Source of the DNA: Propionibacterium freudenreichii subsp. freudenreichii
GTDB lineage: Bacteria; Actinomycetota; Actinomycetes; Propionibacteriales; Propionibacteriaceae
Assembly (NCBI RefSeq): GCF_000940845.1
Contig: NZ_CP010341.1
Location: 30,001 to 62,000, forward strand
DNA length: 32,000 nucleotides
Direction: 5' to 3'
The notes below the pieces were generated by a model, which was not told the origin of the DNA, made no database searches, and worked only from the letters and a program-made list of their open reading frames with translations. Below, one piece after another: positions 1 through 32,000 of the stretch. A program made the position numbers and the translations under genes. Within the stretch, counting starts at the first letter, position 1, and the number at the start of each line of letters is the position of its first letter.

Positions 1-93
1 CTGGTCACGGCCATCACCACGCTGTTCAGTTTCGTGTACAACGTGGCCGCCAATGTGATCGGCGGCCTCGAGGTGACACTGGCCGAGGACTGA
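1..93 (+). CDS. 3' end of a membrane protein gene (DUF3566-like), 5'-partial
   Basis: The frame is open from base 1 to TGA at 91-93 and reads LVTAITTLFSFVYNVAANVIGGLEVTLAED*. This is a hydrophobic helix followed by an acidic tail. Its position just upstream of tRNA-Ile fits the conserved actinobacterial gyrA / DUF3566 / tRNA-Ile order. That assignment is recalled from context, not searched. Confidence 0.4.
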   Translation: MVTAITTLFSFVYNVAANVIGGLEVTLAED

Positions 94-166
94 GTGAGTT
101 GAGCGTGAGGGACGTCGTGCGATAAAGTCTCTCTTCGGTACGGGGGACAACCTCCCCAGCACCGAT

Positions 167-243
167 GGGCCTATAGCTCAGTTGGTTAGAGCGCGTCCCT
201 GATAAGGACGAGGTCACTGGTTCAAGTCCAGTTAGGCCCACCA
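167..243 (+). tRNA. tRNA-Ile (anticodon GAU), CCA encoded
   Basis: The cloverleaf was read by hand. Acceptor GGGCCTA/TAGGCCC, D-arm GCTC..GAGC, anticodon stem CGTCC/GGACG with loop CTGATAA (anticodon GAT), T-arm ACTGG-TTCAAGT-CCAGT, discriminator A, then CCA. Confidence 0.95.
219..242. repeat. attL core (ggttcaagtccagttaggcccacc), part of the functional tRNA-Ile T-arm and acceptor 3' strand
   Basis: Identical 24-mer at 6639-6662. The match extends to 27 bp with one mismatch (ac[t/g]gg...). Confidence 0.85.
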
Positions 244-289
244 AAGAATGTGCCTCTGACAAGCTTCGATGCTCTGAGCCCTCTCGACA

Positions 290-311
290 GGGTACGAATC
301 GGGTACGAATT
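290..311. repeat. Two tandem 11-bp repeats (gggtacgaatc gggtacgaatt): candidate integrase arm-type sites, left arm
   Basis: They lie 48 bp inside attL. The same motif in the same orientation occurs three times at 6479-6511, inside attR. Confidence 0.55.
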
Positions 312-422
312 CCCGTCGGTCCTCGCGTACGCGCGCGTGTGAGAGCGGGCCCGCCCACGCGCTCACCGGCGTGGCTCTCGCACGGCCTACACATAGCCCT
401 GACACCGCGAATCATGGGTGAC

Positions 423-449
423 AACTGATACCCCCCTGGGGTATCAGTT
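423..449. other. Perfect 12-bp stem / 3-nt loop hairpin (aactgatacccc-cct-ggggtatcagtt) in the non-coding terminal ~490 bp of the island
   Basis: The inverted repeat was read directly. No T-tract follows on either strand. It lies downstream of the last island gene. Function is unknown; terminator or a DNA recognition site are possibilities. Confidence 0.4.
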
Positions 450-621
450 CCGTGGGGAATGCCGCTATGTCTGGTCGGGTCGAGGGATACAGTCCAGACT
501 TTCCCCCCATGTTTTGTGGAAAGGGTGCCCATACAGGGCATGCAGGGTGATTGGGGTTGGGCGACCGGAAACCGCGTTCTCCCGGGTCCAGGATCACCGA
601 CCCTACGACTACACCACCCAT

Positions 622-668
622 GGGCTGCAAGTCCGGGAGATCTGCGACGGTGGGCCTCTAATCATGAC
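622..668. repeat. Copy 1 of a ~47-bp direct repeat; degenerate duplicate of the 3' end of the FDXHR gene
   Basis: gggctgc..gggagatctgcgacggtgggcctctaatcatgac matches 1468-1514. The core 34 bp matches at 31/34 positions, including 24 consecutive identities. In the corresponding minus-strand frame the Trp codon of copy 2 is TAG here. Confidence 0.7.
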
Positions 669-730
669 TGGAGCACAGCAGCGCCCCGGGTAGTTCGCGG
701 TGAACCACTCGGGGCGGTGATGTTGGTCGG

Positions 731-1411
731 TCAGACGGCCACGTCCGCAGACGTGAGCTGTTGCCTCTGACCGAACGGCTGGACATTTGTCACCGGCAGC
801 GCGTCGGCATCGTCCAGCTCGCGGAACAGATCGGGGTCGCCGTCGGCCAGGCCCAGGAGGTCCTGGGAATCCAGCTCCCCGCCCAACGCGATCTTGTGCG
901 CAGCCCGGGCCACACCTGCCTCCTGCTGTGCCGTCGCGAGTTGGCTGGCCAGGGCGCCGTAGAGTTCCTGGTTCTCGGGCAGCGCCGGGTACGCCCGGAC
1001 CACGGCCTCGGGGATGTACGCGGCCTCGTCCTCGGGCAGCTCGTGGGCGCCGATCGTGGCCAGGGTCTCCAGCTCGTGGGCGGAGGCGGACGGGGCGATT
1101 GTGTCGACGTTCGCCGTCCCGGCTGCGATACGTGCCGAAAGCCGCTGCCAGGTCAACTCTCGGGCGATGACGGTCTGGGGATCGGACGACGGCGCCAGGT
1201 CCTTGGCGAACTGATCGTTGAGAGCCTGCTGAGCCTTCTCTTCCCGGGCCAGCGCCACCTTCACCTCCGAGATGACCCATTCGCGGGTTGGCGCGATCTG
1301 CTTCTCTCGGTACTCGGCCAGGCCGCTCGCTGACAGGCTCGGGTTGGTGTAGGCATCGGCGGCCTTCTTGTCTGCCATGAACTTGCGGAATGCATCGGTG
1401 ATGCTAGACAT
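731..1411 (-). CDS. Hypothetical acidic, Ala-rich, probably helical protein (226 aa); last gene of the island
   Basis: ATG at 1411 is preceded by aaaggaag. Codon bias is typical of coding sequence. I recognise no motif (MSSITDAFRKFMADKKAADAY...). It is flanked by the 47-bp direct repeats. Confidence 0.6.
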   Translation of the reverse strand: MSSITDAFRKFMADKKAADAYTNPSLSASGLAEYREKQIAPTREWVISEVKVALAREEKAQQALNDQFAKDLAPSSDPQTVIARELTWQRLSARIAAGTANVDTIAPSASAHELETLATIGAHELPEDEAAYIPEAVVRAYPALPENQELYGALASQLATAQQEAGVARAAHKIALGGELDSQDLLGLADGDPDLFRELDDADALPVTNVQPFGQRQQLTSADVAV

Positions 1412-1455
1412 GATGGACTTCCTTTCGAGGAGCTATCTGATGGTTGGGGGTGTAG

Positions 1456-1740
1456 TTATGCGGGATCGGGCTGCGCGGCTGGGAGATCTGCGACGGTGGG
1501 CCTCCAATCGTCACTTCCGGGCCAGTGCCATACGCCCTTGGCATTCCGCACGAGGCCCTTGGCGGCTATCTCGTCGGGTGTGAGGCAGCGGCGCGGTATG
1601 TAGGGGCGCTGCGGGTCGTGGTGGTCGTAGTAGTCACCAACCCGGTGCAGGTCCCCCGCCGATGTGCCCGAGAACAGCTCGTTGCAGACGGGGCAGAGCT
1701 CTGTCTTGAAGCCAGGGATTGCGGGGCGCTTCGCGCTCAT
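1456..1740 (-). CDS. FDXHR-family-like zinc-binding protein (phage-associated small protein), 94 aa
   Basis: The internal ATG at 1740 is preceded by gggagggg. It carries CPVC ... GDLHRVG ... RRC and a GVWHWPG tail (MSAKRPAIPGFKTELCPVCNELF...). The longer 163-aa ORF extension runs through the iteron DNA and was rejected. Confidence 0.55.
   Translation of the reverse strand: MSAKRPAIPGFKTELCPVCNELFSGTSAGDLHRVGDYYDHHDPQRPYIPRRCLTPDEIAAKGLVRNAKGVWHWPGSDDWRPTVADLPAAQPDPA
1468..1514. repeat. Copy 2 of the ~47-bp direct repeat (the authentic 3' coding end of the FDXHR gene)
   Basis: See 622-668. On the minus strand this copy encodes ...GSDDWRPTVADLP. Confidence 0.7.
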
Positions 1741-1786
1741 GCTGGATTCCCCTCCCGAGCCAGGGGGGCATCCAATCGGAGGGCAG

Positions 1787-1930
1787 AACATACCGGCGTT
1801 TTCTTGGCCCCCGGTATGTTCCGCCGGATCTACCGATGAAGAACCTACCTCGAACCCCCCTAAAGGGGTACGTTCGGTAGGTTTCTTCGAACCTACCGAG
1901 CCGGTATGTTCCGGTATGTTCCGGTACCTT
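1787..1930. repeat. Iteron / palindrome cluster, candidate replication origin of the island
   Basis: The 10-mer ccggtatgtt is direct at 1811-1820, 1901-1910 and 1911-1920, degenerate at 1921-1930 (ccggtacctt), and inverted at 1787-1796. A second motif, gaacctacc, occurs at 1841-1849 and 1889-1897. The arms cggtaggtt (1875-1883) and aacctaccg (1890-1898) form a 9-bp palindrome. The block begins 14 bp after the helicase stop codon (1944-1946). Confidence 0.6.
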
Positions 1931-1943
1931 CTGGAAGGGCACC

Positions 1944-3524
1944 TCATTTCGCTCCTCCTGGCTCGGTATTTTCGGCCAGCTTGTAGTAGAACCCGCCACC
2001 CTGTTTGTGGCGAGGCACGGTTCCGACTACCCCGTTCTTGACCAGCTGATCGCGCGCCTTGGTGAGGGACGAATCCTTGATCCCTGTCGCGTCTCCCAGC
2101 TCCTTCCCCGATAGACCCTCCGGGCGAACGGGGCGAGGATCGGCCTGATAGTCGGACAGCGCCTTCAGGACGGCTTGGGTGGCCTTCTGCTGGTCTCGGG
2201 AGGCCTTGGCGGTCTTCCGGCTACCGACGCCGGACAGACGAACGTGCTGGGTTCTTGGGTCGAAGTCCATCTGGTCCTCGGGCACGTCCACGTCTCGCCC
2301 GTAGGCGGAGAAGTAGCGCGGCGCAGCATCCTCGGTGTTGCCCTGCTGGTCGTGCTCTTTTGTGAGCTTCCACGTGGCATCTGGCCAGTCGAGAATGCGG
2401 CTGTCACCCCGGCTGCGCTCCCCGCTGTGGCCCATGTGGTGCACCACGAGCAAGTTGGGAATGCCCGCCTCAGCTACGAGAGAGTCGAGGGCGTCGAGAA
2501 TCCGCCCTGCATCGTGGTCCTCGTCTAGCCCCAGAGCATCCATGAGTGGCCGGAGGCAGTCGAGGATGAGCACTTGGTGGCCGCGCAGCAGGTCGGCCCA
2601 CTGGTGGCGGACATCCTCGTCAAGGATGTCGAAGGAGGAAACACGGCCCCGCAGAGGGACGATAGACACCCGGTCCTGGTTGACTATCCCCTGCTGGGTC
2701 AGCCACCGGCGGAGCATGTTCCGGCTGAGTTCGTCGTCGATGATGGCGGTCCTCCACTGGCCAGGCATCGGGGCGAACCTGTTCAGCAGAGGCACCCCGT
2801 CCACGATGGCGCGGGTCACGTTGCCGACCAGAGTCGTCTTGCCTGCCTTGAACTGGGCTGCCAGGACAATGTGCCCGTCCATCGGCCACACCTGCTCTAC
2901 AAAGTAGACGGGCGCATCATCCGGTTCCGAGGCCAGGGCGTCGAGGGTAACGATGGGCGGGATTGTGGACTCCCGGCCTTCGGCCTTGAGTTCACGGGCT
3001 GCGATCTGGCGGGCCTGCTGGCGCAGCTTCTCCCGATCGATCAGCTCGCGCAGCTCATCCTTTCCCCCCGCCTCCCGCCCTGGCTCGGGCTTCCCGCTCA
3101 TGTACGGGCCGAAGTCTTCGTCCGCGCTGGGATTCTGGGGATGAAGAGGATCGTCGCCTGCCTTCTCGAGCGCGTCGCTCCACTTGTGCGCCACCCTGTC
3201 AGGACCGAACCCGTCGTCCGTCGGGCAGCGATTCTTGAAGTCCTTCTCGGCCTGCTCGATCGTGTAGTCCGTGCCAGAGTTAGCAGCGCGGACGAGCTGG
3301 CAGGCGACAGCGAAGCATCCCGAGTCCCACCCGTCGCCGCGCTCGGTGCGATCCCCAGGTGCCAGGGCTTCGAGCTTGTCGAGGTCGCCCAGCACGCCCG
3401 CCACGGTCCGGCGGACGTAGTCGGCAGAGACAGGATCCTCCTGGCCAGGAGCGGTAGCTGGAGCCGGAACGGTCTCCGCGTCCTTCTCGGCCGTCTCGGC
3501 CAGTATCTCGTCAGGGCTCAGCAT
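1944..3524 (-). CDS. RepA/DnaB-like AAA (RecA-fold, AAA_25-type) replicative ATPase with C-terminal winged-helix-like domain, 526 aa
   Basis: Walker A is AAQFKAGKTT and Walker B is QVLILDCL, followed by LLVVHHMGHSG. The start ATG at 3524 overlaps the upstream stop (ATGCTGA). The 604-aa ORF extension overlaps the upstream gene and was rejected. Confidence 0.75.
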   Translation of the reverse strand: MLSPDEILAETAEKDAETVPAPATAPGQEDPVSADYVRRTVAGVLGDLDKLEALAPGDRTERGDGWDSGCFAVACQLVRAANSGTDYTIEQAEKDFKNRCPTDDGFGPDRVAHKWSDALEKAGDDPLHPQNPSADEDFGPYMSGKPEPGREAGGKDELRELIDREKLRQQARQIAARELKAEGRESTIPPIVTLDALASEPDDAPVYFVEQVWPMDGHIVLAAQFKAGKTTLVGNVTRAIVDGVPLLNRFAPMPGQWRTAIIDDELSRNMLRRWLTQQGIVNQDRVSIVPLRGRVSSFDILDEDVRHQWADLLRGHQVLILDCLRPLMDALGLDEDHDAGRILDALDSLVAEAGIPNLLVVHHMGHSGERSRGDSRILDWPDATWKLTKEHDQQGNTEDAAPRYFSAYGRDVDVPEDQMDFDPRTQHVRLSGVGSRKTAKASRDQQKATQAVLKALSDYQADPRPVRPEGLSGKELGDATGIKDSSLTKARDQLVKNGVVGTVPRHKQGGGFYYKLAENTEPGGAK

Positions 3525-4039
3525 GCGTCTGCCCCCTCGTAAATCTCGTAATCGTTCCAGCGCCGATTGTTCGAGGGCAGGAACGAGAACTGGATGGGGT
3601 CGGCGCACGTCTGGTCGAACTGCTCGGTGCCGAGTTGTCGGATGAGCTTGCCAGCGATGATCGTGTACTCGTCGGGCATCACCGGGCGCGATAGCGGGAT
3701 GATGATGCGGTAGCGGGGGGCCTTGGGCCTGCTTCTCCAGGTGCTGTGCACAAGGCACCGCACTCCGAGCGCCAGAACTTTGTCGGGAAGATCGGGCCAG
3801 GCCGCGTCGGCATCCAGCAGGACCGCTGAGCGGGACAGGATGGTCGTCTTCCGGCGGTACACCTCACCGGTCAGCGGGTCGCGCATGAGTGTGCCAAACA
3901 GCCAGCACCCGCATTCCTTGTGGTTTGCGGGATGCCGAACCACCTCGATAATCTCGTCCCAGGTCATGGAGCCGTTGGTCCAGACCTTGGAGTCCTTGCG
4001 TGGGGCACGCGCGACGGCATACGTGGTTGGCTCAGTCAT
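3518..4039 (-). CDS. Putative primase-polymerase-like (AEP-type) replication protein, 173 aa
   Basis: It has a DxD-like motif (AVLLDADA), an H-S/T motif (CLVHSTWRS) and RYRIIIPLSRP. It is translationally coupled to the helicase gene. The family assignment rests on motifs only. Confidence 0.5.
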   Translation of the reverse strand: MTEPTTYAVARAPRKDSKVWTNGSMTWDEIIEVVRHPANHKECGCWLFGTLMRDPLTGEVYRRKTTILSRSAVLLDADAAWPDLPDKVLALGVRCLVHSTWRSRPKAPRYRIIIPLSRPVMPDEYTIIAGKLIRQLGTEQFDQTCADPIQFSFLPSNNRRWNDYEIYEGADAC

Positions 4040-4464
4040 CGGGAGTCACCACCGTAGGGCCGCTGGCGTGTCTGCTGCTCAAATTCCAGCGAGACGAAGT
4101 TGGCATGGTCGTCGCCACCGTCGTAGAGGAACTGGCGGGACCGCCAGCCCGGTCGTAGCTCGGTGATCCGGACACGAGTTGGAAGGGCGACGCCCATCGT
4201 CTCTGCCTCTGCGCGTTCACCCCACGTCGTGTCGCGCTCATAGCTATCCTGGCCAGGATGAAGGATGAACCACGCTTCATCGCGGGCCTGGGCGCGGTCG
4301 GCCTTGAGGCCTGCCGGGCACGTCGGCTCGTGAACCATTCCTCCAGCTGGAGAGAACGTCGCTCCGCAATCGGGGCAGGCGGTAGCCTTGAAGGCACGTT
4401 GCTTAGCTGATCTACCTTGAGCCGCCCAGTCGCCCGCTGGGCGGTTTCTCTTTGATCGAGACAT
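4036..4464 (-). CDS. Hypothetical protein with a putative Zn-ribbon (CPDC...H..C), 142 aa
   Basis: Contains ACPDCGATFSPAGGMVHEPTCPAG. Its stop overlaps the next start (ATGA at 4036-4039). Its start lies 3 nt after the Xis stop. Confidence 0.55.
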   Translation of the reverse strand: MSRSKRNRPAGDWAAQGRSAKQRAFKATACPDCGATFSPAGGMVHEPTCPAGLKADRAQARDEAWFILHPGQDSYERDTTWGERAEAETMGVALPTRVRITELRPGWRSRQFLYDGGDDHANFVSLEFEQQTRQRPYGGDSR

Positions 4465-4467
4465 TGC

Positions 4468-4689
4468 TTAGGCCACCCTCTCTACGAGTGAGAGGACATC
4501 GGCCGTCTTGACGCGCAGAGTGCGGGTCCGGCCGATGCGGTAGCACGGCAGCTGACCGTCGGCGGTCAGGCGCTTGAGGGTGCGCACGGAGCAGCCGAGG
4601 AGCTCTGCTGCCTGGGGATAGCCCACGAACTTTCCGTGCTGCTGGAGCGCGGCGGAGCGGTCCTGCGGGGTGAAGGCTGAGGTGGTCAT
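4468..4689 (-). CDS. xis: Excisionase / AlpA-like helix-turn-helix DNA-binding protein, 73 aa
   Basis: AAELLGCSVRTLKRLTADGQLPCYRIGRTRTLRVKTADVLSLV is the typical excisionase-family (MerR-like) HTH plus wing. There is an ATGA overlap with the upstream gene. Confidence 0.7.
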   Translation of the reverse strand: MTTSAFTPQDRSAALQQHGKFVGYPQAAELLGCSVRTLKRLTADGQLPCYRIGRTRTLRVKTADVLSLVERVA

Positions 4690-4970
4690 CGTTCCACCGC
4701 CGCATCGAGCAGCATGGACGCGAGGAAGTCGGTCTGCTCCGGCGTGAAGGCTGGCCCCTTGGCGAGCGCGTCGGCAATGTGGCGAGCCAGCACAACCGTG
4801 TTGATTTCGCCCTTTGCCTTGGCCACGGCGGCAGGGTCGGGCGTTGGGTTGCCCACGTAGAGCCGAGCCAGGCGGGCCTTGGCATCCGCGATGGCGGGGT
4901 CTCTACGGTGATCGAGATTGGGGTCAATGAGCTGTCGGTAGGGCCTCTTCGGATGGGTAGATTTGGACAT
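4686..4970 (-). CDS. Hypothetical protein, 94 aa; first gene after the only internal intergenic gap
   Basis: ATG at 4970 is preceded by ggag. The protein begins MSKSTHPKRPYRQLIDPNLDHRRDP... and I recognise no motif. The longer 130-aa ORF start lacks an RBS. Confidence 0.5.
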   Translation of the reverse strand: MSKSTHPKRPYRQLIDPNLDHRRDPAIADAKARLARLYVGNPTPDPAAVAKAKGEINTVVLARHIADALAKGPAFTPEQTDFLASMLLDAAVER

Positions 4971-5224
4971 GCGGAACTCCGGGAGATCGTTCTCGCGGCT
5001 TCCGCTGGCGCCTCTGCGACGAGACGGCGGACTGTGTTGCCGATACCCAATCCCGGCCCACCCGGGATGCCCTAGCATGATCTGTCCGCCACGGGGAATC
5101 GCACCCGTGGTAAGGCTCCGTGTATGTTGCCTAGGAATGACGCGGCTACCTGGCTGGACTACAGAAGTTGAGCCACTTCCTCCGGCGACTCAGACTACCC
5201 AACTTGAGGCAAGTATACGCCGAT

Positions 5225-6421
5225 TCAACTAGTTCCGCTGCTCTGCACCTTCGACAGCTCCGACACCCGATCTGCGAGCTCAGCAATGCGGCTGTGGGCG
5301 GCATGCTGATACCGCATGGCGATCTCGGGATCGGCGTGACCCATGAGTGTCATGAGTTCCTTGGTGGTGGCACCGGCCACGGCGTAGTTGGTGGCGGCGA
5401 AGTGGCGGAGCTTGTGGAAGCTCAGGTCATCTCGTCCCAGCATGTGCCTGGCTCGGTAATAGCCACCGCCCTGCTTCTTGACGTTCCCGTCCTTGTCGTA
5501 CGTGGGCCGGTGACCGTACAGCTGCCCCGGTGTGAGGTAGTCCGTGCCGGGCGTGGTCGGTGGGAACAGGAGGCCGTCCTTGCCCCACTGCGCGTAGCGC
5601 TTCAGGTGTTCGCGTAGGTCTGGCCAGATGTTGCGAGGGATGGGCACGCGGCGCTCTCCGCTGTCGCTCTTCGGTGTCGTGACCTGCTGGTGCCCGTCCA
5701 CCGTCACAATGCCCCGAGCCACGGAGATGTAGCCCCCGGTGTCGTTGAGCTCGATGTCGGATCGGCGGAGCGCTGCAAGCTCACCGAACCGCAACCCGCA
5801 CCATGCGGCGATCAGGACCGCTGCACGATGCTGAGGAGGCATGAGATCGGCTAGCTGGCCAACTTGTTCGACGGTGAACAGCTCGACCTCGGGATGACGA
5901 CGGCCCCCGCTGGCGCCCCGCACGTGCACAGGGTTGGTGGCGATGATGCCGTCCTCCACAGCGCTGGCCAGGATGGAGCGGAAGAGCGCATAGGCATGAG
6001 ACCGGGCAACCGGCGCGCCCGGGTCCATGGACTCGTACCATGCCAGCGTTTGAGCCCGGTCTATGGCGGTGATCGGCACGTCGAGGAACCGAGCCAGGGC
6101 ATGAGCACGCATGGCCCGGTAGTCCGCTGCGGTGCGGGCCTTGAGCGGTCGCCCACGAACCTGCCGGTGCTCGATCCAGCGTGCGGAGTAGACACCGAAC
6201 GTGATCTGGTCGGCTTCCTCAACCGCGCGGCGTTGCGCGGGAGGAGTCCACTCGTCACGGTCGATGAGAAGTTGCTCGCCGATGAGCCACTGGTCCGCGA
6301 GCTCGAAGCTGGCGAAAGTGTGCCCCGGCGTGTGCAGCACTCCCAGACGCCAGTAGCGGGCCTTGAATCCTCGGTCCTTGGCCATGATGGTGCCCAGCGT
6401 GGACTTCCGACGGCGCTTCAT
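5225..6421 (-). CDS. int: Tyrosine recombinase / phage-type integrase, 398 aa
   Basis: The C-terminal catalytic region reads WCGLRFGELAALRRSDI ... HKLRHFAATNYAVAGATTKELMTLMGHADPEIAMRYQH (R...HxxR...Y). The N-terminal region is arm-binding-like. The gene is adjacent to attR. Confidence 0.9.
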   Translation of the reverse strand: MKRRRKSTLGTIMAKDRGFKARYWRLGVLHTPGHTFASFELADQWLIGEQLLIDRDEWTPPAQRRAVEEADQITFGVYSARWIEHRQVRGRPLKARTAADYRAMRAHALARFLDVPITAIDRAQTLAWYESMDPGAPVARSHAYALFRSILASAVEDGIIATNPVHVRGASGGRRHPEVELFTVEQVGQLADLMPPQHRAAVLIAAWCGLRFGELAALRRSDIELNDTGGYISVARGIVTVDGHQQVTTPKSDSGERRVPIPRNIWPDLREHLKRYAQWGKDGLLFPPTTPGTDYLTPGQLYGHRPTYDKDGNVKKQGGGYYRARHMLGRDDLSFHKLRHFAATNYAVAGATTKELMTLMGHADPEIAMRYQHAAHSRIAELADRVSELSKVQSSGTS

Positions 6422-6478
6422 CGCTGGGCCGTCCTATGGAAGTTGTGGCTCAGTTCGCTCATTTCGGTTCCTCAAACA

Positions 6479-6511
6479 GGGTACGATCCGGGTACGATCC
6501 GGGTACGATTT
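6479..6511. repeat. Three tandem 11-bp repeats (gggtacgatcc x2, gggtacgattt): candidate integrase arm-type sites, right arm
   Basis: They lie between the int start (6421) and attR (6639). The motif and orientation match 290-311. Confidence 0.55.
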
Positions 6512-6638
6512 GAGGCTAGTTTAGCCCGTTGAGCCCGCTTAGCGCTACAACGAGAGTGGTTTCTGTGGTCTCCATATTCCCTAGCCAGGAGGCATATCTC
6601 CTCGTCGGGGTGGGATCAGCGATTTCCAGAGGCTAACG

Positions 6639-6662
6639 GGTTCAAGTCCAGTTAGGCCCACC
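6639..6662. repeat. attR core; displaced ancestral 3' fragment of tRNA-Ile
   Basis: Identical to 219-242. Downstream it reads ...cccaccG rather than ...cccaccA, so the ancestral gene apparently did not encode the full CCA. Confidence 0.85.
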
Positions 6663-6670
6663 GCACCACG

Positions 6671-6712
6671 AAGGCCGGTTGACGGGTGAAAGCCCTTGTC
6701 AACCGGCCTTTT
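6671..6712 (+). terminator. Rho-independent terminator, probably the original tRNA-Ile terminator
   Basis: A 13-bp stem (aaggccggttgac / gtcaaccggcctt) is followed by tt; with the two closing t's of the stem this gives a tttt run. It lies 9 bp after the displaced tRNA end. Confidence 0.7.
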
Positions 6713-6750
6713 GCATGTGCCGGGTGCGTGCCCGGCCGGAGGGGGAGTCC

Positions 6751-7197
6751 ATGTCGCAACGAGCCGCACCGCATGCGGTCACGCCGTGCCCGGAGGTGAC
6801 CTACGACCGCATCCAGAAGGCGGTGAAGCGGGCCATGCGCTCGGCGCCCGTCGAGCACGAGGGGGTGCTGGCGCTGCAGACCGAGCGCGCCATCCTCACC
6901 TTCCAGCTGATCGCCGAGGCGGAACTGCTGCGCGTGGCGGCCCTGATCGGCCTGCGCCTGCGCGCCGACGACAGCGCCGCTGCCGCCATCGAGGCCATCA
7001 ACCGGCTCAACTCGCAGTCGGTCGACGGCACGATCTACCTGTATCCCAGCGACGACCCCGGCACGCGCAGCGTCGGCATCGACTCCTTCATCCCGGTTGA
7101 CCAGGGACTCACCGATGCCCAGCTCAATCGATCGGTGGCGCTGGCGCTGTCGTCGATCGGCGACCTGATCGGGGCCCTCCCCGGGCCCTCGGACTAA
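6751..7197 (+). CDS. YbjN-like domain protein (hypothetical), 148 aa
   Basis: ATG at 6751 follows ggaggggga. The segment ...AIEAINRLNSQSVDGTIYLYPSDD... resembles the YbjN / sensory-transduction-regulator fold. It is paired with a second such gene. Confidence 0.45.
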   Translation: MSQRAAPHAVTPCPEVTYDRIQKAVKRAMRSAPVEHEGVLALQTERAILTFQLIAEAELLRVAALIGLRLRADDSAAAAIEAINRLNSQSVDGTIYLYPSDDPGTRSVGIDSFIPVDQGLTDAQLNRSVALALSSIGDLIGALPGPSD

Positions 7198-7211
7198 GGA
7201 CTTCCGCCATC

Positions 7212-7670
7212 ATGTTCTTCACCAGGAAAACAGTCGCGACGCCGGCCATGACGCCCGACCGGCTCGCCGAGGCCCTCGACGGGCTGCCCGAGGTGTTCGT
7301 CCTCGACGACGCAGGGAACTACCACTACCGCGACGACGTGGGCATTGCGGTGCAACTGGGCTACAACGACGATTCGACCCTGCTGGAGGCGCATTTCACG
7401 GGCGTGCCCGTGGTGCAGGAGCTGATGCCGCGCGCGCTCGACATGGTGAACCAGTGGAACCTGGCCGCGCGTCCCGTGCGCGCCTACCTGGGCCGGGTGT
7501 CCGAGGAGTTGCCCTTCCAGGCGCCCCACCTGCGTGCCATCCTCACCACCGGGGTCGGCGTCACCGACGGGCAGCTGGTCAGCTGGTTGCGTCGCTGCGA
7601 CGAAGGGATCGGCGCCTTCAACGACCACCTGCGGCAGTTCTTCTCGCAGGTGGGCACGCCCGGGAACTAG
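7212..7670 (+). CDS. YbjN domain-containing protein, 152 aa
   Basis: Contains LDMVNQWNLAARPVRAYLGRV...LRAILTTGVGVTDGQLVSWL, a pattern typical of actinobacterial YbjN-family proteins. Confidence 0.5.
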   Translation: MFFTRKTVATPAMTPDRLAEALDGLPEVFVLDDAGNYHYRDDVGIAVQLGYNDDSTLLEAHFTGVPVVQELMPRALDMVNQWNLAARPVRAYLGRVSEELPFQAPHLRAILTTGVGVTDGQLVSWLRRCDEGIGAFNDHLRQFFSQVGTPGN

Positions 7671-7706
7671 TGGCACCCGGGCCAGTGGCGCCCAAGCCAG
7701 TGACAC

Positions 7707-8129
7707 TCAGGTGACATTGGCGGGCCGCAGCCGGGTGGCCGGCAACCACTCGGCATAGAAGTCGTCGACCCCACCCGCCTGGGCCACCAGGCCCTCCCAA
7801 CCCTGCGGAGTGTGGCGCCACCGGGCGATCAACCCCGGCTTGGCGCCGTCGATGAGCACCACCACCACGGTGGGGATGCGATTGGCATCGGGTGCCGACA
7901 TGGATTGGGGGGAACCCGGCGCGCGGTACGGGCCGGGTGGCGGCTGGGGCGGCGGTGACTGTGCGGGCCGCGACTGTGTGGGCGGGGACTGCCGGCCCGC
8001 CCGGTCGCCCAGCTCGTCCTCCGCCTGCGCCGCAGCGCGTTCTGCCGCCTCACGTGCCTCGGCCGCATGGGTATTGGCCACACGCTGCGACAGTGGCACC
8101 CCGGCGCCGCGATTCATACCTCCAGACAT
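7707..8129 (-). CDS. Hypothetical protein with a Pro/Gln-rich linker, 140 aa
   Basis: The ORF shows coding-like third-position GC. It has an N-terminal Ala/Glu helix, a PPTQSRPAQSPPPQPPPGP linker and a C-terminal globular part. The start is uncertain, since the ATG at 8129 has no clear RBS. Confidence 0.45.
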   Translation of the reverse strand: MSGGMNRGAGVPLSQRVANTHAAEAREAAERAAAQAEDELGDRAGRQSPPTQSRPAQSPPPQPPPGPYRAPGSPQSMSAPDANRIPTVVVVLIDGAKPGLIARWRHTPQGWEGLVAQAGGVDDFYAEWLPATRLRPANVT

Positions 8130-8389
8130 GTCAGTGAGTGTAGATGCCAGCGCCTACATTTTCGAACACGCGTTCGACACGGACGTGCTCCGGACAGCCC
8201 TCCCGGCGCGATAACACCATGTGAGTCACAATGGGGAGGGAACCCTCCCTCCGGCCAGTGCTGACCGGGGTGGACGCCCGGCGACGGGCGTCAGCGCGAG
8301 GGACCCACGACCGTGGGGTCGGTAGGCCCTGCGGGGCGGCGGCCCACATGGGCAGCGGAGCGGTACGACAGCTGACAAGGGGGAATGAC

Positions 8390-9465
8390 ATGCACGCAAC
8401 GGCACCGGATGACGCGCGGGTTCCCGGGGATGCCGAGCGTCCGGTGCCCCGACGCCGGGTGACGATCCGCGACGTCGCACGCGCCTCCTTCACATCGGTG
8501 GCCACCGTCTCCGTGGCGCTGTCCGGCGGCGCCGGCGTGGCCGCCGAGACTCGCGCCCATGTGCAGGAGGTGGCAGACCGGCTGGGTTGGCGTCCCAACA
8601 GGTACGCGTCGAACCTGCGCAAGACCGACTCGCGGCTCATCGGCTTCGTCTGCGAGGTGGAACAGGTGTTCCAGATGGGCCTGGTGGACTCGCTGTACGT
8701 TGCCGCGCAACGCAAGGGCCTGGAGCTCGTGCTCGCGGGCGCGACCGCCCACCACGACGAGCGCACCTGCGTCGACGAATCGCTGCGCGCCCGGTGCCAG
8801 GCGATCATCCTCACCGGATCGGGACTGACCGAGGCCGAGATGAGCGAGCTGGCCGGGGCCGTGCCGTTGGTGAGCCTGTGCCGGCTGGTGCATGCGCCCG
8901 GCGTCAACGTGGTGGTCTCCGACGACCGGATGGGGTTGGGGCAGGCCGTCGACCACCTCTCGCAGCTGGGCCACCGGCGCATCTACTACGCCGACGGTGG
9001 GCCGGCCTATCCGTTGGCGGCAAGCCGCTCGAACGCCTACCTGTCGGCCATGGACGCCTGTGGGCTCGGCGACAATGCACGGGTGATCGAGGGCGGGAAC
9101 ACCGCCGCCGACGGGGTGCGCGCCGCGGGACGCGTGCTCGACTGCAAGCCGTTGCCCACCGCGGTGATCTGATTCAACGACGCATCGGCTGCAGCGCTGG
9201 TGCGTGAGCTCAACCGCCAGGGCGTGCGGGTGCCCGCCGCCATCTCGGTGGTGGGCTTCGACGACACGGAGATGGCTGCCGAACCGTCGACCTGCCCACC
9301 ACGATCGTGCAGGACCCCCGGCGGCTGGCAGAGGCCGCCATCGACCTGGTGGCCGCCCGGATCAATGGGCCGCAGGGGTCGGGCGACAATCCGACGTCGG
9401 AGGAGTTGGTGGTGCTGCCCACCGAGTTGCGCGTCCGCAAGACGACGGCCCCACCCAAGCGCTGA
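8390..9465 (+). pseudogene. LacI-family transcriptional regulator, disrupted by an in-frame TGA at 9170-9172 and a frameshift near 9284
   Basis: The N-terminal HTH reads VTIRDVARASFTSVATVSVALSG. The conserved TAVI-[C]-FND motif reads TAVI*FND. Downstream, SVVGFDDTEMAAEP shifts frame before VDLPTTIVQDPRRLAEAAIDLV...APPKR*. Length is 1076 nt, and adding one base gives 359 codons. Confidence 0.75.
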
Positions 9466-9525
9466 GCCACCGGCAGCGGCCACCCGATGGTCCAACTGCC
9501 CGCAGCTTCGTCGGAAAGGGCCATT

Positions 9526-9570
9526 AAGTGGTCAACTGTGCGGCAATGACGCCGCACAACTGTCCACCTA
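9526..9570. repeat. REP-like palindromic element, copy A
   Basis: aagtggtcaacTGTGCGGCaatgacGCCGCACAactgtccaccta. It lies in inverted orientation relative to copies B and C (the loop is aatgac versus gtcatt). Confidence 0.7.
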
Positions 9571-9738
9571 GCCGTCCTTCCCGCAAGGCCCTGCACTCGG
9601 CTCGGGGCGCACCCGGGGGCGTCGGGCACGGCGCCGGAGCGACCCATGGCCTGAGCGGCCCGGAGCCCGGGCCTGCCAGAGCGCTGGTCCGGACCGCCCC
9701 CACCTCCGACCGCGCCGCGACAAGCGTCGATGGGCAAG

Positions 9739-9754
9739 TCCGAAACGTTTCGGA
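9739..9754. promoter_or_regulatory. Perfect 16-bp palindrome TCCGAAACGTTTCGGA: candidate LacI-family operator
   Basis: The sequence is perfectly self-complementary with a central CG, as in LacI/CcpA-type operators. It lies about 90 bp upstream of the oxidoreductase start and downstream of the LacI gene. Confidence 0.55.
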
Positions 9755-9842
9755 CGCCCAATTTGTCCTGACATGGCGCCTTTCGTGCAACGGTGAGCAT
9801 GCGCCACATCGCAGTGGCGCTAAAAAGCACAAGGAGACATCC

Positions 9843-11032
9843 GTGTCAGAGAAGACATTGGGCGTTGGCGTGATCAGCCTGGGTTGGATGGGCCGGTTGC
9901 ACACCCGCGGATACAAGACATTGGCCGAGAAATTCCCCGAACTCGACGCCCGGATCCGGCTGGTGAGCGTCTGCGATCCCGTGGAGGCGAACCAGGCCTT
10001 CGCCACCGAGCACCTCGGCTTCGCCCGCGCCGTCGCCGGGTACCAGGAACTGCTCGACGACCCCGAGGTTGACGTGGTGTCGATCTGCTCGCCGAACTAC
10101 CTGCACCGCGAGATCGCCCTGGCCACCGTGGCCGCCGGCAAGCCTTTCTGGATCGAGAAGCCATGGGCACCTCGGCCGCCCAGTCCCGCGAGATCGCCGA
10201 AGCCGCCGCGGCCGCCGGCCTGGTGACCAGCGTCGGCTTCAACTACCGTCACACCCCGGACATCGAGAAGGCCCGCGAGGTGATCCGGTCGGGACGCCTG
10301 GGCCGCATCACCAATGTGCGCTGCTGGCTGATCGCCGACTACGCCTCGTCGCCGCTCGGCCCGCTCACCTGGCGCTACGACCCCGACAAGGCCGGCTCCG
10401 GCGTGGTGGGTGACCTGATGAGCCACGGCGCCGACCTGGTGCAGTACCTGTGCGGACGCATCTCACCGGTCTCCGCACTCACCGACACCTTCATCACCGA
10501 ACGCCCGATCCCCACCAAGGTGGGCGTCGGCCACTCCGGCTGGGAGGTCTCCGACGAACTCGGCCCGGTGGGCAACGAGGACTATGTGGCCATGATCGCC
10601 CGGCTCGACTCCGGCGCGGTTGGCACCTTCGAATCAAGCCGCGTGTCAGTGGGCCCGCGTGCCGAATACATCATCGAGGTCTACGGCACCGACGGCTCGC
10701 TGCGCTGGAACTTCGAGCACCTCAACGACCTGGAGGTCTGCCTGGGCGCCGACAACGAATTCCAGGGCTACACCCGCGTGATGGCCGGACCCACCTTCCC
10801 GAACTTCTCGCGCTTCCAGCCCGGCGCCGGCACGTCCATGGGCTTCGACGATCTGAAGGCCATCGAGGCAGCCCAGTTCATCGAATCGGTGCTCACCGGC
10901 AAGCAGCTGGCACCCTCGGCAGCCGACGGATGGGCGGCCGCAGAGGTGGACCAGGCAACGGTGGCGTCGGCACGCGACGGCCAATGGCACGACGTGGCGC
11001 CCGTGACCGGCCCGACAACCTACGACGCATGA
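9843..11032 (+). pseudogene. Gfo/Idh/MocA-family NAD(P)-dependent oxidoreductase (inositol-dehydrogenase-like), apparent 1-nt frameshift near 10161
   Basis: GTG at 9843 follows aaggaga. The Rossmann N-terminus is LGVGVISLGWMGRLH. The conserved ...FWIEKP|MGTSAAQSREI is split between two frames at aagCCatggg. Length is 1190 nt, and adding one base gives 397 codons. Confidence 0.7.
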
Positions 11033-11048
11033 GGCGGGGGGACCAACC

Positions 11049-12701
11049 ATGAGCACAAACAATCAGCTCGACATCCGGCTGGACATGCCGCGCGCCGAGC
11101 TCGATGCCGCCGTCGCCAAGGTGCCGGCCGGGGGCAAGCACCGCTCCATCGGCCTGATCGCCCTGGTGGCGACGCTCGGATCATTCCTGTTCGGCTATGA
11201 CACCGGCGTGATCTCGGGCGCACTGCCCTATATGTACATGCCCTTCGGGGCCCACGGACTGGAGATCACCGCCAGCGAGGAGGGCTGGATCGGCGGCACG
11301 TTGCTGGTCGGCGCAGCCGTCGGTGCACTGATCGGCGGACGCCTGTCAGACCGCTACGGACGACGCCACAACATCCTGCTGCTCGCCTTCATCTTCGCGA
11401 TCGGCGCCATCGGCACGGCCCTGGCACCCAACATCTGGGTGATGTACCCGATGCGCTTCGTGCTCGGCTTCGCCGTCGGCGGTGCGTCCGCAACGGTGCC
11501 GGTGTACCTGTCGGAGACCGCACCCAAGCGCATCCGCGGCCGCATCGTGGCCATCGACCAGGTGATGATCGTCACCGGCCAGCTGCTCGCCTTCACCTTC
11601 AACGCGCTCATCGACAACGCGGTGGGTGGCCCGCAGCTGGACGTGGCCGGCAACACCCAGGGCCACCTGCAGACCGGCACGCAGACCTGGGACAATGTGC
11701 TGGCCCTGCAAACCTCACAGGGCGGCCCCTTCGACCCGGCCGCCTGGCACTCATTCGTCAACGCGCTGCTCGTGGACGGCGGCAACGGCATGGCCTGGCG
11801 GGTCATGTTGATGCTGTGCACCATTCCCGCCATCGCCCTGTGGATCGGCATGCGGTTCATGCCCGAATCGCCGCGCTGGTACGCCGCGAACAGGCGCTAC
11901 TACGAGTCGATCGGCGCACTGAAGCAGGTGCGCGACCCGCACCGCGACGGCGACCCCGCCGACGAGTTCGACGAGATGCTCGTCTCGCACCGGCGCGAGG
12001 AGGGCCAGAAGAAGGGCACCTTCGGGGACATCTGGCGTACGCCATGGCTGCGCAAGCTGTTCCTGGTGGGCGTCTTCCTGGCCATCTGCAACCAGACCAC
12101 CGGCGTCAACACGGTGATGTACTACGCCCCCAAGGTGTTGCAGTACGCCGGCATGGGCACGTCGGCATCGATCACCGCCCAGACCGCCAACGGCATCATG
12201 TCGGTGATCGGCTGCTCGGTGGCGCTGTGGCTGATCGGACGCTTCCGCCGCCGCCAGATCCTCATCACCTGCCTGTTCAGCGTGTTCGTCACGCTCGGCG
12301 TGATCGCCCTGCTGTTCGAGGTGACGATCGCCCCGGCAATCACCGAGGGTGGACGCCCGCCGTCGTGGGCACCGATGGTGATCCTGGCCATGATGGGCCT
12401 GTTCATGCTGGTGGTGCAGGCCGGCAACGGCCCGGTGGTGTGGACGATGCTGGGCGAGATGTTCCCCAGCAAGGTGCGTGGCATCGCCAACGGCACCGCA
12501 GTGTTCTGCATGTGGATGGTCAATGCACTGATCACCGCCACCTTCCCCACCATGATGGAGGGCCTGGGTGGCGGCATCACCTACGGCATCTACGCCGTGA
12601 TCAACCTGGTGTTCGCGTTCATCCTCATCAAGATCATGCCCGAGACGTCGAACAAGTCGCTCGAGGAGATCGAGGTGTACGCAGAGGCGCGCTACTCGTG
12701 A
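11049..12701 (+). CDS. MFS sugar porter (IolT-like sugar/inositol:H+ symporter), 550 aa
   Basis: Carries the motifs GYDTGVISGALPYM, GRLSDRYGRR, PESPRW and PETSNKSLEEIE. Its start is 16 nt after the oxidoreductase stop, so it is a probable operon. Confidence 0.8.
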   Translation: MSTNNQLDIRLDMPRAELDAAVAKVPAGGKHRSIGLIALVATLGSFLFGYDTGVISGALPYMYMPFGAHGLEITASEEGWIGGTLLVGAAVGALIGGRLSDRYGRRHNILLLAFIFAIGAIGTALAPNIWVMYPMRFVLGFAVGGASATVPVYLSETAPKRIRGRIVAIDQVMIVTGQLLAFTFNALIDNAVGGPQLDVAGNTQGHLQTGTQTWDNVLALQTSQGGPFDPAAWHSFVNALLVDGGNGMAWRVMLMLCTIPAIALWIGMRFMPESPRWYAANRRYYESIGALKQVRDPHRDGDPADEFDEMLVSHRREEGQKKGTFGDIWRTPWLRKLFLVGVFLAICNQTTGVNTVMYYAPKVLQYAGMGTSASITAQTANGIMSVIGCSVALWLIGRFRRRQILITCLFSVFVTLGVIALLFEVTIAPAITEGGRPPSWAPMVILAMMGLFMLVVQAGNGPVVWTMLGEMFPSKVRGIANGTAVFCMWMVNALITATFPTMMEGLGGGITYGIYAVINLVFAFILIKIMPETSNKSLEEIEVYAEARYS

Positions 12702-12740
12702 CCCACGCCGTGGGGAGGACGCACTCCTGCTGAAGATGTG

Positions 12741-12774
12741 GTGGGTGGCCGGTTCGGGGGGATCGGCCACCCAC
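12741..12774. terminator. Hairpin (11-bp stem gtgggtggccg / cggccacccac) after the sugar porter gene
   Basis: The inverted repeat was read directly. There is no U-tract. It sits between convergent genes. Confidence 0.4.
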
Positions 12775-12824
12775 CCTCATCCCCGAACCCCCGACGAGTT
12801 CTCGCCCACCCCGGTGATGACCCG

Positions 12825-12856
12825 CGAACGCGCGACCCGATCGGGTTGCGCGTTCG
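12825..12856. terminator. Hairpin (14-bp stem with one G-T pair, loop gatc) between convergent genes
   Basis: cgaacgcgcgaccc-gatc-gggttgcgcgttcg, about 60 bp downstream of the response regulator stop on the minus strand. Confidence 0.4.
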
Positions 12857-12914
12857 TGCGTGCGTCAATGCCCCCGGGAACAGCGACGCGGATTATTGGC
12901 TGAAGCCGCGCGGA

Positions 12915-13574
12915 TTACTGGGCGCGCAACCACGCGAGGACGGCCCGCACCCGTCGGTGTTCGGTGCCGGTATCGGCCAGCCCCAGCTTCGCGAACACGG
13001 CCGCGATGTGCTTCTCCAGCGTGCCGACGCCGATATGCATCTGGCGGGCGATCTCGGTGTTGGAATAGCCCTGGGCCATCAGCTCCAGCGACTGCGCCTC
13101 GCGGGCCGTCAGCGCGGCCAGCGGATCATGCTTCGAGCGCAGCAGCCCCGACACCACCTGCGGATCGAGCGCCGTGCCGCCGGCATGGACGCGTCGGATC
13201 GCGTCGGTGAGCGAATCCAGCGACGTCACCCGCTCCTTGAGCAGATAGCCCAGGCCGCCCTGCCCGCTGGCGAACAGCTCCTCGGCATACAACGACTCGA
13301 GGTATTGCGACAGGATCAGGATCGCCACCCCGGGATGGTCGCGACGCAGCCGCAATGCCGCCCGGATGCCCTCATCGGTGAAATCCGGCGGCAGGCGCAC
13401 GTCGAGCATCGCCACATCGGGACGCGCCCGGCCCACGTCGGCCAGCAACTGCTCGGCATCGCCATAGGCGCCGGCAACCTCGAACCCGGCCTCGTCGAGC
13501 AGCCGCACCAGGCCCTCGCGCAGCAGCGTGGAGTCCTCGGCCAGCACCACCCGCACCGCCGGGCCGGACATCAT
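12915..13574 (-). CDS. NarL/FixJ (LuxR)-family response regulator, 219 aa
   Basis: The receiver domain reads VRVVLAEDSTLLREGL...DVAMLDVRLPP. The C-terminal LuxR HTH reads LTAREAQSLELMAQGYSNTEIARQMHIGVGTLEKHI. ATGATG at 13574 is preceded by ggag. Confidence 0.85.
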   Translation of the reverse strand: MMSGPAVRVVLAEDSTLLREGLVRLLDEAGFEVAGAYGDAEQLLADVGRARPDVAMLDVRLPPDFTDEGIRAALRLRRDHPGVAILILSQYLESLYAEELFASGQGGLGYLLKERVTSLDSLTDAIRRVHAGGTALDPQVVSGLLRSKHDPLAALTAREAQSLELMAQGYSNTEIARQMHIGVGTLEKHIAAVFAKLGLADTGTEHRRVRAVLAWLRAQ

Positions 13575-13593
13575 GCTCGATTGCTCCAATCGG

Positions 13594-15072
13594 TCAGGGG
13601 AATGCGCAGGGTGATCGTGGTGGGACCGCCGGCCGGCTGGCCAGCGTGAAGCTGCCACCCAGGCCCTGCATCCTGCGGGCCACCCCGTCGAGGCCGTGGC
13701 CGGGCACCACCACGGCACCACCCACACCATTGTCACGCACCCTCACCTGCACCGCCGGCGGCTGATCGGTGCGGGCCGGGTCGGTGAGCGTCGGGCAGGG
13801 GCCCTGCGCGCCCGGATTGGTGGCCTGCGGGGAGCCGGCGGGCAACGCGTCCACCATGATCTCGGCGCTGCTCGCCTGTGCGTGCTTGGCCACATTGGCC
13901 AACAATTCCGAGGTGGCCAGCAGCAGCCCCTGGGCGCTGGTCTGCTCGATGCCCTGGGGACGGTCGAGCTGCTCGGGCAGGTGGTTGGTCACCCGCACCG
14001 GAAGCGTGGCGCGCTCCGCCAACGACTCCAGGGCGGCACCCAGCCCGCGCTCCACGAGCAAGGGGTGCACCAGGCCGCGCGACAGGTCGCGCAGCTCCTC
14101 CAGGGTGTCCTGCGAACGGTCGCGCAGCTCGTCGAGCATCGCCGCGGCCCGCTGCGGGTCGTCGGCAAGGTGTCGCTTGGCGGTGTCCAGGTCCATCTGC
14201 ATGCGCAGCAACTGCTGTTGGGGCCCGTCGTGCACATTGCGCTCCAGGCGACGCAGGGCCTCACCCTCGGCGTCGGCCGAGGCCGAATGGGCGTCGGCCA
14301 GCTTGCCGACGCGCCGGTTGAGCTCGGAGATGCGCCGCGTGAGTTCGCGGCTCTTGTTGGCCGACAGCAGCGCGCCACCCAGCAGGCGGTGCATCCACAC
14401 CAGTGCGAAGGTGAGCACCGGCAGCGTGACCAGCGCGATCACCGCCAGCGCGGTGTCGGCGATGTGCACCCCCATCGCGGAGCGCATCGACGCCGGCAGC
14501 AGCAGGTCGCCCAGCGTGTTGATGTCAGCGCTGAGCCGAATCCAATGGGTGTCCAGCCAGGTGCTGACGCCCTGCGCGATCACCGCCAGCCAGACCGCCA
14601 CCAGGCTGAAGCTGACCATCGACACGATGAAGTTGACGACATTGTGGGCCACGGCGCGCCAGGCGTCGACGTCCAGGATCGCCTGCCACGCCCGGCGCCA
14701 CAGCGTGGGACTACCGCTCGGGGCAGGGGCGGGTGCCTCGATCGGGGTGGTTCCGGCCCACCGCAGGCGTGCGCGCTCACCGGCGCCGACGGCGCGTGCG
14801 CAGATCACCAGCGCCCACAGGCAGGCCATGCCCAGGGGCGTGAGGATCAGCAGCGGGATGCCGGCGGACAGCAGGGAGATGAGCACGCTGAAGGTGACCA
14901 CCGCCCATGGCAGGCCGCCGAGCAGGTAGCCGAGTCGGCCGGGCACATGGCGCCACGACCACACCCCGCCGAGCATGAGCGACGGCGGTTCAGTTGGCGC
15001 ATCGGATCGGGTCACGGTGGGGTCTCCGTTCGCAGTGCGCAGGGAGGCTGGGGAACCACTGATTGAGGTCAT
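13594..15072 (-). CDS. Sensor histidine kinase (N-terminal membrane sensor domain, HisKA_3, HATPase_c); C-terminus probably frameshifted near 13635
   Basis: The H-box reads ERNVHDGPQQQL. The start at 15072 follows ggagg. The ORF ends ...FTLASRPAVPPRSPCAFP*. Adding one base to the CC run instead gives ...FTLASPAGGPTTITLRIPLTDWSNRA*, with TGA overlapping the regulator ATG (stop at 13571-13573). Confidence 0.8.
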   Translation of the reverse strand: MTSISGSPASLRTANGDPTVTRSDAPTEPPSLMLGGVWSWRHVPGRLGYLLGGLPWAVVTFSVLISLLSAGIPLLILTPLGMACLWALVICARAVGAGERARLRWAGTTPIEAPAPAPSGSPTLWRRAWQAILDVDAWRAVAHNVVNFIVSMVSFSLVAVWLAVIAQGVSTWLDTHWIRLSADINTLGDLLLPASMRSAMGVHIADTALAVIALVTLPVLTFALVWMHRLLGGALLSANKSRELTRRISELNRRVGKLADAHSASADAEGEALRRLERNVHDGPQQQLLRMQMDLDTAKRHLADDPQRAAAMLDELRDRSQDTLEELRDLSRGLVHPLLVERGLGAALESLAERATLPVRVTNHLPEQLDRPQGIEQTSAQGLLLATSELLANVAKHAQASSAEIMVDALPAGSPQATNPGAQGPCPTLTDPARTDQPPAVQVRVRDNGVGGAVVVPGHGLDGVARRMQGLGGSFTLASRPAVPPRSPCAFP

Positions 15073-15213
15073 GCCTCCACTCTTGTCGCGCGGGGCTCAT
15101 CCTAGAAGGTGGTTGGCCTCCGCATCGGGTGGGGGACAGCCCCCATGTCGCGGTCCGGGCCGGTTCAGGCGACTGTCCGATCTGGTCGGCGGCCCCCACC
15201 CCGGCACCGGACG

Positions 15214-15251
15214 CAGCAGGGTCCCGGACCGATCGGCCCGGGACCCTGCTG
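15214..15251 (-). terminator. Perfect 14-bp-stem hairpin after the MFS transporter gene
   Basis: cagcagggtcccgg / ccgggaccctgctg, 23 bp downstream of the stop codon at 15274-15276. No U-tract. Confidence 0.5.
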
Positions 15252-15273
15252 GTCACGACAAGGAGGCGTCGAG

Positions 15274-16608
15274 TCAGCTCGTCGCCACGTCGTCGGGCCT
15301 CGGATTGAACTTCGGGTGGTACGACAGGTCGATGCCCTTGGTCTCGGGCAGCGTGAGGATCGTCGCCGCCGATATCAGCAACAGCACGATCACATAGATC
15401 ACGAACCGATTCGGCGTGGCCGCCCAGGCCGACATGATGTAGGGCGCGGTGCCGCCGAACAGGGCGATCGCAATCGCATAGGGCACGCCGAACGCGGTGG
15501 CGCGCACCTCGGTGGGGAACATCTCGGCGTAGGCCGCCGGGGCAATGGCCAGGTAGGCACCCAGCAGCACCAGCATCACGCAGATGGCCACCACCAGACG
15601 CCAGAACTCATTGCCACCACGCACCATGTTGTTGAGCGGCACATAGAGCACGGCGCAGCCGATCATGGCGATCAGCATGTTGGTCTTGCGTCCGAACCGG
15701 TCGGAGAACATGCCCCACAGCGGCAGCGAGACCATGAACACCAGGTTGCCGATGATGGACGCGCCGAAGGCGTCATTCGTCGAATAGCCCAGGTTCTTCT
15801 GCGCCACCGACGCGGTGGACACCGACCAGATGTAGTAGGCGACGGTGAGGCCACAGGTCATGCCGATCACCTGCAGGGCGATCTTCTTGTGCTTGAGCAC
15901 CTCGCGCACCAGGCTCTTCTTGAGCTCGCCGGCCTTCTTCTCGTCCTCGAAGGCCTCGGTCTCCTCCATGCGTTCGCGAATCCAGAAGGCGAACACGCCC
16001 AACACGGCACCGGCCGCGAACGGGATGCGCCAGCCGTACTGGTTCATCGCGTCGGAGCCCAGCGTGTCGCGCAGCACCACACCGAACAGCAGGCCCAGCG
16101 TCAGGCCGAACGAACCGGTGACGTAGATGGCGCTCGCCCACAGGCCACGACGGTTGGGCGGGGCCATCTCCGACAGGTAGGTCTGTGCCGACGGCAGCTC
16201 ACCTCCGTGCGCCAGGCCCTGGATCAGCCGCGCCAACAACAGGATCAGCGACGACCAGGCACCCACCTGGTGGTAGGTCGGGCACACCGCGATGAGCAGC
16301 GAGCCACCCGAGGCGAAGATCACGGCGATCGCCAGGGCGTGCTTGCGGCCGATGCGGTCGGCCAGCCAGCCGAAGAAGGCACCACCGAAGGGACGCGCCA
16401 CGAAGGCGACGGCGAAGATGCCCATCGTCTCCAGGAACGCCGACGTGGGGTCCTTCGAGCTGAACAGTTCGCGGGACATGTAGATGGCGAAACTGGCGTA
16501 GATGTTCCAGTCGTACCATTCCAGCGCGTTGCCGACGCCGGTACCCAGCAGGGTACGGAACGCGGATTGACGCGGTGCCGGCGGCGCGGCCGCGGGAATC
16601 GTGGTCAT
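15274..16608 (-). CDS. MFS metabolite:H+ symporter (MHS family, KgtP/ProP-like), 444 aa
   Basis: Contains GNALEWYDWNIYASFA and GWLADRIGRK, and looks like a typical 12-TM protein. Its start is 19 nt after the M20 stop, so it is a probable operon. Confidence 0.75.
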   Translation of the reverse strand: MTTIPAAAPPAPRQSAFRTLLGTGVGNALEWYDWNIYASFAIYMSRELFSSKDPTSAFLETMGIFAVAFVARPFGGAFFGWLADRIGRKHALAIAVIFASGGSLLIAVCPTYHQVGAWSSLILLLARLIQGLAHGGELPSAQTYLSEMAPPNRRGLWASAIYVTGSFGLTLGLLFGVVLRDTLGSDAMNQYGWRIPFAAGAVLGVFAFWIRERMEETEAFEDEKKAGELKKSLVREVLKHKKIALQVIGMTCGLTVAYYIWSVSTASVAQKNLGYSTNDAFGASIIGNLVFMVSLPLWGMFSDRFGRKTNMLIAMIGCAVLYVPLNNMVRGGNEFWRLVVAICVMLVLLGAYLAIAPAAYAEMFPTEVRATAFGVPYAIAIALFGGTAPYIMSAWAATPNRFVIYVIVLLLISAATILTLPETKGIDLSYHPKFNPRPDDVATS

Positions 16609-16626
16609 AGTTGGGCCTTCTGGGTA

Positions 16627-17838
16627 CTAGTTGGCGTCAGCGAGCGTGCGGGTTGCCAGCTCGGAAAGCAGGGCGGCTGCGTCCAACAGGACGGAGTCGT
16701 CGTACAGGGCGAACGGCGAGTGGTTGCCGTGCACCTGTGCGGGGTCCTTGTCGGGCGGGGTGGCCGGCAGGATCGCGAAGGCCCCGGGCACCTGCTCGAG
16801 CACCAGCGAGAAGTCCTCGGCGGCGCCCATCGGGTTGGCCATCTCCACGAAGTGGTCGGCACCGAACAGGTCGGTGGCGGTCTTCGCGACCAGGGCGGCA
16901 CCCTCGTCGTGGTTGATGGTGGCCGGGTAGAGGTTGGTCAGCTTCACATTGGCGGTGACGCCGTGCGAGGCGGCCACGTCGGTGACCACGCGGGGCACCA
17001 TGTCGAACAGCTGCTGCTGGGCCTGCTTGGAGAAGGCGCGCATCGTGGCCTCGATGGTGGCGGTCTCAGGGATGATGTTGCGTGCCACGCCGGCCTCGAC
17101 GTGGCCACAGGTGATCACCACCGGGTCCCAGATGTTGAAGTGGCGGGCGATCATCACCTGCAGGGCGGTGATCACCTCGGCCATCGCGGGCACCGGGTCA
17201 ACGGCCAGGTGCGGCGCGGAGCCGTGGCCGCCCTTGCCGACGAATTCGAAGTCGGCCATGTCGGACGACGCCATGATCGTGCCGGGACGGCAGTAGAAGA
17301 TGCCGGCCTTGTCGAGGCCCGACCACACGTGCAGGCCATAGGCCGCGTCGACGCGCTTGCCGGCGGCGTCGAGCACGCCCTCGGCGATCATCAGTTCGGC
17401 GCCGCGGTCGCTCTCCTCACCGGGCTGGAACATGAACACCACGTCGCCGGGCAGCTCGTCGACCTTGTGCGACAGGGCGCGGGCGGCGCCCACCAGGCCG
17501 GTCATGTGGCAGTCGTGGCCGCAGGCGTGCATGGCGCCGTTGGTGCTGGCCCAGGCCAGTCCGGTCTGCTCGACCACGGGCAGCGCGTCCATGTCGCCGC
17601 GCAGCAGCACCGTCCTACGGGGGCCGTTCGAGGGGGCCTTGCCGCGCAGCACTGCGGTGATCGAGCTCAGCTTCTTGCCCAGGGTGATCTCCAGCGGCAG
17701 TCCCTCGAGCGCCTTGAGGACGCGCTGTTGGGTCTGGGGCAGGTCGAGACCGACCTCCGGGATCTGGTGCAGTTCGTGGCGTAGCGCCACCAGCTCGTCC
17801 TGGATGGAGACGAGATACGGGTCTGGGCCAAGCGGCAT
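16627..17838 (-). CDS. M20-family amidohydrolase (N-acyl-amino-acid amidohydrolase / hippurate hydrolase-like), 403 aa
   Basis: Contains LRGDMDALPV, AMHACGHDCH and FQPGEE. ATG at 17838 follows gaggaga. The 427-aa extension was rejected. Confidence 0.8.
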   Translation of the reverse strand: MPLGPDPYLVSIQDELVALRHELHQIPEVGLDLPQTQQRVLKALEGLPLEITLGKKLSSITAVLRGKAPSNGPRRTVLLRGDMDALPVVEQTGLAWASTNGAMHACGHDCHMTGLVGAARALSHKVDELPGDVVFMFQPGEESDRGAELMIAEGVLDAAGKRVDAAYGLHVWSGLDKAGIFYCRPGTIMASSDMADFEFVGKGGHGSAPHLAVDPVPAMAEVITALQVMIARHFNIWDPVVITCGHVEAGVARNIIPETATIEATMRAFSKQAQQQLFDMVPRVVTDVAASHGVTANVKLTNLYPATINHDEGAALVAKTATDLFGADHFVEMANPMGAAEDFSLVLEQVPGAFAILPATPPDKDPAQVHGNHSPFALYDDSVLLDAAALLSELATRTLADAN

Positions 17839-17993
17839 GTGTTGTTCTCCTCGATGATTCCTGACTGTGCCTATTCGAGCACCGACGGGACCCCTGTGGC
17901 CCGTTCGCACAGCCTTGATGCGTAGTTACACGGTGTTTACATGCGCCGTTAGGCTATTGCGCCCGCTTCGTGGGATCTGCCGCGTCCATTGTT

Positions 17994-18032
17994 GGTGTGG
18001 GCGGGTGTGGGTCGGCTCGGGTGTGGGTCGGC
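17994..18032 (+). repeat. G-rich ~16-bp tandem repeat (gggtgtgggtcggc x2 plus a partial copy) with five GGG runs
   Basis: ggtgtGGGcGGGtgtGGGtcggctcGGGtgtGGGtcggc was read directly. It lies in the divergent intergenic region between the M20 operon and the ABC exporter. Confidence 0.5.
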
Positions 18033-18054
18033 CGTCGCCCGCTCCGGTCGGTTA

Positions 18055-18100
18055 GGTGGGCACCTGTGCGGCGTCATTGCCGCACAACTGTCCACTTAGG
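18055..18100. repeat. REP-like palindromic element, copy B
   Basis: ggtgggcaccTGTGCGGCgtcattGCCGCACAactgtccacttagg. The 41-nt core is identical to copy C. Confidence 0.7.
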
Positions 18101-18135
18101 ACCGAACCGCGGTGGGTAGTGGGTGCAATCGGCAC

Positions 18136-18181
18136 TCAGGGAGGGCCTTTGCAGGGCAGATGACGCAAAAGTCCTCCCTGA
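18136..18181. other. Two-tier hairpin (9-bp outer stem tcagggagg/cctccctga, 6-bp inner stem ctttgc/gcaaag) centred between REP copies B and C
   Basis: The inverted repeats were read directly. Function is unknown. Confidence 0.4.
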
Positions 18182-18219
18182 AGCGCGGTGGACCACCAGG
18201 GCCGACCCGAAACCCCACA

Positions 18220-18268
18220 AAGTGGGCACCTGTGCGGCGTCATTGCCGCACAACTGTCCACTCAGTGG
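18220..18268. repeat. REP-like palindromic element, copy C
   Basis: aagtgggcaccTGTGCGGCgtcattGCCGCACAactgtccactcagtgg, in the same orientation as copy B and 165 bp downstream of it. Confidence 0.7.
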
Positions 18269-18527
18269 TGGTGGGCCGGTGGTGGCCGACGGCGATGCAG
18301 CGGGTGGACGCGGGTCGCCGGCGGGGGATGGCATTTCGCCGACTTGGGATGATGGGTGCCGTGAGGCACTTCCTGTGACCGGTACCGATACGACCGGCTC
18401 CCCCGCGGCCGGCACCCCCGCAACCGGACATGTTGCAGCTGGGCGACATCGTGCAGCTGGACAACGTGCAGCCGGAACCCGTCGGGCCCGCTGGTGGGCG
18501 ACGTTGTGGCCGCACGGCCTGGCGGGT

Positions 18528-20267
18528 GTGGCACCTGACCAGGACGCCACCCTGATCGACCTTGCGACGCTGCGTTCCAGCGGTGCCGTCCTGCGCGCCA
18601 TGGTGCGCCGCGATCCACTCAAGTTCAGCCTCGGGGCACTGGGGGCCGCGCTGGTGAGCGTGGCGAATGTGTCCATCCCGCTGGCCATGGGACGCGCCGT
18701 GCAGGTGGGCCTGGTGGACCACCGGTTCAGCGGGTTCGCGCTGTGGCTGGGCGTGGTGGCACTGGCCTATCTGTTGCGTGCGGGCGCCACCACCCTGCGC
18801 CTGCACTCGAACATGTCCGCGTCGATGCTGCAGCACGACATGCGCGTGCAGGCCCTGGCCCGCACCGTCGATCCCACCGGGCTGGGCTCGGCCCGGCGCC
18901 TGCCCGGCGACCTGCTCACCGTGATGATCACCGACGCCCGCACCACCTCGCGCGCGCTGGTGGCGCTCACCGGCGTCCCCGGCCAGCTGGTCACGCTGAT
19001 CGGCGCGCTGGTGGCCCTGCTGCTCATCGATTGGCGCCTGTCGGTGGCCGTGCTGGTGCTCACCCCCTTATTGGTGCTGATGTCGCTGAAGGGCCTGGCA
19101 CCGATCCAGGAGCGCACCCGCGCCGAGCGACGCGCCGAGGCCGCCGCTGCCGGCATCGCCGCCGACCTCACCGAGGGCCTGCGCGTGGTGCAGGGGCTCG
19201 GGGCGTCGGCCCGCGCGTCGTCACGTTTCCGCACCGCGAGCCAGACCGGCCTGGCCGCCACGCTGCGCACCCGCACCGCCCGCGGCATCTACAACGCCGT
19301 GGTGAGTGGTGCGGTCGGCATCTTCACCGCGCTGCTCACCCTGCTGGGGGCCGTGCTCGCCCTCAACGGCCAGATCACCATCGGCGCGCTGGTCACCGTC
19401 GTCGGCCTCGGCCAGACGCTCGCCCCTCCGTTGCGCTCGCTGGGCGTGGACACGGCGTCCACCCTGGCGTCGGCACGCGCCTCTGCCGACCGGGTGCGCG
19501 AGCTCGTGGCCACCCCACCGGCCCAGCAGTTCGGCACCGCCGACGAACCGCCGGCCGGCCCGGTGCACCTGGAGCTGCGCGGGGTGACCACGCCGACGAT
19601 CACGGTGCCGCTCAACCTGGCCGTGCCGCCCGGGCGCCAACTGGGCATGGTGGGTCCCGAACCGGTGATCGACGAGCTGGCGGCCCTGGTCGCCCGCGAA
19701 CGCCGCCCGGCCACCGGACAGCTGCTGGTGGACGCCCGTCCCGCCGCCGAATGGAGCGACGACGGCTACCGCGCCCGGGTGCTGGCCGCTCCCCGCGAGC
19801 CCGAACTGTTCGACGGCACCCTGCGCGAGAACCTCACCCTGGCCCCCGACGGCCCGCTGCAGGCCGAGGCCGACAAGGCCCTGGACGCCGCCATCTGGGC
19901 GTCGGCAAGCGGCGACACCGTGGCCGGCCTGCCTGCCGGCGTCGACGAGATGATCGGCGAGGGCGGCCAGGAACTGTCGGGTGGGCAACGCCAGCGCATC
20001 GCCCTGGCCCGCGCCCTGCTGCACGCCGACGACCTGCTCATGCTCGTGGAACCCACCACCAGCGTCGACCCGATCACCGACCGCGAGATCGCCGAGCGGA
20101 TGCGTGAGTTCCGCGCCGGACGCACCACCATGGTCGCCTGCTCGTCGGCCAACGAGCTGGCGCAGGCCGACGAGGTGGTCTTCTTCGGCGAGGACGGCGC
20201 GATCATCGCCCGCGGCCCCCACGAATCGCTGCTGGCGCTCGACGCCTACCGGGAGGTGTTGTCGTAA
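18528..20267 (+). CDS. ABC exporter subunit (TMD-NBD) with degenerate Walker A, Walker B and H-loop; start uncertain
   Basis: A six-helix TMD is followed by an NBD. The NBD has VGPEPVIDEL in place of GxxGxGKS/T, LMLVEP in place of hhhhDE, and VACSS in place of the H-loop, but a canonical LSGGQRQR signature. Third-position GC rises from about 18490. Candidate starts are TTG 18504, GTG 18528 and ATG 18600. The 714-aa ORF start at 18123 was rejected. Confidence 0.7.
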   Translation: MAPDQDATLIDLATLRSSGAVLRAMVRRDPLKFSLGALGAALVSVANVSIPLAMGRAVQVGLVDHRFSGFALWLGVVALAYLLRAGATTLRLHSNMSASMLQHDMRVQALARTVDPTGLGSARRLPGDLLTVMITDARTTSRALVALTGVPGQLVTLIGALVALLLIDWRLSVAVLVLTPLLVLMSLKGLAPIQERTRAERRAEAAAAGIAADLTEGLRVVQGLGASARASSRFRTASQTGLAATLRTRTARGIYNAVVSGAVGIFTALLTLLGAVLALNGQITIGALVTVVGLGQTLAPPLRSLGVDTASTLASARASADRVRELVATPPAQQFGTADEPPAGPVHLELRGVTTPTITVPLNLAVPPGRQLGMVGPEPVIDELAALVARERRPATGQLLVDARPAAEWSDDGYRARVLAAPREPELFDGTLRENLTLAPDGPLQAEADKALDAAIWASASGDTVAGLPAGVDEMIGEGGQELSGGQRQRIALARALLHADDLLMLVEPTTSVDPITDREIAERMREFRAGRTTMVACSSANELAQADEVVFFGEDGAIIARGPHESLLALDAYREVLS

Positions 20268-22234
20268 TGCGCGCCCATGGTCCGGTCTGGCTGCCGCGCG
20301 GCCCCGCGAACCGCTGGCTGCCCCTGGCGTCCGGACGCCAGATCGCTGCGCAGGTGCGCTCCCATTCCCACGGCCTGTGGCGGTGGCTCGTGCTGGCCGT
20401 GGTGGCCATGACCATCTCGGCGCTCACCTCGCTGGCGCTGCCGGTGGCCACCGGCATGGTGGTTGACCAGGTGCGTACCCACGGTCCGCTGAGCGGGCTG
20501 ATCGCGCCGGGCGTCATGGTGGTCACGGCCGTGATCATCGGAGCCGTCGCCTCGGGTGCCGGCCAGGCGCTCACCCCGTCGTATTTCGCCGCGGTGCTGG
20601 CCCGGCTGCGTGAGGACATGCTGGCCCGCGCGCTCGACCTCGACCAGCAGCTGATCGAGCAGGCCGGCAGCGCCGACCTCGTGGCCCGCGTGGGTGACGA
20701 CGTGGCGACCGTGCGCGATTCGGTGAACGCCGGACTGCCGCGCATGGTGAACACCTCCATCCTGCTCGTCGTGGCGGCGAGCGGCCTGGCGGCGATGAGC
20801 CCACTGTTCCTGCTGCCGCTGGCCGCGGGGGCCGTGGTGTTCACGGCGTCGGTGCGCTGGTTCCTCAAGCGCGCCCCGGCGATCTACCGCAACGAACGCC
20901 AGGCGTCGGCTCGCCAGTCGCAGGACATCCTGTCGACGCTGCACGGCCTGGATGCCGTGCGCGCCTTCGGGCTGGCCGGCCTGCGCACCGGCATCGTGGC
21001 CCGCAGCTCGTGGCAGGCGGTGCGCTGGGAACTGCGCGGCCGCTTCCTGTCCAACGCCCTGGTGGTGCGCCTGGTGATCGGCGAGGCCGTGGTGATCATC
21101 GGCCAACTGCTCGTGAGCTATCCGTTGGTCACCGGCGGGCACGTGAGCGTCGGCCAGGCGTCGGCCGCCGGGCTGTTGCTGCTGTCATTGATGGGTCCGC
21201 TGCGCTTCCTGCTGATGTTCATCGACGACCTGCAGGCCGCCTACGCCTCGCTGCAGCGCATCGTGGGCGTGCTGGGTGTGGACGCCCACCACGCGCCACA
21301 GGGGGACGATTCCTTTGCTGCTCCGACGGACGGAGCAGGGGCAGGGCAGCCCGGGGCGGGTTCCCCGGCGGGCGCGCGCTCGGGGGTGGGGCCCTCGGAC
21401 ACCGGCCCCGTCGAGAGCCGGCCCGTGGGTGTTGGCCCCATGGACACCGGTGCCATGGAAGCGGGCCCCATCGAAGCAGCGCGCATCGAAGCAGGGCGCA
21501 TCGAAGCGGGCCCCATGGAAACCGGGCGCATCGAGATCCGCCACCTCGGCTTCGCCTACCGGCCCGACCAGCCGGTGCTGTCCGACATCAACCTGACCAT
21601 CGCGCCGGGCGAGCATGTGGCGGTGATCGGTGAATCGGGCGCCGGCAAGTCGACGCTGGCGAAGCTGATCGCCGGCACCCTGTCGAGCTCATCGGGTGAG
21701 GTCGCGGTGGGCGCGCGTCCGGGCACCCGGGGCCCCGCCGTGGTGCTCGTCTCGCAGGACATCCACACCTTCTCGGGGTCGCTTGCCGACGATGTGACGA
21801 TGGGTGCCCCCGCCAGCACCGTCGATGACCAGCTGGCCGCCCTGGCCCGCGACGCCCTCGACCGGGTGGGCGCCGACTGGGCCACCGACCTGTCCATGGT
21901 CGTCGGACGCCTGGGCACCGCGCTCAGCCCGGCGCAGGCCCAACAAGTCGCCCTGGCCCGCGTGCTGGTGGCCGATCCGGCGATCGTGATCCTCGACGAG
22001 GCCACCGCCGAGGCCGGCAGTGCCGGCGCACGGATGCTCGACCGGGCCGCCGACCAGGCGATCGCCGGACGCACCGCGCTGGTGATCGCCCACCGGCTGT
22101 CGCAGGCGGCGCACGCCGACCGCATCGTGGTGATGGCCCGCGACCGCATCGCCGAGGTGGGCACCCCCGATGAACTGCTGGCCCGCGACGGCGAGTTCAC
22201 CCGGTTGTGGAGGGCCTGGCAGGCCGAGCGCTGA
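20267..22234 (+). CDS. ABC exporter subunit (TMD-NBD) with canonical Walker A/B and a degenerate signature motif, 655 aa
   Basis: Its ATG overlaps the upstream TAA (TAATG). It has [17 protein letters not shown] and IAHRL, but LSPAQAQQ in place of LSGGQ. The TMD-NBD linker contains a repeat expansion. Confidence 0.8.
21434..21538 (+). repeat. Seven in-frame 15-bp tandem repeats encoding G-x-[I/M]-[E/D]-x pentapeptides in the TMD-NBD linker
   Basis: The units are ggccccatggacacc / ggtgccatggaagcg / ggccccatcgaagca / gcgcgcatcgaagca / gggcgcatcgaagcg / ggccccatggaaacc / gggcgcatcgagatc. They translate to [35 protein letters not shown]. Confidence 0.8.
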
Positions 22235-22457
22235 GCGGGGAAGGGCCCGGCACGCCCCATCCACAGGCCGGGAGGCCACTTTGACCCCTCCCTGCACATT
22301 TGCTATGTCGCGCCCGCGCGTGCGCGCACGTATGTGCACTGCGTGCAGGCTGATCACATGGTTTCCGCCGGCCCTGCCCCCGGCCCAGAACCCGCTGATA
22401 TACAAGAAACAACCCGGCAACGAAGCCGGAGATTGCTCGTCAAAGGAGAAGAGCATC

Positions 22458-23573
22458 ATGCGTATCGGAGTGCCTACAGAGATCAAGAACAACGAGTTCC
22501 GCGTGGCGATTACACCGGCCGGCGTCCACAGCCTGGCGGCGCACGGCCACGAAGTATTCGTCCAGAAGGGGGCCGGTGAGGGCTCGTCGATCACCGACGA
22601 GGAGTTCACCAAGGCCGGCGCCACCATCCTCGACACCGCCGAGCAGGTCTGGGACGACGCCGAGATGATCATCAAGGTGAAGGAGCCCATCGCCAGCGAA
22701 TACGGCCTCATGCGCGAGGGCCAGCTGCTGTTCACCTACCTGCACCTGGCCGCTGACCGTCCGCTCACCGAGGAGCTGCTGCGCCGCAAGGTGACGTCGA
22801 TCGCCTACGAGACGGTTGAGCTCGCCGACGGCTCCCTCCCCCTGCTGGCCCCCATGTCAGAGGTGGCCGGACGCCTGTCTGCCCAGGTGGGTGCCTACAA
22901 CCTGATGCAGCCCTATGGCGGACGTGGCGTGCTGTTGGGCGGGGCAAGCGGCGTTAAGAAGGGACGTGCCGTGGTGCTCGGCGGCGGCACGGCGGGTTTC
23001 TGCTCGGCACGCGTGCTCGACGGCATGGGTGCAGACGTCACGATCTTCGACGTCGACGCGGCGCGCATGGAATACATCGAGGACATCACCCACGGCGATA
23101 TCCACACCGAGTACTCCACGCCGTTCGCGGTGGAGGAGGCCTGCGTACTGGCTGACCTGGTGGTGGGTTCGGTGCTGGTACCCGGGGCCCGCACGCCGAA
23201 GTTGGTGAGCCACGAGCTGGTCACCAAGATGAAGAAGGGTTCGGTGCTCGTCGACATCGCCATCGACCAGGGCGGCTGCTTCGAGGACTCGCATCCGACC
23301 ACACACGCCGACCCCACCTTCAAGGTGGAGGGGTCGATCTTCTACTGCGTGGCCAATATGCCCGGCGCCGTGCCGTTCACCTCCACCTATGCCCTCACCA
23401 ATGCCACGTTGCGCTACGCACAGTTGCTGGCTGACAAGGGCTGGGAAGAGGCCATTCGGCTGCGTCACGACCTGGCGCTGGGGCTGAGCACCTACGACGG
23501 CCAGCTGTTCACCGACGGCGTCGGCGAGGCACTCGGCATCGACGTCGAGCCGCTGTCGACCGTGCTGGGCTGA
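22458..23573 (+). CDS. ald: Alanine dehydrogenase, 371 aa
   Basis: [23 protein letters not shown]... , [10 protein letters not shown] (NAD fold) and [17 protein letters not shown] at 22458 follows aaaggagaagag. The length is typical for Ald. Confidence 0.9.
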
Positions 23574-23658
23574 GCCGGGCGCGTTCACGACATGTCTCCT
23601 CCACCGGGGGCCTCCTCGCGGAGGCCTCCTGAGGGGGAGTCCCCTCCACAGCAACAAG

Positions 23659-23706
23659 CAATCTCGTTCTGGATCAATCTCGTTCCAGATCAATGTTGTT
23701 CCAGAT
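23659..23706. repeat. Three tandem 16-bp AT-richer repeats (caatctcgttctggat / caatctcgttccagat / caatgttgttccagat)
   Basis: Read directly. They lie in the 367-bp ald-permease intergenic region, 235 bp upstream of the permease ATG. Confidence 0.75.
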
Positions 23707-23940
23707 ACAGTCCCGTGCGGCCCACGCCGACATGGGACGACGGCCGGGGATGGCCCGGCGCGCCACGGATGGTGAGCCATGCGTCGGCCCGTCGGGACCC
23801 ACCCCTCCGGTGGCATCCACCGGCGGCCGCCACGTGGTGAGGTGATGGGTCGGGCGGCCCTCTGGGCAGTCCCCCCGCCATGGCTTCCAGGACCTCTTGT
23901 CGCACCGCGATCGGTCAATCCTCAAGGGAGAGGTTTTGTC

Positions 23941-25479
23941 ATGGCACTGGATTGGACTGGTATACCACCTGAGGTGGACCTTCCTGACGGTGAACCTGAA
24001 CTGAGTCGCGGGCTGAAGAATCGCCATCTCCAGCTCATAGCCATAGGTGGTGCGATCGGAACCGGCCTGTTCCTGGGCGCTGGCCGCACCATCCACCTGG
24101 CAGGCCCGTCGATCGTCCTGGTTTATGTGATCATCGGTTTCTTCTTGTTCTTCGTCATGCGCGCGATGGGTGAGCTGCTCCTGTCGAACCTGGCGTACAA
24201 GTCGTTCGCGGACTTCGCGACCGACCTGATCGGCCCCTGGGCCGGCTTCTACATCGGCTGGACGTACTGGATGTGCTGGGTGGTGATCGGCATCGCCGAC
24301 ACGACGGCCATCTGTGGATACCTGGCCCTGTGGTTCCCCGACTTGCCCAAGTGGATCCCCGCCCTGTGCGTGGTGTTGTTGCTCACCGGGCTCAACATGG
24401 TGGCGGTGCGGGTGTTCGGCGAGCTGGAGTTCTGGTTCGCCATGATCAAGATCGTCACGATCATCGCGCTGATCCTGGTGGGCGCCTACCTGGCGTTCAC
24501 GGCCTTCCAGCCGCCGATGGCGGGGGCGCCGGCCGCGTCATTCGCCCACATGTGGGATCGCGGCGGGTTCTTCCCGACGGGCTTTGCCGGATTCATGGCC
24601 GGCTTCCAGATTGCGATCTTCTCCTTCCAGGGCATCGAGATGGCCGGCACGGCTGCTGCCGAAACGGCCGATCCCGAGCACAACCTGCCGAAGGCCATCA
24701 ACTCGATCCCGGCCCGTGTGCTGATCTTCTACGTGCTGGCCCTGATCGTCATCATGTCGGTGCAGCCCTGGGACCTGATTGATCCCAACAACAGCCCGTT
24801 CGTCGAGATGTTCAGCTTCATCGGGGTGCTGATCGCCTTCCACGTGATCAACTTCGTGGTGCTCACCTCGGCGGCGTCGTCGGCCAACTCGGGGGTGTTC
24901 TCCACCTCGCGCATCATGTACGGACTGGCGCGCGAGAAGAACGCGCCCAAGCGGTTCGCGAAGCTGTCGGGACGCCACATCCCGCGCAATGCGCTGTTCC
25001 TCACCGCCCTGTGCATCTCGCCGTCGATCATCCTGGTGATGTTGTCCGATTCGGTGATGGACGCCTTCAGCCTGGTGGCCGGCATCTCGTCGGTGCTCTA
25101 CCTGTCGGTGTGGGGGCTGATCGTCGCCTGCTACATCGCCTACCTGCGCAAGCACCCCGAGCGGCATGCCGAGTCGATCTTCCCGATGCCGCTGGCGCGC
25201 ATCATGCCCCGGGCCACGCTGGTGTTCTTCGTGGCGATCCTGGTGGTGCTGGGCTTCGCGAAGGATTCACGGATCGCGTTGTTCTTCGCGCCGGTGTGGA
25301 TCCTGTTCATGGCGCTCATGTACCGCTTCCTGCGTTCGACGCGTGCCGAGGCCGAGCCGATCGACTTCGATGCGGAGCGTGATCGGGCCCGGGAGCTGGT
25401 TGAGCAGCATGTCACCGAGACCGGCGGCAAGGGTGCCTCCGAGCGGCTCAAGAAGACCGGCCGGCGCACCCTGGACTGA
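23941..25479 (+). CDS. APC-family amino-acid permease (CycA/AnsP/AroP-like), 512 aa
   Basis: Contains LKNRHLQLIAIGGAIGTGLFLG and FSFQGIEMAGTAAAE. ATG at 23941 follows gggagagg. The extension to 23779 was rejected. Confidence 0.8.
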   Translation: MALDWTGIPPEVDLPDGEPELSRGLKNRHLQLIAIGGAIGTGLFLGAGRTIHLAGPSIVLVYVIIGFFLFFVMRAMGELLLSNLAYKSFADFATDLIGPWAGFYIGWTYWMCWVVIGIADTTAICGYLALWFPDLPKWIPALCVVLLLTGLNMVAVRVFGELEFWFAMIKIVTIIALILVGAYLAFTAFQPPMAGAPAASFAHMWDRGGFFPTGFAGFMAGFQIAIFSFQGIEMAGTAAAETADPEHNLPKAINSIPARVLIFYVLALIVIMSVQPWDLIDPNNSPFVEMFSFIGVLIAFHVINFVVLTSAASSANSGVFSTSRIMYGLAREKNAPKRFAKLSGRHIPRNALFLTALCISPSIILVMLSDSVMDAFSLVAGISSVLYLSVWGLIVACYIAYLRKHPERHAESIFPMPLARIMPRATLVFFVAILVVLGFAKDSRIALFFAPVWILFMALMYRFLRSTRAEAEPIDFDAERDRARELVEQHVTETGGKGASERLKKTGRRTLD

Positions 25480-25485
25480 TCGCAC

Positions 25486-25559
25486 GCCCGGTGGGCGGCA
25501 GGGTTGCGCCCACGACATGTGAGCCCGGTGGGCGGCAGGCTCGCGCCCACCACAAGTGC
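25486..25559. repeat. Two tandem ~37-bp repeats, each containing a 7-bp-stem hairpin (gtgggcg / cgcccac)
   Basis: gcccggtgggcggcagggttgcgcccacgacatgtga / gcccggtgggcggcaggctcgcgcccaccacaagtgc. They begin 7 bp after the permease stop. Confidence 0.7.
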
Positions 25560-25616
25560 ACACAGCATTCGTCCCCGTCACCTGGCGTTCACCAGGGGCG
25601 GGGACGAATGCTGTGT
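25560..25616. terminator. Perfect 18-bp-stem hairpin; probable bidirectional terminator between convergent genes
   Basis: acacagcattcgtccccg ... cggggacgaatgctgtgt, with a 21-nt loop that contains its own cctgg/ccagg mini-stem. Confidence 0.6.
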
Positions 25617-25695
25617 TGTCGGGGAAATTCGTGTTGTCGAGGATGGGTGTGGGGCCCGGGTTGCCTCAGTCCGGGCCGTCCCAGATCCCGCTGCC

Positions 25696-26895
25696 TCAGA
25701 CCAGGGCGCTGCGCTGCTGCCAGGAATCCCAGTCGTAGACCCAGCAGCCGACTCCGTCGCCGGGCTGGAACGAGGGGCCGCCGCCGGTGAACTCCACCGG
25801 GTCGCCCACCTGGGTGAAGCTCATCAGCCAGGCCGCCTCGGTGGGACTCACGTTGACGCAGCCGTGGCTGGAGGGCGTATTGCCCTGCTGGGCCACCGAC
25901 CAGGGCGCGGCATGGATGAACTCGCCGCTCCACGTGACCCGCTGGCAGCTGTCGACCTTGAGCTTGTAGCCCTCGGCACTGGTGGCCGGCACGCCGTAGG
26001 TGGACGAATCCATGATCATCGAGGTGAGCTTCTCCATGATCACCTTGGTGCCCGACAGCGTCGGATGTGCCGCGGTGCCGGTGCTCACCGGCAGGTTCTT
26101 CACCAGGTTGTCGTTCTGGTAGACGCCCATGTACTGGCTCGAGTTGTTGCAACGCAGCACGTGGGCCTCGCCGAAGCTGATCGAGTAGTTCGTGTCGTCG
26201 GCAAGGTAGAGGCCGTCACCCACCACGAGTCCGGCGAACGCCAGTGACACCTTCGCGGTGCTGCCGGCCTGCCAATAGGTCTTGGGACGCCACATGAGGA
26301 TGCGGTTCTCCACCCAACCCCACGAACCCTCCTGCACCGGTGACGTGGTGACGGTGGCGTGACGCTCGATGTCGGCGCGGATCGCCTTGTCGGTGATCGG
26401 GCTGTTGAACTGGATGTACACCGGCATGCCCACGCCCAGGCCCTGCTGCACGTACACCGGCGAATAGACGATGGTCTCGACCTTCGCGGTGGTGAACGAC
26501 GCGGTGAGCGTGTGCGGGCCGTCCTTGGCGTCGGTGGCCTCGACGGTCACGTTGTAGTTCGCTGCCGGCCAGAAGGCGCGGTCGCAGGTCCAGGTGCTGC
26601 CGTTGAGCTGGCCGCTGTAGGCGTTGCCATTGCTGTCGGCCACCACGATGGACTTCAGGGTGCCGTCATTGACGGCCACGGTGAGCGCGTCCTGCGGCAG
26701 CACGGCGTCGAGGCCGTGCGGGGCGGTCAGCGACAGGGTGGGGGTGGCGGGCCCCTTGCTCGATGCCGATGCGCCGGTTGAGCCGGGGCGCGCCTTGGAA
26801 CAGGCGGCCAGCCCTACTGCGCCAGCACCCACCGCGACGGCGGCAAGTGCCCCTCGCCGGCTGAACCGGCTGGTGGGGTGAAGGCGACGTGGCAT
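25696..26895 (-). CDS. L,D-transpeptidase (YkuD domain) lipoprotein, 399 aa
   Basis: The signal peptide has the lipobox GLAAC. The catalytic motif is HAAPWS...SHGCVNV. The N-terminal domains look Ig-like. ATG at 26895 follows gggag. Confidence 0.85.
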   Translation of the reverse strand: MPRRLHPTSRFSRRGALAAVAVGAGAVGLAACSKARPGSTGASASSKGPATPTLSLTAPHGLDAVLPQDALTVAVNDGTLKSIVVADSNGNAYSGQLNGSTWTCDRAFWPAANYNVTVEATDAKDGPHTLTASFTTAKVETIVYSPVYVQQGLGVGMPVYIQFNSPITDKAIRADIERHATVTTSPVQEGSWGWVENRILMWRPKTYWQAGSTAKVSLAFAGLVVGDGLYLADDTNYSISFGEAHVLRCNNSSQYMGVYQNDNLVKNLPVSTGTAAHPTLSGTKVIMEKLTSMIMDSSTYGVPATSAEGYKLKVDSCQRVTWSGEFIHAAPWSVAQQGNTPSSHGCVNVSPTEAAWLMSFTQVGDPVEFTGGGPSFQPGDGVGCWVYDWDSWQQRSALV

Positions 26896-27191
26896 CGGAA
26901 CTCCCGAACATGTTGCGCCGGCGGGCCGGCTTGGAGATGGACGATTCTGCGGGGGTGATCGGCTTGGCGGGTCCGACCACACAGGTGCGGGGCTGGACCT
27001 TTCGCATCCCGGTGAATGCAGTGCGGCGGGAGATGTCACCCGCCTGAGCAATCAAGCCAAGAGTGTAGCTCGTGGCACTTCCATTTCTGAGACGCCAGCG
27101 GCTTGTTCGCCACAGGCTGTTATTGAGGCAGGTCGCCGGCGTGCTGGGCCAGGGATCGGTGGGTGGCCGCCGCAGGCCCCACAATGGAGCC

Positions 27192-27479
27192 ATGTCAAGG
27201 GGTGTGGAAAACCTGCGTGCGGTGCGGCTTGTGGCGTCCGGACGCGTGCAGGGCGTCGGCTTCCGGTGGCAGGCCCGTCAGCAGGCCCGCGCGCTGGGTA
27301 TCGACGGCTGGGTGAAGAACCGCGGCGACGGGCGTGTCGAGATGGTGGCCCAGGGCGAGCGCACAGCCGTCGGACGGTTCATCGCCTGGGCGCGCAGCGG
27401 CCCCGGTTACGGATACGTGGAGCACCTCGAGGTCACCGACGAGCCCGTCCGGGGCATGACCGGCTTCGACGTCCGCTGA
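27192..27479 (+). CDS. acyP: Acylphosphatase, 95 aa
   Basis: Contains VSGRVQGVGFRW...GWVKNRGDGRVE...G. ATG at 27192 follows ggag. Confidence 0.8.
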   Translation: MSRGVENLRAVRLVASGRVQGVGFRWQARQQARALGIDGWVKNRGDGRVEMVAQGERTAVGRFIAWARSGPGYGYVEHLEVTDEPVRGMTGFDVR

Positions 27480-27525
27480 GTTCGGACGCACCGGGTTCGG
27501 GTGCGGGGTTCACACCGCCCGACCC

Positions 27526-28209
27526 TCACAACGCGCGGGTGGTCCACTCACTGCCGGCGTCGATGAGGCGTGCCAGGCCGCCGGTCAACGCCGCGACCGC
27601 CTCGCGGGTCAGCTCGTCCTCGCCGGGGACGTGTGCCACCTGCACGATGCCCTCGGTGGACGTCCAGCGCGTCGCCACCACGTGCAGCGACGAGTTGCGC
27701 AGGGCCGCCTCGATGGCGCCGGCCTCGGCCAGCGGCAGGTGCACGTCAACCAGCTGCATGCGCTGGCGCACCACGAAGCTGGCCCGCGTCAGTGCCTCAC
27801 TCACCGCGCCGCCATATGCCCTTGTCAGGCCGCCGGCGCCCAATTTGATGCCGCCGAAATAGCGCACCACCACTGCGAGCACGTCCGACAGGTCCCGCCG
27901 TCCCGGTGCCGTGTGGTGGGCCACGAGCGCCTGCAGCATCGGTGCGCCCGCGGTGCCGGCCGGTTCCCCGTCGTCGCTGGTGCGCGCCTCGGTGTGCCCG
28001 GCGCCGAGCACGAAGGCGCTCGGGCGGTGCCGTGCGTCGTAGAACTCCTTGCGCAGCTCGGCGATGTGCTCGCGGGCCTGCTGCGAACTGGACACCGGAT
28101 ACAGGCAGGCAATGAACCGGGACCGCTTGATCTCCTGTTCATTGCGCATCGGTGCGCGCAGCGTCACGAAGCGGTCGCCCGACGACGCGGGCTCCACCGA
28201 CTGCGACAT
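27526..28209 (-). CDS. YigZ / IMPACT-family protein, 227 aa
   Basis: Contains EIKRSRFIA, ARHRPSAFVLG, DDGEPAGTAGAPML and VVVRYFGGIKLGAGGLTRAY. ATG at 28209 follows ggagg. Confidence 0.8.
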   Translation of the reverse strand: MSQSVEPASSGDRFVTLRAPMRNEQEIKRSRFIACLYPVSSSQQAREHIAELRKEFYDARHRPSAFVLGAGHTEARTSDDGEPAGTAGAPMLQALVAHHTAPGRRDLSDVLAVVVRYFGGIKLGAGGLTRAYGGAVSEALTRASFVVRQRMQLVDVHLPLAEAGAIEAALRNSSLHVVATRWTSTEGIVQVAHVPGEDELTREAVAALTGGLARLIDAGSEWTTRAL

Positions 28210-28339
28210 GACACCTCCACGACGACAACTCCCGGCCACCACGGAACGCCTCCCCGGACCTGATGGGAGGTCCGGCGTCCACAGATCCGGCATCCACACA
28301 CATCGTGTCATGACCTTCCCGGGGCGTTAGCGTGGATGC

Positions 28340-28849
28340 ATGGCAGACATCACCCCACTGTTGGCAGACCGCTGGAGCCCCCACGCATTCGACAAGACCC
28401 ACGTGATCTCCGAGGACCAGGTGCAACTGTTGCTCGAGGCGGCCCGCTGGGCGCCGTCGGCAATGAACCGCCAGCCCTGGTCGTTCGTGGTCGGCGTGCG
28501 CGACGACGACGTCTTCGCCCGCCTGCGCCCCGCCATCGAGGGCTTCTCCGACTGGGCGCTGGACGCGTCGGCAATCATCCTCGGCGCCTATCAGAACGCC
28601 GGAAGTGAGCCTGACTACGCCCTTTACGACCTCGGGCAGTCGATGGCCCACCTGACCGTGCAGGCCGAGGCACTGGGCCTGCACGTGCGCCAGTTCGCCA
28701 CCTTCGACCGCCCCATGGCCGGACGCGCCTTCAACATCGCCGCGCCGTGGGAGCCGATCATCATGGCTGCGGTGGGCCTGCCGGCACCCGGCCAGAAGCC
28801 CGAGGGGCGCGCCCGCAAGCCGCTCAGCGAGCTGACCGCCTGGCAGTGA
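28340..28849 (+). CDS. Nitroreductase-family protein, 169 aa
   Basis: RWSPHAFDKTHVISEDQVQLLLEAARWAPSAMNRQPWSFVV is the typical nitroreductase N-terminal signature. Confidence 0.75.
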   Translation: MADITPLLADRWSPHAFDKTHVISEDQVQLLLEAARWAPSAMNRQPWSFVVGVRDDDVFARLRPAIEGFSDWALDASAIILGAYQNAGSEPDYALYDLGQSMAHLTVQAEALGLHVRQFATFDRPMAGRAFNIAAPWEPIIMAAVGLPAPGQKPEGRARKPLSELTAWQ

Positions 28850-29043
28850 GCTGATCCTCGGCCGGCACCCGCCGGTCACCTGCCACACGCCTGCCCACGG
28901 GCCTGCGTGGGCTCCGAACACGCCCGGCCAGCGACCGCCCCTGCGGACGACGGGATGCCACAATGGGCGGCCGGGGTCGCGTCCGGCCCCGATCGAGGAT
29001 GCACGGCATCGAGGGTGGTCGGCCTGTTGGGAGAAGAGCGCGT

Positions 29044-30735
29044 ATGAGTGGTGGGACTGCTGTTGGTTCCCAAGAATTTCCCCCGGTGGGCACGTTCCCA
29101 CAGGAGGACGAACTCCCCCCATCGGGCACGACCCGCAGGACGCGCGATGCGTCGTCAGCGGACCTCGTGGCCAATGGTTCCGCAACCACTGACCCCTCAC
29201 CGGCCCCTCGCCACCGCATCCGGCGTCGGCTGATCCCGCTCGACGGGCACGGCGACATCCGGTTGGGCGTCCTCGCCGCACTGCTGTGCATGATCGGCTC
29301 GTGGTACGTGTCGACGTGGCTCGACGAGTCGGCCACCGCGCACATCATCAGCTATCCCCCCGCGCAGATGAATGGGCTGTTCACCTGGACCGACCTTGTG
29401 TACGCGCCCTACTACTACCTGATGCACTACTGGACGGCGCTGGTGGGCATCAATCCGTTCACCCTGCGCCTGCCCAGCGTGCTGGCGGTCGGCGTCGGCA
29501 CGGCCGCCATGGCCGCCACTGGCCGGGTGCTGGTGGCACGTCGTGGCCAGCTGCTCTATGCCGCCTGCTTCGCGCTGCTTCCCCGCGTCATGGCGATGGG
29601 CATCGAGGCGCGTCCCTATGCACTCGCCGCGATGTTCGTGGCCTGTGCGGTGTGGTTGGTGGTGCTCATCGGGCGACGTCCGACGGCATGGCGCGTCATC
29701 GGCCTGACCGCGGCGATGGCGCTTGCGGTGTACGCACAGATGTATGCGGTGTTGCCGGTGATCGGGCTCACGCTTGTTGGCCTGCTGACGATCCGGACGC
29801 GGCACCGCTGGCTCGTGGCGGCGGCCGCCGTGGCAGCCGGCACGCTCTGCCTGCCCTTCGGGGTGGCCGCCGTGGGCCAGTTGAGGCAGGTGGGGTGGAT
29901 CGCCGACCTGTCCCACGACTGGTTCGACCATGCGCTCGTGGAGTCGTGGGCGGCGTCGCGCACGAACGTGAACGTGACGGCCACCGACCTGGTGCCGCAC
30001 GTGATCGCGGTGACGATGGCCGTGCTGGCGGCCCTGCTGGTGGTGTTGGCCCTGGTGAGCCGCTTCAGCGGCACCGCCGCCGAGCGGGCCGGCCGCCGCC
30101 CCGGCGTGGCCCGGATGCTGTGGGCGATGGTGCCGATCGTGCTCACCGTGGTGGTGTTGTGGACCTATTCGCTGCTGGCCACCGACGTGCTGCTGGCGCG
30201 CTATTTCACGGCCGCCGCGCCGTTCTATGCCGTGGTGTTGGCCGAGGCGACCATGGCATTGCGCTGGAGGTGGGCGCGCGTCGTGCCGGTGTTGTTGCTG
30301 GTGGGTGCGCTGGCGCTGGCCGGATTCCAGCGCCGCCCCTACGCGAAGGTCACCTGGGAGGACTATTCGCTGCTCGCGACGGTGATGCGCACCGAGGCCC
30401 AGCCCGGTGATGGACTGCTCACCGAACGCAATCCGCAGCCCAACGAGAACTACCAGGTGGCGCTTGCCTGCGATCCGGACGCCTTCACCCACGTGATCAA
30501 CCTCGCCCAGCCCAACAAGCCGCCGCTGGACGGACCCTTCCGCAGGGATCCGCCGCGCATCCGGCTGGTCACCTATCCCCAGCTGCCGCAGCGCATCTGG
30601 CTGGCGGTGCCGTTCGGTCAGTGGAGCGAATACGGCCAGCAGCTGGAGCACCTGGGCTACCAGCCGACGCTCACCGAGCGCGGCCCGCAGGGCGATCCGG
30701 GTGGCCATGCCATCACGCTGTGGCAACGGCGGTGA
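29044..30735 (+). CDS. Polytopic GT-C-type membrane glycosyltransferase (family 39 / PMT_2-like), 563 aa
   Basis: It has multiple TM helices, with WLDESATA (a DE motif) in the first extracytoplasmic loop. ATG at 29044 follows gggagaag. The function assignment is moderate. Confidence 0.55.
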   Translation: MSGGTAVGSQEFPPVGTFPQEDELPPSGTTRRTRDASSADLVANGSATTDPSPAPRHRIRRRLIPLDGHGDIRLGVLAALLCMIGSWYVSTWLDESATAHIISYPPAQMNGLFTWTDLVYAPYYYLMHYWTALVGINPFTLRLPSVLAVGVGTAAMAATGRVLVARRGQLLYAACFALLPRVMAMGIEARPYALAAMFVACAVWLVVLIGRRPTAWRVIGLTAAMALAVYAQMYAVLPVIGLTLVGLLTIRTRHRWLVAAAAVAAGTLCLPFGVAAVGQLRQVGWIADLSHDWFDHALVESWAASRTNVNVTATDLVPHVIAVTMAVLAALLVVLALVSRFSGTAAERAGRRPGVARMLWAMVPIVLTVVVLWTYSLLATDVLLARYFTAAAPFYAVVLAEATMALRWRWARVVPVLLLVGALALAGFQRRPYAKVTWEDYSLLATVMRTEAQPGDGLLTERNPQPNENYQVALACDPDAFTHVINLAQPNKPPLDGPFRRDPPRIRLVTYPQLPQRIWLAVPFGQWSEYGQQLEHLGYQPTLTERGPQGDPGGHAITLWQRR

Positions 30736-30772
30736 TGCGCGTCGGCCCAGCGGTCCCGGTTGTCGCGGGCGG

Positions 30773-32000
30773 TCAGCAGTCGGCCGAGCGCTGCACCCAC
30801 AGGGTGGAGCTGCCCGCCACTGCGAAGCTTGGGTAGTGCACCGTCTCCACCATCGCCATGTCGGGCAGTGGAGATTGCGAGACCGTGTAGCAGGCCCGCG
30901 TGTCAGCAAAGGACGAGGTGTAGCCGTGGGCGCCCACCACACCCGAGCCGGTGACCATCGGCCGTGACGAGTGCCAGCCCAACCACTCGAAGCCGGCGTC
31001 GATGTCGGTGGCGGACACACCGCGGGCCACGAGTCGTTCGGCTGCCCGCCACTGGGCCCCGTCGCGGGCCAGTGTGCTGGCGGTCACCGACCAGCTCAGC
31101 GCCGCGACGACCACCAATCCCACGGCGCCGGCCCACCGGGAGGTCGTCGGCACGCTGGCCCTTGAAGGGCTCGAAGACCGCGGAGGGACGGCCCGGGGAG
31201 TGGCCGAGGCTCCCGGCGAGGCGGCGGACGTCGCAGCCGGCCGTGCCGCCAGCGATCCCAACAGCGGCCCGCACAACAGCGGCACCAGTGTGATCAGGTA
31301 GCGGTCGTAGATCTCCTGGCCGATCAGCGCCTGCCCGAGCGTGCCCGCCACCAACAGGCCTGCCGCTGCCGCGGTGAGCGGGTCGACGCGCCGACCTCGT
31401 GGCGCAGCCGTCTGCCCGGGGGCGCGCAGGCGCGCCTGCACCGCCGTGCCGACGAGCAGGCCCGCCGACAGGCAGGTGAGCACCAGCACCGCGTTCCACA
31501 CCGACGCCGCAAAGATCGTCTGACGGCCGTGTTCGGCGCTGGCATAGGCGCCGCCGGCAGGTACAGGGCCAGGGTCAGCAGGCCCATCGGCAGCCCTGCC
31601 AGCACGGTGCGCAGTGCCCGGGACGCCGTCCGCCGGATGGCACACCAGATGAGGAAGGCAACGAAGGCGAACACCACCATCACCGTGCCCTGCACATAGG
31701 CCACGGTGATGGTCAGGTAGCCGGCCGCGAAGGCGGGCCAATATGACTTCTTCTGCACGATGAAGCGCCACAGGCCCCACAACACCCACGGGAAATAGGC
31801 CCAGACCTCCAGGTTCGTCACCCACGACGTGGCATCCAGGAACAGCGTGAAACCGCCAAGCGGTGCCGCCACCCCTGCCATCACGGACAAGCAGCGCCGA
31901 GCACCGAATTGCCGGGCCAGGGCATAGACGCCCGCGCCGCCGACCATCATGAAGAACAGCTTGACGCCGGTGGCCATCACGGCCGCATTCGACACCAGCT
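30773..32000 (-). pseudogene. Polytopic membrane protein with an extracytoplasmic C-terminal domain (possibly GT-C-like); 5' end outside the window; apparent frameshift near 31556
   Basis: Two minus-strand ORFs (31324-31995 and 30773-31825) join as ...LLTLALYLP|GGAYASAEHGRQTIFAASVWNAVLVL... if one base is added to the CC run. The frame stays open to the window edge. Confidence 0.5.

Follow-up and report, generated by a model that had tools for sequence, protein, structure and literature searches.

The PICMIs of Vibrionaceae (phage-inducible, minimalist chromosomal islands) are elements of about 6 kb that combine 6-8 co-directional genes with long non-coding stretches and ATGA start/stop overlaps (PMC10803314), and the same features are found in an island of about 6.4 kb located at a tRNA-Ile gene in Propionibacterium freudenreichii, a cheese bacterium, within the 32,000-nucleotide stretch analysed here (the window). 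The likeness extends to the gene order of PICMI115, in which int is followed by a small gene, an AlpA-type HTH gene (PF12728, a family included in the PICMI search model; PMC10803314), a single gene, a primase and accessory genes, and capsid-remodelling and terminase genes are absent from both. However, the island belongs to a different phylum, its replicase is made of a primase-like domain and an AAA_25 helicase instead of DUF3987/DUF5906, and it integrates in tRNA-Ile and not in fis. PICMIs are also characterized by a helper phage, induction and concatemer packaging, which are at most predicted for the island. Gene order closely parallels that of the Vibrio PICMIs, but the island lies outside the PICMI family.

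PICIs, including SaPIs, share with the island a terminal int gene, an AlpA/Xis-type regulator, pri-rep, an origin directly 3' of rep and a specific att site, as well as the absence of structural and lysis genes. The island is nevertheless about half the usual size (PICI median 9.5 kb), terS, ppi, cpm and other hijacking genes were undetected in it, and it has no divergent stl/str-type repressor pair. In the SatelliteFinder scheme it would score only three core components, corresponding to Type C, which may be functional satellites according to the authors of that scheme (PMC10085698). AICEs such as pSAM2 resemble the island in combining a tRNA-integrating int/xis module with autonomous replication in a high-GC actinobacterium, but profile searches of the island did not find the FtsK/SpoIIIE-TraB translocase, spd, Nudix/pif or kor, and the genes that flank its Rep relatives are phage and not transfer genes. 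Prim-Pol-type replicases also occur in AICEs.

Close comparators are found among the capsid-bearing islands of other Actinobacteria, namely those of Kocuria oceani (L014) and K. gwangalliensis (L024), bounded by att repeats and 8462 and 7929 bp long, and a serine-recombinase subgroup (L012/L013/L030). These small islands code for a homologous AAA_25 Rep (40-50% identity), a tyrosine integrase and an HTH_17 Xis, have iterons directly after rep and arm-type repeats at both ends, and are inserted at a tRNA or at the 3' end of a gene; the serine-recombinase subgroup additionally has orf94 and the primase-like domain in common with our island, next to scaffold-like and capsid genes. They differ in their size of about 8-10 kb and in the presence of an HK97-type capsid gene, to which scaffold-like and small-terminase genes may be added, whereas the P. 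freudenreichii island has an FDXHR-like gene and orf226 at the capsid position and no morphogenesis gene. The Mycobacterium "small prophage-like elements" phiRv1/phiRv2, classed as putative PICI, may presumably be of the same kind as the capsid-bearing islands. Satellites of this type had been considered poorly documented in Actinobacteria by an earlier sequence-only reading of this DNA; this holds for the minimal capsid-less type, which is not known to have been described there, but in Mycobacterium PICI-like elements, phiRv1/phiRv2 among them, have been predicted, and MiniFlayer/MulchRoom and EPIPs have been obtained as isolates.

The island is inserted at a tRNA-Ile(GAT) gene (167..243, plus strand; ARAGORN; Rfam RF00005, 76 bits), the 3' end of which forms the attL core. 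A direct repeat of 27 nt with 96% identity (216-242 and 6636-6662) encloses a perfect 24-bp core, present as attL at 219..242 and attR at 6639..6662 with a spacing of 6420 bp between the copies. Between them lie eight genes, every one on the minus strand: int, at the tRNA-distal end, orf94, an Xis/AlpA-type HTH_17 gene, the zinc-finger orf142, a primase-like gene, the AAA_25 rep, the FDXHR-like gene and the acidic orf226. Start and stop codons overlap at three junctions (orf94/xis, orf142/prim and prim/rep), and GC content is 64.4%, compared with 68.9% in the rest of the window. Repeat, ORF and profile analyses thereby confirmed the layout of perfect att repeats and co-directional genes proposed in the sequence-only reading.

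Comparison with other strains showed a clean empty attB in nine complete P. freudenreichii genomes, each with a single core and an exact join of the sequences left of attL and right of attR, while the site was occupied in one. The 24-bp repeat is the true att core and not a chance repeat, and the island, missing from most strains, inserts precisely at the 3' end of tRNA-Ile through this core. The closed circle with attP also exists: the JGI metagenome contig Ga0172377_10021239 (6473 bp) is a circularly permuted copy whose ends abut within 1 base and which carries element-left, core and element-right, the predicted attP junction (243 joined to 6638). Spontaneous excision or a tandem array could alternatively be the source of this metagenome contig. 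Logan contributed two contigs (6446 bp and 6450 bp) that terminate exactly one 31-mer past the 30-mers common to attB and attL/attR, as expected if empty and occupied sites coexist in one sample. A further copy, 94-99% identical, has another core base and another right flank, which implies a second host background.

The machinery for this mobility is encoded by int (5225..6421), a 398-aa tyrosine integrase (PF00589, E 2e-16), and xis (4468..4689), a 73-aa Xis/AlpA-type HTH_17 excisionase or regulator (PF12728, E 6e-10; TIGR01764 excisionase, E 2e-9). Between them, orf94 (4686..4970), found by ORF and homologue search, codes for a small conserved protein with no family match, for which 16 other loci have a homologue upstream of rep. 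Repeat searches also detected arm-type direct repeats, putative integrase arm-binding sites, as two copies of GGGTACGAAT at 287..310, with related copies near attR, where GGGTACGATCC is present three times (6476..6508). The integrase and Xis/AlpA protein, possibly with orf94, would excise the island via these arm-type GGGTACGA repeats.

Rep (1944..3524) is a 526-aa AAA_25 (RepA/DnaB-like) ATPase (E 1e-18) with a C-terminal winged-helix-like region, and many of its 1628 homologues carry a Prim-Pol fusion. The adjacent gene (3518..4039) codes for a 173-aa protein with a primase-like N-terminal domain (phrog_9765 'DNA primase'/256, E 1e-22) and no Pfam match; it shares 37% identity with the N-terminus of the L013 Rep and 30% with a D5_N protein of L096. 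In relatives, this domain and the helicase form one fused protein. Its previous description as an AEP-like primase agrees with the PHROG matches, the fused homologues and the motifs, but no AEP profile matched. Adjoining the 3' end of rep, repeat analysis revealed an iteron block and putative origin (~1782..1925) with four copies of CCGGTATGTTCC, one of them inverted, and three to four of GAACCTACC. Two island alleles are distinguished by an exchange of the Rep ATPase/C-terminus together with the downstream iterons, CCGGTATGTTCC and GAACCTACC being replaced by ACCGCGCCC exactly where the protein is swapped, and this joint swap identifies them as a cognate Rep-ori pair. Such allelic specificity resembles the rep-ori diversity of SaPIs. 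The primase-like protein and Rep would fire this origin and amplify the circle. Taken with the empty sites, the circular attP contig and the arm-type repeats at both ends, the co-variation of Rep C-terminus and iterons strongly supports the previous proposal of a self-replicating, excisable island, and we consider its identity as a mobile integrative replicon very likely.

In other Actinobacteria some relatives of Rep are encoded by prophages that also have TerL, portal, capsid and tape measure genes, others by the capsid-bearing islands described above, which supports a phage-satellite lineage, as do 87 Rep relatives in IMG/VR viral contigs. This is guilt by association, as complete prophages use the same Rep family too. 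Since the island holds integration and replication genes only, its mobility is demonstrated and its larger relatives have capsid genes, it is probably a stripped-down phage parasite, and we favour, tentatively, the interpretation of an active element, minimal, integrative and replicative, that belongs to the phage-satellite lineage and depends on a helper phage. The most likely next step after amplification would be entry of island DNA, probably as concatemers, into helper-phage capsids, six copies (38.5 kb) being close to the size of P. freudenreichii phage genomes (35-38.6 kb). Packaging would then resemble that of the minimalist PICMI satellites, likewise without an encoded capsid or terminase function, and the FDXHR-like gene, orf226 and orf142 may serve as helper-interaction or cargo genes.

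Profiles for capsid, terminase, portal, tail, lysis, relaxase and FtsK/TraB (Pfam, NCBIfam, PHROGs) matched none of the eight genes, in agreement with the sequence-only reading, and profile and structure searches detected no packaging, capsid-remodelling or interference homology in any of them. The 12-nt cos overhangs published for seven P. freudenreichii phages amount to three sequences (PMC5831693); none of them occurs in the island, and allowing up to 2 mismatches gave no more matches than expected by chance. Phages B22, PFR1 and Anatole, cos junctions included, showed no similarity to it at the nucleotide or translated level, the island was not found in IMG/VR, no prophage lies within the window, and searches yielded no helper phage or packaging signal. 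Given the missing cos and the lack of similarity to the compared phages, helper dependence is something we infer, and only tentatively. The proposal of a phage satellite is therefore supported only indirectly, by the relatives of Rep, orf94 and the primase domain in prophages and capsid islands and by phage homologues of the FDXHR-like protein, while no packaging gene, published cos, similarity to these phages or known helper speaks for it.

These negative results agree with a somewhat unlikely alternative, a phage-independent, plasmid-like integrative replicon spread by transformation or by conjugative mobilisation, through T4SS ICEs or plasmids and an unrecognised oriT in the tail. It would account for a full int/xis/rep/ori set and a circular form without packaging function; T4SS-type ICEs and putative conjugative plasmids are present in P. 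freudenreichii and could act as non-phage helpers, and a perfect inverted repeat of 12 bp (AACTGATACCCC / GGGGTATCAGTT, 423..449), which could be oriT-like, lies within the 488-bp non-coding tail. Its arms are conserved in the circular contig L009, and we regard it as a candidate protein-binding, packaging or transfer site. Yet relaxase, coupling protein and FtsK/TraB were undetected in the island genes, no PLSDB plasmid matches the island or its tail, and the genes recurring beside Rep relatives are those of phage morphogenesis, with no conjugation family among the 25 families listed of 147 matched (107 neighbour proteins scanned; all families with two members are within the 25). The FDXHR, orf94 and primase-domain relatives are likewise phage- or satellite-associated.

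The accessory genes bear on two other explanations. The FDXHR-like gene (1456..1740; RBS GGGAGG) codes for a 94-aa zinc-binding protein, matched by phrog_7707 (E 5e-16) and, at 23.7 bits, below the 27-bit cut-off, by PF24071, and is about 48% identical to Cutibacterium acnes phage gene products. The fast-evolving orf142 (4036..4464), with a weak zinc-finger signal only, was earlier called a Zn-ribbon and is better described as an N-terminal C2HC finger (C-x2-C-x12-H-x3-C). Orf226 (731..1411) is acidic (pI 4.5), all-helical in its structure model and of a rare family with no match in profile searches; its confident model (pLDDT 86.8) matched no known fold, and the structure search ruled out a capsid, terminase, portal, relaxase or TraB fold.

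Relatives with scaffold, capsid or TerS genes in place of the FDXHR-like gene and orf226 would fit a former capsid-bearing satellite or small prophage, reduced to a remnant by the loss of its capsid and small-terminase module, which still excises and replicates but transfers poorly and is inherited mainly vertically with occasional loss. The many non-synonymous differences between variants (0 synonymous / 11 non-synonymous in orf142, 5 / 9 in orf226) point the same way, as does a degenerate copy, located in the tail, of the 3' end of the FDXHR-like gene (622..669, minus strand), 85% identical to 1468-1515 and with an in-frame stop. We consider such decay unlikely, since the att cores are perfect, int is under strong purifying selection (16 / 2) and the eight-gene layout is retained in all copies and both Rep alleles. 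The modular rep-ori exchange and the existence of a second host background imply that the island moved horizontally in the recent past and that co-resident elements recombined, and the orf226 family, also located downstream of an unrelated primase-helicase on another contig of about 6.7 kb, has the appearance of a functional module rather than of debris.

The same non-synonymous excess in orf142 and orf226 would fit a conflict interface if the island were mainly a defence or cargo element, with the FDXHR-like protein, orf226 and orf142 as an anti-phage system and mobility incidental. Satellites and small islands often bear defence genes, and downstream of one orf226 homologue lie Hypoth_Ymh and DUF4238 genes, which we take to be defence-associated. 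Such a role is very improbable, as no PADLOC model gave a meaningful score for any island protein, and it would reinterpret the accessory genes only, without competing with the mobility mechanism. Directly downstream of the orf226 stop, a 22-nt inverted repeat (675..723, minus strand) probably acts as the operon terminator.

Our results show that the DNA between the tRNA-Ile(GAT) gene (167-243), its insertion target, and the distal att site is very probably a genuine, active and minimal integrative replicon. Perfect 24-bp att cores at 219-242 and 6639-6662, spaced 6420 bp apart and lying inside a 27-nt direct repeat with one mismatch, bound eight genes that are all on the minus strand: int (5225-6421), coding for a PF00589 integrase, orf94 (4686-4970), the xis gene for an HTH_17/excisionase-family protein (4468-4689), orf142 (4036-4464), the gene for a 173-aa primase-like protein (3518-4039), rep (1944-3524), coding for a 526-aa ATPase with an AAA_25 domain (PF13481), the gene for a 94-aa FDXHR-like protein (1456-1740), and orf226 (731-1411), whose product is acidic. 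ATGA-type overlaps join orf94 to xis, orf142 to the primase-like gene and the latter to rep, and non-coding DNA makes up only about 1 kb of the island. An iteron block with four copies of CCGGTATGTTCC and three to four of GAACCTACC lies between rep and the FDXHR gene (1782-1925), and GGGTACGA(A/T)(T/C)C repeats placed just within both att sites look like integrase arm sites. The sequence-only reading had described the att repeats, gene set and overlaps accurately, small refinements aside. The island has a GC content of 64.4% against 68.9% in the remainder of the window, which consists of housekeeping genes, and it is flanked by the conserved gyrB-gyrA...DUF3566-tRNA-Ile / YbjN region. The window belongs to Propionibacterium freudenreichii, and public records have each island protein under this species name.

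Occupancy of the site was surveyed by lookup of the flanking YbjN protein, which led to ten distinct genomic places. Nine complete genomes have DUF3566-tRNA-Ile followed directly by YbjN, with one exact 24-bp core and a sequence equal to the left side of attL joined to the right side of attR, and the occupied site among the ten was that of LT576034.1. The empty tRNA-Ile sites for which a search had been proposed thus exist. Index entries for the exact YbjN protein cover 501 blocks of the collection and those for the exact Rep 52, so that the island is a minority, accessory element. The complementary product, attP, for which the sequence-only reading had proposed a test, is present in a 6473-bp contig of JGI metagenome 3300014206 (Ga0172377_10021239), in which the gene order is circularly permuted (...rep, FDXHR, orf226, int, orf94, xis), the left and right ends of the element are joined through the core, and alignment to the window and to an integrated copy carrying the same allele shows that the contig ends meet to within a single base. 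The simpler reading of this contig is an excised circle, the less simple one a tandem array, and since either one needs site-specific recombination activity, the proposal that the island is excisable holds. With attB and attP both observed around the 24-bp core and the integrase gene at one end, the island has the integration module expected of a phage-inducible chromosomal island (PICI).

Further copies were found in Logan contigs of 6446 bp and 6450 bp (the latter in four samples, SRR34820935), which stop one 31-mer past the 30-mers shared by attB and attL/attR; we infer a k=31 graph break caused by empty and occupied sites coexisting in a sample. The 6446-bp contig is not itself a circle, as its ends are chromosomal and tRNA bases without overlap. 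This copy (SRR25399992) and the circular copy share a one-base core variant (CCAGTAAGG versus CCAGTTAGG). The 6446-bp contig has the variant at both att sites together with a different 8-bp right flank (CAGATTAC), which indicates a resident host with a different tRNA-Ile 3' end; its island DNA is 94-99% identical to that of the window, and recent transfer between host backgrounds is suggested by flank evidence of only 8 bp. A 7740-bp contig considered as a second host context proved to be P. freudenreichii again.

The replication module exists as two alleles, and their comparison bears directly on the earlier view that the island replicates itself. The first 147 Rep residues are about 97% identical between them, while the ATPase and C-terminal regions beyond cannot be aligned, the proteins differ in length (526 aa versus 499 aa) and no DNA similarity is left past residue 147. 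The iterons switch exactly in step with Rep, CCGGTATGTTCC and GAACCTACC being replaced by at least 10 copies of ACCGCGCCC(CGA). The exchanged segments are 1944-3083 and 1782-1925 in the window and 1202-2600 in the circular contig, whose allele is also that of the 6450-bp contig and of locus L102; the rest of the island, together with Rep residues 1-147, is 94-99% identical. Joint replacement of the Rep specificity region and the repeats next to it is expected of a cognate Rep-origin pair, and self-replication is supported by this paired exchange. As in the PICI scheme, a primase-replicase, made up here of the primase-like protein and the AAA_25 Rep, is followed by its cognate origin 3' of rep, as judged from the co-swapped iterons.

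The 173-aa protein can reasonably be regarded as AEP-like, although it has no Pfam match. It matches PHROG 'DNA primase' families (E 1e-22), it aligns with the N-terminus of a fused 675-aa Rep (locus L013) at 37% identity (E 7e-27) and with that of a D5_N/DUF5906 primase-helicase (locus L096) at 30% (E 2e-15), and it retains the motif series LDADxxxP / H-S-T / R-Y-R-I-I-I-P-L. A word-index search with it returned its own cluster only, and a PDB sequence search returned only spurious kinase matches. Some NCBI records label 3518-4039 as 'protein kinase family protein', a label whose sole support is a spurious MAP3K similarity (E 0.02). The PHROG matches and the fused homologues point to a primase-like domain instead.

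Peptide-pattern searches in genome and viral collections returned no close relatives of the island, and its relatives came from alignment-based search. Homologues of Rep number more than 1600, many of which are Prim-Pol fusions, and an alignment-based scan limited to one genome per species gave 80 Rep-related loci, nearly all in Actinobacteria, whose predicted proteins were clustered and the recurrent clusters annotated. Three contexts emerged: prophages with TerL, portal, capsid and tape measure genes; small islands combining rep, HTH_17 and Phage_capsid genes with a recombinase of the tyrosine or serine type, in some cases with a scaffold-like or small-terminase gene as well, and lacking portal, TerL and tail genes as far as the flanks reach; and minimal int-rep islands. 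In IMG/VR, from which the island itself is missing, 87 Rep relatives lie mostly on viral contigs of 14-68 kb. In 16 other loci a homologue of orf94 stands just before rep, serine-recombinase islands with scaffold-like and capsid genes (L012, L013, L030) have the primase-like domain fused to their Rep, and the FDXHR-like protein is about 48% identical to the product of a Cutibacterium acnes phage gene. Scanned together against Pfam, 107 non-redundant neighbour proteins matched 147 families, and no conjugation family is among the 25 listed, which include all those with two members. These phage and satellite contexts of Rep, orf94, the primase-like domain and FDXHR argue that the replication and regulation module is derived from phages or satellites rather than from plasmids or AICEs, and the ancestry of the island appears to lie among phage satellites and prophages of Actinobacteria.

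Two Kocuria islands of the capsid-bearing kind have defined ends. That of K. oceani (locus L014, 7910-16392) measures 8462 bp (8.46 kb) between perfect 21-bp att repeats at the yajQ 3' end, and that of K. gwangalliensis (locus L024, 6830-14785) measures 7929 bp (7.93 kb) between 27-nt att repeats at a tRNA-Lys gene. Both have arm-type repeats at the two ends, AGTGTCCCAGTGTCCC iterons directly after rep, and genes for an integrase, HTH regulators, a Prim-Pol/AAA_25 Rep, WhiB and an HK97-type capsid, with a Terminase_6 small terminase in L014, and neither has portal, TerL or tail genes. They are likely to be uncharacterised capsid-encoding satellites. The P. freudenreichii island follows the same ground plan but lacks the capsid module: no HK97-type capsid gene stands downstream of its rep. 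Some proteins encoded downstream of Rep in other loci (L011, 5521-6471; L058, 3691-4161; L057, 14948-15913) share a C...C...VC.HGG.APQA motif and match phrog_3678 (unknown function) and, weakly, a small-terminase PHROG; they may be a zinc-finger small-terminase family of Rep-family elements. The serine-recombinase islands L012, L013, L020, L030, L031, L042, L050, L055 and L057, which have this Rep family, repeatedly adjoin or sit within Tad-pilus genes (T2SSE/T2SSF). The T2SSE ATPase gene may be split in L012 and L013, where it is called beside the island as short pieces (185 and 121 aa).

None of the eight island proteins matched capsid, scaffold, portal, terminase, tail, lysis, relaxase, coupling-protein or FtsK/TraB families in Pfam, NCBIfam or PHROGs, in agreement with the sequence-only reading, which had seen no virion, lysis or transfer genes. 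A decayed prophage would be expected to retain structural, terminase or lysis remnants, and these profiles found none. Against 50,697 phage records the island gave weak similarity only, within rep, to M. abscessus prophages. A plasmid relationship was rejected, as neither the whole island nor its tail matched PLSDB (72,556 plasmids, pJS25 not among them), and so was a defence system, no PADLOC model being matched by any island protein at a meaningful score. The island differs from AICEs in that no FtsK/SpoIIIE-like TraB translocase was found among its proteins. PICIs have AlpA (Gram-negative type) or a divergent Stl/Str pair (Gram-positive type); the island encodes the HTH_17/excisionase-type protein, a possible regulator, co-directionally after int and orf94, and has no divergent repressor ORF, as had been noticed before. 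No PICI packaging or interference module (terS, ppi, cpm, rpp or similar) was found by Pfam, NCBIfam or PHROG search. In the SatelliteFinder scheme the island has three core PICI components (int, alpA-like and pri-rep), a class that may include functional satellites according to the authors (PMC10085698).

The closest likeness in layout is with PICMI115 of Vibrio, an experimentally characterised satellite of about 6 kb with the order int, iolg, alpA, up1, prim, up2, ATGA overlaps, large non-coding regions and no capsid-remodelling genes, which is packaged as eight-copy concatemers (PMC10803314). Gene order in the island is equal to it position for position, and the int and AlpA (PF05930/PF12728) core, the size of roughly 6 kb and the lack of capsid-remodelling genes are likewise shared. 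However, PICMIs have a DUF3987 (PF13148) or DUF5906 (PF19263) primase and integrate into or beside fis in Vibrionaceae, whereas the island has the AAA_25 Rep with a primase-like protein devoid of a Pfam match and resides in tRNA-Ile of P. freudenreichii. Because both primase family and target differ, it is not a PICMI member, though it would work like one. Satellites in Actinobacteria lack experimental validation according to the literature, and the earlier statement that they are poorly documented there stands in that respect, although examples of other kinds have been isolated (MiniFlayer/MulchRoom and the EPIPs).

Among the accessory genes, orf226 had no match in Pfam, PHROG and NCBIfam profiles or in phage tblastn, and a word-index search returned its own cluster only. 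Exhaustive HMMER search of 1.84 billion representatives gave eight distant homologues of 208-262 aa (E 1e-8 to 1.5e-4), and an AlphaFold2 model built from their alignment is confident and all-helical (pLDDT 86.8, pTM 0.73). Structure prediction, which had been recommended for this protein, agreed with the lack of virion-type homology: Foldseek searches of PDB and BFVD gave no match at E <= 0.001 and, together with the profile and tblastn negatives, rule out a diverged capsid, scaffold or terminase. The 80 Rep-related loci hold no family member except for one match at E 0.003. One homologue lies on a 6721-bp contig (L096), where it follows an AAA_30 helicase gene and that of a D5_N/DUF5906 primase-helicase with an N-terminus akin to the island primase-like protein, and another (L097) is directly upstream of Hypoth_Ymh and DUF4238 genes. 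From these two placed contexts, orf226 is a recurring accessory gene of small replicative elements. In orf142, a C-x2-C-x12-H-x3-C finger sits in 42 N-terminal residues missing from NCBI's 100-aa call. Between island variants all 11 differences in orf142 are non-synonymous and none is synonymous; int has 16 synonymous and 2 non-synonymous differences. The GC3 of orf142 is only 0.66, and the gene is called at 142, 120 or 100 aa depending on the copy. Either diversifying selection or a doubtful gene model would account for this.

The proposal that the island is a phage satellite is supported as to lineage, by the relatives of Rep, orf94, the primase-like domain and FDXHR in phages and satellites, but no cos or sequence link to the P. 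freudenreichii phages compared was found. Seven P. freudenreichii phages have published 12-nt cos overhangs, of three different sequences (PMC5831693); none of these occurs in the island, matches with two mismatches allowed being at or below chance, and blastn-short and tblastx against B22, PFR1 and Anatole, including the joined cos regions, gave noise only. Mimicry of the cos of known helpers is thus ruled out for the phages compared (seven by overhangs; B22, PFR1 and Anatole directly). Six island copies amount to 38.5 kb and P. freudenreichii phage genomes to 35.2-38.6 kb, which is compatible with concatemer packaging as a matter of arithmetic only. Dependence on a helper phage is the best single explanation of island transfer, and we give it a little less than an even chance. 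A non-phage helper is conceivable too, as T4SS-type ICEs and putative conjugative plasmids occur in P. freudenreichii (PMC5644110). An IME would bring a relaxase, an oriT or both; no relaxase was detected among the eight proteins, and the tail of the island has no PLSDB plasmid match. Conjugative or other non-phage spread is a less likely rival, and a transfer-defective remnant is slightly less likely still. On the helper-phage explanation, we tentatively put forward a fuller scheme, possible but less likely than not, in which Actinobacteria would have in this island their first 'minimalist' phage satellite, functionally analogous to the Vibrio PICMIs. Loss of the capsid and small-terminase module from a widespread, as yet uncharacterised family of ~8-kb capsid-encoding actinobacterial satellites would have given rise to it, and dairy P. 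freudenreichii phages would carry it in their heads as concatemers of roughly six copies, with FDXHR, orf226 (a fold without known relative) and the fast-evolving zinc-finger protein orf142 as new factors in helper recognition or interference.

If the island is a satellite, the capsid-less 'minimalist' type of marine Vibrio extends to an industrially important high-GC Gram-positive bacterium. Cultures used for Swiss-cheese ripening face phage attack as a practical problem, and satellites could protect them or else spread genes. Our survey also indicates a large family of small int-xis-rep-capsid islands in Kocuria, Arthrobacter, Mycobacterium, Nocardioides and other genera, for which no experimental study was found in the literature. 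The compact rep-iteron module, with two natural specificity alleles and tRNA-Ile integration, is a candidate toolkit for integrative or replicative Propionibacterium vectors. Even if it is no satellite, the island offers a clean natural case of the minimum that an excising, self-replicating island needs to persist.

The non-coding tail of the island showed several further features. Within its 488 bp lies a perfect 12-bp inverted repeat (423-449; AACTGATACCCC ... GGGGTATCAGTT, 3-nt spacer), whose arms are kept in the circular contig with a changed loop, and which is a candidate binding, packaging or oriT-like site. Downstream of orf226, positions 622-669 hold a 48-nt copy of the 3' end of the FDXHR gene (1468-1515), 85% identical and with TGG changed to TAG, which looks like the footprint of orf226 inserted as a ~846-bp cassette. 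Another 48 nt (333-380) match within primase/helicase genes of Microbacterium phage Zeta1847 (85%, E 3e-4) and of Curtobacterium phages; the idea of a decayed second rep gene in the tail (243-730) that arose from this match was unsupported, a six-frame HMM search giving no Rep remnant. At the tRNA-Ile gene, the encoded 3' end reads ...CCCACCG at empty sites (locus L101 and others) and ...CCCACCA after insertion (240-243 in the window), so that the encoded CCA end is supplied by the island.
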